The notes under the pieces: generated by a model | What the model saw: only the letters and a program-made list of their open reading frames with translations | What the model was told of the DNA's origin: nothing | The model's database searches: none | In this document: positions 1 through 64,000 of the stretch, in pieces | How positions within the stretch are numbered: the stretch's first letter is position 1 | How the letters are laid out: every line of letters begins with the position of its first letter | DNA from: an uncultured delta proteobacterium | GTDB lineage: Bacteria; Myxococcota_A; UBA9160; SMWR01 | Length of the DNA: 64,000 nucleotides | Assembly: GCA_963832165.1 (NCBI GenBank) | Contig: CAWHTE010000003.1 | Location: 735,342-799,341, forward strand | Reading direction: 5' to 3' | Made by a program: the position numbers and the translations under genes

Positions 1-1311
1 GATGCGGCCGAAGCCTGGGCGGTCGTCGCCTCGTTCAACGTGGATCACGGCGACTTCGACGAGGCGATCGAGGCGTTCGCGCAGGTGCGTCAACTGGTGG
101 ACCTCGCGGAGAATCCAGAGCTCCTGCTCGCATACGCCGATGTGCTCGTGATCGCGAAGCGCTTCGGCGAGGCGGAGCAGCTCGTCGATCTGATGAAGGT
201 GCCCGCGCATCAGTCGCTCGTGCGCGCGCGGATCGCGCTCGAGCGCGGCGATCCGGCCACGGCGCTTCGGCTCTTCGACGAGGGCATGCGCCTGTGGCCC
301 AACAATGCGCAGTCGCGCTACTACGCGGCGGTCGCGGCCGAGCAGCTCGGTGATTTCGAGCGCGCCATCGAAGAGTATCGCTACGCGATGCGGGTCGATG
401 TGACCGCGACGGATGCGTATCTCCGGCAGGCGCGCCTGCAGGCGGCGTCGGGCGCCTACGCAGCGGCGATCGACACGTTGGAGTTCCAGCCCGGAGGCCG
501 GCCGGAGGAGGTGGCCGCCGGCCTGTTCGAGATGCGCATCCGCGCGCGCGCAGGACTGGAGGGAGGGTCGCCACCCTGGCTTCGCGCGATGCTCGCGCAG
601 CCGGAGCACCGCGGGGCGGCGGTGGCGGCGGTCGGAGAAGGTGTGCGCGAGCGCAGCGGATCCAAGGCGGCGCTCGCGGCGATGAAAGCCGCGCAGCCGC
701 TCGATCTGAGCGATCCGATCCACGTCGAAGCGTTGGCCGCGTTCGTCGAAGACCTGGCCGCGACGGGAAGATCCGCGCAAGGCCTCGCACTCGTCGATAC
801 GGGCTTGCGCAAGCACCCCGACACCGCTGCGTTCCTCGCGCTGCGCGGCCGCGCGCTCCAGCTCTCGGGGGCTCCCGTCGCCGCTGCGCGCGAGTCCTTC
901 GAGCGCGCGCTCGCGCTGGCAGCGGACGATCGGATCGCACTCGTGGGATTGGCGCGCCTCGAGGCGCAGCATGGCTCGAAAGACGCAGCGCTCGCGCTCT
1001 ACGACCGCGCAGTCGCTGCGGACCGGAACGATCGCACGGCCGCGCGCGAGTCCGCTTCGCTGCTCGAAGCGTCGGGTCGGTCGGGCGAGGCAGAAGAGCG
1101 GCTCACGGCGCTGCTGCGAAACCACCCGTACGACGCAGCCGCAGCGCGCGCGCTCGCGGAGCTTCGTCTCGAACGCGGCGCAGCGGACGAACGGACGCTC
1201 GAGCTCGCGAAGCGCGCGGTCGCGTTCGGAGGCGGCGCCGAGGCGGAGGCACTCGTCGAGCGCATCCAGTCGCGCGCCGACGAATCCGATTCGAGCGCGG
1301 CGCGCGGCTAG
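1..1311 (+). CDS. Tetratricopeptide-repeat protein (5' partial)
   Basis: Frame is open from base 1. Many TPR-like helical pairs (e.g. AVAAEQLGDFERAIEEYRYAM, ARESFERALALAADD). Confidence 0.85.
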   Translation, partial: DAAEAWAVVASFNVDHGDFDEAIEAFAQVRQLVDLAENPELLLAYADVLVIAKRFGEAEQLVDLMKVPAHQSLVRARIALERGDPATALRLFDEGMRLWPNNAQSRYYAAVAAEQLGDFERAIEEYRYAMRVDVTATDAYLRQARLQAASGAYAAAIDTLEFQPGGRPEEVAAGLFEMRIRARAGLEGGSPPWLRAMLAQPEHRGAAVAAVGEGVRERSGSKAALAAMKAAQPLDLSDPIHVEALAAFVEDLAATGRSAQGLALVDTGLRKHPDTAAFLALRGRALQLSGAPVAAARESFERALALAADDRIALVGLARLEAQHGSKDAALALYDRAVAADRNDRTAARESASLLEASGRSGEAEERLTALLRNHPYDAAAARALAELRLERGAADERTLELAKRAVAFGGGAEAEALVERIQSRADESDSSAARG

Positions 1312-1331
1312 CTCTTCCAGGGAGGTCGACG

Positions 1332-2555
1332 CTAGTTCGGCGCGGCACCCGTCGGCGGCATGAGCTTGGCTCGCTCCCGCACGCGGTGCGCTGGATCATC
1401 GCTCGAGGAGACGGCGCGCACGCGCTCCGGGACGCCGGGCTGCGCGAGCCACGCCAGTGCCGCCGCGCGATCCTTCTGGAACCACCGCTGGCCGATCACG
1501 ATCATGGTGGCCTCGGAGAGCGCCGGATTGCTGATGCGCTGCGCCAGCTCGATCGCCTCCTTCGGGCGCTCGTCCGAGATCGCGCGCGCGTAGAGCGCCA
1601 GCGCGGGCTCGTTCCAGGGCGCCGGCTCCGTCGCTTCGGTCCATGCGAAGGCGGCCTCGCGGTCGTAGCTCAACCAGTCGCGATACGACTCGGCGACACC
1701 GTCGAAGCGATCCGCTCCCGCCGGCAGCGTCGCCAGCCAGGCCATCGCAGCCTTCGGATCGTGAACGACCCAGCGCGTCCCGATTCGACGCGGAAAGTTC
1801 GATAGCCGATCGTCGGATCGGACCCGAGGCGTGGCCCACGCTGCGGCGAGCGGAGCGCCCTCGGCGAGCTCGGCGGCCGAGCTCGCGACGCGTTCGCCGA
1901 TCACCTGCTGGAGTCTCGGCCTGGCACCGAGCGATTCGACCCAGCGCAATGCTTCGGCGGGGCCCATCGCCACGACGCGCCTGCGCGCGAGGCCCTCGCA
2001 CAGGCGCTGCAGGTCGCGATCCGGAAACTGCGCGAGGAATTCGAGCAGACCCGGTTTCCCGGATTCATCCCATCCCTCCACGGCTGCGTCGACGGCGACT
2101 TCGTTGTGCAGGTGATAGGCGAGCCCACGCGCCGTGCCGAGCGATTTCACGGGATCGCTGTGTGCCCACGTGCGAAAGATCGCCGCGATCGCGGTGCCGG
2201 TGCGCGCGCGCCCGTCGGACGTGGTCCATGCGAGGGCGGCTAGCGGGTCGAAGCGCGCCCACCAGAGCGCGAGCACGACGACCTCCGGATCACCGCCATC
2301 TGCGCGCGCTGCCGCGAACGCCTCGCCCAGCGACTTCGCTGCGGTGGCGTCCAGCCTCGACAAGAGCGCGCTGAGCTCCTTGACCCGCACCAGCGCATCC
2401 TTGCCGCGCAGGATCTCTTCCACGCGCGGCCCGATCTGCGCGTCGGAGGGCACGCGATCGCTGCGCAGAGTGAGGAATGCGATTCCAGAGCCGAGCACAC
2501 CTCCGAGCGCGAGGGCGCACGCGAGAGCGACCGCCGTCGGGAACCGCTGTGACAT
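1332..2555 (-). CDS. Membrane-anchored helical-repeat protein with W-x3-DP-x2-A-x2-W motifs
   Basis: N-terminal hydrophobic segment after MSQRFPT. Repeated WARFDPLAALAW, WAHSDP, WVVHDPKAAMAW, WLSYDREAAFAW, WFQKDRAAALAW. Confidence 0.75.
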   Translation of the reverse strand: MSQRFPTAVALACALALGGVLGSGIAFLTLRSDRVPSDAQIGPRVEEILRGKDALVRVKELSALLSRLDATAAKSLGEAFAAARADGGDPEVVVLALWWARFDPLAALAWTTSDGRARTGTAIAAIFRTWAHSDPVKSLGTARGLAYHLHNEVAVDAAVEGWDESGKPGLLEFLAQFPDRDLQRLCEGLARRRVVAMGPAEALRWVESLGARPRLQQVIGERVASSAAELAEGAPLAAAWATPRVRSDDRLSNFPRRIGTRWVVHDPKAAMAWLATLPAGADRFDGVAESYRDWLSYDREAAFAWTEATEPAPWNEPALALYARAISDERPKEAIELAQRISNPALSEATMIVIGQRWFQKDRAAALAWLAQPGVPERVRAVSSSDDPAHRVRERAKLMPPTGAAPN

Positions 2556-2600
2556 GGCGCCGGATACTACTGGTGACCCCACCGCCAGCAAGATTTGCTG

Positions 2601-2660
2601 CCAATGGGAAACCGACTACTCCAAATAGGAAACGAAGTTCTCAAATAGGGAATCGAACTT
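2601..2660. promoter_or_regulatory. Three imperfect ~20-bp tandem repeats, candidate enhancer (bEBP) sites
   Basis: ccaatgggaaaccgactact / ccaaataggaaacgaagttc / tcaaatagggaatcgaactt, lying 85-145 bp upstream of a sigma54 motif. Confidence 0.6.
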
Positions 2661-2706
2661 TCCAGACGGTCGCGTGGCGGGCCGACAGAGGTAAAAACGC
2701 GTGTAA

Positions 2707-2719
2707 TATCAATTGCTTA
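2707..2719 (+). promoter_or_regulatory. IHF binding site
   Basis: TATCAAttgcTTA matches WATCAANNNNTTR exactly and lies between the repeats and the sigma54 motif. Confidence 0.7.
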
Positions 2720-2743
2720 TAGATTGGCTCGGCGAGTCGCAGT

Positions 2744-2759
2744 AGGCACGTTTCTTGCT
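2744..2759 (+). promoter_or_regulatory. sigma54 (-24/-12) promoter of the PEP-CTERM gene
   Basis: AGGCACGTTTCTTGCT has GG-N10-GC spacing and is close to the TGGCACG-N4-TTGCW consensus. Confidence 0.8.
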
Positions 2760-2801
2760 GCGTTTTTGGCGCAAAACGCGGACCACGCGAGAGGAAATCT
2801 C

Positions 2802-4178
2802 ATGAAAGCGATCCGGTCCTTTCACTCGTTCGCCGTGTGCATCGCGCTCCTGCTGGTGGCGGCCTCGGCCTCGGCGCAGAACTACTACACCTTCGTCGGC
2901 AGGGTCACGACCAACCGCGGGCGCAATGCCAACGTCCCCATGGCCGGGAACACGAACTGCGGGTCGCTCACGGTCAAGACCGGCCCGGTGAAGAGCGGCC
3001 TCATGGACGTGAAGGTCGCCCGGGGCGTCAACACCCAGCCGCCCGGGGCCGTGACGGGCATGTTCAACTGGAAGGCCGGGAAGGACATGGGATGCGTGAA
3101 GAACGTCCTCCCGCTGAAGACGACGGGCATGGGCATCGCCGTCGGAGCCGGCTTCACGCTGCTGCCGAAGGCGTTCTCTCTTCCGTACCCGCACGTCCGC
3201 GCGCCCGGCCACTACATGCTCAAGACCGATGTTCCCGTGGTCGAGATCAAGAACTTCGCACCCGCCGTCCAGCTCGCGACGAGCGTGCATGCGACCGCTG
3301 CGCCGGCGGTGCGCGCCCACTACGGCGGAACGATGTTTCCCGCCAAGGCCGCAGCCCCGTTCCGCAAGTTCAAGGCCGGAGCGTGGGCGAGTCATACCGG
3401 TCGGGCGGCTGCGAAGTTCAGCTGGTGCCCGCCGCCGCTCGCTTCGCTGAGCAAGGGAGGCGTCGTCGGGTGCCTGAACCAGAACCAGGGCGGATTCCCG
3501 GCGATCATCAACTACACCGGCGGAGGCAACGCCTTCGGCGGCACGATGAGCCTCGTCACCCACCAGGTGGCGGGTGTGGGCAGCCTCGCGCTCTTCCTGG
3601 GCGGGCCCTTCGCCTTCAACAACTTCGGGGGCGGAGAATCGCTGGGAACCGGCCGCGGCTATGCGGACTACAACCACATCGTGCTGCCGAGCGGCGACAT
3701 CCACGCGGCCGGCGCGATCGCGCCTCGGTACATCGGCCCGGTCCTCGGCACACAGAACGTGATCAAGAGCGTCGCCCCCACCAAGCAAGGAATGTGGCCG
3801 GGCGGTGACGTCTACGACTGGGGCTTCCCGTGGACGACGATGACGGTGGTGGTGCGCGCCCAGAACGTGGCGGGCACGCGGAAGTCGACGTTCACGGCCA
3901 AGGGATGGGACTGCGCCGGCACCATGCAGGGCCCGGCTTGCAGCATCGTGCCGACCAAAGGGCTTCCGAAGGCGGGCGTGGTGAACCGGAACATCTCGCT
4001 CGTGTCCGGCTCCATCGGCATCGCGCGACTGCCTCCGCCGTTCGGTGACTCCCCGATCGCGAACATGGGCAACATGCAGCTGCTGGTCATGCCGGAGCCC
4101 GGTGCGACGCTGCAGCTGCTGGCAGGCGCAGCGGGCCTGCTCGGCATGGCGGTCTGGCGCTCGCGCCGCGTCCGCTAG
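2802..4178 (+). CDS. PEP-CTERM sorting-domain surface protein
   Basis: RBS gagg, signal peptide ending ASA-Q, C-terminal MPEPG + hydrophobic helix + RSRRVR tail. Confidence 0.9.
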   Translation: MKAIRSFHSFAVCIALLLVAASASAQNYYTFVGRVTTNRGRNANVPMAGNTNCGSLTVKTGPVKSGLMDVKVARGVNTQPPGAVTGMFNWKAGKDMGCVKNVLPLKTTGMGIAVGAGFTLLPKAFSLPYPHVRAPGHYMLKTDVPVVEIKNFAPAVQLATSVHATAAPAVRAHYGGTMFPAKAAAPFRKFKAGAWASHTGRAAAKFSWCPPPLASLSKGGVVGCLNQNQGGFPAIINYTGGGNAFGGTMSLVTHQVAGVGSLALFLGGPFAFNNFGGGESLGTGRGYADYNHIVLPSGDIHAAGAIAPRYIGPVLGTQNVIKSVAPTKQGMWPGGDVYDWGFPWTTMTVVVRAQNVAGTRKSTFTAKGWDCAGTMQGPACSIVPTKGLPKAGVVNRNISLVSGSIGIARLPPPFGDSPIANMGNMQLLVMPEPGATLQLLAGAAGLLGMAVWRSRRVR

Positions 4179-4202
4179 TCGGGGATCTTCGAGCTCGATC
4201 CA

Positions 4203-4238
4203 GCCGGGCCGCCCTGTCGGGCGGCCCGGTTCTGTTTC
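4203..4238 (+). terminator. Rho-independent terminator
   Basis: 11-bp stem ccgggccgccc-tgtc-gggcggcccgg followed by ttctgtttc. Confidence 0.75.
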
Positions 4239-5223
4239 AACCCGTGCGAAGCGCGACGTCGATGACCACCTTCCCGATGGCGTGGCCATCCGCCACGTAG
4301 CGCAGGGCTGCGGCCGCATCCGCGAGATCGAAAGCGGCGCCGATGTGGGGCAGGGCCCGGTGCGAGGCGAGCAGGTCCAGCAGCTCGCGCTGGTTGCGCT
4401 GCAACTCTGCCGGTGCCCGCGCGACGAAGCCGCGCATTTCGAAGCCGACGATCTGGATGCCCTTGAGCAGCACCAGATTGAGCGGGATGCGCGGGATCAC
4501 GCCCGACGCGTAGCCCACGGTGATGAAGCGGCCGCCCCAGCGCAGCGACCGGAGCGCGGGTTCGGCGAGATCACCGCCGACGGGATCGACGACGACGTCG
4601 GCACCCGCAGGCAGCGCCTTGCGCAGCGCCTCGCGCAGGTCGCCCGCTTTGTGGTCTACGAGCATGCGGGCTCCGCAGGTCTTGGCCACCTCGAGCTTCT
4701 CGGCCGACGAGGCGACGGCCGTCACCGACGCACCGAGCACAGCACCGAGCTGCACCGCGGCCAGACCGACTCCTCCGCCCGCGCCGAGGACGATGAGCTC
4801 CTCTCCCGCCTCGAGTCGCGCCACCGACCGGAGCAGGTTGTACGCCGTCCCGTGGGCGACGCCGAACGCCGCGGCGTGGCGCGCCTCGACGCCAGCGGGA
4901 ATCGGTGTGAGCGACGCCGCGTGCACGACGACCTCCTCGGCGAAAGCTCCGACCATCGTGGTTCCGAACACGCGATCACCGACGGCGGGACGCGCGACAT
5001 CGCCGGCCACCTCGACGACGACGCCCGCGAACTCGCTACCGGGGACGAATGGGGGAGCGACGCTCATCTGATACTGATTCGCGACCAGCAGCACGTCGGG
5101 GAAGTTGACGGCCGCAGCCTCCACGCGGACTCGCGCCTGTCCCGGACCGAGCGGCGGCAGCGAGAAGTCCTCGACGCGTACCACCTCGGGCGGGCCGTAC
5201 TCGCGACAGACGGCAGCGCGCAT
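4237..5223 (-). CDS. NADPH:quinone oxidoreductase (MDR family)
   Basis: MRAAVCREYGPPEV, VNFPD, PGSEFAG, GAGGGVG, C-terminal GKVVI. Confidence 0.9.
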   Translation of the reverse strand: MRAAVCREYGPPEVVRVEDFSLPPLGPGQARVRVEAAAVNFPDVLLVANQYQMSVAPPFVPGSEFAGVVVEVAGDVARPAVGDRVFGTTMVGAFAEEVVVHAASLTPIPAGVEARHAAAFGVAHGTAYNLLRSVARLEAGEELIVLGAGGGVGLAAVQLGAVLGASVTAVASSAEKLEVAKTCGARMLVDHKAGDLREALRKALPAGADVVVDPVGGDLAEPALRSLRWGGRFITVGYASGVIPRIPLNLVLLKGIQIVGFEMRGFVARAPAELQRNQRELLDLLASHRALPHIGAAFDLADAAAALRYVADGHAIGKVVIDVALRTG

Positions 5224-5228
5224 GCGAT

Positions 5229-5999
5229 CTATCGGCCGCGCCAGATCGGCGGCCGCTTCTCGACGAACGCCGTCGCGCCTTCCTTCGCATCTTCGCTGCC
5301 GAAGATCTTCGGCTGCAGCTCGACCGCCCGTTTCTGCGCGCGCTCGAAATCGACGAGCGCCAGGCGCGCGAGCTCCTTGGTGGCCGCCAGCGCGAGCGGG
5401 CCGTTGGCTGCGATCCGCTCGGCGAACGTCATCGCGGCATCGAGCACGGCGTCGGGCGCCACCACCTGGTTGACGAGCCCCAGCTCGAGCGCGCGCGCGG
5501 CGTCGATCGGGTCGCCCGTCAGCAGGAGCTCCATCGCGAGCGCGAGCGGGATCCGCGTGGCGAGGAAGGTTCCGTTGCCGGCCGCAAACAGGCCGCGCTT
5601 GACCTCGGGCAAGCCGAACTTCGCCAGCGAAGAGGCGACGATCACGTCGCACGCGAGCAGCAGCTCGAAGCCACCCGCGAGCGCCGTCGCGTTCGCGGCG
5701 CCGATCACGGGAACCGCGACCTGGCCCTGCATCAGGCGCTGGAAGGAAGCCATCGCGCCGCTGTCGACGGCGATGCGCTCGCCGCTCGCGAACCCGCGCA
5801 GGTCCATGCCCGCGCAGAATGCCCGGTCGCCCGTGCCCGTGAGCACGATGGCCCGGATCTCCGGATCGGCCTCGACCTCGTCGACCATCCTTCCCAGACC
5901 GCCCAGCAGCGCGGGGTTGAGCGCGTTGCGCGCCTCGGGCCGATTCAGCCGGACGATCAGGACGTGGCCGCGCCGCTCGCGTACGAGCTCGTCGCTCAC
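5229..5999 (-). CDS. Enoyl-CoA hydratase/crotonase family protein
   Basis: LNRPEARNAL, FCAGMDL, AGGFEL, FGLPEVKRG, AFVEKRPP. Confidence 0.92.
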   Translation of the reverse strand: MSDELVRERRGHVLIVRLNRPEARNALNPALLGGLGRMVDEVEADPEIRAIVLTGTGDRAFCAGMDLRGFASGERIAVDSGAMASFQRLMQGQVAVPVIGAANATALAGGFELLLACDVIVASSLAKFGLPEVKRGLFAAGNGTFLATRIPLALAMELLLTGDPIDAARALELGLVNQVVAPDAVLDAAMTFAERIAANGPLALAATKELARLALVDFERAQKRAVELQPKIFGSEDAKEGATAFVEKRPPIWRGR

Positions 6000-7015
6000 C
6001 GGTGGTAGTCCGTGGACTCGGCCAGCTCGGCCGCCGACGTCATGAGGTCGACGATGACGGGACCGAAGGCCTGGAGCTTCTCGTCATCGCCCGCGCGTTG
6101 ATATCCCTGCTCGAGGACGATGCCGAGCTTCCACTTCGCGAGGATGACGTAGTAGTCGATGTCGTCGACCTGCCGGCCCGACACCTCGGAGTAGTGAGCG
6201 AGGAGCTGGTCTCGCGAGGGCATGCCGCGCAGATCGACATAGCTGGCCTCGGACGCCTGCGGGCTCTGCGTGTCGGCGGGCCAGCTCTGGATCATCCAGC
6301 CCAGGTCGAGCTTCGGATCCCCGACCGTGCCCATCTCCCAATCGACGATCGCCGCGAGCCGGGCCGGCGCCCCATCCTTGTACATCACGTTCGCGAACTG
6401 GTAGTCCCCGTGCATGAGCCCCGGGATGTAGTCGATCGGGCGGTGTTCCCGAAGCCAGGCCGTGGCGACGTCCATGCCCGCGAGCGTCCGGCGCCTGATC
6501 CGCTCGAAGAACCGCGTCCAGCGGTCGACCTGGCGCTCGTGGAAGCCGTCGGGCCGCCCGAGATCCTGGAGACCCTTGGCCCGCCAGTCGACTTTCGAGA
6601 GCAGCGCGATGCCTTCGGCGAGCTGATAGGCGAGACCCGCGCGCGCGGGGAGGTCCGTGTCGAAGGGAGCCGGCCAGCCCGTGCGACCCATCGGCGACCA
6701 GCCTTCGACGAAGCCCATCAGATAGAACGACCGGCCGAGCACCGAAGCGTCGTCGCACACCGCCACGGCCCGCGTGTGCGGCACGTCGGAGCCGTCGAGC
6801 GCCTCGATGATGCGCCACTCGCGCAGGATGCCCTGGTCGCGATCCGCGGGCGCGCTCGTCGGCGGAATCCGGATCACGCAGTGCAGGTCGCCGCGCCGGA
6901 TCTCGTAGATCTCGTTCTGGCTGCCACCCGCGATGAAGCGGTGCTCGATCTTGTCGCGTGTTCCGGGCAGGCCCTTCGCGTCCATCCATGCGCCGAGGCG
7001 GTCGATGTCGATCAC
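5996..7015 (-). CDS. Phosphotransferase (APH / ACAD10-11 N-terminal-like) family protein
   Basis: HGDYQFANV and IVDWEMGTVGDP kinase-like motifs. Confidence 0.88.
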   Translation of the reverse strand: MIDIDRLGAWMDAKGLPGTRDKIEHRFIAGGSQNEIYEIRRGDLHCVIRIPPTSAPADRDQGILREWRIIEALDGSDVPHTRAVAVCDDASVLGRSFYLMGFVEGWSPMGRTGWPAPFDTDLPARAGLAYQLAEGIALLSKVDWRAKGLQDLGRPDGFHERQVDRWTRFFERIRRRTLAGMDVATAWLREHRPIDYIPGLMHGDYQFANVMYKDGAPARLAAIVDWEMGTVGDPKLDLGWMIQSWPADTQSPQASEASYVDLRGMPSRDQLLAHYSEVSGRQVDDIDYYVILAKWKLGIVLEQGYQRAGDDEKLQAFGPVIVDLMTSAAELAESTDYHR

Positions 7016-7119
7016 AGGTTCCCCACTTCGTGCTCGAGATACTCCGCAAACTTCGCGCGCGCGGCATCCTCGCTGGGCGCGTCGGGTCGGCCCGCCGGGG
7101 GCCGAATCTTGAGAGTCAC
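7012..7119 (-). pseudogene. Probable 3' remnant of an acyl-CoA dehydrogenase gene
   Basis: Encodes ...AARAKFAEYLEHEVGNL* and overlaps the APH start as GTGA. From recollection it resembles the C-termini of ACADs that precede APH genes. Confidence 0.4.
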
Positions 7120-7321
7120 ATTACGCTGAGGGTAGAATTACCCTTCCAGTTTCTGGTATTTTGGTTTTTACCCGGGCAGCGCGGGGGAGCGCAAGAGAAA
7201 GCGCCCGCGCCGGTTTACAAGGCCCCGTCCCAAAAGGCATACTGCGCAGGTGACGGATCGTCAGATCCGCCGTACGCGGCCATCCGATCGGCCGCTTCCT
7301 CGTTCCGCATTGGAGGCCCCC

Positions 7322-9109
7322 ATGGCCACGCAGCCCAAACCGGTGTTCTCGGAGCCGGCCTCCCAGGTCGATCCGGTGACGGTCGAGGTGATCCGCGGCG
7401 CGATGGAGACCGTCGCCTATGAAATGGCGACCCACGTCTCGCTCACCGCGACGACTCCGATCCTGAACCAGAGCAACGAACGCAACGCGACGATCCTGGA
7501 CGGTCGCGGCGCGCTCGCGGCGCTCTCGGTCGGCATTCCGCAGTTCATGCTCAGCTCGACGCTGCCCGTGCGCTTCGCGCTCGATTTCTTCAAGGAAGAG
7601 GGCCTCAACGCCGGCGACGTGCTCGTCGCGAACGACCCGTATCACGGCGGCGGCCACCTTCCGGACTACAACGTTTTCGCGCCGGTCGTCGTCGACGGCG
7701 AGCTCGTGCTGATCGCGTCGATCCAGTGCCATCACGCCGACACGGGCGGCGGGATGCCCGGCGGCTACAACGCAGAGGCGATCGACATCTGGGCCGAGGG
7801 CGTGCGCTTCCCGGCCGTGAAGCTCTATGACCGCGGCGTCGAGCGCCGCGACATCACCTACCTCATGAAGGTGAACAACCGCACGCCTACCTTCATCGGC
7901 GATCTGCGCGCGCAGGTCGGCGCCGCGCAGCTCGGCGCGCGCCGGCTCCGCGAGATCGTGGAGCGCTACGGCGCCGAGGCAGTGCAGGCTGCGTGCCGCC
8001 ACTCGATCGAGTACGCAGAGCGCCGTTTCCGCGAGGAGGTGGCCTCGTGGCCCGACGGCGTCTACGAGGCGGACGCGTGGGTCGACCACGATCCGATCGG
8101 GAATCCCGACATCCGCGTGCACGTGAAGGTGACGATCGACGGCGACCGGCTGAAGGTCGACTACACGGGCTCCGACACGCGCCAGGACCTCAAGGCCTAC
8201 TCGGCGTTCGGCAACACGCGCGGATACGTCGTGGCGCAGCTCGCGTCGATGATGGACCCGTCGATTCCCAAGAACGAGGGCTTCTTCAACTCGATCGAGC
8301 TCGTGGTGCCGGAGGGCTGCGTGCTCAATCCGCTGCCGGGCAAGACCGTTGCCGCGGGCACCCACCATCCCGGCGTCGAGGTCGGCGAGGCGCTCTGCAA
8401 GGCGCTCGCGCAGGTATTGCCGGAGCGGGCGTGCCCGCAGATCTACAAGCTCGGGATGCCGACGGTGATCTTCGGTCAGCACCCCGACACGGGCGTGGTC
8501 TTCGTCGACCACTCGGTGGACGTGTTGTCCGCCTACACCAACGCGGTGATGGGCCAGGACGGCTGGGGCTCGATGCCGGCGTCGTTCGGCAACCTGATCC
8601 GCGCGACTGCTGAAGTGAACGAGTCGATTTTTCCCGTGCGCCACGAATGTTGCGACTACGAGGTCGACACGGGCGGGCCCGGCCAATGGCGGGGCTGCCC
8701 CGGCTCGCGCGTGGTGAAGCGCATGCTCGCGCCGTCGACGGTGACCACCTACATGGTGGGCATGAAGTACCCGATGTCAGGCGTCGCGGGCGGATCCGAC
8801 GGGTCGCCGAACGAGCTCATCACGAATTTCGAGAGCGAAGACGCGCTGAAGATCCAATGCATGGCCAACGGTGTGCCGCACCCGGCGGGCCAGGCGTTCC
8901 GATACCAGTACGGCGGCGGCGGCGGCTGGGGCAATCCGCTCAAGCGCGATCCCGAAATGGTCCTCGACGACGTCTACGACGAGCTCGTGTCGCTCGAGTC
9001 GGCCGAGCGCGACTACGGAGTGCAGTTCACGGGCCGCCTCGAGGACGACACGCTCGCGGTCGACCACGACGGCACCAAGAAGCTGCGCGAACAGCGAGCC
9101 GCGGCGTAG
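7322..9109 (+). CDS. Hydantoinase B/oxoprolinase family subunit
   Basis: DPVTVEVI, NDPYHGGGHLPD, HHADTGG, DTGGPGQWRG, GGGGWGNPLKRDP; RBS ggagg. Confidence 0.92.
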   Translation: MATQPKPVFSEPASQVDPVTVEVIRGAMETVAYEMATHVSLTATTPILNQSNERNATILDGRGALAALSVGIPQFMLSSTLPVRFALDFFKEEGLNAGDVLVANDPYHGGGHLPDYNVFAPVVVDGELVLIASIQCHHADTGGGMPGGYNAEAIDIWAEGVRFPAVKLYDRGVERRDITYLMKVNNRTPTFIGDLRAQVGAAQLGARRLREIVERYGAEAVQAACRHSIEYAERRFREEVASWPDGVYEADAWVDHDPIGNPDIRVHVKVTIDGDRLKVDYTGSDTRQDLKAYSAFGNTRGYVVAQLASMMDPSIPKNEGFFNSIELVVPEGCVLNPLPGKTVAAGTHHPGVEVGEALCKALAQVLPERACPQIYKLGMPTVIFGQHPDTGVVFVDHSVDVLSAYTNAVMGQDGWGSMPASFGNLIRATAEVNESIFPVRHECCDYEVDTGGPGQWRGCPGSRVVKRMLAPSTVTTYMVGMKYPMSGVAGGSDGSPNELITNFESEDALKIQCMANGVPHPAGQAFRYQYGGGGGWGNPLKRDPEMVLDDVYDELVSLESAERDYGVQFTGRLEDDTLAVDHDGTKKLREQRAAA

Positions 9110-9118
9110 GCACGACGT

Positions 9119-11182
9119 ATGGCATTCCGGATCGGCATCGACGTCGGCGGTACGTTCACCGACTTCATCCTCGCGCTGCCCGACGGTGGGATCGAGCTGT
9201 TCAAGGTACCCACCACGCTCGACGACCAGAGCCGCGGTGTGATGAACGGAATCGAGGCACTCGCCGCCCGGCACGGACTCGACACGCGAGCGTTTCTGGG
9301 CCGCACCGATCTCGTCGTGCACGGCACCACCACCGCCGACAACACGATGATCGAGATGAACGGCGCGAAGACGGGCCTGATCACCACGCAGGGGCACCGC
9401 GACGAGATCGACATCCGGCGCGGCTACAAGGAGAGCATCTGGGATCCGGCGTTCCCGCCGCCCGAGCCGATTGCGCGCCGCCGCCATCGCTTCGGGATCC
9501 CCGAGCGGCTCGATTTCCGCGGCAACGTGGTGACACCGCTCGACGAGGCTGCCGTGCGCGAAGCGGTGCGACGGCTGCGCCGTCAGGGCATCGAGTCGAT
9601 CGCGGTCTGCTTCCTGTTCTCGTTCCTGAACCCCGCTCACGAGCTGCGCGTGCGCGAGATCGTGCGCGAGGAGTATCCCGAGGCACGCATCTCGCTCTCG
9701 CACGAGGTGATGCCGACGGCGCCCGAGTTCGAGCGCACTTCGACCACACTCGTCGACGCGTACGTGGGCCCGAAGCTCTCGCTCTACCTCGATCGCCTCG
9801 AGCGCGCGCTGCGCGACGCGGGCTTCGGCCGCGATCTGCTGATCATGCAGAGCAATGGCGGCATCATGACCGCCGATCAGCTCGCGCGACGCGCGGTCGC
9901 GGCGCTCGGATCGGGCCCGACCGGCGGCGTGATCGGTGCGTGCGCGGTTGCGTCACGCTCCGGCGTGAAGGATTTCATCGCGATCGACATGGGCGGCACG
10001 AGCTACGAGGCCTGCCTCGTGCGCGGCGGCCAGCCCACGATCCGCAGCTTCTGGAACTGGCAGCACCGCTATCTCGTCGGCCTTCCGATGATCGAGATGC
10101 ACTCGATCGGCGCTGGCGGCGGATCGATCGCGATCGTGCAGGCCGGGGCGCTGCGCGTGGGTCCCGAGAGCGCGAAGGCCGATCCCGGCCCGATCTGTTA
10201 TGGGCGCGGCGGCACGAGTCCGACCGTCACCGATGCAAACCTCGTGCTCGGCTACATCAACCCCGAGGCGCTGTGCGGCGGCGAGTTCAAGCTCACGCAG
10301 GCGGGCGTGCGCGAGGCGATTCTCGAGCAGGTCGGGAAGCCGCTCGGGCTCGACGTCGTACAAGCTGCCCACGGCATCTTCCGGATCGTCAACGCGAACA
10401 TGGCGAATGCGATCCGGCGCGTGTCTTCGGAGGCCGGCCACGACCCGCGCGACTTCCACATGGTGGTGTACGGCGGCAACGGTCCGATCCACGCGCCGGT
10501 CCAGGCCGAGGAGCTCGGGATCGAGAAGCTGCTCGTGCCCAAGACGTCGCCCGCGTTCTCCGCGCTGGGCCTGCTGATCGCGGACTACGTGGTGGACCGG
10601 CAGCGCTCCTACATCGCTCCGTCGAGCCGAGCCTCGTCCGAGCGCGTGAACGAGATCTTCGACGAGCTCGAAGCGGAAGCCGAGCGCGAGCTCGCCGCGG
10701 CGGGTCTGTCGCGCGGCGATCTCGTGTTCAACCGCTTCGTGAACCTCTGCTACCCGGGCCAGACCTTCGACATGGCCGTGCCGGCTCGCCTGCACGGCGA
10801 GCGCATGAACGAAGGGGACATGCCGGCCACGGTCACGGCGTTCCATGACCTGCACGAGGAGCTGCACGCCTACGCGGCGCGCGACGAAGAGCCCGTGGTG
10901 CGCTCGGTGCGCGTGCAGACGATCGGGCGCACGGCTCCACTCGCGCTCGGCGAGAGCGCGCTGTCCGACGCTCCGCTCGAGCGCGCGCTGCGCGCTCGGC
11001 GGCCCGCGTACTTCGGCGGCCGCTTCGAGGACACGCCCGTCTACGACGGCGACCGCGTGGGGGCGGGGCACGTGATCCACGGGCCCGCGATCGTCGAGGA
11101 GCGCTTCACCACGATCGTGATCCAGCCCGGCCACCGCGCCGAGCTCGACCGCTTCGGAAACTACGAGATCACACTCGGTTGA
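9119..11182 (+). CDS. Hydantoinase A/oxoprolinase family ATP-binding subunit
   Basis: IGIDVGGTFTD, HGTT, SGPTGG, DMGGTS, GAGGGSIA, GPESAKADPGP. Confidence 0.93.
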   Translation: MAFRIGIDVGGTFTDFILALPDGGIELFKVPTTLDDQSRGVMNGIEALAARHGLDTRAFLGRTDLVVHGTTTADNTMIEMNGAKTGLITTQGHRDEIDIRRGYKESIWDPAFPPPEPIARRRHRFGIPERLDFRGNVVTPLDEAAVREAVRRLRRQGIESIAVCFLFSFLNPAHELRVREIVREEYPEARISLSHEVMPTAPEFERTSTTLVDAYVGPKLSLYLDRLERALRDAGFGRDLLIMQSNGGIMTADQLARRAVAALGSGPTGGVIGACAVASRSGVKDFIAIDMGGTSYEACLVRGGQPTIRSFWNWQHRYLVGLPMIEMHSIGAGGGSIAIVQAGALRVGPESAKADPGPICYGRGGTSPTVTDANLVLGYINPEALCGGEFKLTQAGVREAILEQVGKPLGLDVVQAAHGIFRIVNANMANAIRRVSSEAGHDPRDFHMVVYGGNGPIHAPVQAEELGIEKLLVPKTSPAFSALGLLIADYVVDRQRSYIAPSSRASSERVNEIFDELEAEAERELAAAGLSRGDLVFNRFVNLCYPGQTFDMAVPARLHGERMNEGDMPATVTAFHDLHEELHAYAARDEEPVVRSVRVQTIGRTAPLALGESALSDAPLERALRARRPAYFGGRFEDTPVYDGDRVGAGHVIHGPAIVEERFTTIVIQPGHRAELDRFGNYEITLG

Positions 11183-11193
11183 GGAGGAGAGCG

Positions 11194-12369
11194 GTGGCCC
11201 AGCCCAAGGTACGTGCCGACGGCATGATCGAGCTCGACACCAGCGACGTCGACCGCTGGATCGGCAAGCCGCTCGGCGGCGCCCGGCTCCTCGAGCCGAT
11301 CCATACGAACGACGTCCGGCGCTGGGCCCAGGGCATGGCGAACCCGAACCCGCTCTATTTCGACGAGGAATACGCGGCGGGCAGTCGCTTCGGTCGGATC
11401 ATCGCGCCGCAGTCGTTCGGCGTGTGCACCGACACGAGCCACGGCGCAGGCCCGGCGATCCAGGGCGTGATCCCGGGCCAGCACATGATCTTCGGCGGCG
11501 ATGAGTGGTGGTTCTTCGGCGGCCGGATCGAGCCCGGCGACGCGATCCGCCACGACCGGATGCTGTTCGACTACAAGGTGTCCGAGACCAAGTTCGCGGG
11601 TCCTACGATGTTCTCGCGCGGCGACACCACCTACATCAATCAGCGCGGCGAGGTGGTCTGCAAGCAGCGCTCCACCTCCGTGCGCTACCTCGTCGAGAAC
11701 GCGCACAAGCTCGACATGTTCAAGAACAACGTGCCGCGCACCTGGAGCGATCAGGAGATCCAGGATCTCGAGAAGCAGAAGCTCGAGTACTACCGGAGCT
11801 TCCTCGACCTCGGGCACGAGAAGCGGCTGTTCGTGAAGGTGGGGGACAAGCTCGCCACGCGTCCGATCGGGCCGCACACCATCGCGACGTTCACCACCGA
11901 GTGGCGCGCGTACCTGATGACGGTGTGGGGAGCCTCGCGCGAGTACGGCGAGACCTCCACGCTCGAAGCGGGCTGGCTGCCCGAGATGGCGCGCGATCGC
12001 GAAGGCGCGAAGATCGACCCGACGAACGCCGACGGGCTCTACAAGGGGCCGTCGCGCGGGCACGTTCAGACGCGCTATGCGCAGCTGATCGGCATGCCGC
12101 GCGAGTACGGTTACGGCGCGTCGATGGGGGCCTGGATCATCGACTACCTCACGAACTGGTGCGGGGAGTGGGGCTACATCCTGCACAGCAACATGCAGTA
12201 CCGCGCTCCCGCATTCTCGGGTGACGTGACCTTCCTGAACGGAGAGGTGATCGCGCTCGACCACGACCGCTCCGCAGGGCCGATTGCCACGGTGAAGGTC
12301 GTGATGACCAACCAGGACGGCACCGTGATGGCACAGGGCAAGGCCGAGATCGAGCTTCCCACCCCGTGA
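11194..12369 (+). CDS. Tandem hot-dog (MaoC/FAS1-like dehydratase) protein, copy 1
   Basis: NPNPLYFDEEYAAGSRFGRIIAPQSF (MaoC N-terminal type), then a second hot-dog domain ending TNQDG...AEIELP. Confidence 0.8.
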   Translation: MAQPKVRADGMIELDTSDVDRWIGKPLGGARLLEPIHTNDVRRWAQGMANPNPLYFDEEYAAGSRFGRIIAPQSFGVCTDTSHGAGPAIQGVIPGQHMIFGGDEWWFFGGRIEPGDAIRHDRMLFDYKVSETKFAGPTMFSRGDTTYINQRGEVVCKQRSTSVRYLVENAHKLDMFKNNVPRTWSDQEIQDLEKQKLEYYRSFLDLGHEKRLFVKVGDKLATRPIGPHTIATFTTEWRAYLMTVWGASREYGETSTLEAGWLPEMARDREGAKIDPTNADGLYKGPSRGHVQTRYAQLIGMPREYGYGASMGAWIIDYLTNWCGEWGYILHSNMQYRAPAFSGDVTFLNGEVIALDHDRSAGPIATVKVVMTNQDGTVMAQGKAEIELPTP

Positions 12370-12411
12370 CCGGACCTGCTTCGCAGGGCCTCGCGTGACC
12401 GGATCTGCTGC

Positions 12412-14082
12412 ATGAGCGGCCCCGCGCCGTCTGATCCGCGCCTCACGTTCGCGCGCTTTCTCGCCGACGCGGCGGAGCTGCATCGCGATCGCATTGCGGT
12501 CGTCTCGGACGGCGCGTCGCTCACGTACGGCGAGGTCGAAGCGAGCGTGCGCGAGCTCGCACGCGCGTTGATCGGCGCGGGTGTGGCCAAAGGCGAGCGC
12601 GTCGCGATCTGGATGGCGAACAGCCCCGAGTGGATCGTCACGGCCTACGCGGTCGAGAGCGTCGGCGGCGTCGCCGTGCCGCTGAACACGTTCGCGAGCT
12701 CCGCCGAACGCGACCACATCCTGCGCCACAGCGACTCGTCGCTCCTGCTGCTGCAGCCTGCGCTCGCCAAGCACCGCTTCCTCGAGGATCTCCTGCGCGA
12801 CCACCCGGATCTCGCGAACGGGAAGCCGGGGAGACTGCGGATCTCCGCGCTGCCCCAGCTGCGCCGCGTCGTCTGTCTCGGGCTCGACGCTGCGCGCGGT
12901 GGGGTGGAGACCTGGAGTGACCTGCTCGCGCACGCGCGGGAGATCTCCGACGCACTGCTCGACGCAGTGTCCGCCGAGGTCGAGCCCACCGATGACGGGC
13001 TGATCATCTACACGTCGGGCACCACGGCGAAGCCGAAGGGTGTGCTGCATACCCAGCGCACGGCCGTGCTCCAGAGCCACCGCTTCGCGGACTTCATGCG
13101 GTTCACGCCGGACGACCGCCTCTACACCACGTATCCGTTCTTCTGGACGGCCGGGATCGCGATGTCGATCGGCGGCTCGTTCGCTGCGGGCGCGCGTCTG
13201 CTCGTGCAGGAGATGTTCGAGCCCGGCGCCGCACTCGGAATGATGGAGCGCGAGCGCGCCACGTCGCTGCACGCGTGGCCGCACCAGCACACTTCGCTCG
13301 CCGAGCATCCGAGCGCCGCGGGTCGCGACCTGTCGAGTCTCGAGAAGCTCGACTCGCACTCGCCCGTGGCGAAGCTCGCGGGCATCGAGAAGGACGTCTA
13401 CGGCGTGGGCGCGTCGTACGGGCTCTCCGAGACGTTCACGATCTGCAGCGGGATTCCCGCCGACTCGCCGGCCGAGCAGCGCAAGGCGTGCAACGGAGTC
13501 CCGTGGCCCGGCATCTCCCTGCGCATCGTGGACCCGGTCACCGGCGCACCGCTTCCCACGGGCGTGCCCGGCGAGATCGCGGTGAAGGGCGTGACGCTGA
13601 TGCGCGGCTACTACAAGGTCGCGCCCGAGCACGTGTTCGATGCAGACGGGTACTTCCACACCCAGGACGGCGGATCGCTCGACGCCGATGGCTTTCTGCA
13701 TTGGACGGGGCGGCTCTCGAACCTGATCAAGACCGGCGGTGCGAACGTCTCGCCTGTCGAGATCCAGGAGCTGCTCGAAAGTCATCCGGGGCTCAAGGTC
13801 GGCATCCCCGTCGGCCTCGAGCATCCCACGCTCGGCGAGGCGCTGATCCTGTGCGCCGTGAAGACCGAGGGGGCCGCGGTCGACGAGGAATCGCTGCGCG
13901 CATGGCTGCGCGAACGACTCGCAGCCTACAAGGTGCCGCGCCGCGTGCTCTTCTTCCGCGCCGACGAGCTCTCGTATACCGGCAACCAGAAGATCCAGGT
14001 GGAGCCGCTCAAGCAGGCGGCACTCCAGCGGCTGCGCGAAGAGCGCGCGGAGATCCATGGCTATCGCTACGAACCGGCCTAG
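12412..14082 (+). CDS. Class I adenylate-forming enzyme (acyl-CoA ligase)
   Basis: YTSGTTAKPKG, YGLSET, FHTQD, YKVPR, terminal catalytic Lys (GNQKI). Confidence 0.9.
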   Translation: MSGPAPSDPRLTFARFLADAAELHRDRIAVVSDGASLTYGEVEASVRELARALIGAGVAKGERVAIWMANSPEWIVTAYAVESVGGVAVPLNTFASSAERDHILRHSDSSLLLLQPALAKHRFLEDLLRDHPDLANGKPGRLRISALPQLRRVVCLGLDAARGGVETWSDLLAHAREISDALLDAVSAEVEPTDDGLIIYTSGTTAKPKGVLHTQRTAVLQSHRFADFMRFTPDDRLYTTYPFFWTAGIAMSIGGSFAAGARLLVQEMFEPGAALGMMERERATSLHAWPHQHTSLAEHPSAAGRDLSSLEKLDSHSPVAKLAGIEKDVYGVGASYGLSETFTICSGIPADSPAEQRKACNGVPWPGISLRIVDPVTGAPLPTGVPGEIAVKGVTLMRGYYKVAPEHVFDADGYFHTQDGGSLDADGFLHWTGRLSNLIKTGGANVSPVEIQELLESHPGLKVGIPVGLEHPTLGEALILCAVKTEGAAVDEESLRAWLRERLAAYKVPRRVLFFRADELSYTGNQKIQVEPLKQAALQRLREERAEIHGYRYEPA

Positions 14083-14106
14083 CACCCGCCGCAGGGACTG
14101 CTGACG

Positions 14107-15334
14107 ATGATTCCCGACATCGATGCGAACGATCTCGTCGATCCCGAGCTCTACGCGCGCGACGGTTATCCCCATGCGGTGTGGACGCGTCTGCGCGCCG
14201 AGGCGCCCGTGACGTATCTCGCGCCGACCGGGTACGTGCCGTTCTGGGCGATCACGAAGCACGCCGACATCGTGCAGATCTCGAGGAAGCCGCTGCGATT
14301 CTCGAGTGCGCAGGGGATCCAGCTGCGCCGCACCGAGGAGAGGGTGTTCCCGTCGGAGATGGTGGTCATGCTCGATCCCCCGCGGCACGGCCCGATGCGC
14401 CGCGTCGCGAACGTGCGCTTCACGCCGCCTTCGGTACGCGCGCGGCGCGCCGAGATCGAGCGCATCGCCGTCGAGATCCTCGACGCGGCGGCGCCGGCGG
14501 GCAGCTCGGGCGAGCTCGACTTCGTCGATCGCATTGCCGCTCCGTTCCCGCTCGCGGTGATCGCGTGCGTTCTCGGCGTGCCGCGCGACGACTGGGATCT
14601 CCTGTACCGCTGGAGCAACGAGGTGATCGGAAAGGAGGATCCAGAGTACCAGCAGCCCGGGGAGACGCCCGCTCAGACTGCGAGGCGCGCGCGCGGCGAG
14701 CTGTACACCTACTTCGATCGTCTGGTCGACCAGCGCCGGAGCCACCTCGAGGACGATCTCGTAAGCGAGCTGATCCGCGGCCAGGTCGACGGGAGCGCCA
14801 CTGACCCAGGAGCAGCTCATCTACTACTGCGAGCTCCTGATCGAGGCGGGAAACGAGACCACGCGCAATGCGATCAGCGGGGGACTGCTCGCGTTCTGCG
14901 AGCACCGCGGTGAGTGGGAGAAGCTGCGCGGCCGCCCCGAGCTGCTCTCCGACGCCGTGGAGGAGATCCTGCGCTGGGTCAGCCCGATCAGCCACTTCAC
15001 GCGCACCGCCACCGAGGACTGCGAGGTGCGCGGTGAGAAGATCCGGGCCGGCGACATGCTCGCGCTGTATTTCGCGTCCGCTAACCGCGACGAAGAGGTG
15101 TTCGAGGACCCGTTCGCATTCCGCATCGATCGCCGGCCGAACCCGCATCTCACGTTCGGATTCGGTGAGCACTTCTGCATGGGCGCGCACCTCGCGCGCG
15201 TCGAGCTCGAGATCATCTTCCGCCTGCTGCTCGATCGGCTCGAGTCGTTCGAGGTGTCGGGACGCGTGGAGCGCCTGAGCTCGATCATCAACGGAAGCAT
15301 CAAACACCTGCCGCTGCGCTACCGCCTGGCGTAG
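14107..15334 (+). CDS. Cytochrome P450 (one frameshift near 14791)
   Basis: DPPRH. Removing one G from ggg at 14791-14793 restores AGNETT, EEILR and FGFGEHFCMG in one frame. Confidence 0.88.
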
Positions 15335-15354
15335 TGCGCCGCGAGAGGGGGCCC

Positions 15355-17016
15355 ATGTCGGCCGAGATCGTGATTCGCGGGGGGACGGTATTCGACGGCA
15401 GCGGGGCGCCCGGTCGCGTTGCCGACGTGGCGATCGCGGAAGGCGTGATCCGGGAGATCGGACCGAATCTGCGCGGGAAGCGCGAGCTGGATGCCTCGGG
15501 CTGTGCCGTTGCGCCCGGCTTCATCGACATCCACACGCACTACGACGCGCAGGTGTTCTGGGATCCGGCGCTTCAGCCGTCCTGCTTTCACGGCGTCACG
15601 ACCGTCGTGGCTGGCAACTGCGGCTTCACGATCGCACCGACGCGCCCCGAGCATCGCGATGTCATCGTGCGCACACTCGAGAACGTCGAGGACATGGATC
15701 CCGCGACGCTGACCGCGGGAATCGTCTGGGAGTTCGAGACGTTTCCCGAGTACCTGGAGCTGGTGCGCCGACGCGGCACCCTGCTCAACTTCACGGCCTA
15801 CATCGGACACTCCGCACTGCGGCTCTACGTGATGGGGGATGCGGCGTACGAGCGCGCGGCCACGCCCGAGGAGATCGCGCGCATGTGCGAGCTCGTGCGC
15901 GAGGGGCTCGAAGCGGGCGCGGCCGGATTCTCGACGAGCTTCTCGTTCGCTCACCGCGGTATCGACGGCAAGCCCGTGCCGAGCCGATTCGCCGAGCGCG
16001 ACGAGGTCGAGGCGCTGTTCATGGCGGTGGGAAAGGCGGGCAGGGGTGTCGTGCTCGCCACCCCGGGCGAGCAGTGCAGCTACCCCGACTTCTATGAGCT
16101 CCAGGCGCTCATCGGGCGGCCGGTCACCTGGCCGCTGTTCGCGGCCCCGGGCGGGGCGCATCGCAAGCAGCTCGAGATTCACGCGGAGAGCCTGGCTCGC
16201 AACGCGAACGTCTGGCCGCAGGTGACACCGCGTCCGCTCACCATGCAGTTCACACTCGCCGACGCGTACAACCTCAACGTGGGAACGGTGTTCGGGGAGC
16301 TCTTGAAGGTGAGCCGCGAGGTGCGCCTGGCCGCGTACCGCGACCCCGCGTGGCGGGCTCACGCGGCCGCGGATCTGGAGCGCGTGCCGATGAGGCCGCG
16401 CTGGGAGACGTTCGAGGTATCCGAAACCCGGAAGTTCCCCGAGCTGCAGGGGCGCCGCGTGGCGGACCTCGCGCGTGAGCGCGGGTGCAGTCCGCTCGAC
16501 GTGATGTGCGAGATCGCGCTCGGCGAGGACCTCGAGACCCGTTTCCGCGCCTACATTGCGAATGATGACGTCGAGGCCGTCAGCACGCTGCTCAATCACG
16601 ATCGCGTGGTGCTGGGGCTCTCCGACGCGGGTGCGCACGTCGATCAGCTGTGTGATGCGCCACTGGCCACCGACCTGCTGGGCAAGTGGGTGCGCGAAAG
16701 AAGCCTGATGCCGCTCGAGAAAGCGGTGCGCAAGCTCACCGGCGAGGCGGCCGACCTGTTCGGCTTCGCGCGCCGCGGCTATCTGCGGGAAGGCTGCTGG
16801 GCCGACGTGTGTGTGTTCGATCCGCTCACGGTGGATCCGGGCCCGCTGCGTCGCGTGCGCGACTTTCCGGCGGACGCCGAGCGACTCACGGCCGAGGAGC
16901 CGCGCGGCGTGCGCCACGTGCTCGTCAACGGCACGCCGATCCGTCTCGACGAACGCTCGCTGATCGACTCGCTCGAAGAGCGGCCGGGGATGCGGCCCGA
17001 GACCGCGAGCACCTAG
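15355..17016 (+). CDS. N-acyl-D-amino-acid deacylase family amidohydrolase
   Basis: PGFIDIHTHYD, GNCG, SDAGAH, ADVCVFDP. Confidence 0.9.
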   Translation: MSAEIVIRGGTVFDGSGAPGRVADVAIAEGVIREIGPNLRGKRELDASGCAVAPGFIDIHTHYDAQVFWDPALQPSCFHGVTTVVAGNCGFTIAPTRPEHRDVIVRTLENVEDMDPATLTAGIVWEFETFPEYLELVRRRGTLLNFTAYIGHSALRLYVMGDAAYERAATPEEIARMCELVREGLEAGAAGFSTSFSFAHRGIDGKPVPSRFAERDEVEALFMAVGKAGRGVVLATPGEQCSYPDFYELQALIGRPVTWPLFAAPGGAHRKQLEIHAESLARNANVWPQVTPRPLTMQFTLADAYNLNVGTVFGELLKVSREVRLAAYRDPAWRAHAAADLERVPMRPRWETFEVSETRKFPELQGRRVADLARERGCSPLDVMCEIALGEDLETRFRAYIANDDVEAVSTLLNHDRVVLGLSDAGAHVDQLCDAPLATDLLGKWVRERSLMPLEKAVRKLTGEAADLFGFARRGYLREGCWADVCVFDPLTVDPGPLRRVRDFPADAERLTAEEPRGVRHVLVNGTPIRLDERSLIDSLEERPGMRPETAST

Positions 17017-17018
17017 GA

Positions 17019-17038
17019 GGCCGACTCGAGAGTCGGCC
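17019..17038. terminator. Hairpin between convergent genes
   Basis: ggccgact-cgag-agtcggcc; no U-tract. Confidence 0.35.
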
Positions 17039-17073
17039 GACGATCAGCGAGGCGAAGCCGAGCGGTCAACGGG

Positions 17074-18276
17074 CTAGACCGCGTCTCCCCCCGCCGAACC
17101 CGATGCGGGCTTCGTCGGTGCGGCCGACAGCCCGAGCCCCTCGAGCACTTCGCGCGTGTGGGCGCCGAGCTCGGGAGCGGGCCCCGCGACGCGGCCCGGC
17201 GTGCGGGAGAACCAGGTCGGCACGCCCGGAAAGCGCACCGGGCCTAGCGACGTTTCGACGGTCTCGAACAAGCCGACCGCGTTCAGGTGGGGATTGTCGA
17301 ACAGCTCGTCCGGGGTGCGCAGCGGCGCCGCGGGCACGTCGAGGGCCCGGAACAGGTCGAGCCATTCCTGGGTCGTGCGTTCCTTCATGGTGTCGGCCAC
17401 GAGCGCGTACACCGTGTCGATCTGGCGCGCCCGCTGCTCGAGCGTCGCGAAGCGGTCGTCCGCCCAGGCCGGGCGCACGGCGCCGACGAACGCGGACCAC
17501 TGCTTGTCGTTGTAGATCAGCGCGGCGATCTGGCCGTCCTTCGTGCGGTAGGGCCGGCGGTTCGGTGCGACCGCGCGCGGGTAGACTGCGGGGCCCAGGG
17601 GCGGATCGAACATCGCGCCGTTGGCGTGCTCGACCAGCATGAACGAGGCCATGGTCTCGAACATGCTGACCTCCACCTCCTGGCCTTCTCCGGTCCGCTC
17701 GCGGTGGAACAGCGCCATCATCGTGGCGTAGAGCGCCGTGAGCCCCGCGACCTTGTCGGCCATGATCGTGCCGACGTAGCTCGCCTCGCCCGTCAACATC
17801 TGCTGGACCACCGGCAGTCCGCACTCCGCCTGGATCGTGTCGTCGTAGGCGGTCAGATCCCGGTCGGGGCCGCGCCGACCGTAGCCGTAGCAGTTGGTGT
17901 AGATGATCGCGGGATTGATCGCGGCGACGTCTTCGTAGCCGAAGCCGAGCTTCACGATCGCCTTGGACCGCATCGAGTGGATGAAGACGTCCGCGCGCGC
18001 GACGAGTCCGCGCAGCGCGGTCTTGCCGGCGTCGGAGCGCAGATCGAGGACGACACTGCGCTTGCCGCGGTTCACGTTCACGAAGACGCCGCTCATCCCG
18101 GGCGCCGGCCCGATCGAGACGTAGCGGGTCGTGTCGCCGTCGGGCGGCTCGATCTTGATCACGTCGGCGCCCATGTCGGCCATGATCTGGGTGCAGTACG
18201 GCCCCATCACCATCGCGGTGAGGTCGACCACGCACACGCCCGACAGCGGGCCCGAGGCCTTTGCGGGATTCCCCAT
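17074..18276 (-). CDS. CaiB/BaiF family III CoA transferase
   Basis: GPLSGVCVVDL, DMGADVIKIEPP, NRGKRS, AYD, APELGAHT; RBS aggag. Confidence 0.92.
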   Translation of the reverse strand: MGNPAKASGPLSGVCVVDLTAMVMGPYCTQIMADMGADVIKIEPPDGDTTRYVSIGPAPGMSGVFVNVNRGKRSVVLDLRSDAGKTALRGLVARADVFIHSMRSKAIVKLGFGYEDVAAINPAIIYTNCYGYGRRGPDRDLTAYDDTIQAECGLPVVQQMLTGEASYVGTIMADKVAGLTALYATMMALFHRERTGEGQEVEVSMFETMASFMLVEHANGAMFDPPLGPAVYPRAVAPNRRPYRTKDGQIAALIYNDKQWSAFVGAVRPAWADDRFATLEQRARQIDTVYALVADTMKERTTQEWLDLFRALDVPAAPLRTPDELFDNPHLNAVGLFETVETSLGPVRFPGVPTWFSRTPGRVAGPAPELGAHTREVLEGLGLSAAPTKPASGSAGGDAV

Positions 18277-18389
18277 CGATTTCGTCTCCTTCCGCTGGAC
18301 CGCAACTACCACAATCGGCGTCGTTGCCGCGATGGCCGATGGCTGCGTAGACTGGGCGACGAACCACTTCACCGGCGGCGGCTCCAACC

Positions 18390-19556
18390 ATGGATTTCTC
18401 GCTCTCGACCGATCAGCAGAACATCAGGGAAGCCATCCTGAAGCACTGTTCCCGGTTCCCGGACGACTATTGGCTGGAGCGCGATCGGGAGGGCGTCTTC
18501 CCGCGCGAATTCTACAAGTCTCTGGTCGATGGGGGTTGGCTCGGAATCGCGATGCCGGTCGAGTTCGGGGGCTCGGGACTCGGCATCACCGAGGCGGCGG
18601 TGATGATGCAGGCGATCGCCGAGTCGGGCGCCGGGATGAGCGGCGCGTCGAGCATACACATGCCGGTGTTCAGCCTGCAGCCCATCGTGATGTTCGGCAC
18701 CCAGCAGCAGAAGGAGCGGATCCTGCCGCGCGTCATGCGCGGCGAGGACCAGGTCTGCTTCGCCGTCACCGAGGCCAATGCGGGGCTCAACACGACGGAG
18801 CTCAAGACCTTCGCGGAGCGGCGCGAGGGGGGCTACCTCGTGAACGGGGAGAAGATCTGGATCTCCACGGCGCAGGTCGCCAACAAGATGCTGCTGCTCG
18901 CGCGCACCACGCCGCTCGAGAAGGTCGAACGCAAGACCCAGGGGCTCTCGCTGTTCTACACGAGTCTCGATCGGACCAAGATCGACGTGCGCCTGATCCA
19001 CAAGATGGGGCGCCACGCCGTGGATTCGAACGAGCTCTTCATCGAGAACCTGTGGGTCCCGGAGGACGATCGGATCGGACCGGAAGGCGAGGGCTTCAAG
19101 CTGATCCTGCACGGCCTCAACCCCGAGCGGATCCTGATCGGGGCCGAGGCGGTCGGCATCGGCCGCGTGGCGATCGCAAAGGCCGCCCGCTACGCGCGCG
19201 AGCGAATCGTGTTCAATCGGCCGATCGGCATGAACCAGGGCATCCAGCATCCGCTCGCAAAGTGCTGGGCCCAGCTCGAGGCGGCCAATCTGATGGTGAT
19301 GAAGGCCGCAACGCTGTTCGACCAGGGCCTCGAGTGCGGTGTCGAGGCCAATGCCGGAAAGTATCTCGCGGCCGAGTACGCGTTCGAGGCCTGTCACACC
19401 GCGATGCTCACGCTGGGCGGCATGGGCTATGCGCAGGAATATCACGTCGAGCGCTACCTGCGCGAATGCCTGATCCCGAGGACGGCGCCGATCAGCCCGC
19501 ACATGATCCTGAACTTCCTGGCCGAGAAGGTCCTCGGGCTGCCCAAGTCGTACTGA
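18390..19556 (+). CDS. Acyl-CoA dehydrogenase
   Basis: FAVTEANAG, NGEKIWIS, LNPERI, LGGMGY. Confidence 0.92.
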   Translation: MDFSLSTDQQNIREAILKHCSRFPDDYWLERDREGVFPREFYKSLVDGGWLGIAMPVEFGGSGLGITEAAVMMQAIAESGAGMSGASSIHMPVFSLQPIVMFGTQQQKERILPRVMRGEDQVCFAVTEANAGLNTTELKTFAERREGGYLVNGEKIWISTAQVANKMLLLARTTPLEKVERKTQGLSLFYTSLDRTKIDVRLIHKMGRHAVDSNELFIENLWVPEDDRIGPEGEGFKLILHGLNPERILIGAEAVGIGRVAIAKAARYARERIVFNRPIGMNQGIQHPLAKCWAQLEAANLMVMKAATLFDQGLECGVEANAGKYLAAEYAFEACHTAMLTLGGMGYAQEYHVERYLRECLIPRTAPISPHMILNFLAEKVLGLPKSY

Positions 19557-19579
19557 CGGACTGACGCGCCCCTTCGGCG

Positions 19580-20138
19580 CTAGGTGCGAGCTGGGCCACC
19601 GGGAATGCGTTTCATCCGCAGGTTGGTGAGCGGCCGTCGGTAGGAAGGGTCGTCCGCGTTGCGCGACGGAGCGCCGTTGAGATGAATGTCGGGCACGTCC
19701 GCGAACGGAATCGGCAGCGTCGGGGCCATGCCCGACCATTCGATTGCGTTGGTGCGCAGTGCGATCTTCCACGCCCCGAGGCGTCGCTCCAGCCGGTCGA
19801 TATAGCGGCCGCCCGCGAGCCAGTTGGTCTCGTCCCGGTTGCGCCCGACGAACAGGTAGTAGGTCTCGGTGTGGGCGACGTCGCCGTCGATGTCGCAGCT
19901 GTGGTTCAAGCAGATTGTGGTGCGTGGACGATTGCCCCTGCTCGTGTAGCTCGGACGCCCACTCGTAGAGCTCGCTGGGACCCCCCACGAAATCGCCCGC
20001 GGCGATCACGGCGTCGGAGTGGAACGCAGAGAGGAAGAGCTCGCGGTCGAATCGATCCATTCCCCTGCTGAACCGGATCAGGCAATCGAGAATTTCCTGC
20101 CGGTGGAGCAGATGCTCGAGCGCGGCCGTTCTGCTCAT
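19580..20138 (-). CDS. SnoaL/NTF2-like protein (one frameshift near 19910)
   Basis: RQEILDCLIRFSRGMDRFD...THHNLL, then NHSCDIDGDVAHTETY...GGRYIDRLERR in the next frame. Confidence 0.8.
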
Positions 20139-20140
20139 GG

Positions 20141-21001
20141 CTAGACCGCCGACCAGATCGGCGAGCCGCGCTGTGCGCGCATCGAGGGCGGGATGGTCCC
20201 GTCGACGTCGGTGACGTCGTACTCCTGCGCGAGCTCCGCAGCGATGTAGGTGCCGCCCGTCCGCTTCAAGATGTCCGGATCGCTGGCGAGCGCTGCGATC
20301 ATGCGCCCCGGGAACTCGATCGACGAGCCGATCCGCGGGTTCGTCACCGTCTGCTGTGTCATCGCGGGGTCGCGCTTCAGATTGCGCTCGGCGCGCTCGG
20401 TGAACGCGAGCGACAGCCACATCGAGAGCGAGGCCACCCCGTGCGGCTTCAGCTCGATGGCCATGTCGCGCGCCATGCGGTCGACCGCAGATTTGCATGT
20501 TCCGAACACGACACCGTAGGTGTAGGTCACGCCCACATAGCCCGATGTGGCCACGATGAGCCCCGACTTCTGCGGCACCATGAGCTTGGCCGCATGCCAC
20601 GCCGCGACGAAGTTCGAGCGCACGCCGACGTCGACCATCTCCCAGTTCGAGAGCGGCTTCTCCCAGAACGGCAGCGGATCGGTGAGGTCCTCGGGCAGCG
20701 AGAACGCGTTGTTGACCAGCAGGTCGAGGCGGCCCTGCTGGCGCTGGACCTGCTCGAAGAGCGCGGCGACCTGGTCGTCCACCGCGTGGTCGACCTGGAC
20801 CGCGATGCCCTTGCCGCCGCGCCGGTCCACCTCTCCGGCGGTCTCGCCGACGGTGCCGGGGAGCGAGGACGAGCCCGGCGCGACCGTACGTCCCGTGACG
20901 TAGACCGTCGCGCCCCGGTCGGCGAGCGCGAGCGCGGTCCCCTTGCCCACGCCGCGACTCGCGCCCGTGACCACGGCGACCTTGCCCGAGAGTGATCCCA
21001 T
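20141..21001 (-). CDS. SDR family oxidoreductase
   Basis: TGASRGVG, LVNNA. The catalytic position reads FGTCK rather than YxxxK. Confidence 0.88.
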   Translation of the reverse strand: MGSLSGKVAVVTGASRGVGKGTALALADRGATVYVTGRTVAPGSSSLPGTVGETAGEVDRRGGKGIAVQVDHAVDDQVAALFEQVQRQQGRLDLLVNNAFSLPEDLTDPLPFWEKPLSNWEMVDVGVRSNFVAAWHAAKLMVPQKSGLIVATSGYVGVTYTYGVVFGTCKSAVDRMARDMAIELKPHGVASLSMWLSLAFTERAERNLKRDPAMTQQTVTNPRIGSSIEFPGRMIAALASDPDILKRTGGTYIAAELAQEYDVTDVDGTIPPSMRAQRGSPIWSAV

Positions 21002-21013
21002 TGCAGAGCTCCT

Positions 21014-21823
21014 TCAGCCCTTGACCCGGTGCAGCGTCATCGTGTGGCGGAATCGCGATGCCGGGTACCGGCCGATCGTGACCTGCGCGATTTCGCCATG
21101 CGCCATCTTGTAGGTGCGCCGCACTTCGAGCGCAGCCGTTCCGGCCTTGACCTTGAGCGGGCCTGCGAGCGATCTCGTGATCAGCGCCGCGGCGATCTCC
21201 TGGTGCACCTCGACGATCCGCTGGCCGAACAGATCCTCGATCAGGGGAAAGATCGGGCCGGTATGGCGCTGGAGCAGCCTGCCGACGGCCGCGAAGTCGC
21301 GGTGGATGTAGTACTCGGCCCAGCACACCGGGACCTTCACGCCGTCCTCATGTCCGAAGCCACACACGGCGAGCCACTCGTCGCCCTTGTCGAGCCCGGT
21401 AGTGGAGGCGAGCTTCTCGTCGATCGCGACCATCTCCATGGTCTCGATCGCGAAGCGCTTGCCCACGGACCACGACACCAGGTCGTTGATCGACATGACG
21501 TCGTGCGCGTAGGTGTCCGAGGTGCGTCGCGGCGCGACGACCGTGCCCGCGCCCTGCCGCGAAGAGACGAGGTTGTCTTCGCGCAGGCGTCTCAGCGCTT
21601 CGCGCACGGTGTAGCGGCTGACCGAGAACCGCTCGCACAGCGCGTCCTCGGTGGGGAGCTGTGATCCCACCGGATACACGCCGACGACGATCTCCTCCTT
21701 CAACGCGCGCGCGACCTGGAGATAGAGAGGGCCGCGGGATCCGACCTCGGCCGGTAGCGGCCGGGGCTGTCTGCCCTGGCGCGGCTTCGACCGGTCCTTC
21801 CTGGTTCCAATCTTCGCGGCCAT
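21014..21823 (-). CDS. GntR (HutC/UTRA-type) transcriptional regulator
   Basis: LPTEDALCERFSVSRYTVREALRRL...QGAGT winged HTH plus a UTRA-like C-domain. Confidence 0.9.
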   Translation of the reverse strand: MAAKIGTRKDRSKPRQGRQPRPLPAEVGSRGPLYLQVARALKEEIVVGVYPVGSQLPTEDALCERFSVSRYTVREALRRLREDNLVSSRQGAGTVVAPRRTSDTYAHDVMSINDLVSWSVGKRFAIETMEMVAIDEKLASTTGLDKGDEWLAVCGFGHEDGVKVPVCWAEYYIHRDFAAVGRLLQRHTGPIFPLIEDLFGQRIVEVHQEIAAALITRSLAGPLKVKAGTAALEVRRTYKMAHGEIAQVTIGRYPASRFRHTMTLHRVKG

Positions 21824-21826
21824 GAC

Positions 21827-22765
21827 CTAATGGGATTTCTTCTCAGGTCCGCGCCCGCCCTTCGCGGCCATTTCGAAGCTGTAGCGGATGTGATCGACGT
21901 GGGCCGACGGAACGACCGCGAGGATGAGGGCCGAATCCGTGTCGCGGATCTCCTCGATCTGCTCGTCCACGTCCTCGATCGACCATGCACTGCGATAGAC
22001 GCCCGGCGTCTCGGCGACGACCGCGCGCGCGACGCGCCCCGCGATCGAGATCAGCATCTCACCCGTGATCGAGCAGGATTCGTGGGCGAGCCAGCCCACC
22101 ACGGGCGCCACCAGCTCCGGCGACATGGGAGGGTAGCCCGACGTGTCGAGCCCCTCGGCCATCCGCGTCACGGCGCCGGGGACGATGATGTTGCACTTCA
22201 CGCCTTCCGCGGCGCCCTCGAGCGCTGCGACGTTGCACAGGCCGATCATGCCCGACTTGGAGACGGCGTAGTTCACGACCTTCTGGTTGCCGTAGAGGCC
22301 GCCGATCGACGACGTCAACACGATGCGGCCATAGCCCGCCCTGCACATGAGCGGAAAGGCGGGCTGGACGACGTGGAACGCGCCGAGAAGGTGGACGTCC
22401 AGGACCGCCCTGAAGTCCTCGTTCGTGATCTCCTTGAGCAACGCATAGCGGACATTGCCTGCGTTGTGGATGAGAACGTCGACGCGGCCGTAGTGGTCCA
22501 GCGCAGCCTCGATGATCTTGCGCCCGCCCTCGGGCGTCGCCACGGACTCGGTGCTCGCGACGGCTTCGCCGCCCGCGGCGCGGATCTCTCGCACGACCTC
22601 GTCGGCGGGTCCGGCATCGGCGCCGTCGCCCTTGATGCTCGAGCCGAGATCGTTGACGACGACCTTCGCGCCCCTCGACGCGAGGAGCAGCGCGTAGGCG
22701 CGTCCCAGCCCCCGGCCTGCGCCCGTGATCACGGCGACGCGATCGTCGAATCTGAGCTCTGGCAT
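21827..22765 (-). CDS. SDR oxidoreductase (MFE-2 hydroxyacyl-CoA dehydrogenase-like)
   Basis: LRFDDRVAVITGAGRGLG, VVNDLG, HNAG, YAVSK. Confidence 0.9.
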   Translation of the reverse strand: MPELRFDDRVAVITGAGRGLGRAYALLLASRGAKVVVNDLGSSIKGDGADAGPADEVVREIRAAGGEAVASTESVATPEGGRKIIEAALDHYGRVDVLIHNAGNVRYALLKEITNEDFRAVLDVHLLGAFHVVQPAFPLMCRAGYGRIVLTSSIGGLYGNQKVVNYAVSKSGMIGLCNVAALEGAAEGVKCNIIVPGAVTRMAEGLDTSGYPPMSPELVAPVVGWLAHESCSITGEMLISIAGRVARAVVAETPGVYRSAWSIEDVDEQIEEIRDTDSALILAVVPSAHVDHIRYSFEMAAKGGRGPEKKSH

Positions 22766-22873
22766 CGGGCGCTCCTCTGCGTTCACGATACAGGATACGA
22801 GCGCTCTCGCGTCGACCCGCAAAGCCCGCGAACATGCGGGAGCGCCGCGCGCAAAGTCGGGAGTTCGATCGAG

Positions 22874-24475
22874 ATGTCGCTGCAGACAGGGCGGTACGCA
22901 TCCGCAGGCCCGATCAGCCTGGCCGAAGGGTGGAGCTGCGAGCGGCTCACCCCGGCGAGCCGCGTGTTCGGCGCCAACGGCCTGCGCACGGGTCCCGACG
23001 GCCGCATCTACGTCGCGCAGGTCACCGGGAGTCAGATCAGCGCCGTCGACATCGAGACGGGCCGGCTGGATACGATCAGCGCGAAGGGCGGCGAGATCGT
23101 CGCGCCCGACGACGTGGCGTTCGACACGCGCGGAAACCTCTACGCCACGGAGGTGATGGACGCGCGCGTGAGTGTGCGCGGGGTCGATGGCCGCACGCGC
23201 GTGCTGCGAGACGACGTGCCCGGCGCGAATGGGATCACCTTTCATCGGGGCCGACTGTTCATCGACGAGTGCCGGATGAACGGGCGTCTTCTCGAGCTCG
23301 ATCTCTCCGGTGGTGCGCCGCGCGTGTTGCTCGAGGACCTGCCTCTGCCCAACGCATTGGAGGCCGGGCCCGACGGGCGCTTGTATTTCCCGGTGATGGG
23401 GGCGAACGAGATCTGGCGGATCGATCCCGACGGCGGTGCGGCAGAGCGCGTGGTCGGCGATCTGGGCGTACCCGATGCGGTGAAGTTCGACCGCGAGGGC
23501 TTCATCGTCTCGACCCAGGTCCAGACCGGCGAAGTCCTGCGCATCGATCCGCGCAGCGGTGACCGCACCGTGCTGGCCACCCTCGATCCGGGCCTCGACA
23601 ACCTGGCCTTCGTGGGCGATCGGCTGTTCGTTTCGAACTTCGATGGGCGGATCACCGAGGTCCTGGCCGGCGGAAAGACCCGAATGCTGCTGCCGCACGG
23701 CTTGAACTGGCCGCTCGATCTCGCGCTAGGCGACGACGGACAGCTCTACGTTGCGGACGGCACGAGCTTCTATCTCCTCCCGCATGGCGGTGAGCTGCAG
23801 CGCCTCGGGATGCTCTTCAGCACGGGCTATCCCGGCTTCGTACGCGGTCTGGCCGCGCTGCCCCAGGGCTGCTTCGCCGTCACCACCTCGGGCGGGCAGG
23901 TCGCGCGCTACTGGCCTCGAGACGAGAGGAGCGAGGTGCTCGCGGACGGGCTGGACCAGCTCTACGGCGTGGCGATCGCGCCCGGCGGCGCGATCGTGGT
24001 CGCCGAGCTCGGCGCGGGGCGCGTGCTGTCGATCGAGCCGGGCCGCGTCGATGTACGCGCCAGCGGGCTGCACGAGCCGCTCGGTGTGACCATCGACGCG
24101 GAAGGCACCTGCTTCGTCTCCGAGGCGGGCGCGGGCCGCGTGGTCGCGCTGCGCGGAACGCGCGTCGACACCGCGCTCGACGGCTTGCAGCGACCGCAGG
24201 GCATCTTCGCGCACGAGCGGCAGCTCTACGTCGTCGATGCAGGAGCCAAGGCGCTAGTCGCGTTCGACCTGGATCGAAAGATCCGGCATACGATCGCCAC
24301 CGATCTGCCGGTGGGTGCGCCGCCCGGCGTGGTCCCCAAGCCTCTGCGCGGCCTGCCCCCGTTCTCGGGGCCGCAGGGTCCGTTTGCAGGCATCGCGGCG
24401 GGCCCCGATGGCACCGTCTACGTATCCGCCGACGGGGAGGGCAGCGTGCTCGCGTTGCGGCGCGCTCACACCTGA
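22874..24475 (+). CDS. SMP-30/gluconolactonase-like double beta-propeller protein
   Basis: Repeated blades GANGLRTGPDG, PDDVAFD, PNALEAGPDG, PLGVTIDAEG; ~533 aa. Confidence 0.8.
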   Translation: MSLQTGRYASAGPISLAEGWSCERLTPASRVFGANGLRTGPDGRIYVAQVTGSQISAVDIETGRLDTISAKGGEIVAPDDVAFDTRGNLYATEVMDARVSVRGVDGRTRVLRDDVPGANGITFHRGRLFIDECRMNGRLLELDLSGGAPRVLLEDLPLPNALEAGPDGRLYFPVMGANEIWRIDPDGGAAERVVGDLGVPDAVKFDREGFIVSTQVQTGEVLRIDPRSGDRTVLATLDPGLDNLAFVGDRLFVSNFDGRITEVLAGGKTRMLLPHGLNWPLDLALGDDGQLYVADGTSFYLLPHGGELQRLGMLFSTGYPGFVRGLAALPQGCFAVTTSGGQVARYWPRDERSEVLADGLDQLYGVAIAPGGAIVVAELGAGRVLSIEPGRVDVRASGLHEPLGVTIDAEGTCFVSEAGAGRVVALRGTRVDTALDGLQRPQGIFAHERQLYVVDAGAKALVAFDLDRKIRHTIATDLPVGAPPGVVPKPLRGLPPFSGPQGPFAGIAAGPDGTVYVSADGEGSVLALRRAHT

Positions 24476-24476
24476 G

Positions 24477-24564
24477 TTGTACGGACAAACAGGAGTCTTT
24501 TGAAGTCCTGGATCTGTGTATAATCGAGAACCCGAGCGATCCAGGCGCCGATTTGTCCGTACAA
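24477..24564. promoter_or_regulatory. Two GntR/HutC-type operators flanking a TATAAT box
   Basis: TTGTACGGACAA (24477-24488) and its exact reverse complement TTGTCCGTACAA (24553-24564), with TATAAT at 24519-24524. Confidence 0.7.
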
Positions 24565-24596
24565 ATAACACCGGCGGCATTCGCGGAGGACGCCCC

Positions 24597-25442
24597 ATGG
24601 AGCAGGACCTTCTGAGGCTCGACGGCCGCGTCGTCGTGGTGTCGGGCGCTGCGGGCGGCGGCATCGGGACGACCGTGGTGGGCATGGTGGCTCGCGCAGG
24701 GGCGACCGTGATCGCAGTGAGTCGCTCGGATGCGAACCTCGATCGTCACATCGGACCGCTCGCATCGCAGGGGCTCGCGATCACGTCGGTCGCGGCCGAT
24801 GCGCAGACCGAAGCGGGCGTCGCCGCCGTGATGAAGAGCGTGCGAGCCGCGAAGGGAGAGCTTCACGGACTCGTGAACGTCGCGGGGGGCGCCGCGCCGT
24901 CCACCTGGTGTCCGACGACGCGGCTCTCGCGAGACGATCTGCGCGCGCTGTTCTCGCAGAACTTCGAGTCGATGTTCTTCATGAGCCAGTCGGTCGCCGC
25001 GGAGCTGAAGGCGCAGCGGCGCCCGGGATCCCTGGTCTCGATCTCCTCGATCAGCGGCGTGGGCCCGGCGCCCTTCCACTCGGGCTATGGCGCGGCCAAA
25101 GCGGCGATGCTGTCCGTGGTCAAGACGATGGCGCTCGAGCTCGCCGCAGATGGGATTCGCGTCAACGCCGTGGCGCCGGGGCCGACTGCGACGCCCGCGT
25201 CGGGCACCTACGTCGAAGACGATCCCCAGCGCGACCGCCGCGCGATTCCGATGGGTCGCCGCGGCCGGCCGGAGGAGGTTGCGGGCGCAATCCTGTTCCT
25301 GCTGTCGGATCTGTCCAGCTACCTCACGGGCCAGTGCCTCGTGATCGACGGCGGAATCCACCTGAAGTGGTCGCATCTCGCCGAGGACAACACGCCCGCG
25401 TTCCTCAAGGACGAATCGTTCCGCGCGGCGATGAAACTCTGA
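24597..25442 (+). CDS. SDR family oxidoreductase
   Basis: SGAAGGGIG, YGAAK, IRVNAVAPG; RBS ggagg. Confidence 0.9.
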   Translation: MEQDLLRLDGRVVVVSGAAGGGIGTTVVGMVARAGATVIAVSRSDANLDRHIGPLASQGLAITSVAADAQTEAGVAAVMKSVRAAKGELHGLVNVAGGAAPSTWCPTTRLSRDDLRALFSQNFESMFFMSQSVAAELKAQRRPGSLVSISSISGVGPAPFHSGYGAAKAAMLSVVKTMALELAADGIRVNAVAPGPTATPASGTYVEDDPQRDRRAIPMGRRGRPEEVAGAILFLLSDLSSYLTGQCLVIDGGIHLKWSHLAEDNTPAFLKDESFRAAMKL

Positions 25443-25456
25443 GCGTGGAGAAGGTC

Positions 25457-26845
25457 ATGAGCAAGACGGCTCCCATCGAGAGCGAGACGCTGTCCGATCC
25501 GGTCGAGGAGCTGTTGGAGCCCGTGACGATCGGCGTGGAGGCGTACCTCTCCGAGGAATACGCCCGAGCCGAGCGCGACAAGCTGTGGCGCAAGGTGTGG
25601 CAGCAGGTCGGCCGTCTCGAAGAGATCTCCGAGGTCGGCGACTACATCAGCTACGAGATCCTCGACGACTCGATCCTGATCGTCCGCGTCGCGCCCGATC
25701 GGATCCGCGCCTACTACAACGTGTGCTCGCATCGCGGTCGGCGGCTCATCGACACGCCGAAGGGTGCCAAGCGAGCGCGCGGCCGGAAGCAGCACTTCGT
25801 GTGCGGATTCCACGGCTGGCGCTACGGCCTCGAAGGCCAGTGCACTCACGTGCCCGACGTGGAGAACTGGAAGAACGTGCTCACGGAAGAGCGCACGCGG
25901 CTCGGCCAGGTCGAGGTCGACACGTGGGGCGGATGGATCTGGGTCAACATGGATCCCGACTGTGGGCCGTTGCGCGGCTATCTCGAACCCGCCGTGACCA
26001 TGCTCGACCCCTTCGAGCTCGAGAACATGCGACCGCGCTGGCGCCGGTGGCTCGTCTTCGACTGCAACTGGAAGGTCGCCATGGAGGCATTCGCCGAGAC
26101 CTACCACGTGACGGTGACCCATCCCGAGTTCATGCGGTTCGGCGATTTCCGCGGCTGGGCCAGGGTGCAGGGACGGCATAGCAACATCGGCTACGACGCC
26201 CCGAAGGGCCTCGACGAGAACCAGGCAAAGCTGCGCCTCGGCGCGGGCGCCGACCCGCGCGTCTCGACGGCGGAGATGCAGGTCTATACCTGGGAGCAGG
26301 TGAACACCAACACCACGAAGACGCTCGTCGACGCGGCGCTGCGGCTCGTCGACGAGCTGCCCGAGGGCACTCCGGCCGACAAGGTGCTCAAGCACTGGCT
26401 CGATTCCGCGCGCAGCGACGACGCCGCGCGCGGCGTGATCTGGCCGACCGTCCCGCCCGAACACGTCGGACGCAGCGGCACCGCCTGGCAGATCTTTCCC
26501 AACTTCCAGATCGGTCACGCCGTGAACAACGCGCTCTGCTACAGCGCGCGCCCGCACGGCTACGACCCCAACCAGTGCATCTTCGAGGTGGCCGTCTACG
26601 AGCTGTTCCCGAAAGGGAAGGAGCCCGAGACGGAATGGGAGTACCTGCCGGCGGACGACCCGAGATGGGGAAGCGTCTTGCCGCAGGATTTCTCCAACAT
26701 GGCCGCGGTGCAGCAGGGCATGAAGGCGCGCGGCTTCCGCGGTACGCAGCCCAACCCGTATCGCGAGCGCAGCGTCGCCAACCTGCACCGCAACCTGGCC
26801 CGTTACATGGGCACCGGCGCGCCGCGGCCGCTCAGGGAGGTTTGA
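25457..26845 (+). CDS. Rieske non-heme iron oxygenase alpha subunit
   Basis: CSHRG...CGFHGW, NWK, ETYHVTVTH, QD iron ligands. Confidence 0.92.
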   Translation: MSKTAPIESETLSDPVEELLEPVTIGVEAYLSEEYARAERDKLWRKVWQQVGRLEEISEVGDYISYEILDDSILIVRVAPDRIRAYYNVCSHRGRRLIDTPKGAKRARGRKQHFVCGFHGWRYGLEGQCTHVPDVENWKNVLTEERTRLGQVEVDTWGGWIWVNMDPDCGPLRGYLEPAVTMLDPFELENMRPRWRRWLVFDCNWKVAMEAFAETYHVTVTHPEFMRFGDFRGWARVQGRHSNIGYDAPKGLDENQAKLRLGAGADPRVSTAEMQVYTWEQVNTNTTKTLVDAALRLVDELPEGTPADKVLKHWLDSARSDDAARGVIWPTVPPEHVGRSGTAWQIFPNFQIGHAVNNALCYSARPHGYDPNQCIFEVAVYELFPKGKEPETEWEYLPADDPRWGSVLPQDFSNMAAVQQGMKARGFRGTQPNPYRERSVANLHRNLARYMGTGAPRPLREV

Positions 26846-26847
26846 AC

Positions 26848-28554
26848 ATGGGTGTCCCCGTTTATGAACGGATCCTCCAGCTCTTCGAAGCCGAGGGCAT
26901 CAACACGCTCTTCGGGATCCCCGACCCGAACTTCGTGCACATGTTCGTCACCGCGGAGCAGCGCGGCTGGCAGGTCGTCGCTCCGCATCACGAAGAGTGC
27001 GCGGGCTTCATGGCGGAAGCGGCGTCGCGCATGACGGGCAGGGCGGGTCTCTGCATCGGAACGCTGGGGCCCGGCGTCGCCAATCTGGCCGGCGCGATCA
27101 TGTGCGCACAGCGGGAACATTCGCCGGTCGTCTTCCTCGGCGGTCAGCGCGCGCGGATCACCGAGCAGCGGGTGCGGCGGGGCCGGATTCAATTCATCTC
27201 GCAACCGGGCCTCTTCGCACCGATGGTGAAGTACGCGGGCGTCATCGAGTACCCGGACCAGACCGACGAGATCATCCGCGAGGCGCTGCGCCGCGCGCAG
27301 TCGGGGACGCCGGGACCGGTCTACATCGAATATCCCGTGGGCGTGATCCAGGCCGAGCTAGACGTGCCGCCGCCCCTGCCGCCCGAGGCGTATCGCCTCG
27401 TGCGTCAGGCTGCGAGCGCTCCCGCGATCGATGCGGCCGTGAAGCTGATCCGCAACGCGAAGCAGCCGATCCTGCTCGTGGGGCACGGCGTGTTCGTGTC
27501 GCGCGGACACGACTCGGTCGCGGCGCTCGCGCGCGCGCTCGCGTGCCCCGTGATCCAGACCTCGGGCGGCACCTCGTTCCTCGAGGGCCTGGAAGACCGC
27601 ACGTTCTCCTACGGCTTCTCGCCCGCAGCGGTCGATGCGGTGGTGAACTCGGACCTGTGCATCGCGATCGGCACCGAGCTCGGTGAGCCGGTCCACTACG
27701 GCAAGGGGCGCCATTGGGAACCGGGCGATGCCGAGCGGAAGTGGATCTACGTCGAGCTCGACCCGCTCGCGATCGGTGTGAACCGGCCGATCGACGTGCC
27801 GCTCGTCGGCGATCTCCGGGACGTCGTTCCTCAGCTCGTCACGGCGCTCGGCGATGAGCCGCGTTCTCCCTCGCCGCAGCTCGAAGTCTGGATCAAAGAC
27901 GAGGCGAATCGCATCGCGGAGCTCGCCGCGTCGGCTCCCAGCGGCAAGACGCCCGTCCATCCAGCGCGCTTCGTGGTCGAGGCGACGAAGGCCTTCCCGA
28001 AGGACGGCATCATGGTGCGCGACGGCGGCGCCATCACGATCTTCACGTGGACCTACTCGCAAGCGAAGCCGAACGACGTCGTGTGGAACCAGAACTTTGG
28101 CCACCTCGGGACCGGACTTCCCTACGCGGTCGGCGCCTCGGTTGCGGAGGGCAGGCGGCGGCCCGTGATGCTGCTCACGAGCGACTCGTCGTTCCTGTTC
28201 CACATCTCCGAGCTCGAGACGGCTGCGCGCCTGAAGCTCCCCCTCGTGTGCGTCGTGGGCTGCGACTATGCGTGGGGTCTCGAGGTGGGCGTCTACAAGC
28301 GCACGTTCGGTGCGGGATCCCCGGAGACCGGCGTGCACTGGAGCAAGGAGGTGCGGTTCGACAAGATCGCGGAGGGCTTCGGCTGCTACGGCGAGTACGT
28401 CGAGCGCGAAGAGGAGATCGGACCGGCCATCCAGCGCGCATTCGCGAGCGGCAGACCCGGCGTGATCCACGTTCCGATCGACGAGGAAGCGAACTCGACC
28501 GAGATGCCGAACTATCAAGAGTTCAGGACGTGGTACGCCGAAGGCATGCAGTGA
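26848..28554 (+). CDS. Thiamine diphosphate-dependent enzyme (ALS/benzaldehyde lyase-like fold)
   Basis: TLFGIP, HHE, GPGVAN, PGPVYIE, GHLGTGLPYAVGA; atypical SDSS...CD motif. Confidence 0.88.
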   Translation: MGVPVYERILQLFEAEGINTLFGIPDPNFVHMFVTAEQRGWQVVAPHHEECAGFMAEAASRMTGRAGLCIGTLGPGVANLAGAIMCAQREHSPVVFLGGQRARITEQRVRRGRIQFISQPGLFAPMVKYAGVIEYPDQTDEIIREALRRAQSGTPGPVYIEYPVGVIQAELDVPPPLPPEAYRLVRQAASAPAIDAAVKLIRNAKQPILLVGHGVFVSRGHDSVAALARALACPVIQTSGGTSFLEGLEDRTFSYGFSPAAVDAVVNSDLCIAIGTELGEPVHYGKGRHWEPGDAERKWIYVELDPLAIGVNRPIDVPLVGDLRDVVPQLVTALGDEPRSPSPQLEVWIKDEANRIAELAASAPSGKTPVHPARFVVEATKAFPKDGIMVRDGGAITIFTWTYSQAKPNDVVWNQNFGHLGTGLPYAVGASVAEGRRRPVMLLTSDSSFLFHISELETAARLKLPLVCVVGCDYAWGLEVGVYKRTFGAGSPETGVHWSKEVRFDKIAEGFGCYGEYVEREEEIGPAIQRAFASGRPGVIHVPIDEEANSTEMPNYQEFRTWYAEGMQ

Positions 28555-28570
28555 CATCGCGGGATCGAAC

Positions 28571-30410
28571 GTGAAGTGCGCGCCGACCCAGACGCCGGAT
28601 GACATCGACATCCCCGCGCTGCGCGAGAAGTACCGGCAGGAGCGCGACAAGCGACTGCGCCCCGAGGGCTCGAAGCAATACGTGGTCGCCGAGGGCGAGT
28701 ACGCGCACTTCTACGAGGCGGATCCGTATTCACCGCGCGTGGTCCGGGATCCGATCTCGGAAGATCTCGACGTCGCCGTCATGGGCGGGGGCTTTGCGGG
28801 TCTGATCGCGGCCGCGCACCTGAAGCGCGCGGGAGTCTCCGATCTGCGGATCCTGGAGCTGGGCGGGGACTTCGGCGGCACCTGGTACTGGAACCGTTAC
28901 CCCGGGATCCAGTGCGACAACGATTCCTATTGCTACCTGCCGCTGCTCGAAGAGCTCGATTACGTTCCGAAACAGAAGTTCTCCGACGGCCCCGAGATCT
29001 ACGAGCACTGCCAGCGCATCGGACGGCATTTCGGACTCTACGAATCCGCGCTGTTCGGGACGCTGGTTCGGTCGCTGCGCTGGAACGCGGCGATCCGCCG
29101 CTGGTGCATCGGCACGAACCACGGCGACGACATCCGGGCCCGCTTCGTCGTGATGGCTGCTGGCTTCGCGAATCGGCCCAAGCTGCCGGGCGTTCCCGGC
29201 ATCGAGAGCTTCAGGGGACACAGCTTCCACACGTCTCGCTGGGATTATGCGTATACGGGGGGAGACTCGACCGGGGGACTGGAGAACCTGCGCGACAAGC
29301 GAGTCGCGATCATCGGCACGGGCGCGAGCGCGATCCAGGTGATCCCGTTCCTGGGCCGCTATTCGAAGCAGCTGTACGTGTTCCAGCGGACGCCTTCCTC
29401 GGTAGACGAACGCGGCAACACGCCCACCGATCCCGAGTGGGTGCGATCGCTCGCGGCCGGGCTGGCAGAAGGAGCGCCAGGCCAACTTCCACTTCTGGAG
29501 CCCGCTCGGGTTCGCGGGCCTCGTGCCGGGCCGCAAGGACATCGTCTGCGACTTCTGGACCGAGATGACCCGCAATCTCGCCGCGAAGGTCGAAGCGATG
29601 GGCAATCCGGCGCTGACCCCCGAGCAGGTCGGGGGGATGCTCGAGGAGGAGGACTTCCGGGTGATGGAGCGGCTGCGCCGCCGCGTCGACGAGATCGTCG
29701 TGGACGAGAAGACCGCAGAGTCGCTCAAGCCCTGGTTCCGGTTCCTGTGCAAGCGGCCGCTCTCCAACGAGGACTATCTGGCGACGTTCAACCGGCCGAA
29801 CGTCGCGTTGGTCGACGTGTCGGCGTCGAAGGGCGTCGAACGGATCACCGAGAGGGGAGTCGTCGCGAACGGCGTCGAGTACGAAGTCGACTGCATCATC
29901 TACGCGAGTGGCTTCGAGATCTCCACCGAGATCAGCCGGCGCTACAGCATCGACGCCATCGAAGGCCGCGATGGCCTGTCGCTCTTCGATCACTGGGCGG
30001 ACGGATTCAAGACCCTCCACGGCATGACGAGCCATGGTTTTCCGAACCAGTTCTTCACGGGCTTCAGTCAGGGGGGCATCAGCGCCAGCGTCACCTCGAT
30101 GTACGAACAACAGGGTGAGCACATCGCCTACATCATCAAAGAGGCGTTGACGCGCGGTGCCGCGACCGTGGAGCCCAGTAAGGTTGCCCAGGACGAGTGG
30201 TGCCGGATCATCCGGGAGTCCGCCGTGCCCGACGGAGGGTTCGCGCAGGAATGCACCCCGGGCTACTACAACAACGAGGGCGGCGGCGGCGGCGAGGGCA
30301 TCCGCTCTGCGCTGGGCGAGCCCTATGGACCCGGCTTCTACGCCTTCGACGAGCTGTTGCGCGAATGGCGCGACCGGGGCGATCTCGAGGGCCTCGTCCT
30401 GGGAACCTGA
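28571..30410 (+). CDS. Baeyer-Villiger-type flavin monooxygenase (one frameshift near 29455)
   Basis: GGGFAG, GGTWYWNRYPG, FRGHSFHTSRW, GTGAS; after the shift CKRP, ASGF, CTPGYYNNEG. Confidence 0.88.
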
Positions 30411-30474
30411 TGCGCGCACCGGGGCGCGCGATCCGATCGTCACACAGAGAAGAGCTTCAGGGAGAATCTTGCAT

Positions 30475-31671
30475 ATGTCCCAGCGCAGCACGGACCACGA
30501 CCAACCGCAGCTCGATCTCTCCGATGTCGACCACCGCGTCGGCAAGCCGGTCGGCGGCGGGCAGCTGCGGGAGCCGTGCAACACCACCGACATCCGCCGG
30601 TGGGTGATGGCGATGGACTATCCCAATCCGGTTCACTGGGATGAGGAGTTTGCGCGCACGACCCGGTTCGGCGGCCTCGTCGCGCCTCAGTCCATCTGTG
30701 TGAGTCTCGACTACGGCCACGGCGCGCAACCCGCCTGCGTCGGACGCATCCCGGGCAGTCACCTGATCTTCGGCGGCGAGGAGTGGTGGTTCTACGCCTC
30801 CCACCTCAAGCCCGGGGATCAGCTGTTCCAGGAGCGCCGCTTCCACGACTACAAGGTGGTCGACACGAAGTTCGCCGGTCCGACCATGTTCTCGCGCGGC
30901 GACACGATCCACACCAACCAGCACGGGATCATGGTGGCGAAGGAGCGCTCGACGACGATCCGCTACCTCGCGGCCGAGGCCGAGAAGCGGGGAATGTACG
31001 AGAACCAGCTGGCGCCGATCCGGCGCTGGACGCGACAGGAGCTCGAGGAGATCGAGAAGCTGCGATACGAGTGGCTGATGTCGAATCGGCTCGGCATCTC
31101 GCCGCGCTTCGAGGAGGTGAAGGTCGGCGACACGCTGCCGCGCCGAGTGCTGGGACCGCATAGCATCGCCAGCTTCACCACCGAATATCGCGCGTTCATC
31201 TTCAACATCTGGGGCACCTTCCGCTGGGTGGCGCCGCCGGGCGTGAAGGATCCGTGGATCTACCAGGATCCGGGTTGGGTCGAGGGCTTCGCGTTCGACG
31301 AGGAGGGCGCCAAGATCGACCCGCGCCTGCGCGACGGGCTCTACGTCGGTCCTTCGCGGGGGCACATCGACGCGGAGCGGGCCGGCGAGGTCGGCATGGC
31401 CCGAGCCTACGGCTACGGCGCGACGATGGGTGCGTGGTGCACCGACTATCTGTCCTTCTGGGCCGGCCACGAGGGCATGGTGCGCCACTCGAAGGCGCCG
31501 TTCCGGGCTCCCGCCTTCGAGGGGGACATCACCTACCTCGACGGCGAGGTGATCGCGAAGGAGACCGAGACCGCGTTCGGGGTTCCTCTGGTCACCGTGA
31601 AGGTGCGCATGACGAATCAGGATGGCGCGGTGCTCGTCGACGCGACGGCCGAGGTGGAGCTGCCGCTTTGA
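30475..31671 (+). CDS. Tandem hot-dog (MaoC/FAS1-like dehydratase) protein, copy 2
   Basis: Paralog of 11194-12369: shares IFGGxEWWF, TKFAGPTMFSRGDT, GPSRGH, YGYGAxMGAW. Confidence 0.82.
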   Translation: MSQRSTDHDQPQLDLSDVDHRVGKPVGGGQLREPCNTTDIRRWVMAMDYPNPVHWDEEFARTTRFGGLVAPQSICVSLDYGHGAQPACVGRIPGSHLIFGGEEWWFYASHLKPGDQLFQERRFHDYKVVDTKFAGPTMFSRGDTIHTNQHGIMVAKERSTTIRYLAAEAEKRGMYENQLAPIRRWTRQELEEIEKLRYEWLMSNRLGISPRFEEVKVGDTLPRRVLGPHSIASFTTEYRAFIFNIWGTFRWVAPPGVKDPWIYQDPGWVEGFAFDEEGAKIDPRLRDGLYVGPSRGHIDAERAGEVGMARAYGYGATMGAWCTDYLSFWAGHEGMVRHSKAPFRAPAFEGDITYLDGEVIAKETETAFGVPLVTVKVRMTNQDGAVLVDATAEVELPL

Positions 31672-33371
31672 GCGAGCTCTCGATCGTCAAGGGACCGCCG
31701 CTCTCCGAGGAGCCCGGTCTCGGGGCGCTCACGCTGCCCGGCTTCGTGCGCGAGGTGACGGACCGCTTCGCCGCGCGCGAAGCCGTGGTCTTCCATTCGC
31801 CGGAGGGTGCGCTGCGCTGGACCTACGCCGATCTGTGGCAGCGCTCGCTCGAGGTGGCCAGGGCGCTCGTCGCGTGTGGCATCGGGAGGGAAGGGCGCGT
31901 CGGCGTCATGACGACGAACCGTCCGGAGTGGATCGCGGCGGTATTCGGGACCGCGCTCGCGGGCGGCATTGCCGTCCCGATCAGCACGTTCTCGACGGTG
32001 CCGGAGCTCGACTACATGCTCCGGGTCTCCGGTGTCTCGATCCTGCTGTTCGAAGGGGTCGTCCTCAAGAAGAGCTTCGTCGAGATGCTATGCGAGATGG
32101 AGCCGGCCATTCGCGAGTTCGCTCCGGGCCGGCTCGAGTCGGCGCGCTTTCCGTTCCTGCGTCATCTCGCGGCGATCGGGTCCGACCAGAAGGGGGCGAT
32201 CGAGGGCTGGACCGACTTTCTCGCGCGCGGCGAGTGCGTACCCGATGCGCTGGTCGATGCGCGCGCTGCAGCCGTCCAGCCCAGCGACACGGGTACGCTC
32301 TTCTTTTCCTCGGGTTCCACGAGCAAGCCCAAGGGAATCCTGAGCTCGCATCGAGGCGTGGCGATCCAGCTCTGGAGAGTCGGGCGCCTGTTCGCGCTCG
32401 AAGGCGACATCCGCTGCTGGACCGCGAACGGCTTGTTCTGGTCGGGTAATTTCTGCATGGCGCTCGGTGTCACCTTCTCTTCGGGCGGCGCAATGGTGCT
32501 CCAGCCGACCTTCCACGCCGTCGAGGCGCTGGATCTCTTGCAGGCGGAATGCGTGAGCTACCCGATCGCCTGGCCGCATCAGTGGGCGCAGCTGGAAGAG
32601 GCGCCCAACTACCGACGCGTGGACCTGCGCAACCTGCGGTATGTCGATCGAGACAACCCGCTGGCTCGACACCCGACGGTCTCGGCGCGCTGGCGCGAGC
32701 CCAAGGCGTACGGAAATACCGAGACCTTCACCATCACCACGGCATTTCCCGCCGACACACCCGACGAGATCATCGCAGGCGGACATGGTGACGTGCTGCC
32801 GGGCAACACGCTGAAGGTCGTCGATCCGCTCACGGGGGCGGTGGTGCCGCGCGGTCAGCGCGGCGAGATCGCCGTGAAGGGACCGACGTTGATGCTCGGC
32901 TATGTCGGCATCCCGAACGACGATACGCTCGACGCGGAGGGCTTCTTTCACACGGGCGACGGCGGCCTTTTCGACGCTCACGGACGGCTCTTCTGGGAGG
33001 GGCGCCTCAGCGACATCATCAAGACCGGCGGAGCCAACGTATCCCCGGTCGAGGTCGATGCAGTGCTCGGCAGCTATCCGGGCGTCAAGGTGGCCCGCAC
33101 GGTGGGAGTGCCTCACGAGACGCTCGGCGAGATGGTGGTGGCGTGCATCGTGCCCAGTGAGGGCAACGTTCTCGACGAGACGTCCCTGCGAAGCTTTCTG
33201 AAGGAACGCCTGGCCAGCTACAAGGTGCCTCGGCGCGTGCTGTTCTTTGCCAGCGAGGAGCTGTCCCTGACCGGCAACGCGAAGATCAAGGCGAGCAGCC
33301 TGCGGCAGCTCGCGTCGGAGCGACTCGCGGCCGTCGAGACGCGCGGAGCCGGAGAGGGCCAGTCGGGCTGA
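31668..33371 (+). CDS. Class I adenylate-forming enzyme (acyl-CoA ligase)
   Basis: TTG start overlaps the upstream stop. FSSGSTSKPKG, YGNTET, FHTGD, KTGGANVSP. Confidence 0.88.
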   Translation: MSELSIVKGPPLSEEPGLGALTLPGFVREVTDRFAAREAVVFHSPEGALRWTYADLWQRSLEVARALVACGIGREGRVGVMTTNRPEWIAAVFGTALAGGIAVPISTFSTVPELDYMLRVSGVSILLFEGVVLKKSFVEMLCEMEPAIREFAPGRLESARFPFLRHLAAIGSDQKGAIEGWTDFLARGECVPDALVDARAAAVQPSDTGTLFFSSGSTSKPKGILSSHRGVAIQLWRVGRLFALEGDIRCWTANGLFWSGNFCMALGVTFSSGGAMVLQPTFHAVEALDLLQAECVSYPIAWPHQWAQLEEAPNYRRVDLRNLRYVDRDNPLARHPTVSARWREPKAYGNTETFTITTAFPADTPDEIIAGGHGDVLPGNTLKVVDPLTGAVVPRGQRGEIAVKGPTLMLGYVGIPNDDTLDAEGFFHTGDGGLFDAHGRLFWEGRLSDIIKTGGANVSPVEVDAVLGSYPGVKVARTVGVPHETLGEMVVACIVPSEGNVLDETSLRSFLKERLASYKVPRRVLFFASEELSLTGNAKIKASSLRQLASERLAAVETRGAGEGQSG

Positions 33372-33376
33372 CCGCC

Positions 33377-34231
33377 ATGGGGACCCGGATCCTCGTCGTG
33401 GGCGCGACGGGTTCCGTCGGACGCGGGGCCGTCGACGAGCTGCGGGCGCGCGGTGCGGCGTTCGCTGCCGCCACGCGCGACCCCGCCCGCGCGAGGGATT
33501 TGCTGGGACACGGGACCGACCTCGTCCGGCTCGACCCCGAGGATGCGCGGAGCCTGGCGGCGGCCTTCGACGGCGTCGACGCACTGCTGCTCGTGCCGCC
33601 CGAGACGGGCGGCGCGCGCAAGCGCGAGATCGCGCAGCGCGTGGCGCACGCGGCCGCGCGCGCGGGTGTGCGCCGCATCGCCGTCGTCTCGGGTCTCTCG
33701 GCGATGCGCGACGAGACCTCGATCAGCCGGCAGGTCGAGCGCGACGTGGAATCCCTGGGGCTGGCCTGGACCCACCTGCGGCCCAACTTCTTCATGCAGA
33801 ACTACCATACGATCTACCGCGAGAGCATCCGGCGCGGCGCCATCGCGTTCTACACCGGGGCGGGTCGGACCAGCCTCGTCGATGCGCGCGACGTAGGTGC
33901 GGCCTCCGCAGTGGTCCTGTTGAAGCCAGGCCACGAGCATGGCTCGCTCGTGCTCACGGGTGCCGAATCGCTCGATCACGCCGAGATCGCCGCGATCCTC
34001 TCTCGCGCGACCGGCCGTGAGATCCTCTACACCGCGCGCTCCCACGACGACACCCGCGTTGCGCTGCGCGCGGCGGGTCTCCCGGAGGCCGCCGCCCTGG
34101 CCTCGCTCGCGCGCTTCCGCGAAGTCGAGGCGGGCGCGTTCGCGGCCACCACGCCGATGTTATGCCAGCTCCTGGGACGTCCGCCTATCTCGTTCGAGAG
34201 CTACGCGCGCGAACATGTCCATCACTGGTGA
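33377..34231 (+). CDS. NmrA-like NAD(P)H-binding protein
   Basis: ILVVGATGSVG, WTHLRPNFFMQN, VDARDVG. Confidence 0.85.
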   Translation: MGTRILVVGATGSVGRGAVDELRARGAAFAAATRDPARARDLLGHGTDLVRLDPEDARSLAAAFDGVDALLLVPPETGGARKREIAQRVAHAAARAGVRRIAVVSGLSAMRDETSISRQVERDVESLGLAWTHLRPNFFMQNYHTIYRESIRRGAIAFYTGAGRTSLVDARDVGAASAVVLLKPGHEHGSLVLTGAESLDHAEIAAILSRATGREILYTARSHDDTRVALRAAGLPEAAALASLARFREVEAGAFAATTPMLCQLLGRPPISFESYAREHVHHW

Positions 34232-34246
34232 GGTGCTGGCTCGCCT

Positions 34247-34975
34247 CTAGAGCAGCAAGCCCCCCGATACCGCGATCGTTTGACCCGTCACCCAGCCGGC
34301 CTCGTCGCTGGCCAGGAAAGCCACGACGCGTGCGATGTCGACCGGCTCGCCGACGCGACCGAGCGCCGTGTGCTCGAGGAAGAACCCGAGCGCTTCGGGC
34401 GCATCGAAGATCGGCTCGGTCATCTCGCTGCGCGTGAGCCCCGGAGCCACGGCATTGCAGCGGATGCCATGCGGGCCGAGCTCGACCGCGAGGACCTTCG
34501 TGGCGTGGTGCATCGCGGCCTTGGCGGCGCCGTAGGCAACGAGGCCGACTCGCACGTACGAGCCCGCGGCCGACGACACGTTGATGATGCAGCCCCGGGT
34601 CCGCGTGAGCGCGTCGACGGCCTCTCGCGACAGCGATAGCGGTGCCTGGACGTTGACGGCCAGCATCTGCGCGATCTGCGCGTCGCTGGTCTGCGCGAGC
34701 GGCGCTTTGTGGAACGCACCTGCGTTGTTGACGAGCACGTCCAGCCGCGAGAAGCGCTCGAGCGCGAACGCGATCACGCGCTGGGCGTCGCGCGTCACAT
34801 CCGCCGAGAGAACGGCCACGCGATCGCCCAGGCAGCGCGCGACTTCGTCGAGCGGCTCGGCGCGCCGCCCGACGGCGACGACGCGCGCGCCCTGCTCGAC
34901 GAGCTCCTCGACGATGGCGCGACCGATACCGGTTCCCCCGCCCGTCACGAGAGCGACCTTTCCCGCGAGACTCAC
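34247..34975 (-). CDS. SDR family oxidoreductase
   Basis: TGGGTGIG, VNNAG, YGAAK. Confidence 0.9.
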   Translation of the reverse strand: MSLAGKVALVTGGGTGIGRAIVEELVEQGARVVAVGRRAEPLDEVARCLGDRVAVLSADVTRDAQRVIAFALERFSRLDVLVNNAGAFHKAPLAQTSDAQIAQMLAVNVQAPLSLSREAVDALTRTRGCIINVSSAAGSYVRVGLVAYGAAKAAMHHATKVLAVELGPHGIRCNAVAPGLTRSEMTEPIFDAPEALGFFLEHTALGRVGEPVDIARVVAFLASDEAGWVTGQTIAVSGGLLL

Positions 34976-35592
34976 GCGAGACTCGGTCGGCGGCCGTTGC
35001 GGATCGCCTCCTCGACGAGCCCGATCACCCAGGTGACGCCCCGGATCGCCTGCTCGGGCTGGAGGTCCCAGTCGGCCACGAGCCGCTCGTAGGACATCAC
35101 GCTCCAGAGCACGTCGAACATGGCTGCGGCGGTCACGCGGTCGCTCTCGGACCATTCGTGCGTCGAGGATGCGACGGCGGCGAGCAGCGCTGCGCGCTGA
35201 CGCGCGTGCGCGGCGCTGAGCGTCGGGTCGCGAGGCGTGCGCGACTCGAGTGGGAACGACGCGACATAGCGCAGCACGCGCGCTGCGAAATCCCGGACGC
35301 CCGCGAGCTCGAGAGCCTCGAGGTCGACCGCGGCCTCCTGCTCCAGCCGCGCGAACACGGCATCGCGCAGCTCCTGCTCGCTCGCGAAGTGCCGGTAGAC
35401 CGTCCGCTCCGTGACCCCGGAGAGCTCGGCGACGCGCCGAACGGTCAGTGCGCGCCAGTTCCAGACCGGAAAGCCGTGGAGCAGCTCGGCGCCCGCGGAG
35501 ACGATGCGATCGCGCGTCTGGGCTGCGCGCTCCCGGCGCACCGGGCTGTCGTAGCGCCGGCGCCGCTGTCGGACTGGTTCGCTCCGCGTCAC
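34972..35592 (-). CDS. TetR/AcrR family regulator
   Basis: YDSPVR...LTVRRVAELSGVTERTVYRHF HTH; GTGA coupling on both sides. Confidence 0.85.
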   Translation of the reverse strand: MTRSEPVRQRRRRYDSPVRRERAAQTRDRIVSAGAELLHGFPVWNWRALTVRRVAELSGVTERTVYRHFASEQELRDAVFARLEQEAAVDLEALELAGVRDFAARVLRYVASFPLESRTPRDPTLSAAHARQRAALLAAVASSTHEWSESDRVTAAAMFDVLWSVMSYERLVADWDLQPEQAIRGVTWVIGLVEEAIRNGRRPSLA

Positions 35593-36771
35593 CGCGTGAA
35601 CACCGGAAGCGTGTCCCAGCCGCGCACGGTGGAGGTCGACGCGAGCCTGGCATGGGCCATGTCCACGTCCCACTCCGGGAAGCGCTTCAGGATCTCCTCG
35701 AGGGCGACGCGGCCCTCGAGCCGGGCGAGCGCTGCGCCGAGACAGAAGTGGGCTCCGAAGCCGAACGTGAGGTGCTGGCCGATGTTGCGGTGGATGTCGA
35801 ACCGGTCGCCGTCCGGATGGCGGCGGTCGTCGCGGTTCGCCGATCCGACCAGGAAGACCATCGAAGCGCCTTCGGGAACCGTCTCGCCGTGGAGCTCGAC
35901 GTCGCGCGCGACGTAGCGGGCGATGTGGGGCGCGGGTGGCTCGAAGCGCAGCAGCTCCTCGATCGCATTCGGGAATCAGCGAGGGGTCGAGGGCGAGCTG
36001 CCGCCGCTGGTCCGGATGCTCCGCGAGCACCTTGCCGGTCCAGCCGATCAGGCGATTCGTGGTCTCGTTGCCGGCTCCGGCGATGATGTTCACGTAGGTG
36101 AGGATTTCTTCGCGTGCGAGCCGGCGCTTCGTTCCGGTCTCGTCCTCGAACTCCGCGTTCAAGAGCTCGGTCATCAAGTCGTCGGAGGGATGCTCCACTC
36201 GCCAATCGATGTAGTCGGAGAACACCGTGCCGCTCAAGCTCTCCGATTGCTTCATCGGCTCGCCGGCCTCGGTACGCAGGCTCGCGTCGACGTGATCGCG
36301 GATCGCCTCCTGGTCCTGCTCCGGGATTCCCAGCAGCATGCCGATCACGCGCATCGGCATCTGGGCGCCGAGGTCGGCGATGAAGTCGAAGCCACCGGCG
36401 CCGATCAGCGGATCGAGGGAATCGGCGCAGAAGCGGCGGATCTTCGGCTCGAGCGCCGCCATCTTCTTCGGCGTGAACACGCGCGACACGACTCCGCGGT
36501 GCACGGTATGCCGCGGCGGGTCCTCGAAGATGAACACGCCCGGCGGAATCGGGAAGCTCGCCTTGATCATCTCGAGGACGGCGCCGCGCCCGGAGATGTA
36601 GGTGTCCCGGTCGAGCAGACCGCGCTCGCAGTCGTCGTAGCGGCTGACCGCGTAGAAGTCGTACTTCTCGTTGCGGTACAGCGGCGCCTCCTCGCGCAGC
36701 CTTCGGAACACGGGATACGGATCCGCATGGATCCCGACTTCGTAAGGGTCGTAGTAGAGCTCGCTCGTCAT
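35589..36771 (-). CDS. Cytochrome P450 (one frameshift near 35972)
   Basis: YYDPY, DPPRH, AGAGNETT; after the shift EELLR and FGFGAHFCLG. Confidence 0.88.
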
Positions 36772-36897
36772 GGCCGCCGTCGAATTGGTGTCACTGGACA
36801 ATGACACGAACATACGGGCGCGGCAACCAGAAGAGCGCCGCACGTCCCTATATAGATAGGGGGCGCCCGGTGCGAGCCGGCGTGGTAAAGGTTCGCC

Positions 36898-37383
36898 ATG
36901 CACATCCAACGGCTCACGCACCTGGGAATCTGCGTCTCGGATCTCGAGCGGTCGCTGCGTTTCTATCGCGACGTGCTCGGCTGCAATGAAGTGGGGCGCC
37001 TCGAGCTGGAGGGTGGGCCGACCGCCACGCTGAACGGCATGCCGGATGTGAAGGTGCGCGCGATCTATCTGGAGCGCGACGGTTGGCGCCTCGAGCTGAT
37101 CGAGTATCCCGTTCCGGGCTGGATCGGGCCCCAGGCGCCGCGGCCGATGAATCAGGTTGGCTTGACCCACTTGTCGTTCCGCGTCTCCGACCTCGATGCG
37201 GTGTGCGCGAAGATCGAGGCCGCGGGAGGCGGCTTGCTGCCCGAGACGCGCCTCGCAGCGCCGGGCAGCCCGACGCGCGTGATCATGGCGTTCGATCCCG
37301 ATGGCTTGCGACTCGAGGTGATCCAGAGCCCGGGCGATCCGAACGCCGTCCCCGGCAGCTCGGGCTATATCCTCGCCGACTGA
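36898..37383 (+). CDS. VOC/glyoxalase family protein
   Basis: HLGICVSDLERSLRFYRDVLG, LELIEY, HLSFRV, DPDGLRLEV. Confidence 0.9.
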   Translation: MHIQRLTHLGICVSDLERSLRFYRDVLGCNEVGRLELEGGPTATLNGMPDVKVRAIYLERDGWRLELIEYPVPGWIGPQAPRPMNQVGLTHLSFRVSDLDAVCAKIEAAGGGLLPETRLAAPGSPTRVIMAFDPDGLRLEVIQSPGDPNAVPGSSGYILAD

Positions 37384-37394
37384 ATCGACGCTCC

Positions 37395-38891
37395 ATGGCA
37401 AAGCCCAGCGCGGTGGATCTGTTCGGCCCTGCGCAGACTCCGAGAGTCGCGGTCGTCGGGGCGGGGTTCGGTGGAATTGCGGCCGGCGTGAAGCTGAAGC
37501 AGGCCGGGATCCACACGTTCACGATCTACGAGTCGTCGCTCGGGATCGGCGGCACGTGGTGGGACAACACCTACCCCGGCGCCGAGGTCGATGTCGGGTC
37601 GCACCTCTATTGCTTCTCGTTCAAGCCCCATCGCTGGACGCGCACGCACGCGAGGCAGCCCGAGCTGCAGAAGTACCTCGAGCAGACGGTCGACGAGTTC
37701 GGGCTCCGCCCGCACTTGCGCCTGGGCATTGGCGTGGAGTCGGCGACCTGGGACGACGATCGCCACGTCTGGACGCTCCAGCTCGAGGACGGAACGCGCG
37801 ACGAATATCACGCACTCGTGAGTGCCGTCGGCTTCCTCAACGTGCCTCAGCTTCCCGACTGGCCGGGGCTCCAGTCGTTCGAGGGGCCGGTGTTCCATAC
37901 CGCGCGTTGGCAGCACCAGCACGATCTGACCGAGAGGGTGGTGGCCGTGATCGGCACGGGCTCGTCGGCGACGCAGGTCGTGCCCGCGATCCAGCCGATC
38001 GTGAAGCAACTCTACGTGTTTCAGCGCGAGCCCGGATGGGTGCTGCCCAAGGGCGAGCGCGACCTCACGGACGCGGAGATCGCGGCGCTCGCGACTCCGT
38101 GGCGGCGCAGGTGGGAGCGCTGGCGACTGCGATACATGGTCGAGATGAACCTGCGGGGCGGCGACGCCTACCGGCCCGGCACCCGGACCAACGAGGCGCG
38201 CAAGCGCGTCTGTCTCGACTACATCGCGCGCAAGTTCGCCGATCGCCCCGATCTGCGCGAAGCCGTGACGCCGAAGTATCCCTATCCCGGCAAGCGGCCG
38301 GTCCTCGCGAGCACCTTCTACTCCGCGCTCAAGAAGCCGAACGTCGAGCTGGTTCCCCGCGCCGTGGCATCTCTCTCCCGCACGGGCATCGTCGACGCGG
38401 ACGGAGTGGAGCGGCGCGTCGACGCCGTCGTGATGGCGACGGGCTTTCAGGCGGCGAACTACCTCGCGCGCCTGCGCGTCGTGGGCCGCGGCGGCCGGAC
38501 GCTTCACGAGCACTGGGCTGGCGAGCCGCGCGCGTATCTCGGGATCACGGTGCCCGGGTTCCCGAACTTCTTCATCCTCTACGGACCCGGCACCAACGGT
38601 GGGGAGATCGTGACGATGCTCGAGTCCCAGGCAGAGTACGCCGTGCGCGCCGTGAAGCGCATGCGGCGCGAGCGCGTCACCGCGGTCGAGGTCAAGCCGG
38701 GCTTCGAGGCGCGGTGGTATCACTGGCTCCAGTCGAAGATGGAAGGCACCTCCTGGACCATGACCCACAACTACTTCAAGTCATCCACCGGGAAGGTGGT
38801 GACGCAGTGGCCCTACACCAACTCGCTCTACCGCGTGCTCACGAAAGTTCTGGGCCGCATTTCGGAGACCACGCGTCGGCGCGGTGTGTAG
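37395..38891 (+). CDS. Flavin-containing (Baeyer-Villiger-type) monooxygenase
   Basis: GAGFGG, GGTWWDNTYPG, FEGPVFHTARW, GTGSS, ATGF. Confidence 0.9.
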   Translation: MAKPSAVDLFGPAQTPRVAVVGAGFGGIAAGVKLKQAGIHTFTIYESSLGIGGTWWDNTYPGAEVDVGSHLYCFSFKPHRWTRTHARQPELQKYLEQTVDEFGLRPHLRLGIGVESATWDDDRHVWTLQLEDGTRDEYHALVSAVGFLNVPQLPDWPGLQSFEGPVFHTARWQHQHDLTERVVAVIGTGSSATQVVPAIQPIVKQLYVFQREPGWVLPKGERDLTDAEIAALATPWRRRWERWRLRYMVEMNLRGGDAYRPGTRTNEARKRVCLDYIARKFADRPDLREAVTPKYPYPGKRPVLASTFYSALKKPNVELVPRAVASLSRTGIVDADGVERRVDAVVMATGFQAANYLARLRVVGRGGRTLHEHWAGEPRAYLGITVPGFPNFFILYGPGTNGGEIVTMLESQAEYAVRAVKRMRRERVTAVEVKPGFEARWYHWLQSKMEGTSWTMTHNYFKSSTGKVVTQWPYTNSLYRVLTKVLGRISETTRRRGV

Positions 38892-38924
38892 ACTGCGAGT
38901 CGTCGCACGGCACGAGGAGCGCGC

Positions 38925-40466
38925 ATGTATCCCGGGATCCACGCAGCGGAGCGGCCGGACCAGGCGGCCGTGATCATGGGCAGCGGCGAGGCGGTGAGCT
39001 ACCGCGAGCTGGACGCGCGCTCGAACCGCTGCGCGCAGCTGTTGCGCAGCCGCGGCCTCGGCCCGGGCTCGGCGATCGGCGTCTGGATGAAGAACTGCGC
39101 GGCGTACTACGACCCGTGCTGGGCCGCGCAGCGCTCGGGCCTCTACTACACGCCGATCAGCACGCACCTGACCGAGGAAGAGGTCGAGTACATCGCGCGC
39201 GATTGCGCAGCCGAGGTGATGTTCGTGTCGCCGGAGTACGGCGAGCTCGCGCGCGCGCTGCGCGCGCGGCTGCCGCGCGTGCGCGCATGGTTCGCCGTGG
39301 GCGGCGAGATTCCGGGCTGCGAGCGCTACGAGGCGGCCGTGGCGAGTCAGCCCGCGCTGCCCGTGCCCGACGAGATCGAAGGGCAGGACATGCTCTACTC
39401 GTCGGGCACGACCGGAAAGCCGAAGGGCATCCGGCTGCCGCTGTCGGGGCGCAAGCCCGGCGAGCCCGATCCGATGGCGCTGGGCTTCGCAAAAGGTTTC
39501 TGGGGACTCTGCGATCGCGACGTGTACCTGTCACCCGCGCCGCTCTACCACTCGGCGCCGCTGCGCTGCACGATCGCGGCGCAGCGCCTCGGCGCGACCT
39601 GCGTCGTGATGGAGCGCTTCGATCCCGAGCAGGCGCTCGCGCTGATCGAACGTTACCGCGTCACGACGAGCCAGTGGGTGCCGACGATGTTCGTGCGCAT
39701 GCTGAAGCTGCCGCTCGAGGTGCGGAAGCGTTACGACCTGTCGAGCCACCGCATCGCCGTGCACGCCGCCGCGCCGTGTCCGATTCCGATCAAGCAGCAG
39801 ATGATCGAGTGGTGGGGCCCGATCCTGTTCGAGTACTACGCGGCGACCGAAGCCAACGGCTCGACCGCGATCGGCGCCGAAGAGTGGCTCGCGCATCCCG
39901 GCTCGGTCGGCAAGCCGATGGGTGTGCGCGCACACATCCTCGACGACGAGGGCCGCGAGCTGCCGATCGGAGAGCCCGGAACGATCTACTTCGAAGGGGG
40001 CGGGCGCTTCGAATATCACGGCGACCCCGAGAAGACGCGCGCGAGCTATTCGCCGCAGGGCTGGTCCACGGTCGGCGACATCGGATATCTCGACGGCGAG
40101 GGCTATCTCTATCTCACCGACCGCAAGAGCCACATGATCATCTCGGGCGGCGTGAACATCTACCCGCAGGAGGCCGAGAACCTGCTCGTGACGCACCCGG
40201 CGGTCGCCGACGTCGCGGTCATCGGCGTCCCGCATCCCGAGTTCGGCGAAGAGGTGAAGGCTGTGGTGGAGCTCGTCGAGCCCGAGCGCGCGGGCCCGGA
40301 GCTCGCGGCGGAGCTGATCGCGTTCTGCGAGCGGCATCTCTCGAAGATCAAGTGCCCGCGCTCGGTCGATTTCGAGGCGAAGCTGCCGCGCGCGGAGAAC
40401 GGCAAGCTCTACAAGCGCAGGCTGCGCGATCGGTACTGGCAGGGCCACGAGACGCGCATCGTCTGA
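38925..40466 (+). CDS. Acyl-CoA synthetase
   Basis: YSSGTTGKPKG, PLYH, YYAATE, ISGGVNIYPQE, GKLYKR. Confidence 0.92.
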   Translation: MYPGIHAAERPDQAAVIMGSGEAVSYRELDARSNRCAQLLRSRGLGPGSAIGVWMKNCAAYYDPCWAAQRSGLYYTPISTHLTEEEVEYIARDCAAEVMFVSPEYGELARALRARLPRVRAWFAVGGEIPGCERYEAAVASQPALPVPDEIEGQDMLYSSGTTGKPKGIRLPLSGRKPGEPDPMALGFAKGFWGLCDRDVYLSPAPLYHSAPLRCTIAAQRLGATCVVMERFDPEQALALIERYRVTTSQWVPTMFVRMLKLPLEVRKRYDLSSHRIAVHAAAPCPIPIKQQMIEWWGPILFEYYAATEANGSTAIGAEEWLAHPGSVGKPMGVRAHILDDEGRELPIGEPGTIYFEGGGRFEYHGDPEKTRASYSPQGWSTVGDIGYLDGEGYLYLTDRKSHMIISGGVNIYPQEAENLLVTHPAVADVAVIGVPHPEFGEEVKAVVELVEPERAGPELAAELIAFCERHLSKIKCPRSVDFEAKLPRAENGKLYKRRLRDRYWQGHETRIV

Positions 40467-40534
40467 GGGCTGCGCTCGCGCGGGTCGAAGCCGCACGCCA
40501 TACTGCGGACCGAGCTGCTACCGCAGGAGCGACC

Positions 40535-41809
40535 GTGAGCCAGACCGACTTCGACGCCATCGATTTCTTCCGCGCCGGATCTCTCTACCAGAACCCGTAT
40601 CCGTACTACGAGCACCTGCGCGCGCACGGGCCCGTGTGGCGCGAGCCGCACCACGGTGTCGTGATGGTCACGGGATACAACGAGGCCGTCGAGGTCTACC
40701 ACGACACCGATCGCTATTCGAACTGCGTGGCCGTCGCAGGGCCGTTCGCGCAGTGGCCGGTTCCGCTCGAAGGCGAGGACATCAGCGCGATCATCGAGAA
40801 GTATCGCGACGGGCTCGTGTTCAGCGACCAGCTGCCCACGTTCGATCCCCCGAAGCACACCGCGCATCGCGCGCTCTTGGGTCGGCTGATCACGCCGAAG
40901 CGTCTCAAGGAGAACGAAGAGTTCATGTGGCGGCTCGCCGATCAGCAGATCGACGAGTTCCTGGGCCGCGGGCAGTGCGAATTCATCCGCGACTACGCGG
41001 GCCCCTTCACCCTGCTCGTCGTCGCGGATCTGCTCGGCGTTCCGGAAGAACAGCACGAACAGTTCCGGAAGGAGCTCCAGGGCGGCCACAAGCCGACCCA
41101 GGGTCCGGACGGGAAGATGAAGCACAAGCCGCTCGAGTTCCTCTACGAGCGGTTCACGAAGTACATCGAGGACCGCCGTCAGACGCCGCGCGACGACGTG
41201 ATGACGAAGATGGCCAACGCGACGTTCCCCGACGGGTCGCTGCCGGAAGTCCACGACATCATGCTGATCGCTTCGAATCTGTTCTCGGCGGGCGGGGAGA
41301 CCACGGCGCGATTGCTCGGGGTGATGTTTCAACAGCTCGGGGAGAACCCGGAGCTCCAGCAGCAGGTGCGCGGCGATCGCACCCTGATCCCGCGGCTCGC
41401 CGAGGAGTGCCTGCGCCTGGCTACACCGCTCCAGTGCACGTTCCGGATCTCGCGCGTCCGCGCCACGATCGGGGAGCTCGAGATTCCGCCCGGCACCACG
41501 GTGATGCTGCTGCCAGCGGCCGCCAACCTGGATCCTCGCGTCTTCGAAGATCCCACTGCGCTGCGGCTCGACCGCCCGAACTGGCGTCAGCACCTCGCGT
41601 TCGGGTCCGGTGTTCACAGCTGCGCGGGCGCGCCGCTGGCTCGAGCGGAGGCGCTGATCAGCACCAAGCGCCTGCTCGATCGGATGGCCGACATCCGGAT
41701 CTCCGAGTCGGCGCACGGCCCCGCTGGCGCGCGGCGCTACGAGTTCGGGAACCACTATCTGCTGCGCGGCCTCGAGCGGCTGCATCTGGAATTCGAGCCG
41801 ATTCGCTGA
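40535..41809 (+). CDS. Cytochrome P450 (CYP150-like)
   Basis: RBS aggag. DPPKH, TPKRLKENEEFMW, AGGETT, EECLR, FGSGVHSCAG. Confidence 0.9.
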   Translation: MSQTDFDAIDFFRAGSLYQNPYPYYEHLRAHGPVWREPHHGVVMVTGYNEAVEVYHDTDRYSNCVAVAGPFAQWPVPLEGEDISAIIEKYRDGLVFSDQLPTFDPPKHTAHRALLGRLITPKRLKENEEFMWRLADQQIDEFLGRGQCEFIRDYAGPFTLLVVADLLGVPEEQHEQFRKELQGGHKPTQGPDGKMKHKPLEFLYERFTKYIEDRRQTPRDDVMTKMANATFPDGSLPEVHDIMLIASNLFSAGGETTARLLGVMFQQLGENPELQQQVRGDRTLIPRLAEECLRLATPLQCTFRISRVRATIGELEIPPGTTVMLLPAAANLDPRVFEDPTALRLDRPNWRQHLAFGSGVHSCAGAPLARAEALISTKRLLDRMADIRISESAHGPAGARRYEFGNHYLLRGLERLHLEFEPIR

Positions 41810-41810
41810 C

Positions 41811-42017
41811 ATGCGCGTCGTCGTCGATCTCGATCTATGTGGCGGGCACGGGGTCTGCCAGGGCGAGGCGCCCGAGATCTTCCGTGTCGTCGACGAGCCG
41901 GGCGGCTATGCGCACGTCGAGGTGATCCTCGAGCGGCCGCCCGAGGAGCTTCGCGAGCAGGCGAAGGGTGCGGAGCGCCACTGTCCGAACCGCGTGATCA
42001 CGATCGTCGAAGATTGA
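41811..42017 (+). CDS. Ferredoxin (CxxHxxC...CP, 3Fe-4S type)
   Basis: CGGHGVC...CPNR directly after the P450. Confidence 0.88.
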   Translation: MRVVVDLDLCGGHGVCQGEAPEIFRVVDEPGGYAHVEVILERPPEELREQAKGAERHCPNRVITIVED

Positions 42018-42047
42018 TCGTGGCCGGCGCCCAGATCGGCTAGCACG

Positions 42048-42983
42048 GTGCGCATCGGCGTCTATCTCTCGACGCGACCCGCACAGCCGCTCCGGCAGAT
42101 GATCGAGCAGGCCCAACAGCTCGAGCAGCGCGGCCTCGATCTGCTCTGGCTCGGCCAGGTCTACGAATACGACGCGCTGGTGCTGGCTGCGCTGCTCGGG
42201 CGGGAGACGCAGCGCATCGCGCTAGGTACCTGGGTCGTACCCACCTATCCGCGCCACCCCGCCGCGATGGCGCAGCAGGCGCTCACCGCGCAGGCGGCCA
42301 GCAACGACCGGCTGCTGCTCGGCATCGGCCTGTCGCACCGGGTGGTGATCGAGAAGCGTCTGGGTCTCGACTTCGCGCGCCCCGTGCGCCACATGCGCGA
42401 GTACCTCGAGGTGCTCCTGCCGCTCTTGCGCGGCGAGCAGGTCGCGCATCACGGAGAGTGCTTCCGAGTGAAAATGAGTCTCGCCGTGCCCGGTGCGCAG
42501 CCGCCACCCGTGCTCGTGGGCGCGCTGGGACCGCAGATGTTGCGGCTGTGTGCGCGCCTCGCCGACGGCGTGGCGATCTGGCTCGGCGGTGCGGAGTTCC
42601 TCGAGCGTTTCGCGCTCGCGCATTTGCGCGAAGCGAGTGCGGCTGCAGGCCGTCCCCTCCCGCGCCTCGCCGTGGGCCTCCCGATCGCGGTCTGTCGCGA
42701 CCGCACCGCCGCGCGCGCAGCCGCGGCGCGCGTGCTGGCCGAGAGCTCCGCATTGCCGTCGTATCGGGCCGCGCTCGAGCGAGGCGGCGCGGCGGCGCCC
42801 GAGGACGTCGCGATCCTGGGCGACGAGGCCGAAGTTGGCGCGCAGCTCGCGCGCCTTGCGGCGCTCGGCGTCTCGGACTTCAACGCGGTATGCATGGCCG
42901 TACCCGGAGAGCCCGATTCTCTCGAGCGCACCCACGCGCTGCTCGCCGCAAGTGCTTTCGTAGGGCGGATTAGCGAAGCGTAA
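42048..42983 (+). CDS. LLM-class oxidoreductase, probably F420-dependent
   Basis: VVPTYPRHP, QQALT, LGIGLSH, REYL, ALGPQML. Confidence 0.8.
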   Translation: MRIGVYLSTRPAQPLRQMIEQAQQLEQRGLDLLWLGQVYEYDALVLAALLGRETQRIALGTWVVPTYPRHPAAMAQQALTAQAASNDRLLLGIGLSHRVVIEKRLGLDFARPVRHMREYLEVLLPLLRGEQVAHHGECFRVKMSLAVPGAQPPPVLVGALGPQMLRLCARLADGVAIWLGGAEFLERFALAHLREASAAAGRPLPRLAVGLPIAVCRDRTAARAAAARVLAESSALPSYRAALERGGAAAPEDVAILGDEAEVGAQLARLAALGVSDFNAVCMAVPGEPDSLERTHALLAASAFVGRISEA

Positions 42984-43047
42984 TCCGCCATTTCGGCCGT
43001 CGCGGAATGGCGGATTACGGACCTTCGGTCCTAATCCGCCCTACGAA
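42957..43047. repeat. GTAG-type REP inverted doublet
   Basis: GTAGggcggattagcgaagcgtaatccgcca ... tggcggattacggaccttcggtcctaatccgccCTAC: two palindromic units in inverted orientation. Confidence 0.8.
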
Positions 43048-43483
43048 TTGTCGGTCGCGCCGGCTTCAGAATCGCGCGCGTGCCGATCTCGTGCGTCACC
43101 CTCATGGCGCGGTGGTGGATGCGCCAGCCCTCGTGCGTGCGCACGAGACGGTCGCGGTATTCGCCGAAGCACTCGTACTCGAGCTGGGCCTGCGCACCCT
43201 GGCCCATGTGGTGCGCGCGGACCGAGCAGATGCTCACGGCCTCGTCTCCGGAGATCTCGATCCGGTAGACGCCGAGCAGGTGCTGCGTTGGACCGCAGCC
43301 GCCGAGCATGCTCTGGACGAGGTTCCGGATCTCGTCGCGGCCCGTGCAGCGATGATCGCCGAAATCCGCGACCGCGTCGGGCGTGAACACGCGTTCGAGC
43401 AGTACCCAGTCGCGCGCGTCGAGCGCCACCGCGTAGCGGTCGAGCGTCTCGATCACGGCGAATCGGTCCTCGGGGAGCGTCAC
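43031..43483 (-). CDS. SnoaL/NTF2-like protein
   Basis: RYAVALDARDW...FTPDA, TQHLLG, GEYRDRLVRT..GWRI. Confidence 0.88.
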   Translation of the reverse strand: MTLPEDRFAVIETLDRYAVALDARDWVLLERVFTPDAVADFGDHRCTGRDEIRNLVQSMLGGCGPTQHLLGVYRIEISGDEAVSICSVRAHHMGQGAQAQLEYECFGEYRDRLVRTHEGWRIHHRAMRVTHEIGTRAILKPARPTIRRAD

Positions 43484-43553
43484 GCGTCGGATCCTACACC
43501 TCGGACCGCGCTCCTGTAGAATGCGCCTCCGCGATTCCGAGAGGAGACCCCCG

Positions 43554-44639
43554 ATGAAGGCTGCGCTCTTTCAGCAGGCCCACGAGCCCCTGACGATCGA
43601 AGACGTCGATCTGGCCGAGCTGCGGTCCGACGAGGTGCTCGTGCGCACGGTCTGCAGCGGGGTCTGCCACTCCGACCTGCACGTCGTCGACGGCATGGGC
43701 AATCTCCAGATGCCAATGGTGCTCGGACACGAGGCATCGGGAGTCGTGGAGCAGGCCGGAAAGGACGTGAGCTACGTCAAGCCCGGCGACCGCGTGATCC
43801 TGTCGCTCAAGCCCTTCTGCGGCAACTGCTACTACTGCCTGGGCGGTCGGCCGCATCTGTGCAACGACCGCGAGCTCGCGTCGGCGGTCGGCCGGCGGAT
43901 CACCTGGAAGGGCAAGCCCGTGCTGCAGATGGGCAGCGTGGGCTCGTTCGCCGAGTACATGATCACGACCGACTCGGGCGTCGTGAAGATCCCGAACGAG
44001 ATGCCGATGGCGGAGGCCGCGCTGGTCGGCTGCGCCGTCATGACGGGCGTGGGCGCAGCGCTCTACACCGCGCAGGTTCCCGGCGGAGCGATCACGGCCG
44101 TGGTCGGCTGCGGCGGCGTCGGGCTCAACATCATCCAGGGCTGTCAGCTGGCCGGCGCGAGCCAGATCATCGCGATCGACGTGGCTCCCTACAAGCTCGA
44201 GCTCGCGAAGAAGTTCGGCGCGACCCATACGATCAACGCCAAGGAGGCCGACCCGGTCAAGGCGGTCAAGGAGCTCACGGGTCGTCTCGGTGCGGAGTAC
44301 GCGTTCGAGGCGATCGGCAGCCCCGCCACCGCGCGCCAGGCGTTCGACATGGTGCGCCCGGGCGGCACCGCCGTGGTAGTCGGCGTGATGGGGGCGGGCG
44401 AGATCAGCGTGCCCGGTGCGGGCTTCTCGCTCAGCGAGAAGAAGCTGATCGGGTGCATGTACGGCAGCACGCGCTTCCGCGAGCACATGCCCAAGCTCGT
44501 CGACCTGTTCCTGCAGGGAAGATTGAACCTGACGGGGCTCGTCACCGAACGGATGCCGCTCTCGGACGTGAACCGCGCCTTCGATCTCATGCGCGAAGGC
44601 AGGGTGGCGCGTACGGTGCTCGACATCAGCGCGGCATGA
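43554..44639 (+). CDS. Zn-dependent alcohol dehydrogenase
   Basis: CHSD, GHE, CGNCYYC...C, GCGGVG. Confidence 0.92.
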   Translation: MKAALFQQAHEPLTIEDVDLAELRSDEVLVRTVCSGVCHSDLHVVDGMGNLQMPMVLGHEASGVVEQAGKDVSYVKPGDRVILSLKPFCGNCYYCLGGRPHLCNDRELASAVGRRITWKGKPVLQMGSVGSFAEYMITTDSGVVKIPNEMPMAEAALVGCAVMTGVGAALYTAQVPGGAITAVVGCGGVGLNIIQGCQLAGASQIIAIDVAPYKLELAKKFGATHTINAKEADPVKAVKELTGRLGAEYAFEAIGSPATARQAFDMVRPGGTAVVVGVMGAGEISVPGAGFSLSEKKLIGCMYGSTRFREHMPKLVDLFLQGRLNLTGLVTERMPLSDVNRAFDLMREGRVARTVLDISAA

Positions 44640-44666
44640 CGACGGCGCTCGGCCCAGAGCCAGGCG

Positions 44667-46316
44667 ATGCCGTTTCCCGACTTCACGCCGACGCTGCCCG
44701 TCCTGCTGCGGCGGATGGCCGCCGAGTACGGGTCGCGTGAGTTGATAACGACCGAGGCGCGCCGCCTGACCTATGCGCAGGCCGAGAGCGAGTCGGCCGA
44801 GCTCGCACGCGCGCTGCTCGCGAGTGGCGTGGGCAAGGGCAGCCGCGTCGGAATCGGGTTCCCCAACGGGCCCGATTGGCTCGTCGCGTTCTTCGCCGCG
44901 ACGCGCATCGGCGCGCTCGCGGTCCCGATCAGCACCTTCTACCAGGCACGCGAGCTCGGCTGGGTGCTGCGCCACGCCGACGTGCAGATCCTGCTGTGCT
45001 GTTCGAGCATGCTGCGACACGACTTTCTCGCGCGGCTCGAGCGCGGAGCGCCGGGTCTGGCCGAGTGCAAGGGCGAGCCTCTCTACGTGCGCGAGCTGCC
45101 GCAGCTGCGCGCGGTGCGCGCGTGGGGCGGCGCAACCCGCGACTTTGCGCTGGACGGACCCGGCAGCTTCGCGGCCGCGCGGCGCGCGGCACCGGCCATC
45201 GACGCGGACTTCCTCGAGCTCGTCGAGGCAGGTGTTTCGCCCGCGGATCCGGCCGTGGTGATCTACACGTCCGGTAGCACCGCCGAGCCGAAGGGCGCCC
45301 TGCACACGCACGGAACGCTGGTGCGCCATTCCTTCAACCTGGGCCAGTACATCGACTTCACGGCGAGCGACCGGATCTACGCGTCGATGCCATTCTTCTG
45401 GGTGGGGGGCATCGCGGCCTCGCTGCTCCCGTGCATGTACCGCGGCGCGACATTGCTATGCGAGGAGGGCTTCGATCCCGACCGCACGCTGGCCTTCCTC
45501 TCGCGCGAACGTGCCACCGTCGTGGGTGCGTGGCCCGCCGTGACCCAGGCGCTCGTACAGCACCCGCGACTGCGCGAGTTCGACTTCTCGTGCGTGCGCA
45601 GCGGAACGCTCTACGAGGTGATGCCTCCCGAGAAGCGCCCCGTGGATCTCGAGCTGCGCACGAACTCGCTCGGCATGACGGAGACCTGCGGCCCCCACAC
45701 CTGGGGCGACAGGGAGGTGGACCTGCCCGAGTCGCAGCGCGGCACGTTCGGTAGCGCGGTGCCCGGAGTCGAGCACAAGGTGGTCGATCCCGAGACGGGA
45801 GAGATCCTCGGCCCCGGCGAGTACGGCGAGATCTGTGTGCGCGGCTACAACGTCTGCCAGGGGCTCTACAAGCGCGAGCGCGAGGAGTCGTTCGACGCCG
45901 ACGGGTACTACCACACCGGGGACGGCGGTTGGTTCGATCCGGAGGGGAACCTGTTCTTCAAAGGGCGGATCGGCGACATGATCAAGACCGCGGGAGCGAA
46001 CGTGGCGCCGCGCGAGGTCGAGATTGCGCTCGAGGCGCTTCCGGAGGTCAAGCTCGCCGCCGTGGTCGGCGTGCCCGATCCCGTGCGCGGACAGCTCGTG
46101 GTGGCAGCCGTCGTGGCCGAGCCGGGGCGGCAGGTCGATCCCGATGCCGTGCGGGCGCGTCTGCGCGACGAGCTGTCCTCGTACAAGGTCCCGCGACACC
46201 TGTTCGTGTTGGGGAGCGACGAGCTTCCGCTCACGGACAGCGGCAAGGTCCACAAGAAACGATTGCTCGAGTTGCTCGAGCCGCGCGTGCGCACGGAGAC
46301 CGGGCAGCGCTCGTAG
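44667..46316 (+). CDS. Class I adenylate-forming enzyme (acyl-CoA ligase)
   Basis: YTSGSTAEPKG, GMTET, YHTGD, KTAGANVAP, GKVHK. Confidence 0.9.
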   Translation: MPFPDFTPTLPVLLRRMAAEYGSRELITTEARRLTYAQAESESAELARALLASGVGKGSRVGIGFPNGPDWLVAFFAATRIGALAVPISTFYQARELGWVLRHADVQILLCCSSMLRHDFLARLERGAPGLAECKGEPLYVRELPQLRAVRAWGGATRDFALDGPGSFAAARRAAPAIDADFLELVEAGVSPADPAVVIYTSGSTAEPKGALHTHGTLVRHSFNLGQYIDFTASDRIYASMPFFWVGGIAASLLPCMYRGATLLCEEGFDPDRTLAFLSRERATVVGAWPAVTQALVQHPRLREFDFSCVRSGTLYEVMPPEKRPVDLELRTNSLGMTETCGPHTWGDREVDLPESQRGTFGSAVPGVEHKVVDPETGEILGPGEYGEICVRGYNVCQGLYKREREESFDADGYYHTGDGGWFDPEGNLFFKGRIGDMIKTAGANVAPREVEIALEALPEVKLAAVVGVPDPVRGQLVVAAVVAEPGRQVDPDAVRARLRDELSSYKVPRHLFVLGSDELPLTDSGKVHKKRLLELLEPRVRTETGQRS

Positions 46317-46319
46317 GGC

Positions 46320-47504
46320 TCAGAAGTTCTTCGGCAGGCCGAGATGTCGCCGCGCGATGATGTTCTTCTGGACCTCCGATGATCCACCGCCCAGCGTGTC
46401 GACCGCGGTCGCGCGGTAGGCGTGCTCGAAGCGCCCACGCAGCGGCGCGTCGTCCTGCCCCTCGCGGAGCTGAGCCGCCGGGCCGATCACGTCGAGCGCC
46501 TCGCGGCACACGCGCTGCCCGAGCTCGGTGCTGAACAGCTTGTACTGCGAGGCCTGCGCGGTAGGCGGCTTGCCGGTGACGTCCTTGGCGGCACATACGA
46601 AGCGCGTCGAGAGCGCGCGCGCCGCCGCGGTATCCGTGGCGACGCGTGCGACGAGCCGGCGGATCCGCGAGTCGTCGCGCAGCGGGACCCCGTCGCGCTT
46701 CGCGTGCTTCACGTACTCGATCAACAGCTTCGTGCGCTCCAGCACCGGCGACAGCGTGTACAGCGTGAATCGCTCGAGGTCGAGCGCCTCGGAGATGTAC
46801 TGGAAGCCCCTGCCGCGCTCGCCCACGAGGTAGTCGTCGGGCACGAACACGTCGTCGAAGAACACCTGGTTGGTGGTGTCCTTGGCGATCGTCGGCATGC
46901 TCTGGATCTCGAGCCCGGAGTGATTCAGCGGGATCAGGAACAGCGAGATCCCGTCGTGCTTGGGCTTGTCCGGATCGGTGCGCGCGCCGACCCAGTACCA
47001 GTCGGCGAAGTGCGCGGAGGTCGTCCAGATCTTCTGGCCGTTGAGCTTCCAGCCGCCTTCCACCTTCACGGCCTTGAGCTGCATGTTCGCGGCGTCCGAG
47101 CCGGCCTGGGGCTCGCTGTAGCCGAGTGCGAACTCGATCTCGGCGTCGAGGATCTTCGGCAGGAACTCGCGCTTGAGCTTCTCGCTGCCGTGGCGGATCA
47201 GTGTCTTGCCGATGATGCCGATGCCCTTGCCGATCTGCGGGGCACCGTGGCGGGAGAGTGCCTCGTTGAGGATGTACTCGTAGATGCCCTCGATCTCCTG
47301 GCCGCCGTACCGTTTGGGCCAGGTCATCCCGAGCCACCCCTTCGCTGCGAGCTTCTTCATGAATGCGCGCCGCTCGGGTGTATCGACGAGCTGCGCGAAG
47401 TTCTCGCGCGTCGGGTCCATCACCTCCGGGTCGTGATTCTCGACCAGCCACTTCTCGACTTCGTCGGCGAAGGCCTGCTCCTGGGGGTCGAGATCGAAGT
47501 CCAC
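46320..47504 (-). CDS. Acyl-CoA dehydrogenase
   Basis: GYSEPQAGSD, NGQKIWT, GGGSSEVQKNIIA. Confidence 0.9.
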   Translation of the reverse strand: MDFDLDPQEQAFADEVEKWLVENHDPEVMDPTRENFAQLVDTPERRAFMKKLAAKGWLGMTWPKRYGGQEIEGIYEYILNEALSRHGAPQIGKGIGIIGKTLIRHGSEKLKREFLPKILDAEIEFALGYSEPQAGSDAANMQLKAVKVEGGWKLNGQKIWTTSAHFADWYWVGARTDPDKPKHDGISLFLIPLNHSGLEIQSMPTIAKDTTNQVFFDDVFVPDDYLVGERGRGFQYISEALDLERFTLYTLSPVLERTKLLIEYVKHAKRDGVPLRDDSRIRRLVARVATDTAAARALSTRFVCAAKDVTGKPPTAQASQYKLFSTELGQRVCREALDVIGPAAQLREGQDDAPLRGRFEHAYRATAVDTLGGGSSEVQKNIIARRHLGLPKNF

Positions 47505-47515
47505 GCGGGCTCCTG

Positions 47516-48175
47516 CTAGTCGGTGGCGTCGAGCTGCCGCAGGCAGCGCTCGACGAACGCGAGCGTCTCGGCGTGACCCGTGGTGATACCCAGCGCCTTC
47601 TCCATCACGAGCAGCTGGGCGATGCTCGTCATCAAGACGGAGGCGGCGAGGGGAGGGCACACATCCGCGTCGATTCCGGCGCGTGCGAAGAGAGCCGACA
47701 GCGCGTCGACCTGGATCGCGCGGAAGCGATCGCCGTACGATGCGATCTCCGTGCGAATCGCCTTGCGATGGTTCGCCAGCGCGGCGAACTCCATCATGAG
47801 TGCCGTGCCCGCGGGTTCGCGGCTGAGCGCCCACGAGGCGCGCAGGCGCTTCGGTGAGGCCAGCGCTCGCGCCTGGCGCTCGAGGTTCTTCTCTGCGCCG
47901 CGCCGGAACACGGCGAGGAACAGGTCGTCCATGGTGCGAAAGTAGTAGTGGACGAGGGCCGGCTTCACGCCCGCCTCGGCCGCGACGCGTCGCGAGCTCA
48001 CGGCGGCGTAGCCCTCGTCCAGGAGCAGGCGCTCGGTTGCGTCGAGCAGCATCGCGCGGGTGGCGGAGCTCTCGGTTCCGATCCGTCGGAGCGCCGCTTC
48101 GCCGCCGGCGCGTTTGTGGGAGGGCTTCCGGCCGGTACTCCGTCGCCGCGCCGGCGTTTCCGTGCTTGACCTCAT
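47516..48175 (-). CDS. TetR/AcrR family regulator (start uncertain)
   Basis: EGYAAVSSRRVAAEAGVKPALVHYYF HTH. Confidence 0.85.
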   Translation of the reverse strand: MRSSTETPARRRSTGRKPSHKRAGGEAALRRIGTESSATRAMLLDATERLLLDEGYAAVSSRRVAAEAGVKPALVHYYFRTMDDLFLAVFRRGAEKNLERQARALASPKRLRASWALSREPAGTALMMEFAALANHRKAIRTEIASYGDRFRAIQVDALSALFARAGIDADVCPPLAASVLMTSIAQLLVMEKALGITTGHAETLAFVERCLRQLDATD

Positions 48176-48186
48176 GACCCGCACCA

Positions 48187-48229
48187 TGCTAAGCAGACGC
48201 TCAGCACAGTGCTGAGCAGTCGCCCAATG
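48187..48229. promoter_or_regulatory. Overlapping palindromes, candidate TetR operator
   Basis: tgctaagc-agac-gctcagca (48187-48206) and perfect gctcagcac-a-gtgctgagc (48199-48217), between the divergent tetR and P450. Confidence 0.6.
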
Positions 48230-48290
48230 GGCGGGAACGTACAGCGAGTCGCCGGGATCCGCCCGGCCTCGCCGGGCAGGAGGGCGCGCA

Positions 48291-48762
48291 GTGAGCCAGC
48301 TCGAGCGGTTCGAGAAGGTCGACTTCTTCACCGACCCGTCGCTGATCGAAGATCCGTACCCGTACTTCGACTACCTGCGCGCGCAGGGTCCGGTGTTGCG
48401 TCTCCGCACCACGGCGTGGTGGCGGTGACGGGCTACGACGAGGCGGTGACCGTCTACAAGGACACCGACACGTTCTCGTCGTGCAACTCGGTGGTCGGAC
48501 CGTTCGCCGCGTTCCCGGTTCGGCTCGAGGGCGACGACATCAGCGAGATCATCGCCCGTCACCGCGACCAGCTCCCGATGCACGAACACATGGTCACGAT
48601 GGATCCGCCCGAACACTCGCGCGAGCGCGCACTGCTGATGCGGCTGATCACGCCGAGGCGCCTCAAGGAGAACGAGGAGTTCATGTGGCGCCTCGCCGAC
48701 TTGCAGCTCGACGAGTTCCGGGCGAGGGCGAGTGCGAATTCATCGGAGATTATTCGCAGCCG
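48291..48762 (+). pseudogene. Truncated, frameshifted CYP150-like P450 (N-terminal third)
   Basis: DFFTDPSLIEDPYPY...DPPEH...TPRRLKENEEFMW...CEFIGDYSQP, then homology stops. Paralog of 40535-41809. Confidence 0.8.
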
Positions 48763-49069
48763 TCGCTCGAGACCCGCGAAGACCGCTGCCCACGCGCATA
48801 CGCGTACACCAGCAACGCCACCATCATCGCCGGATCATGCGCCGGGCGCCCGTGACCGTCCGCGCGGTAGTCGGCGTAAAACGCGCTCAGATCCATCTCC
48901 TCAACCGCCGCGATCACGAACCGCGCGAAGTGATCGGCGGGCAGCCAATCGTCCACGCTCGGCGGCAACAAGAACACCTGATCCCGATCGCACCCCAAGA
49001 AACGCTGCGCCATCCACGCATCCCTTAACCGCGTCGGATGGATCCGCCGCAGGCTTTATGCAACAGCCT
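48763..49069 (-). mobile_element. IS1182-like element, left end plus N-terminal transposase fragment
   Basis: MAQRFLGCDRDQVFLLPPSVDDWLP..H.AR...GRPAHDPAMM.ALLVYAYARG.RSSR. Putative end AGGCTGTTGCATAAA on the minus strand. Confidence 0.75.
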
Positions 49070-49220
49070 CCATGGAAAGCTGCAGCGCAGGCCCCATGCC
49101 AATGCCAGCGGCTCCACCGCGGTGAAGTGGTTGGCCAGGGCGATCGCCGAGTGAACGGGTGCGGCCGTGGGTGTGCATGATGAACGGCTCCACCCGCGGC
49201 CGTCCGAGGAAGAGGACGCG

Positions 49221-50222
49221 ATGCCCGCCCTCCAGTTGATCGGCTTCGGCGAGCCGGCCGAGGTCGTGACGCTTGTTTCCCAGCCCGCGCTCGTTGCCTG
49301 TCGCGATGAGGTGGTCGTCGCGTTGGAGGCCGCGACCGTCCATCCGTCGGACATCCACCTGATCCGCGGCTTCTACGGGGTAAGACCGGGAGCTGCCAGC
49401 GCCGCTTGGTGCAGAGGGCGTGGGAAAGGTCGTCGAAGTAGGGCCCGGTGCTGACCTACGCGCTCCCTCGGGCGCCGCGTCGCGATCCTGCCGACCTACG
49501 AGCAGGGCACGTGGGGTGATCGCGCCCTTGTCGCGGGCCCGAGATGTGGTGGCGGTTAGCGACGAAGGCGATCCGCAGCAGTCCTCGCAATGATCGGCGT
49601 GAACCCGATCACGGCGCTGCTGCTCCTGCGTCTGTTCGGACCTCTTTCCCAGGGGCGACTGGATCGCCCAGACTGGAGCCAATTCCGCGGTCGGTCGGTA
49701 CATCATCAGCCAGCCCGGCCCGGCGCGCCGGGATTAATACGCTGAACGTGGTGCGCAGGCAGGAGGCCGCGACGCAGGTCAGCGTCGCGGGCGGCGACCG
49801 CGTCGTGATCGAAGGCGAGGACTTCCCGGCCCAGTTAGAGCGTGTGCTTGGCGGCCAGGAGTTGGCTCTCGTGCTCGACTCGATCGGCGGCCCGGTCGTG
49901 ACCGAGCTCGCCCACCGGCTGCGCTTCGCGGGCAAGGTCGTCAGCTTCGGCGCACTCAGCGGTCAGCCAACCGCGCTGGACGTCCGCCAGGACCTGATCT
50001 ACCGGAACGTCAGCCACCACGGCTTCTGGACGTACCACTGGCTGACGCGGGCGGCGCGCGCGGAGATCGACGAGGCCTATCAGGAGATCGTCGCCCTCGT
50101 CACCAGCGGCGAGCTGAGGCCGACATCGATGCAACGTTCCGCCTTGAGCAGTAGCCGACGCCCTGAGCCGCGCCGAGCAGTATCGGCGCCGCGGCAAGGT
50201 CCTGTTCGTCTTCGGCGACTGA
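49221..50222 (+). pseudogene. MDR-family (2-enoyl thioester reductase-like) oxidoreductase, several frameshifts
   Basis: Segments LQLIGFGEP, HPSDIHLIRGFYG, GAEGVG, VNPITA, NVVRR, GKVLF lie in different frames. Confidence 0.7.
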
Positions 50223-50339
50223 CCTGCGGAGATCCGAGCAGCCGCGGCGATCGCGTGCTGCACGATTGCTGCTTCGGAACGAGCCCAGCAATCTGAGCGG
50301 GCGCTTGCCTCGCACGGAGCGGCGCCGGAGGAGTGAGCT

Positions 50340-51590
50340 TCATCTCGGCCGCCTGACCGGAGCCGTCCTGGAGGGTCTCGGCCGCGCAGAGCAGGTCGGC
50401 GAGGCCGCGGAAGGTTCGCGGGTCGTGGCCGGTGGTGGCGTTGATCCGGTCCAGCCGGTGACGAACGGTGTTCTGGTGGACGTGCAGCGCGGTGGCCGCG
50501 CGTGCGACGTTGAGGTCTGCGGCGGCGAAGGCGCGGATGGTGTCGATCGCGATGGCGCGGTCGCTCGGATCGAGCGCGCGCAGTTCCGTGCCTTTGGCGG
50601 CGATGACCGCGCGTGCGGTCGCATCGGTGCCGGCCATGGCGGTCTCCAGGGCGGGGAGGTCGCGCAGGAGGACGACCGGCCGCATCGGTGTCGCCCGCGC
50701 GAGGCAGAGGATCGCCTCGTGGTACGCGCGCTCGACTCCTGCGAAGCCGGCCGACGGGAGGCCCAGACCGAACCGGACGTCGATTCCGTGCGCGGGCGCG
50801 ACCGCTCGGACGGCCAAGAGATCCGCATCGCGGACCGCACGCGTGATGGCGACGAGTTCGCCGTGGCGGAGCGTGATCAGCGGCGGCCCGAGGCGCTCGG
50901 CGAGGACATCGCGGGCAACGAGCAGCGCATCGCCGGGCAGTTGGTCTGCGGCCTCTACGCGGCCGACGAGGACGCTGAGCGTGGCGGTGGGGTCGAGACC
51001 GGGCGCTGCGGGATGGCGGCGGCGCGGATCGGGCGGGCGCCCGACGAGGAGCCGCTCGACGAGGTCACGGGCCTCGCGGCCGCTGCGGGTGCGTACTCGT
51101 GTCTCCTCGCGCAGGAACCCCTCGGCCGCCTGAGTCGTGACGAGGTCGATCGCCTCGATCGCCGCCCGCGCCAGCGCGTAGCCGGCCGACCGCGGCAGCC
51201 GCAGCCGCTCAGCCTCCTCGGCGCACGCGTCCCAGAACGCGAACAGGGCGACCCGGTAGGCGTGCAGGAACACATCGAACTCGACGCCTTGATGCACACG
51301 CCGCGCCGCAAGCTCGCGCACGCCGGCGACGTCCTCGCGTCGCAACGGCGCCCGCCCGCGAACGACCCGGCCAGCAGCCCGGCGACCTCGATCGCGCCGA
51401 CCAGTAGATCGGCCTGCACCTGCTCGCTCGCCCCGCCGTACTCGGGCAACTCGTCGAGGATCCGAGCGGTGATGGCCTGACCGATTTCGCCTTGTCGCGC
51501 CATCAGCGCAGTGCCGATCCGGCGGATCGCGTCGGCCTCGCGCCGAGCGCGCGCGGCGGGTGCCCCGCGGCTGTCAGACGAAGCGGGCGT
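50340..51590 (-). CDS. PucR/CdaR family regulator (frameshifted, ends approximate)
   Basis: RRVHQG...LHAYRV N-domain and C-terminal LNVARAATALHVHQNTVRHRLDRI HTH. Confidence 0.75.
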
Positions 51591-51674
51591 AATTGGAAGA
51601 TCTTCGCACCGATGGAGCACAACGTTAGAGATCTCGACATTGAAGGGTGCGCGGGTGCGTGGCACGGTGACCGC

Positions 51675-52420
51675 ATGACCTCCACCGACACCCAGTACGA
51701 CCTCCAGGGCCGCACCGCCCTCGTCACCGGCGCCACGTCGGGCATCGGGCGAGCCGTCGCCATCGCTCTGGCCGCGCACGGCGCCGACGTCATCGTCCAC
51801 GGGCGCGACCCCGAGCGTGGCGCCGAGGTCGTCCAAGCCATCCTCGACGCCGGCGGACGCGCGCGGTTCCTCGCCGCTGACCTCACCGAGAGCGCCGACG
51901 CGCAACGCCTCGCCGACGCCGCGGGCGACATCGACATCCTCATCAACAACGCCGGCATCTCGCGCTGGGCGCCCACCGGCGCGCTCACCCTCGACGACTA
52001 CAACACGATGTTCGACGGCAACGTCCGCGCGCCGTTCGTCCTCGCCGGCACGCTGGCGCCCAAGATGGCCGCCCGCGGCGGCGGCGCGATCATCTCGATC
52101 AGCTCGATGGCCGGCGAGATCGGCATGCCCGGCGGCGCGGCCTACGGCGCAACGAAGGCCGCGCTCGCGGCAATGACCCGCTCCTGGGCCGCAGAGCTCG
52201 GCGGCCGCGGCATTCGCGTCAACGCCGTCGCACCCGGTCCGGTCTACACCCCCACGCCGTCCGGGCCCGAATAATCCGACAGCTCGGAGCCACCACGCCG
52301 CTCGACCGGGCCGCCCAACCGGAGGAGATCGCCGAGGTCGTCGCCTTCCTGGCGTCCGACCGCGCGAGCTACATCACCGGCGCGACCATCGCCGCCGACG
52401 GAGGCCGCACCGCCATCTAG
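51675..52420 (+). CDS. SDR family oxidoreductase (frameshifted near 52260-52310)
   Basis: TGATSGIG, INNAG, YGATK; C-terminal EEIAEVVAFLASDRASYITG...DGG in another frame. Confidence 0.8.
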
Positions 52421-52796
52421 CTCCATCGCCGTGGCCGAGCGGGGCACGCCGCAGAGTCGACTGCTCCTATGGACGACGAGGAGCGGTCCGGGGAGGAGTC
52501 GCGCACTATCGCGATGCGCGAAAGGCAGGAGCGTCGCCACTGCCGCAGAGTGCTGCGTCTCGACGAAGCGGGCACTCTGCGCCGACGGCGGACAGCCCGC
52601 CTGGCCGACGCGTTTGCCGGCCGGTCCTGCGTCGTGCGAGAACGTGACGGATCGCGAGTGCCACTCGCTCGCGCCAGGGCGGCGCTCGGAGGTGGGCGCG
52701 CTACGCTGGCAGGGTCAGACAGCGAGGGCAACCAGAGGGCGAGACCTTCAACTGAACGTCCCCTTCCCGCGTAAGCCGCCTGATCTTCTGATGGCC

Positions 52797-52822
52797 GAGA
52801 GTCCACCTGCGGGTGGGCTTTC
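52797..52822. terminator. Hairpin, possible terminator
   Basis: gagagtccacc-tgcg-ggtgggctttc, downstream of the 52873-53439 gene. Confidence 0.35.
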
Positions 52823-52872
52823 CGCGTTAACGGGCCGATGCGGGCTCGACGCGCGTGCCGGAAGGCGCCGGA

Positions 52873-53439
52873 TCAGGGCAGGATGTCGTTGAGCGTCGCC
52901 GTGAAGCGCTCGCCCGACTCCTCGAGCTCGCCCTCGATGTGCAGGCGCGCCGGGCCGGTCTCGGTCCACAGCTCGAGGAAGTAGGCCCAGCCCGGCACGT
53001 CCGGGTCGTCGGACTTGGTGATCGCCTCGACCCGGTAGATCTCGCGCGGCGGCAGCACCAGCGACTCGGGGCAGTCGTCCTCGACGCGACGGCGCAGGTC
53101 CTCGACTCCGAGCCGATCGCGAGACACGACGCGGAGCTCCTCGTAGTCGCCGTCCACGACGAGTTCGACGATGTCCTCTAGTGCCCGGTACATCGGGTCG
53201 GGCATCAGCTCGAGCCCTTCCACGATCTCTTCCCGTCCGCCCAACTCGTCGCTCGGCGTCAGGCCGAGCCGGTTGTAGAAGTAGTCCTCGCACGCCGCGC
53301 GCGCCTGGCGGCGGATGCCCTTGGACAACCCCGCGGCGCCGAGCGCAAAGACCCCCGCCTCGATCGCTTCCTCGAGCGTCCCGTGGCGGCGCGTCAGCTG
53401 CGCGGTGATCGCGCGACCGTGCTCCGTGTCGCGCGCCAT
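52873..53439 (-). CDS. Hypothetical acidic protein
   Basis: Intact ORF with protein-like composition; C-domain LVLPP...LELWTE.G...L.DIL. Confidence 0.6.
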   Translation of the reverse strand: MARDTEHGRAITAQLTRRHGTLEEAIEAGVFALGAAGLSKGIRRQARAACEDYFYNRLGLTPSDELGGREEIVEGLELMPDPMYRALEDIVELVVDGDYEELRVVSRDRLGVEDLRRRVEDDCPESLVLPPREIYRVEAITKSDDPDVPGWAYFLELWTETGPARLHIEGELEESGERFTATLNDILP

Positions 53440-53886
53440 CGATGAGCCGTCCAACAGAATCGAGGGAGCGTCGTGGCGGCTGTAGCCCGCGCAGGCCCGC
53501 ACCGCGGAGTGAAGGACGATGAGGTGGTCGCCCATTACGCCCGCGCGGGTGAGGCGTCGCCGGGCGTCATCCGGATCGACCAGCTCGTCGAAGGCGTGGG
53601 AGAAGCGCCGCCACGACCGTGCATCCTACGAACGCAGAACGACCTCAACCCGCGTGTGCCGAGCGCTCAAAAGCCGCCGGGGCTGGGTGGGAAGTCCTCT
53701 GCGTCTGACTTCAGGAGAGCGCCGCCATCGACAACAGCAGCACTTTTTTCGGCGCGTGGGTGTCGGCGCCCGCACCTCGCACATTGCGACAGCGAGGCGG
53801 CGAGCCTTTGTCGACGCTGCCGGGTGGCGGCCGAACTCGAGCGTCTATCGGTGACCCGATCACCCGTTGCGGGAAGGAGCAATTGC

Positions 53887-54385
53887 GTGACGCTCGCGGT
53901 GGTTGACCACGGGGTCCGGCTCGCGTTCTCCTTCGCCGACCTCATGCGCTACCACGGACCCGGATCGCCGGGTGGGGTCGCGCACGCGTACAAGGTGCTC
54001 GTTCGGGCGCTGCCGCTGCTCTCGCCGGACGGTGTGCCCGAGCGCCGCGAGGTCGAGGTCTGCACCGCGTGCGGCGGCCCTGGCGCGCGCGACGCGTTCG
54101 AGCTGGGTCCTACGCGCGGTCGGCGGGGAGCGCTACACGGTCGACCTCGCGCTGGCCCGTCCGGAGCGCGGGCGAGCGGCCGAGCGCTTCGTCTTCGTGC
54201 TCGCCTATCGCGAGCGCGAGGTGACGCTCGCCGTACGCGACGGGTTCGTCACCGACGAGTTCGTCGACCCCGCGCGAACCGAGCAGCGCACGCCCGAGCA
54301 CGAGACGCGGCTCACCGCGCTCAAAGCCGAGATGGCCGAGCGAGTCATGGCCGCCCCCGCTCACGCGGTCTACCTCGCCGAGTAA
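53887..54385 (+). CDS. Hypothetical FmdE-like protein (frameshift near 54105)
   Basis: F.DLMRYHGPGSPGGVAHAYK...GPGARDAFE resembles the FHGH.CPG...G...D(A/G) pattern of FmdE-like proteins. Confidence 0.5.
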
Positions 54386-54512
54386 CCCTTTGGTAGGGCG
54401 GCGCGCCATATGAAGCGCGCGCACAGTCAATCGCGCATGTCGCGCATGAGGAGCAAACGCGGCAACGTGACGTGCGGATCGTCGTCCGGCGGGCGTAGCC
54501 CGCGCTCGCAGG

Positions 54513-55022
54513 TCAGCACGCCCAGCTGATCAAGGTCAGCGCGCTAGCCATGCCTTCGACGAAGCGCCGTTGCTGGCCGCTGCCGGGGAAGGGAATCCGC
54601 TCATCGACGACATCGAGACCAGCCCTGCGCAGCGGTCCCTGGCACAGGTCACATACGTTGGCCTTGACGGTTATGAGGTGCTCGGGCTCGAGCGCCACTG
54701 CGCGCGCCACGAGGTCGGGCACGTACGAGTCGAGAGGCTCGTCGGCAACCTTGGGGTCGGTCTTGAGGTCGATTAGGAACACGCCGCAGTCGCGCAGACG
54801 CGTCAGCTGGGAGGCCTTGCCCGACCGCGACGGTCACCGGCTGAGCACCGTCTCGACGACGTAGCGGAACAGGCTGTCCTGCCCGCGCACGTCGTGGAAG
54901 TAGAAGTAGCGATCGAGGCTCGAGGGCGGCGCCTCGGCCACCAGCAGCAAGCGGACGTGTTCCGGCTGGTACCGCACGGCGGCTTGCTGTCGCCGGCGGC
55001 GGGCGTCTGCCTGAGGGCCCAT
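54513..55022 (-). CDS. Uracil-DNA-glycosylase-fold-like protein (frameshift near 54840)
   Basis: VRLLLVAEAPP...YFY, GVFLIDL, IPFPGSGQQ. Confidence 0.5.
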
Positions 55023-55100
55023 ACGACAAGGGTGTCAACGCGGGGCTAACCGCGTCGAGCCGAGCATCGCACCGCTCATTTCGCGGCATGAAAATGCTCC

Positions 55101-55297
55101 GTGGAGGCTCTGTCCGGGTCCGGCCGTAGCGTCGGGCGATCCGGGACAGGGGCTTCTGTTGGGAGAACGCAGGCGGGTAGGCCGGTTTGCGCGATGGGCT
55201 TCGAGCCCGGGCTTTTCGTTCGGCCGCCCCTGCGACTTGCCTGGATTGTGCTGCGAGCACGTATCGGTCTGTGTCGTTGTCCCGCTGGTTCTCCCGT
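55101..55297 (+). ncRNA. Candidate bridge RNA (seekRNA) of the IS110 element
   Basis: 5' hairpin 55103-55157. Stem gggagaac/gttctccc encloses two internal-loop arms whose loop sequences match the target and donor junctions. Confidence 0.7.
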
Positions 55298-55327
55298 TCG
55301 GTGTCAACCGCGTCGTGGGAGGTGAGG

Positions 55328-56574
55328 ATGGCGTTGGCGAGGTGGGTCGGTCGCGCGATCGGCCTGGATGTTCACCGTGACTTCTGCGTGGTCGCGATCT
55401 GTGAGGACGGCCAGGTCCGTTCCGGCGCTCGGGTGCCGAGCACGCCGGAGGGATTGACGTTGCTGGCGCAGAGCCTGGTGCAGTCGGATCGGGTGGCGTT
55501 GGAGGTGACGGGCAGCTGCTGGGAGGTCGCGCGGATCCTCGAGCCGCACGTCGACCGCGTGGTCGTGGTCAGCCCGGACGACACCGGCATCACGCAGGCG
55601 CGCGCGAAGACCGATCGGCTGGACGCGCGCACGTTGGCCCGGCTGCTGTGGTCGGGCGAGCTGGAGTCGGTGTGGATGCCCGACGAGCGCTGCCGCGTGT
55701 TGCGGCGCCGGCTGGCGCGCCGCGAGCAGCTGGTGCACTCGCGCTCGCGCGCGAAGAACGAGATCCACGCCGTGCTGCAGCGGCGCCTGCAGGGCAAGCC
55801 GCCGTGCTCGGACCTGTTCGGGGTCAAGGGCCGCCAGTGGCTGGCCGGCCTGGAGCTGCCGCTCGAGGAGCGCGAGTCCGTCGACGCGGGCATCCGTCAC
55901 ATCGACTTCCTCGACGCCGAGATCGCCGCGGTCGAGCGGCTGATCGCCCAGCAGGCGCTCGAGTGGCCCGAGATCCGCCGGCTGATGACCGTCCCCGGCG
56001 TCAACCTGATCTGCGCCGCGACCTTCATCGCCGCCGTCGGCGACCCGCGCCGCTTCTTGACCAGCCGCAAGCTGGTGGCCTACCTGGGCCTGGACCCGAA
56101 GGTCCGCCAGTCCGGGGACGCGCCGGCGCGCAGCGGCCGGATCAGCAAGCGCGGCTCGGCGGCCGCGCGCTGGGCGCTGGTCGAGGCCGCCTGGAGCGTC
56201 GTCCTGCAGCCCGGCCCGCTGCACGCCTTCTATGACCGCACGCGCGCCCGCCGCGGCCACGGCAAGGCGATCGTCGCGACCGCGCGCAAGCTGGCGATCC
56301 TGTTCTGGTGCATGCTCACCCGCGGCGAGGACTACGCCCACCAGCAGCCCTCGCTGACCAAGAAGAAGCTGCGCCGGCTCGAGATCACCGCCGGCGCGCC
56401 GAAGTACGCCAAGACCGGCCCGCGGGATCTGGAGCACCAACGCCGCGATCCGCCAGGCCGAGCGCGCAGCTCGCCGCGCAGGCCGAGGCCTCCTACAAGC
56501 GGCTGGTCACAGACCAGCAGGCCGCAGCCCCGGCGAGAAAGGTGGGCGCGAGCGCGACACCGGAGCGCGCATGA
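55328..56574 (+). CDS. IS110-family DEDD recombinase/transposase (frameshifts only in the C-terminal tail)
   Basis: GLDVH, ALEVTG, KTDRLDA (D-E-D-D), TVPGV, YLGLDP.VRQSG (catalytic Ser), ISKRG, ARKL. Confidence 0.92.
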
Positions 56575-56815
56575 AGTCAGGCCCTCAACGGGGCAAAGCC
56601 GCGCGGCAGACTCAAAGCTCCCGACGCCTGCGCTTCGCTACTCGGCGCGACGGCTTGCAGTGGCCCCACCGCGACGGCCTGAAGTGGCCCCACTTCGCGT
56701 TGGTTGATTTGTTGTCGTGATGTTGCCTGATGCGTGGTGTCGTGGTGCCGCGCGCCCGTCGTCGCGGAGCCGAGCCCGTAGGGCGAGGCGGAGCGGCGAG
56801 GGGCGCGCGGGCGCG

Positions 56816-57613
56816 TCATCGCGCGGGGGTCGCCTTCTTGCGGGTGAGGCCGTGGCGGAAGCGCCAGGACTCGGTGCCGGTGTCGATGATGTGCGCCTTG
56901 TGGGTGAGGCGGTCGACGACGGCCTTGGCCAGCCGGGGGTCGGGGAAGACCTTGGTCCACTCGCCGAACGGGCAGGTTGGTGGTGACGATCAGCGAGCCG
57001 CGTTCGTGGCGTTCGGAGAGGACCTGGAAGACGAGCTCGGCGGCGCCGTCGGGCAGCGCGAGGTAGCCGAGCTCGTCGAGGACGACGAGCTCGGTGCGGG
57101 CGTAGCGGCCGACGACGCGGGCGAGCTCGCGGCGGCTCTGGGCTTCTTGGAGCTCGTTGGCGAGGCCGGCGAGCGTGGTGAAGCGGACGCGTCGGCCCTG
57201 CTGGCAGGCGCAGACGGCCAGCGCGGTCGCGAGCAGCGTCTTGCCGGTGCCGGAGTCGCCGATGAGGATGACGCTCTCGCGGTCGTCGATCCAGGAGCCC
57301 TCGGCGAGCGCGGCGATCGTGGCTTGCGGGACGTTGGGGTTGTCGGCGAAGCGGAAGTCCTCGAGGCGCTTGATGGCCGGGAAGCGAGCGTCGATCAGGC
57401 GGCGGCGCTCGCGGCGCTCGGCGCGTTCTTGGTGTCTCGGCTTCCAGCAGCGCGGCGAGGTAGGCGACCGGGGTCTGCTGCTCGCGGGTCGCTTCGGCGG
57501 CGAGCGCGCGGAAGCGGCGGCGGACGGTCGGGAGCTTGAGCTCGATCGCGTGCGCCTCGATCAGCGCCTCCAGCGCGGCGGTCTTGGCGTTGGCGCGGTC
57601 ATGGCCGGTCATC
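56816..57613 (-). CDS. istB: IS21 helper ATPase (frameshifted)
   Basis: LKLPT, LEDFRF, GDSGTGKT Walker A, LDELGY Walker B, VTTN, DRLTH, SWR. Confidence 0.88.
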
Positions 57614-57852
57614 GTCGTCGCTCGCGCGGGCGCGGTGTTCGGCGAGCTCGGCGAGCGCCAGCAGCCGAACGCGAGGTCGCGCGCCGCGTCGCCGGTGAGG
57701 TCGGCCATGCGACGGGCTCGGAGCGCAGCCCGTCTCCGGGTCGCGAGAGCTCCAGACGCGGATGAGCTAGCCTGCTGGTGCCAGTCGATCAGCCTCGTGA
57801 CGCTGGGAATCCAGCGAAGGCGTTGGCGACGTTGAGCCAGCGGAATCGCCGC

Positions 57853-59396
57853 TCATCGCGCTGCCTCCGCGGTCGAGCAGCTGGTCGTAGCCGGCGAGTC
57901 GGGCGCCGGCCGGCCGTGCGCCGCCAGGCGCGGCTCGAGGCCGGTCAGCGGCGCCGGCGCCGGGCCGGCTGGTGCGGCGCGGCGCGCGAGCACCGCGACG
58001 GCGCGGCCGTCGTGCGCGCCGGCCGCCAGCGCGCCGCGGACCGCCAGCACGACCCGCGCGGGGCCGTGCTCGCGGCGCGAGCAGCAGCACGTCGACCATC
58101 TGCCGCGCGGCCTCCGAGCGCCCGTAGCGCGCGTCAGCGCGGCCCACAGCTCGTCGAACGCCGGCCGGCCAGGCGCCGCGCTCGCGCTCCTGGGCGAGCG
58201 CCAGCGACCGTCCAGGCCGCCGGGCTTGCGCTGCAGCAGCTCGAGGTAGTGATCAAGCTGCGCCGTGGCGCCGAACTGGCCGTGCAGCCGCTCGTGGCGC
58301 GCGACCACCGGCCACCGTGGCTGATCGTGATCTCCCGTGCGCCGATCCGCGCGCTCACCCTCAGCCCGGCGAGGCCGACCGGGACCGAGTAGCGGTTCTG
58401 GCGGACCGTGACCAGCGACTTGGCGTCGACGCGCGGCGCCGCGCCTCGGTCGCGTCGAACGGCTCGGCCGGCAGCGGCCGCAGCAGCGGCCGCTCGATCG
58501 CGCCAGCGCCTCGCCGACCGTCATCGCCGCGGCCGACGATCCGCCGGCGCAGGTCGGTCTCGCAGCCGGCAGCAGCATGGGCGTTGAGCTCAGCCAGGTC
58601 GGCGACCTCCGGGACCGGGACGAGGTGGTTGCGCCGGAAGCGCCCGACTTCGCCCTCGACGCCGCCCTTCTCGTGCGCGCCCGCTTGCCCGGCCGTCGTG
58701 AACTGCGACTCAAACAGGTAGTGCGAGCGCAGCGCGACGAACCGGTCGGTCTCGACCCGCCGGCGGCCCTTGAGGACCTTCTTGACCGCCGAGCCGAGGT
58801 TGTCGAAGCGGATCTCGGCGAACACGCCGCCGAACCACCCGAACGCCTCGACATGCGCCTCCAGGAACGCCTGCTGGGTCTCGCCCGGCGACGCCTGGCA
58901 GAACGCCGCGCCCGAGAACGACGCGCGCATCAAGAACAGAGCACCGTCGTCACTGCCCCGGCCAGCACGACCTGCGCCTCGCCCCAGTCGACCTCGCGCC
59001 TCAACACCCGGCGCGTGCACCTGCGGCACGAACACCTCCGCGACCGGCCAGCCCAGCGCCGCTTGCGCGCGCGCACGTAGTCGCGCACCGTCGTCTCGGC
59101 GACCTCGGCGCCGTGCTCGTCAACCAGCCGCCGCCAGATCCGCTTCGCCGTGTGGCGCTGCTTGCGCGGCGCCTCCCGATCGGCCTCAAGCCACCCGTCG
59201 ATCAGCGCGCGATACGCGCCCAGCTTCGGCGCCGGCCGACCCTGCGGCGCCGCTTGGCCGGCGGCAGCGGCGACGCCAACGCCTGCCGGACCGCCCGCCG
59301 ATGCACACCGTGCCGGCGCGCGAGCGCGCGGATCGACAGCCCCTCGCAATCGCGGTCGCGGCTGATCTGCTCGAACAGCTCCACCCTGGAACCCAT
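57853..59396 (-). CDS. istA: IS21 transposase (multiply frameshifted)
   Basis: [57 protein letters not shown]. Confidence 0.88.
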
Positions 59397-59836
59397 CCCC
59401 TCCGCGACCTCCCTCCGGACTCCGAAGAGCCCGAACCGTCCGGTCGCCATCGGACGGAGGTGGGGCCAGATCAAGCCGTCGCAGTGGGGCCAGTTCAAAC
59501 CGTCGTTCTCAGCTACGTCAGTCACCCGCGCCCACGCGACAATCTAACCCGCGACGGCCACACCGGCAAGCCGGTGCCGACCCGGCTCGCCGGAACACCC
59601 GCGAAACCATGCCCATGCACCCGGACGCACCCCATGCAGCCGGCACGAGGGGGAAGCGTGAGCCCGCCAACGCCTCTGAAAGCGCTCGAGCTCCGGAAGA
59701 ATCCGTGCAGCAAGCGCTTGACTTTCATCGGTCGCGCAAAGCAGTAGCGGGGACCCGGAGCCCGCGGCTGCCCAGGATGGTGTTCCTCACCGCCCGAAAC
59801 CGCGTGGAGAAGCCATCATGTGGCTTGTGCGCGGTG

Positions 59837-60493
59837 TCAGCGCTTGATGCGGTCCGTTTCGTGGGCCCACATGGCGATCTCGACGCGATTTCGGGCGCCG
59901 AGTTTGGCCATCAGGCTGGCGAGGTGAGTCTTGACGGTGCTGAGGCTGATGTGGAGCTCGTCGGCGATCTCGCTGTTCGTTCGACCACGGGCCACCGTGA
60001 GCAGGACTTCTTCTTCACGGCCCGTGAGCGGCTCGGTGGGCTGAGCCGGTGGGCGCCCGTTGCGGGCGTCGGAGAACGTGGCGAGCAGTCGGGCGGTGAC
60101 GCTTGGGGCGATGAGCGCATCACCGTTGGCGGCGGCGTGGATCGCCTGGATCAGGAGTGGGGGTCCGGCGTCCTTGAGCAGGAAGCCCCGGGCGCCGGCT
60201 TTGAGGGCGCCGTGGACGTACTCGTCGAGGTCGAAGGTGGTGATCACGATGACGGCGAGTGGGTCGTCGACATCGGGTCCGGCGAGTTGGCGGGTCGCCT
60301 CGATGCCGTCCGTGCCGGGCATGCGGATGTCGAACAGGCACACGTCGGGCCGCAGCTCGCGGGCGAGGGCCACCGCTGCGCGCCCGTCTGCGGCCTCGCC
60401 GACCACCTCGATGCCGGGCTGGGCGTCGAGGATCATCGTCAGCCCGGTGCGGACGAGTTCCTGATCGTCGGCGACGATCACGCGGATGGTCAC
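59837..60493 (-). CDS. NarL/LuxR-type response regulator
   Basis: ADDQ, DIRMP, TTFD, FLLK, LT.RE.EVL...G.TN.EIA.EL.IS..TVKTH. Confidence 0.93.
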   Translation of the reverse strand: MTIRVIVADDQELVRTGLTMILDAQPGIEVVGEAADGRAAVALARELRPDVCLFDIRMPGTDGIEATRQLAGPDVDDPLAVIVITTFDLDEYVHGALKAGARGFLLKDAGPPLLIQAIHAAANGDALIAPSVTARLLATFSDARNGRPPAQPTEPLTGREEEVLLTVARGRTNSEIADELHISLSTVKTHLASLMAKLGARNRVEIAMWAHETDRIKR

Positions 60494-61635
60494 GAGCCCG
60501 CGCCCGCCCGCGGCACCACCGCGTTGACAGTCCATCCCCTGCCGGGGCCCGGACCGGCCTCGAACGTGCCGCCGAGGAGCGCCGCCCGCTCGGCCATGCC
60601 GACGAGGCCGTAGCCGGATCGGCTCCCATCGGCTGAGCCCGCATCACCGTCGTCGCGGACGGTCAGCCGCACGCAGTCGTCCTCGCCGGCGACCTGGACG
60701 TCGATGCGGGTCGCGTGGCGGGCGTGCTGCGTCGCGTTGGTGATCGCCTCCTGTGCGAGGCGATACATCGCGGCCCCGACCGACGGCCTGAGCGCATCGA
60801 ACTCGCCCGAGAGCTCCACATCGACACGCGGCCCGTGCGCAGCGTCGCGGGCGAGCCGCTCGATGTCGGCCACGCCCCGTTGGGGCGCGCGGTCGGGCTC
60901 GTCGCCGTCGCGCAGTACGCCGACCATGGTGCGCATCTCGGCGAGCGTGCGCGAGGCCGCCTCCTCGATGACCTCGAGGGCGCGCACGGCGGCGTCAGGG
61001 CGGCCGGCCGCGACGGTCCGCCCGGCCTGGGCCTGGATCGCGATGGCGGAGACATGGTGGGCGACCGTGTCGTGCAGCTCGCGCGCCAGCTGCTGGCGCT
61101 CCCGGAGCTTGACCTGATCGATCTCGCGGAGCCGGGAGCTCACCCGGTAGCGCACGGACGCGCCGAGCGCCGCGGGGAACAGCAGGAACACGGTCCCGAC
61201 CACCGCATCGACCACACCGGTGGCGTCGGCCGCGATGCCGATGACGCAGGCGGCCAGGATGATCGCCAGCCCGATCACGGCCTCGCGACCGGCCCCCCAG
61301 CGGAAGAGCGCGTAGGGGAGCAGCAGCACGCAGATGCTGGTGTACAGCCCCACCGGCTCGTCGCCCCAGAGGAGCTCCGCGACGGCGGCAGCGCTGATGG
61401 AGCCGAACGCGACGGCGACCGCGAGGAGCGGGCGCGTCCGCCGCCACAACAGCGTCGAGATCGCCACCAGGGCGATCACGATCGCGACCGCCGGCCAGGC
61501 CAGATCCTCGCGGAGCAGGCCTTCGAGCACCGCGGTTGGCACCAGCACCGCGACGAGCAGCCAGTCCCGCCACACCCGGGCGGGCGGCGCCGGGGCTCGG
61601 GGCTCTGCCCACAGCGACCGGGCGGCGGTCCTCAT
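60490..61635 (-). CDS. HisKA_3 membrane sensor histidine kinase
   Basis: TM helices, ARELHDTVAHH, QEAITN, DDG, GYGLVGMAER. Confidence 0.92.
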   Translation of the reverse strand: MRTAARSLWAEPRAPAPPARVWRDWLLVAVLVPTAVLEGLLREDLAWPAVAIVIALVAISTLLWRRTRPLLAVAVAFGSISAAAVAELLWGDEPVGLYTSICVLLLPYALFRWGAGREAVIGLAIILAACVIGIAADATGVVDAVVGTVFLLFPAALGASVRYRVSSRLREIDQVKLRERQQLARELHDTVAHHVSAIAIQAQAGRTVAAGRPDAAVRALEVIEEAASRTLAEMRTMVGVLRDGDEPDRAPQRGVADIERLARDAAHGPRVDVELSGEFDALRPSVGAAMYRLAQEAITNATQHARHATRIDVQVAGEDDCVRLTVRDDGDAGSADGSRSGYGLVGMAERAALLGGTFEAGPGPGRGWTVNAVVPRAGAGS

Positions 61636-61815
61636 CGAGCCAGCGTACGGAACCCGGGCGCACGGCGGTATCGGCCGCAAGTACGAGTCGCACATCGCCC
61701 GATCGGCCAGGGGAAGTCGAGCCTTCTGCCCGATGGTGCGCGCCGCCCGGTCCCGTCACGCTCGACCGGCGCCGGTCCTCGCGCGCGTCAACGGATCGTC
61801 GAAGGAGACCACGTG

Positions 61816-64000
61816 ATGTCGCACCTCCTGTATCGCCTCGGCCGCTTCTGTGCCCGCCGCCCGTTCGCCGTGATCGGGTCCTGGCTCGTCGTGTCCGTGC
61901 TCGTGATCGGCGCATCGGGCGCCTTCGGCCGGGAGCTCGAGGACTCGTTCGAGGCGCCGGGAGTCGACTCGCACCAGGCGACCGAGCTGCTGACGGCCGC
62001 CGGGTCGGATCAGGCCGGGCTCACCGCCCAGCTGGTCGTGACGCCCCGCGACGAGCGCGCGACGTTCTTCGACTCGGCTGACGAGCGGGCCGCGCTGGCC
62101 GAGATCCAGACGGGCGCCGCCGCGCTCCCGCACGTCCTAGGCACGAGCGATCCGGCCGGCACGCTCGCGGCGGGATCGGAGGTGGCGGTACGGCGCGGGG
62201 CGGTGTCCGCAGACGGTCGCGTCGCGCTCATCCGCATCCGCTATCCGGTGCTCGAGGAGCTGCGCGCGGACGACCTGGAGAACCTCAAGGCGTTCGGCGT
62301 GCAGGCCGCTGCGGGTTCGCCGCTGCGGCTCGAGATGGGCGGCGACCTGTTCTTCGCGTTCGAGGAGCCCGAGACCGGGACCGGCGAGCTCATCGGCCTG
62401 GTCGCCGCCGCCGTCATCCTGCTCGTGGCGTTCGGATCCGTCATCGCCATGGGCCTCCCGATCGCGATCGCGCTGTTCGGCCTCGCCCTCGGCATCAGCT
62501 CGATGGCGCTCGTCACCTACCTGGTCGACATCCCCAGCTGGGCGCCCGAGCTGGGCAGCATGGTCGGCCTCGGGGTCGGCATCGACTACGCCCTGTTCCT
62601 CGTCACGCGGCACCGCGAGTACCTCGCACGCGGCATGCCGGTCGAGGAGTCGGTCGGTCGTGCCGTCGCGACCGCCGGTCGGGTCATCGTCTTCGCCGGC
62701 GGCACCGTCGTCATCGCCATCCTCGGCCTGGCGGTCGCCGGCGTTCCGATGATGACCGCCGCCGGGATCGCGATCGCGGCCATCGTGCTGATCATGGTGG
62801 TCGCCTCGGTCACGCTGCTGCCCGCGTTCCTCGGTCTCGCCGGAGCGTGGATCAATCGGCTCGGATTCCGCCGCATCCGGGCCCGGACGGCACCGGGGAC
62901 GGCTCGCGATGGCGGCGCTGGGGCGAGCACGTGTCCAGGCACGCGTGGGTCTATACCGTCGGCGTCACGGTCCTGCTCCTGGCGCTGACCGCGCCGGTGC
63001 TGGCCCTGCGCATGGGCAATCCCGACGAGGGCGCGCTGCCCGAGACGCGAACCGAGCGCCGGGCCTACGACCTGACCGCAGCCGCGTTCGGACCCGGCAG
63101 CAACGGCCCGCTGATCATCGCCGTCGACATCGCGCGGGATCCGAGCGTCGTCGAACCGCTCCGCGACGCGGTCGGCGCTGACGCGGGCATCGCGGCGGTC
63201 GCTCCCGGCGACGTGGACGCCGCGGCCGGCGTCGCGACGCTGGTCGCGATCCCGACGACGGGACCGCAGGACGAGGCAACGCGCGACACGCTCGCGCGCC
63301 TCCGGAACGACGTGGTCCCGCGCGTTCTCGGCGCGAGTCCGGCGCGCGCCCACATCGGCGGGCAGACCGCGAGCTTCGCCGACGTCAGCGACCGGGTCAC
63401 CGACCGCCTTCCACTGTTCATCGCCGCGGTGATCCTGCTGTCGTTCCTGCTGCTGGTCGTGATCTTCCGGTCGATCGTCGTGCCGCTCAAGGCCGCGCTG
63501 ATGAACCTCCTGAGCATCGGCGCCTCCTACGGCGTGCTGGTGATGGTGTTCCAGTGGGGATGGGGCGCCGGGATCATCGGCCTCGAGTCGACCGTGCCGA
63601 TCGTCTCCTTCATCCCGATGTTCATGTTCGCCATCGTCTTCGGCCTCTCGATGGACTACGAGGTGTTCCTGCTCTCCCGGGTGCGCGAGGAGTACCTCCG
63701 TTCCGGCGACAACGACGCAGCGGTCATCGACGGCATCGCCGGAACGGCCCGCGTGATCACGTCGGCCGCCCTGATCATGATCTCGGTCTTCCTCGGCTTC
63801 GTCCTGGGTGACGACCCGGCGGTCAAGATGTTCGGCCTCGGCCTGGCCACGGCCATCTTCATCGACGCGACGATCGTGCGCATGGTCCTGGTGCCGGCGG
63901 CCATGACGCTCCTCGGCGACGCCAACTGGTGGACTCCGCGCTGGCTTGAACGCCTGCTGCCAGCCGTCGACATCGACGGACGTGCCGGATCGCCGATGCC
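61816..64000 (+). CDS. MMPL family transporter (frameshift near 62890-62910, 3' partial)
   Basis: GLGVGIDYALFLVTR, AFGPG.NGP, FGLSMDYEVFLLSR, DATIVR...P, NWW.P.WL. Confidence 0.9.

Follow-up and report, generated by a model that had tools for sequence, protein, structure and literature searches.

Organization of the element

Positions 55081-59733 of the window, the whole 64,000-nucleotide stretch of DNA analysed here, are an IS110-family insertion sequence with a DEDD/Ser recombinase gene and, on the same strand, a bridge RNA of about 195 nt encoded in the left non-coding end (Table 1). The recombinase matches the Pfam families DEDD_Tnp_IS110 (PF01548, 5.2e-19) and Transposase_20 (PF02371, 4.9e-25), and its intact counterpart in one relative (L014) reaches 241.9 bits with NCBIfam NF033542, 'IS110 family RNA-guided transposase', for which the cut-off is 140. 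In an alignment to IS621 and ISCro4, residues D14, E59, D96, D99 and S262 are intact at the catalytic positions of IS621, numbered according to the available text of PMC11208158.

The ends of the element were set from insertions at 61 distinct sites, where TC(G) stands at each junction. Homology begins at 55081 in most of the 74 related loci having a left-end BLAST match, with partial or interrupted loci deviating, and on the right it ends after ...CATCGGTCG in the related loci. The window copy reads ctcatt/TCGCG/gcatgaaa at its left junction (TCG at 55081-55083) and tttcatcgg/TCGCG/caaagc at its right junction (TCG at 59732-59734); both ends lie where the first-pass annotation had placed them. 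That annotation had also taken all of TCGCG as the core, for which the junctions of relatives favour TC instead. Nearly all donors and targets have the G after TC (55083), the following C (55084) falls on the variable donor position N, and the final CG is coincidental to the window copy according to the junction tables. The crossover region is most likely TC, an assignment made from two informative loci, L022 (right junction CATCGG-TC-CGCGCAAAC) and L044 (TCC on both sides), which locate the crossover within these two bases.

Across the 61 sites, insertion is site-specific, with the short core at both junctions and without long terminal inverted repeats. A subterminal inverted repeat measures 6 bp, or 8 bp when one mismatch is allowed, and lies inside terminal extensions of 7 bp (left) and 3 bp (right), provided TC counts as left. 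The hexamers GAAA(A/C)T and TTGA(C/T)T, read by eye as the two halves of a split promoter with the spacing counted by hand, are kept in relatives.

Our kinship search returned only proteins of 35-43% identity, in 5 of 60 genomes; the useful relatives came from a separate search. They place the family in Solirubrobacterales, where it is or was recently mobile, and by its scaffold also in Rhodococcus, Arthrobacter and Bradyrhizobium plasmids. Plasmid annotations give the generic name 'IS110 family transposase', and NCBIfam offers a single general model for the recombinase. A second IS110-family element in the relatives shows an ambiguous guide order. In L098/L099, another IS110-family element of the same genome, the donor loop seems by eye to be ordered as in IS621, with partial support from a check by code.

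Table 1. Coordinates of the element and its parts in the window
Feature	Position	Strand	Remarks
Left copy of probable core TC	55081..55082	+	From junction tables
Left subterminal inverted repeat ATGAAA	55088..55093	.	Partner TTTCAT 59723-59728; GCATGA.A invariant in 60 sequences
-10-like hexamer GAAAAT	55090..55095	+	17 bp past right-end -35 TTGACT on the circle junction
Bridge RNA gene	55101..55297	+	Start inferred about 7 nt past the -10; end placed after the outer stem
5' stem-loop	55103..55156	+	Helices 1-4 paired in 55-83%; compensatory changes in 6 pairs; loose alignment
Outer stem, 5' strand GGGAGAAC	55161..55168	+	Pairs with 55288-55295 GTTCTCCC; 94.6% of cells paired (60 sequences)
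Target-loop closing stem, 5' strand	55169..55185	+	Pairs with 55221-55233; 93.7% paired; one pair G-C in 54, C-G in 6
5' target guide TTTGCGCGA	55186..55194	+	Complements top strand, core + right flank 59732-59740
Target-loop inner hairpin TGGGCT-TCG-AGCCCG	55195..55209	+	100% of cells paired (60 sequences)
3' target guide CTTTTCG	55212..55218	+	Sense of left flank + core; pairs with bottom strand; about 5-7 nt
Probable 5' donor guide CTTGCCTGGA	55236..55245	+	Complements top strand, core + start of left end (TCGNGGCATG)
Donor-loop inner hairpin GTGCT-GCG-AGCAC	55248..55260	+	One pair A-U 34, U-A 16, C-G 9 of 60
3' donor guide ATCGGTC	55263..55269	+	Sense of right end + core, 59727-59733
Recombinase gene	55328..56574	+	414 aa in relatives; ancestral stop 56572-56574
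Right non-coding end, part 1	56575..56641	+	Up to the nested insertion; joins 59512 onward in relatives and in contigs of 4 runs
Nested decayed IS21-family element	56642..59511	-	Outside the bridge system; target duplication GCTAC 56637-56641 / 59512-59516
Right non-coding end, part 2	59517..59731	+	Carries -35 TTGACT (59718-59723), repeat TTTCAT (59723-59728) and terminal CGG
Right copy of core TC	59732..59733	+	Followed by right flank of target GCGCAAAG

Scaffold of the bridge RNA

The RNA scaffold is conserved across 60 distinct sequences. Among these, 88.9% of the scaffold cells are paired, compared with 37-48% when the partners are slid, and 58 cells are compensatory against 19.9 in shuffles, a value that none of 500 shuffles reached. 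Since the scaffold stems vary little, covariation is thin beyond a few pairs, for example the first pair of the outer stem, where both sides are changed in 6 sequences. The outer stem and the small hairpin of the target loop, both proposed by eye at the outset, are present at the pairing frequencies given in Table 1. Conserved G-U pairs (e.g., U-G in 60/60) are compatible only with the + strand, and the RNA is hence assigned to that strand.

Folding the region by energy did not bear out the proposed structure: the minimum free energy is no better than that of shuffles (z = -0.29). The DNA has about 70% G+C, and single-sequence folding is uninformative here. As the energy gives nothing, the support for the structure comes from comparison. 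With nhmmer, the scaffold was also found upstream of recombinases of 39-52% identity at seven of eight more distant loci (E 1e-29 to 3e-10), and Rfam 15 gave no match within 54800-60000 at E up to 1. In two Bradyrhizobium copies, too, the 3' guides carry the sense of the left halves. Contigs from the RNA libraries X15 and X16 cover 55081-55399, the RNA region at 97-98% identity; these libraries can contain DNA, and their contigs reveal neither strand nor transcript ends. DNA runs peak over the same conserved bins as the RNA libraries, and depth is therefore uninformative on expression.

Target guides

The first-pass annotation had read the loops of this RNA as guides to both DNA partners of the element. 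For the target, its 5' guide (55186-55194) is an exact 9/9 reverse complement of 59732-59740, and its 3' guide (55212-55218) matches the left flank in the window at 6 of 7 positions. When 55086-55327 was shuffled 100,000 times, the 9-mer arose by chance in 138 of the shuffles and the exact 7-mer of the second loop, ATCGGTC, in 1,588, and the two arose together in 2.

Relatives inserted elsewhere allowed both guides to be compared with many flanks. The 5' target guide falls into 10 classes over 61 loci, where the flank bases +1 to +3 match in 57, 57 and 55 loci, respectively. On average, 4.74 of 7 positions form Watson-Crick matches, compared with 2.74 when the flanks of other classes are used, and with G-U pairs counted, 6 or 7 of 7 positions fit in 45 of the 61 loci; none of 10,000 permutations reached the observed means. 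The consensus flanks fit the prediction in each of the five multi-member classes, and at two loci, L048 and L039, the flanks do not fit their own 5' guide. The 3' target guide averages 3.22 of 6 matches over 69 loci against 2.25 with permuted flanks, again a value that no permutation in 10,000 attained, and positions -1 to -3 match in 42, 46 and 47 of the 69 loci. Overall, the match of the 3' guide is moderate.

The covariation between guides and insertion sites for which the first-pass annotation had called was hence found for both segments, which between them track the two target strands and overlap at the core. Identical loops at different targets, named there as grounds for rejection, are not what the relatives carry: their loops differ and fit their own flanks. 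The main reading of that annotation is upheld. Bases past the 3' guides, examined by eye as possible handshake guides in the style of IS621, fit the donor in one lineage only.

Insertion favours the loop of a GC-rich palindrome, whose conservation extends past the bases read by the guides and whose stem flanks the insertion point on both sides. The palindrome arms are GCTGCCGCTTT/AAAGCGGCAGC. The variable bases that the guides track (ATC, CGC, TCC, CCG or CCA after TCG) fall in the asymmetric loop of this palindrome.

Donor guides

The 3' donor guide is identical to the right end at 59727-59733, as first noted, and remains so across relatives, with the same sequence as the right end in 58/58 loci and, in a further 2/2, ATCCGTC facing a right end ATCCGTC (60/60 in total). 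For the 5' donor guide, the segment first proposed, GTGCTGCGA (55248-55256), is the 5' arm and loop of a covarying hairpin, GTGCT/AGCAC, and was rejected, one of the hairpin pairs being read in three different ways (Table 1). The alternative second guide that had been offered, gtcg at 55273-55276, sits in an invariant TGTCG and is without support. Of the four guides originally claimed, three (55186-55194, 55212-55218 and 55263-55269) thus covary with the junctions in up to 69 related copies, each at a site of its own, and the fourth is a hairpin arm.

Judged by its sequence, 55236-55245 is the likelier 5' donor guide and a better candidate than 55248-55256. It tracks the donor variants A, G, T and AAG by changes of its own. 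It forms 6-8 Watson-Crick pairs of 10 in 69 loci, i.e., it has 2-4 mismatches everywhere, and it is mismatched at N in 17 of the 69, the window among them. RNAalifold pairs part of this segment with the 3' donor guide.

Taken together, these parts give an RNA with a 5' stem-loop, after which an outer stem surrounds two loops. In each of these, a closing stem is followed by the 5' guide, a small hairpin and then the 3' guide. The first loop would read the target, and the second would likewise read the joined ends of the excised circle. By analogy with IS621, two recombinase dimers, one per loop, would join target and donor and swap strands at the short core. The RNA would be transcribed from a promoter that exists only at the junction, where the right-end TTGACT and the left-end GAAAAT come to lie 17 bp apart, again as in IS621.

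State of the window copy

The first-pass annotation had described a decodable recombinase with intact catalytic residues. The five residues are indeed kept, but the gene is frameshifted twice and the copy carries a nested 2.9-kb IS21-family element. Single-nucleotide insertions at about 56415-56418 and at 56466-56467 shift the frame after about residue 363 of 414, and the contigs of relatives are without the inserted letters. The nested element shows fragmentary Pfam matches on the - strand in different frames (IstB_IS21 at 56819-56989, Mu-transpos_C_2 at 58137-58520), together with a weak, sub-threshold HTH match on the same strand (59205-59543), and contigs of four public runs lack the insertion and read straight through its site. 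Because of the two frameshifts and the nested insertion sequence, the window copy is probably not working and dead, as far as its sequence tells.

We consider it improbable that the copy still functions, which would require the single-nucleotide insertions to be metagenome assembly errors and the IS21-family element to be merely carried. Such a reading could draw on the intact RNA scaffold, ends and catalytic residues, on the location of the nested insertion outside coding sequence, between gene and right end, and on the incomplete state of the genome assembly, with its 11 contigs. Yet three single-nucleotide insertions set this copy apart from all close relatives inside 170 bases, and the nested element is itself fragmented in different frames, suggesting age. 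The element also occurs as a single genomic copy with no repeated target there: no further copies were found in this incomplete assembly of 11 contigs, and in the same genome the 13-mer target predicted from the guides occurs 0 times and the 9-mer 26 times, with about 30 expected.

Guide order relative to known systems

Published systems are compared here as described in the available text of the cited papers. The RNA precedes the recombinase gene, an upstream position also found in IS621 and ISEc21. In both of its loops, the guide that complements the top strand stands 5' of the one that matches the bottom strand, which is the reverse of the order in IS621 and ISEc21 according to their published definitions (PMC11208160, PMC11208158, PMC11187229). 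A top-strand-first order has been reported for IS1111-type seekRNAs (PMC11187229). As the order is opposite in both loops, the recombination site has the reverse orientation with respect to the genes for RNA and recombinase. The first-pass annotation had not remarked on the reversed guide order.

The element resembles IS621 (also ISCro4 and IS622; PMC11208160, PMC11208158), with which it shares a DEDD/Ser recombinase with the five catalytic residues and an RNA encoded in the left end, upstream of the gene. As there, the RNA presents a 5' stem-loop, target loop and donor loop in that order, the two guides of each loop share the core and are of unequal length, the 5' one long (9-10 nt) and the 3' one short, and a promoter, here read by eye, is split over the circle junction. 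Unlike in IS621, the guides have the opposite polarity, the likely core is TC instead of CT, an outer stem surrounds both loops, and the recombinase has 414 aa instead of 326 and is weakly similar (E 4e-13). ISEc21, an IS110-type element (PMC11187229), likewise has an upstream non-coding region and an RNA that matches both target strands, but there the top-strand match lies 3' of the bottom-strand match.

With the IS1111-type elements ISEc11, ISPa11, ISKpn4 and ISPst6 (PMC11187229), compared by architecture, the element shares the guide order, a subterminal inverted repeat and, with TC counted left, extensions of 7 and 3 bp. Some of them also use palindromic repeats as targets, and ISPa11 targets REP sequences. 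In these elements, however, RNA and non-coding region lie downstream of the gene, and the repeat has 11-13 bp instead of 6-8 bp. Among the guide matches that we sought in the downstream non-coding part of the present element (about 290 bp without the nested element), none was found. ISMtsp17 is, by its description, an IS1111 relative with an upstream non-coding region (PMC11187229), and ISPpu10, with its stem-loop target (10.64898/2026.03.19.712850), is comparable to the present element in that the target lies in a GC-rich palindrome, here conserved past the guided bases and with its stem on both sides of the insertion point. We found no description of an upstream RNA with top-strand-first order in the available text of this literature; Durrant Extended Data Fig. 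10c, Siddiquee Supplementary Fig. 2 or Fig. S12 of 10.64898/2026.10.21.760802 may show one. The position of the RNA is that of the IS110 type but without the IS621/ISEc21 guide order, and the guide order is that of the IS1111 type but without the downstream position.

Alternative explanations

Taken as a whole, the locus is best explained as an IS110-family element with a two-loop bridge RNA in its left end, guides reversed with respect to IS621, and a copy that is probably dead; we put the probability of this reading at roughly 0.85. The left end could instead be an ordinary 5' untranslated leader that controls recombinase expression, with flank matches due to chance or to the palindrome. The minimum-free-energy fold, no better than shuffles, would suit a leader, a palindromic target consensus could give mirror matches, and expression-modulating small RNAs have been proposed for ISPpu9 in the available text of PMC11208160. 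Nevertheless, guides and flanks covary over 61-69 independent sites, with a match that permutation never reached, the variable bases tracked by the guides lie in the asymmetric loop of the palindrome, and the donor guide follows a change of the right end, all of which leaves a leader barely credible. Equally far-fetched would be a true IS621 order, with the reversal an artefact of a wrong strand or wrong ends. Nothing positive speaks for it, apart from the fact that the reversal rests on definitions taken from papers. Against it, both genes lie on the + strand according to the reading frame of the recombinase and the conserved G-U pairs, and the ends are fixed by the 61 sites. In an RNA from the opposite strand, each guide would begin with the core, an arrangement at odds with both known orders, and the apparent IS621 order of L098/L099 (by eye, partly supported by code) suggests that our method may see both.

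As to class, the bridge-RNA element might be a plain member of the IS1111 family with an upstream non-coding region, a recorded exception and neither a third arrangement nor an intermediate. This is quite possible, if well short of an even chance. Its guide order is the IS1111 order, its ATGAAA/TTTCAT repeat and its extensions of 7 and 3 bp, with TC left, match lengths given in the available text of PMC11187229, and ISMtsp17, an IS1111 relative whose non-coding region is upstream, is already named in the same text. On the other side, the repeat is 6 bp long (8 bp with one mismatch), where 11-13 bp are usual. Tentatively, and with doubt, we also entertain a third arrangement of bridge systems that links the two described types, combining the upstream RNA of the IS110 type with the site polarity, short repeat and 7/3-bp extensions of the IS1111 type.

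Implications for IS110-family elements

The system is of a known kind and a modest variant, with nothing new in principle. Apart from bridge and seek RNAs, which are under development as genome-writing tools, no guide RNA is known to us that programs both DNA partners of a recombinase. What the family adds is a natural data set of 10 guide classes over at least 61 independent insertions, in which an upstream RNA proves compatible with a site polarity opposite to that of IS621. Gene orientation can thus be separated from site polarity, and the division into IS110 and IS1111 by non-coding position and guide order is therefore incomplete. Guide-finding rules derived from IS621 will misread such elements, as the donor guide chosen in the first-pass annotation illustrates. 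Furthermore, with its palindromic target consensus past the guided bases, the family joins ISPpu10 as a second natural example of a target whose structure may contribute to specificity.

If the third arrangement is true, IS1111-type elements and the type in the window would carry one and the same RNA-gene module, circularly permuted by a shift of the junction, and IS621-type elements would differ by an inverted junction. The first strand to be cut and exchanged would then be antisense to the genes. Such antisense-first cutting would matter if transposition proceeds by single-strand copy-out, as proposed for CazIS110-1 in the available text of 10.1101/2025.10.25.684509.

Insertion sites and element ends

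For the comparison we kept the best 80 of 348 relatives from a scan with one genome per species (70–96% protein identity), nearly all of them from Solirubrobacterales metagenome-assembled genomes. Of 74 loci matching at the left end, most showed homology from window position 55081 onward. Junctions of related loci read flank-TCG-N-GGCATGAAA on the left, where N is a variable donor base (window 55084), and CTTGACTTTCATCGG-TCG-flank on the right, in agreement with the element ends given in the first-pass annotation. TCGCG, shared at both ends, had been taken as the core, but its final CG is a coincidence of the window copy. The core is most likely TC, because the junctions of two related copies, L022 (right CATCGG-TC-CGCGCAAAC, left TCG) and L044 (TCC on both sides), locate the crossover there. 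The following G is common to nearly all donors and targets. In lineages A, C and T, N is identical to the base after the target TCG (window 59735); this does not hold for the G lineage, and the donor guide of the C lineage shows no adjustment to N. Another copy, L024, has the right end CATCGGTC-ATCGGTCG-ATCAAT, a tandem duplication of the seven bases read by the 3′ donor guide.

Guides follow target and donor

Four guides had been proposed for the RNA, of which three were read correctly (55186–55194, 55212–55218 and 55263–55269), whereas the 5′ donor guide was wrong. In the window, the reverse complement of the variable stretch 55186–55194 (TTTGCGCGA) is identical to TCG plus the right flank. 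We compared this 5′ target guide with the flanks of 61 loci, representing 61 distinct sites and 10 guide classes. The five multi-member classes predict ATC, TCC, CGC, CCA/G and CCG after TCG, and the flank consensus agrees. Matches at flank positions +1, +2 and +3 were found in 57/61, 57/61 and 55/61 loci, the mean match was 4.74 of 7 versus 2.74 for other-class flanks, and 6 or 7 of 7 positions fitted in 45 of the 61 when G-U pairs were counted. Among individual copies, L015 combines the guide AATGCGCGA with the flank CGCATTG, L034 carries an additional TA in guide and flank alike, and L044 has the core base altered in the guide and both junctions; the flanks of L048 and L039 (2/61) do not fit their own guide.

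The second target guide (55212–55218, CTTTTCG in the window) has the same sense as left flank plus core, and tracks the flanks over 69 loci. It matches at −1, −2 and −3 in 42/69, 46/69 and 47/69 loci versus 23–31 for permuted flanks, with a mean of 3.22/6 versus 2.25; TAATCG occurs with CTAA-TCG, for example, and GAGATTCG with GAGAT-TCG. Both target guides thus covary with the insertion sites, the check that the first-pass annotation had suggested, and for each the observed means were reached by 0/10,000 permutations.

In the donor loop, ATCGGTC (55263–55269) equals right end plus core in 58/58 loci. Where the guide reads ATCCGTC, so does the right end, in both scored loci and in a third, L087. 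The segment GTGCTGCGA, previously named as the 5′ donor guide, was rejected: it belongs to the inner hairpin, as arm plus loop, and does not track the donor; among the 60 sequences, one hairpin pair occurs as A-U (34), U-A (16) and C-G (9). Just before this hairpin, CTTGCCTGGA (55236–55245) forms the reverse complement of TCGNGGCATG at 6–8 of 10 Watson-Crick pairs, and tracks the donor where N changes (A, G, T) and where GG becomes AG. Since it is mismatched at N in 17/69 loci, the window lineage included, we regard it only as the probable 5′ donor guide.

The consensus of 57 target sites, gggGCTGCCGCttt-TCG-tCCaAAGCGGnAGc, is a palindrome of 11 bp whose loop holds the insertion point, and its conservation extends beyond the guided bases; written out from the flanks of 57 related insertion sites, it reads GCTGCCGCTTT-TCGNCC-AAAGCGGCAGC. 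The window's own site (55067–55080, 59735–59748) fits only loosely. This recalls the stem-loop target described in the text on ISPpu10 (10.64898/2026.03.19.712850), although the palindrome may simply be a repeat family.

A conserved RNA scaffold

Sixty distinct left ends (from 75, after removal of 9 identical copies and of 6 that were partial or interrupted) aligned in long invariant blocks interrupted by few short variable stretches. The outer stem around two arms, following a 5′ hairpin, had been folded by eye and was recovered from this alignment. Paired cells amounted to 88.9% versus 37–48% with slid partners, a control generous to the structure because the latter was derived from one of the aligned sequences. 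Two-sided changes were seen in 58 cells versus 19.9 in shuffles (0/500 reached 58), while most scaffold pairs were without any variation. Conserved G-U pairs are compatible with the + strand only. Folding of the single sequence, proposed earlier as a check, gave a structure no better than shuffles, and Rfam had no match to the bridge RNA region. With an nhmmer profile of the alignment, the scaffold was found upstream of recombinases with 39–52% identity in 7/8 distant loci (missed at L010), with matches on plasmids of Rhodococcus, Arthrobacter and Bradyrhizobium and in 4/5 genomes of the same order. In two Bradyrhizobium copies the core is GT and the 3′ guides read in the same sense as the left flank and the right end; only 5/10 positions of the 5′ target guide fit in these copies. 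In related copies L030 and L039, an insertion of ~2 kb splits the bridge RNA gene at the site corresponding to window 55181/55182, immediately 5′ of the target guide.

Features of the element and its surroundings (window coordinates)
Feature	Position	Strand	Basis
RNA 5′ stem-loop		+	RNAalifold and structure written from window sequence
RNA outer stem	55161–55168/55288–55295	+	as above
RNA loop 1, closing stem and inner hairpin	55195–55209 (hairpin)	+	as above
RNA loop 2, short closing stem and inner hairpin	55248–55260 (hairpin)	+	as above
IS110-family recombinase gene	ATG at 55328	+	Pfam DEDD_Tnp_IS110 (residues 11–152), Transposase_20 (217–302)
Nested IS21-family element	56642–59511	−	target duplication GCTAC, 56637–56641 and 59512–59516
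Response regulator gene, LuxR-type DNA-binding domain	59837–60535	−	Response_reg and GerE domains

State of the recombinase gene and secondary insertions

The element occurs as a single copy in its genome. Alignment to the structurally solved IS621 and ISCro4 placed D14, E59, D96, D99 and S262 on IS621 D11, E60, D102, D105 and S241 (residue names as in the text of PMC11208158), so that the DEDD and Ser residues are intact, as had been noted. The intact relative L014 scored 241.9 bits with NCBIfam NF033542 "IS110 family RNA-guided transposase" (cut-off 140). Relatives encode 414 residues. C-terminal comparison with them revealed 1-nt insertions in the window gene at ~56415–56418 and 56466–56467, which replace the last ~50 residues and extend the frame beyond the ancestral stop codon (56572–56574). 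The inserted letters are absent from contigs of relatives in public runs, and could be either real mutations or assembly errors. The window copy, earlier described as a decodable RNA-guided recombinase, is thus frameshifted and probably dead.

Relatives, and likewise contigs of four public runs, join 56641 directly to 59512, with a five-base overlap; the intervening stretch is therefore an insertion with target duplication. It holds fragments of IstB_IS21 and the IstA C-terminal domain and a weak HTH match below the Pfam cut-off, each in a different frame of the − strand, as well as repeated GTGGCCCCAC-like motifs at its ends, and is classed from these features as a decayed IS21-family element.

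Seven of 75 related copies (L016, L020, L021, L033, L043, L047 and L085; for example L021:4023–5432) carry a second IS110-family element of 1.34–1.41 kb with a recombinase of 386 aa, exactly in the first element's right end between CTTGACTTTC and ATCGGTCG. Within the left end of this second element lie a 9-nt left-flank copy (TTGACTTTC) and a 6–8-nt right-flank complement; the element looks like an insertion sequence homing to the end of another.

Upon joining of the ends, TTGACT (59718–59723) lies 17 bp before GAAAAT (55090–55095) by hand count. Both hexamers are conserved and constitute a predicted split promoter, as the text of PMC11208160 describes for the family. The element sits in intergenic space, adjoining the stop codon side of the response regulator gene to its right.

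Guide polarity

From comparative sequence analysis, the window RNA is a well-supported, real bridge RNA of known kind. Its predicted guide polarity runs opposite to the IS621 model, whose arrangement is stated in the texts of Durrant et al. (PMC11208160), Hiraizumi et al. (PMC11208158) and a later preprint. In IS621, the left target is joined to the left end, the site of the RNA gene. Turning round both target and donor yields the exact IS621 pattern (5′ target guide of 7 + 2 nt) with the same products. The family can hence share the IS621 mechanism, its site having the opposite orientation with respect to the genes.

IS1111-type seekRNAs, as described in the text of Siddiquee et al. (PMC11187229), have the top-strand complement first and a downstream non-coding region; the IS110-type ISEc21 has the reverse order and an upstream non-coding region. 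The window family shares the guide order of the IS1111 type, but its RNA lies upstream of the gene; with ISEc21 it shares the upstream RNA, but the guide order is opposite. Its subterminal repeat (ATGAAA/TTTCAT) is 6 bp, shorter than the usual 11–13 bp of IS1111 elements; its end extensions, with TC counted left, are 7 and 3 bp, the extension lengths that PMC11187229 gives for IS1111 elements. The same text mentions exceptions, such as ISMtsp17, to the usual placement of the non-coding region, and that further families may exist. Our literature search, which covered text outside figures and supplements, found none on an upstream RNA with IS1111 order; a 2026 preprint whose 86 bridge-RNA models span 32,190 loci may well include this combination.

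The same genome contains five more IS110-family genes of three kinds, L098/L099 and L101/L102 (two copies each) and L100. By eye, the L098/L099 donor loop has GGATC(C)G in right-end sense 5′ of ACAAGG(T)CG, the left-end complement, and seems to follow the IS621 order. Both polarities may thus coexist in one genome.
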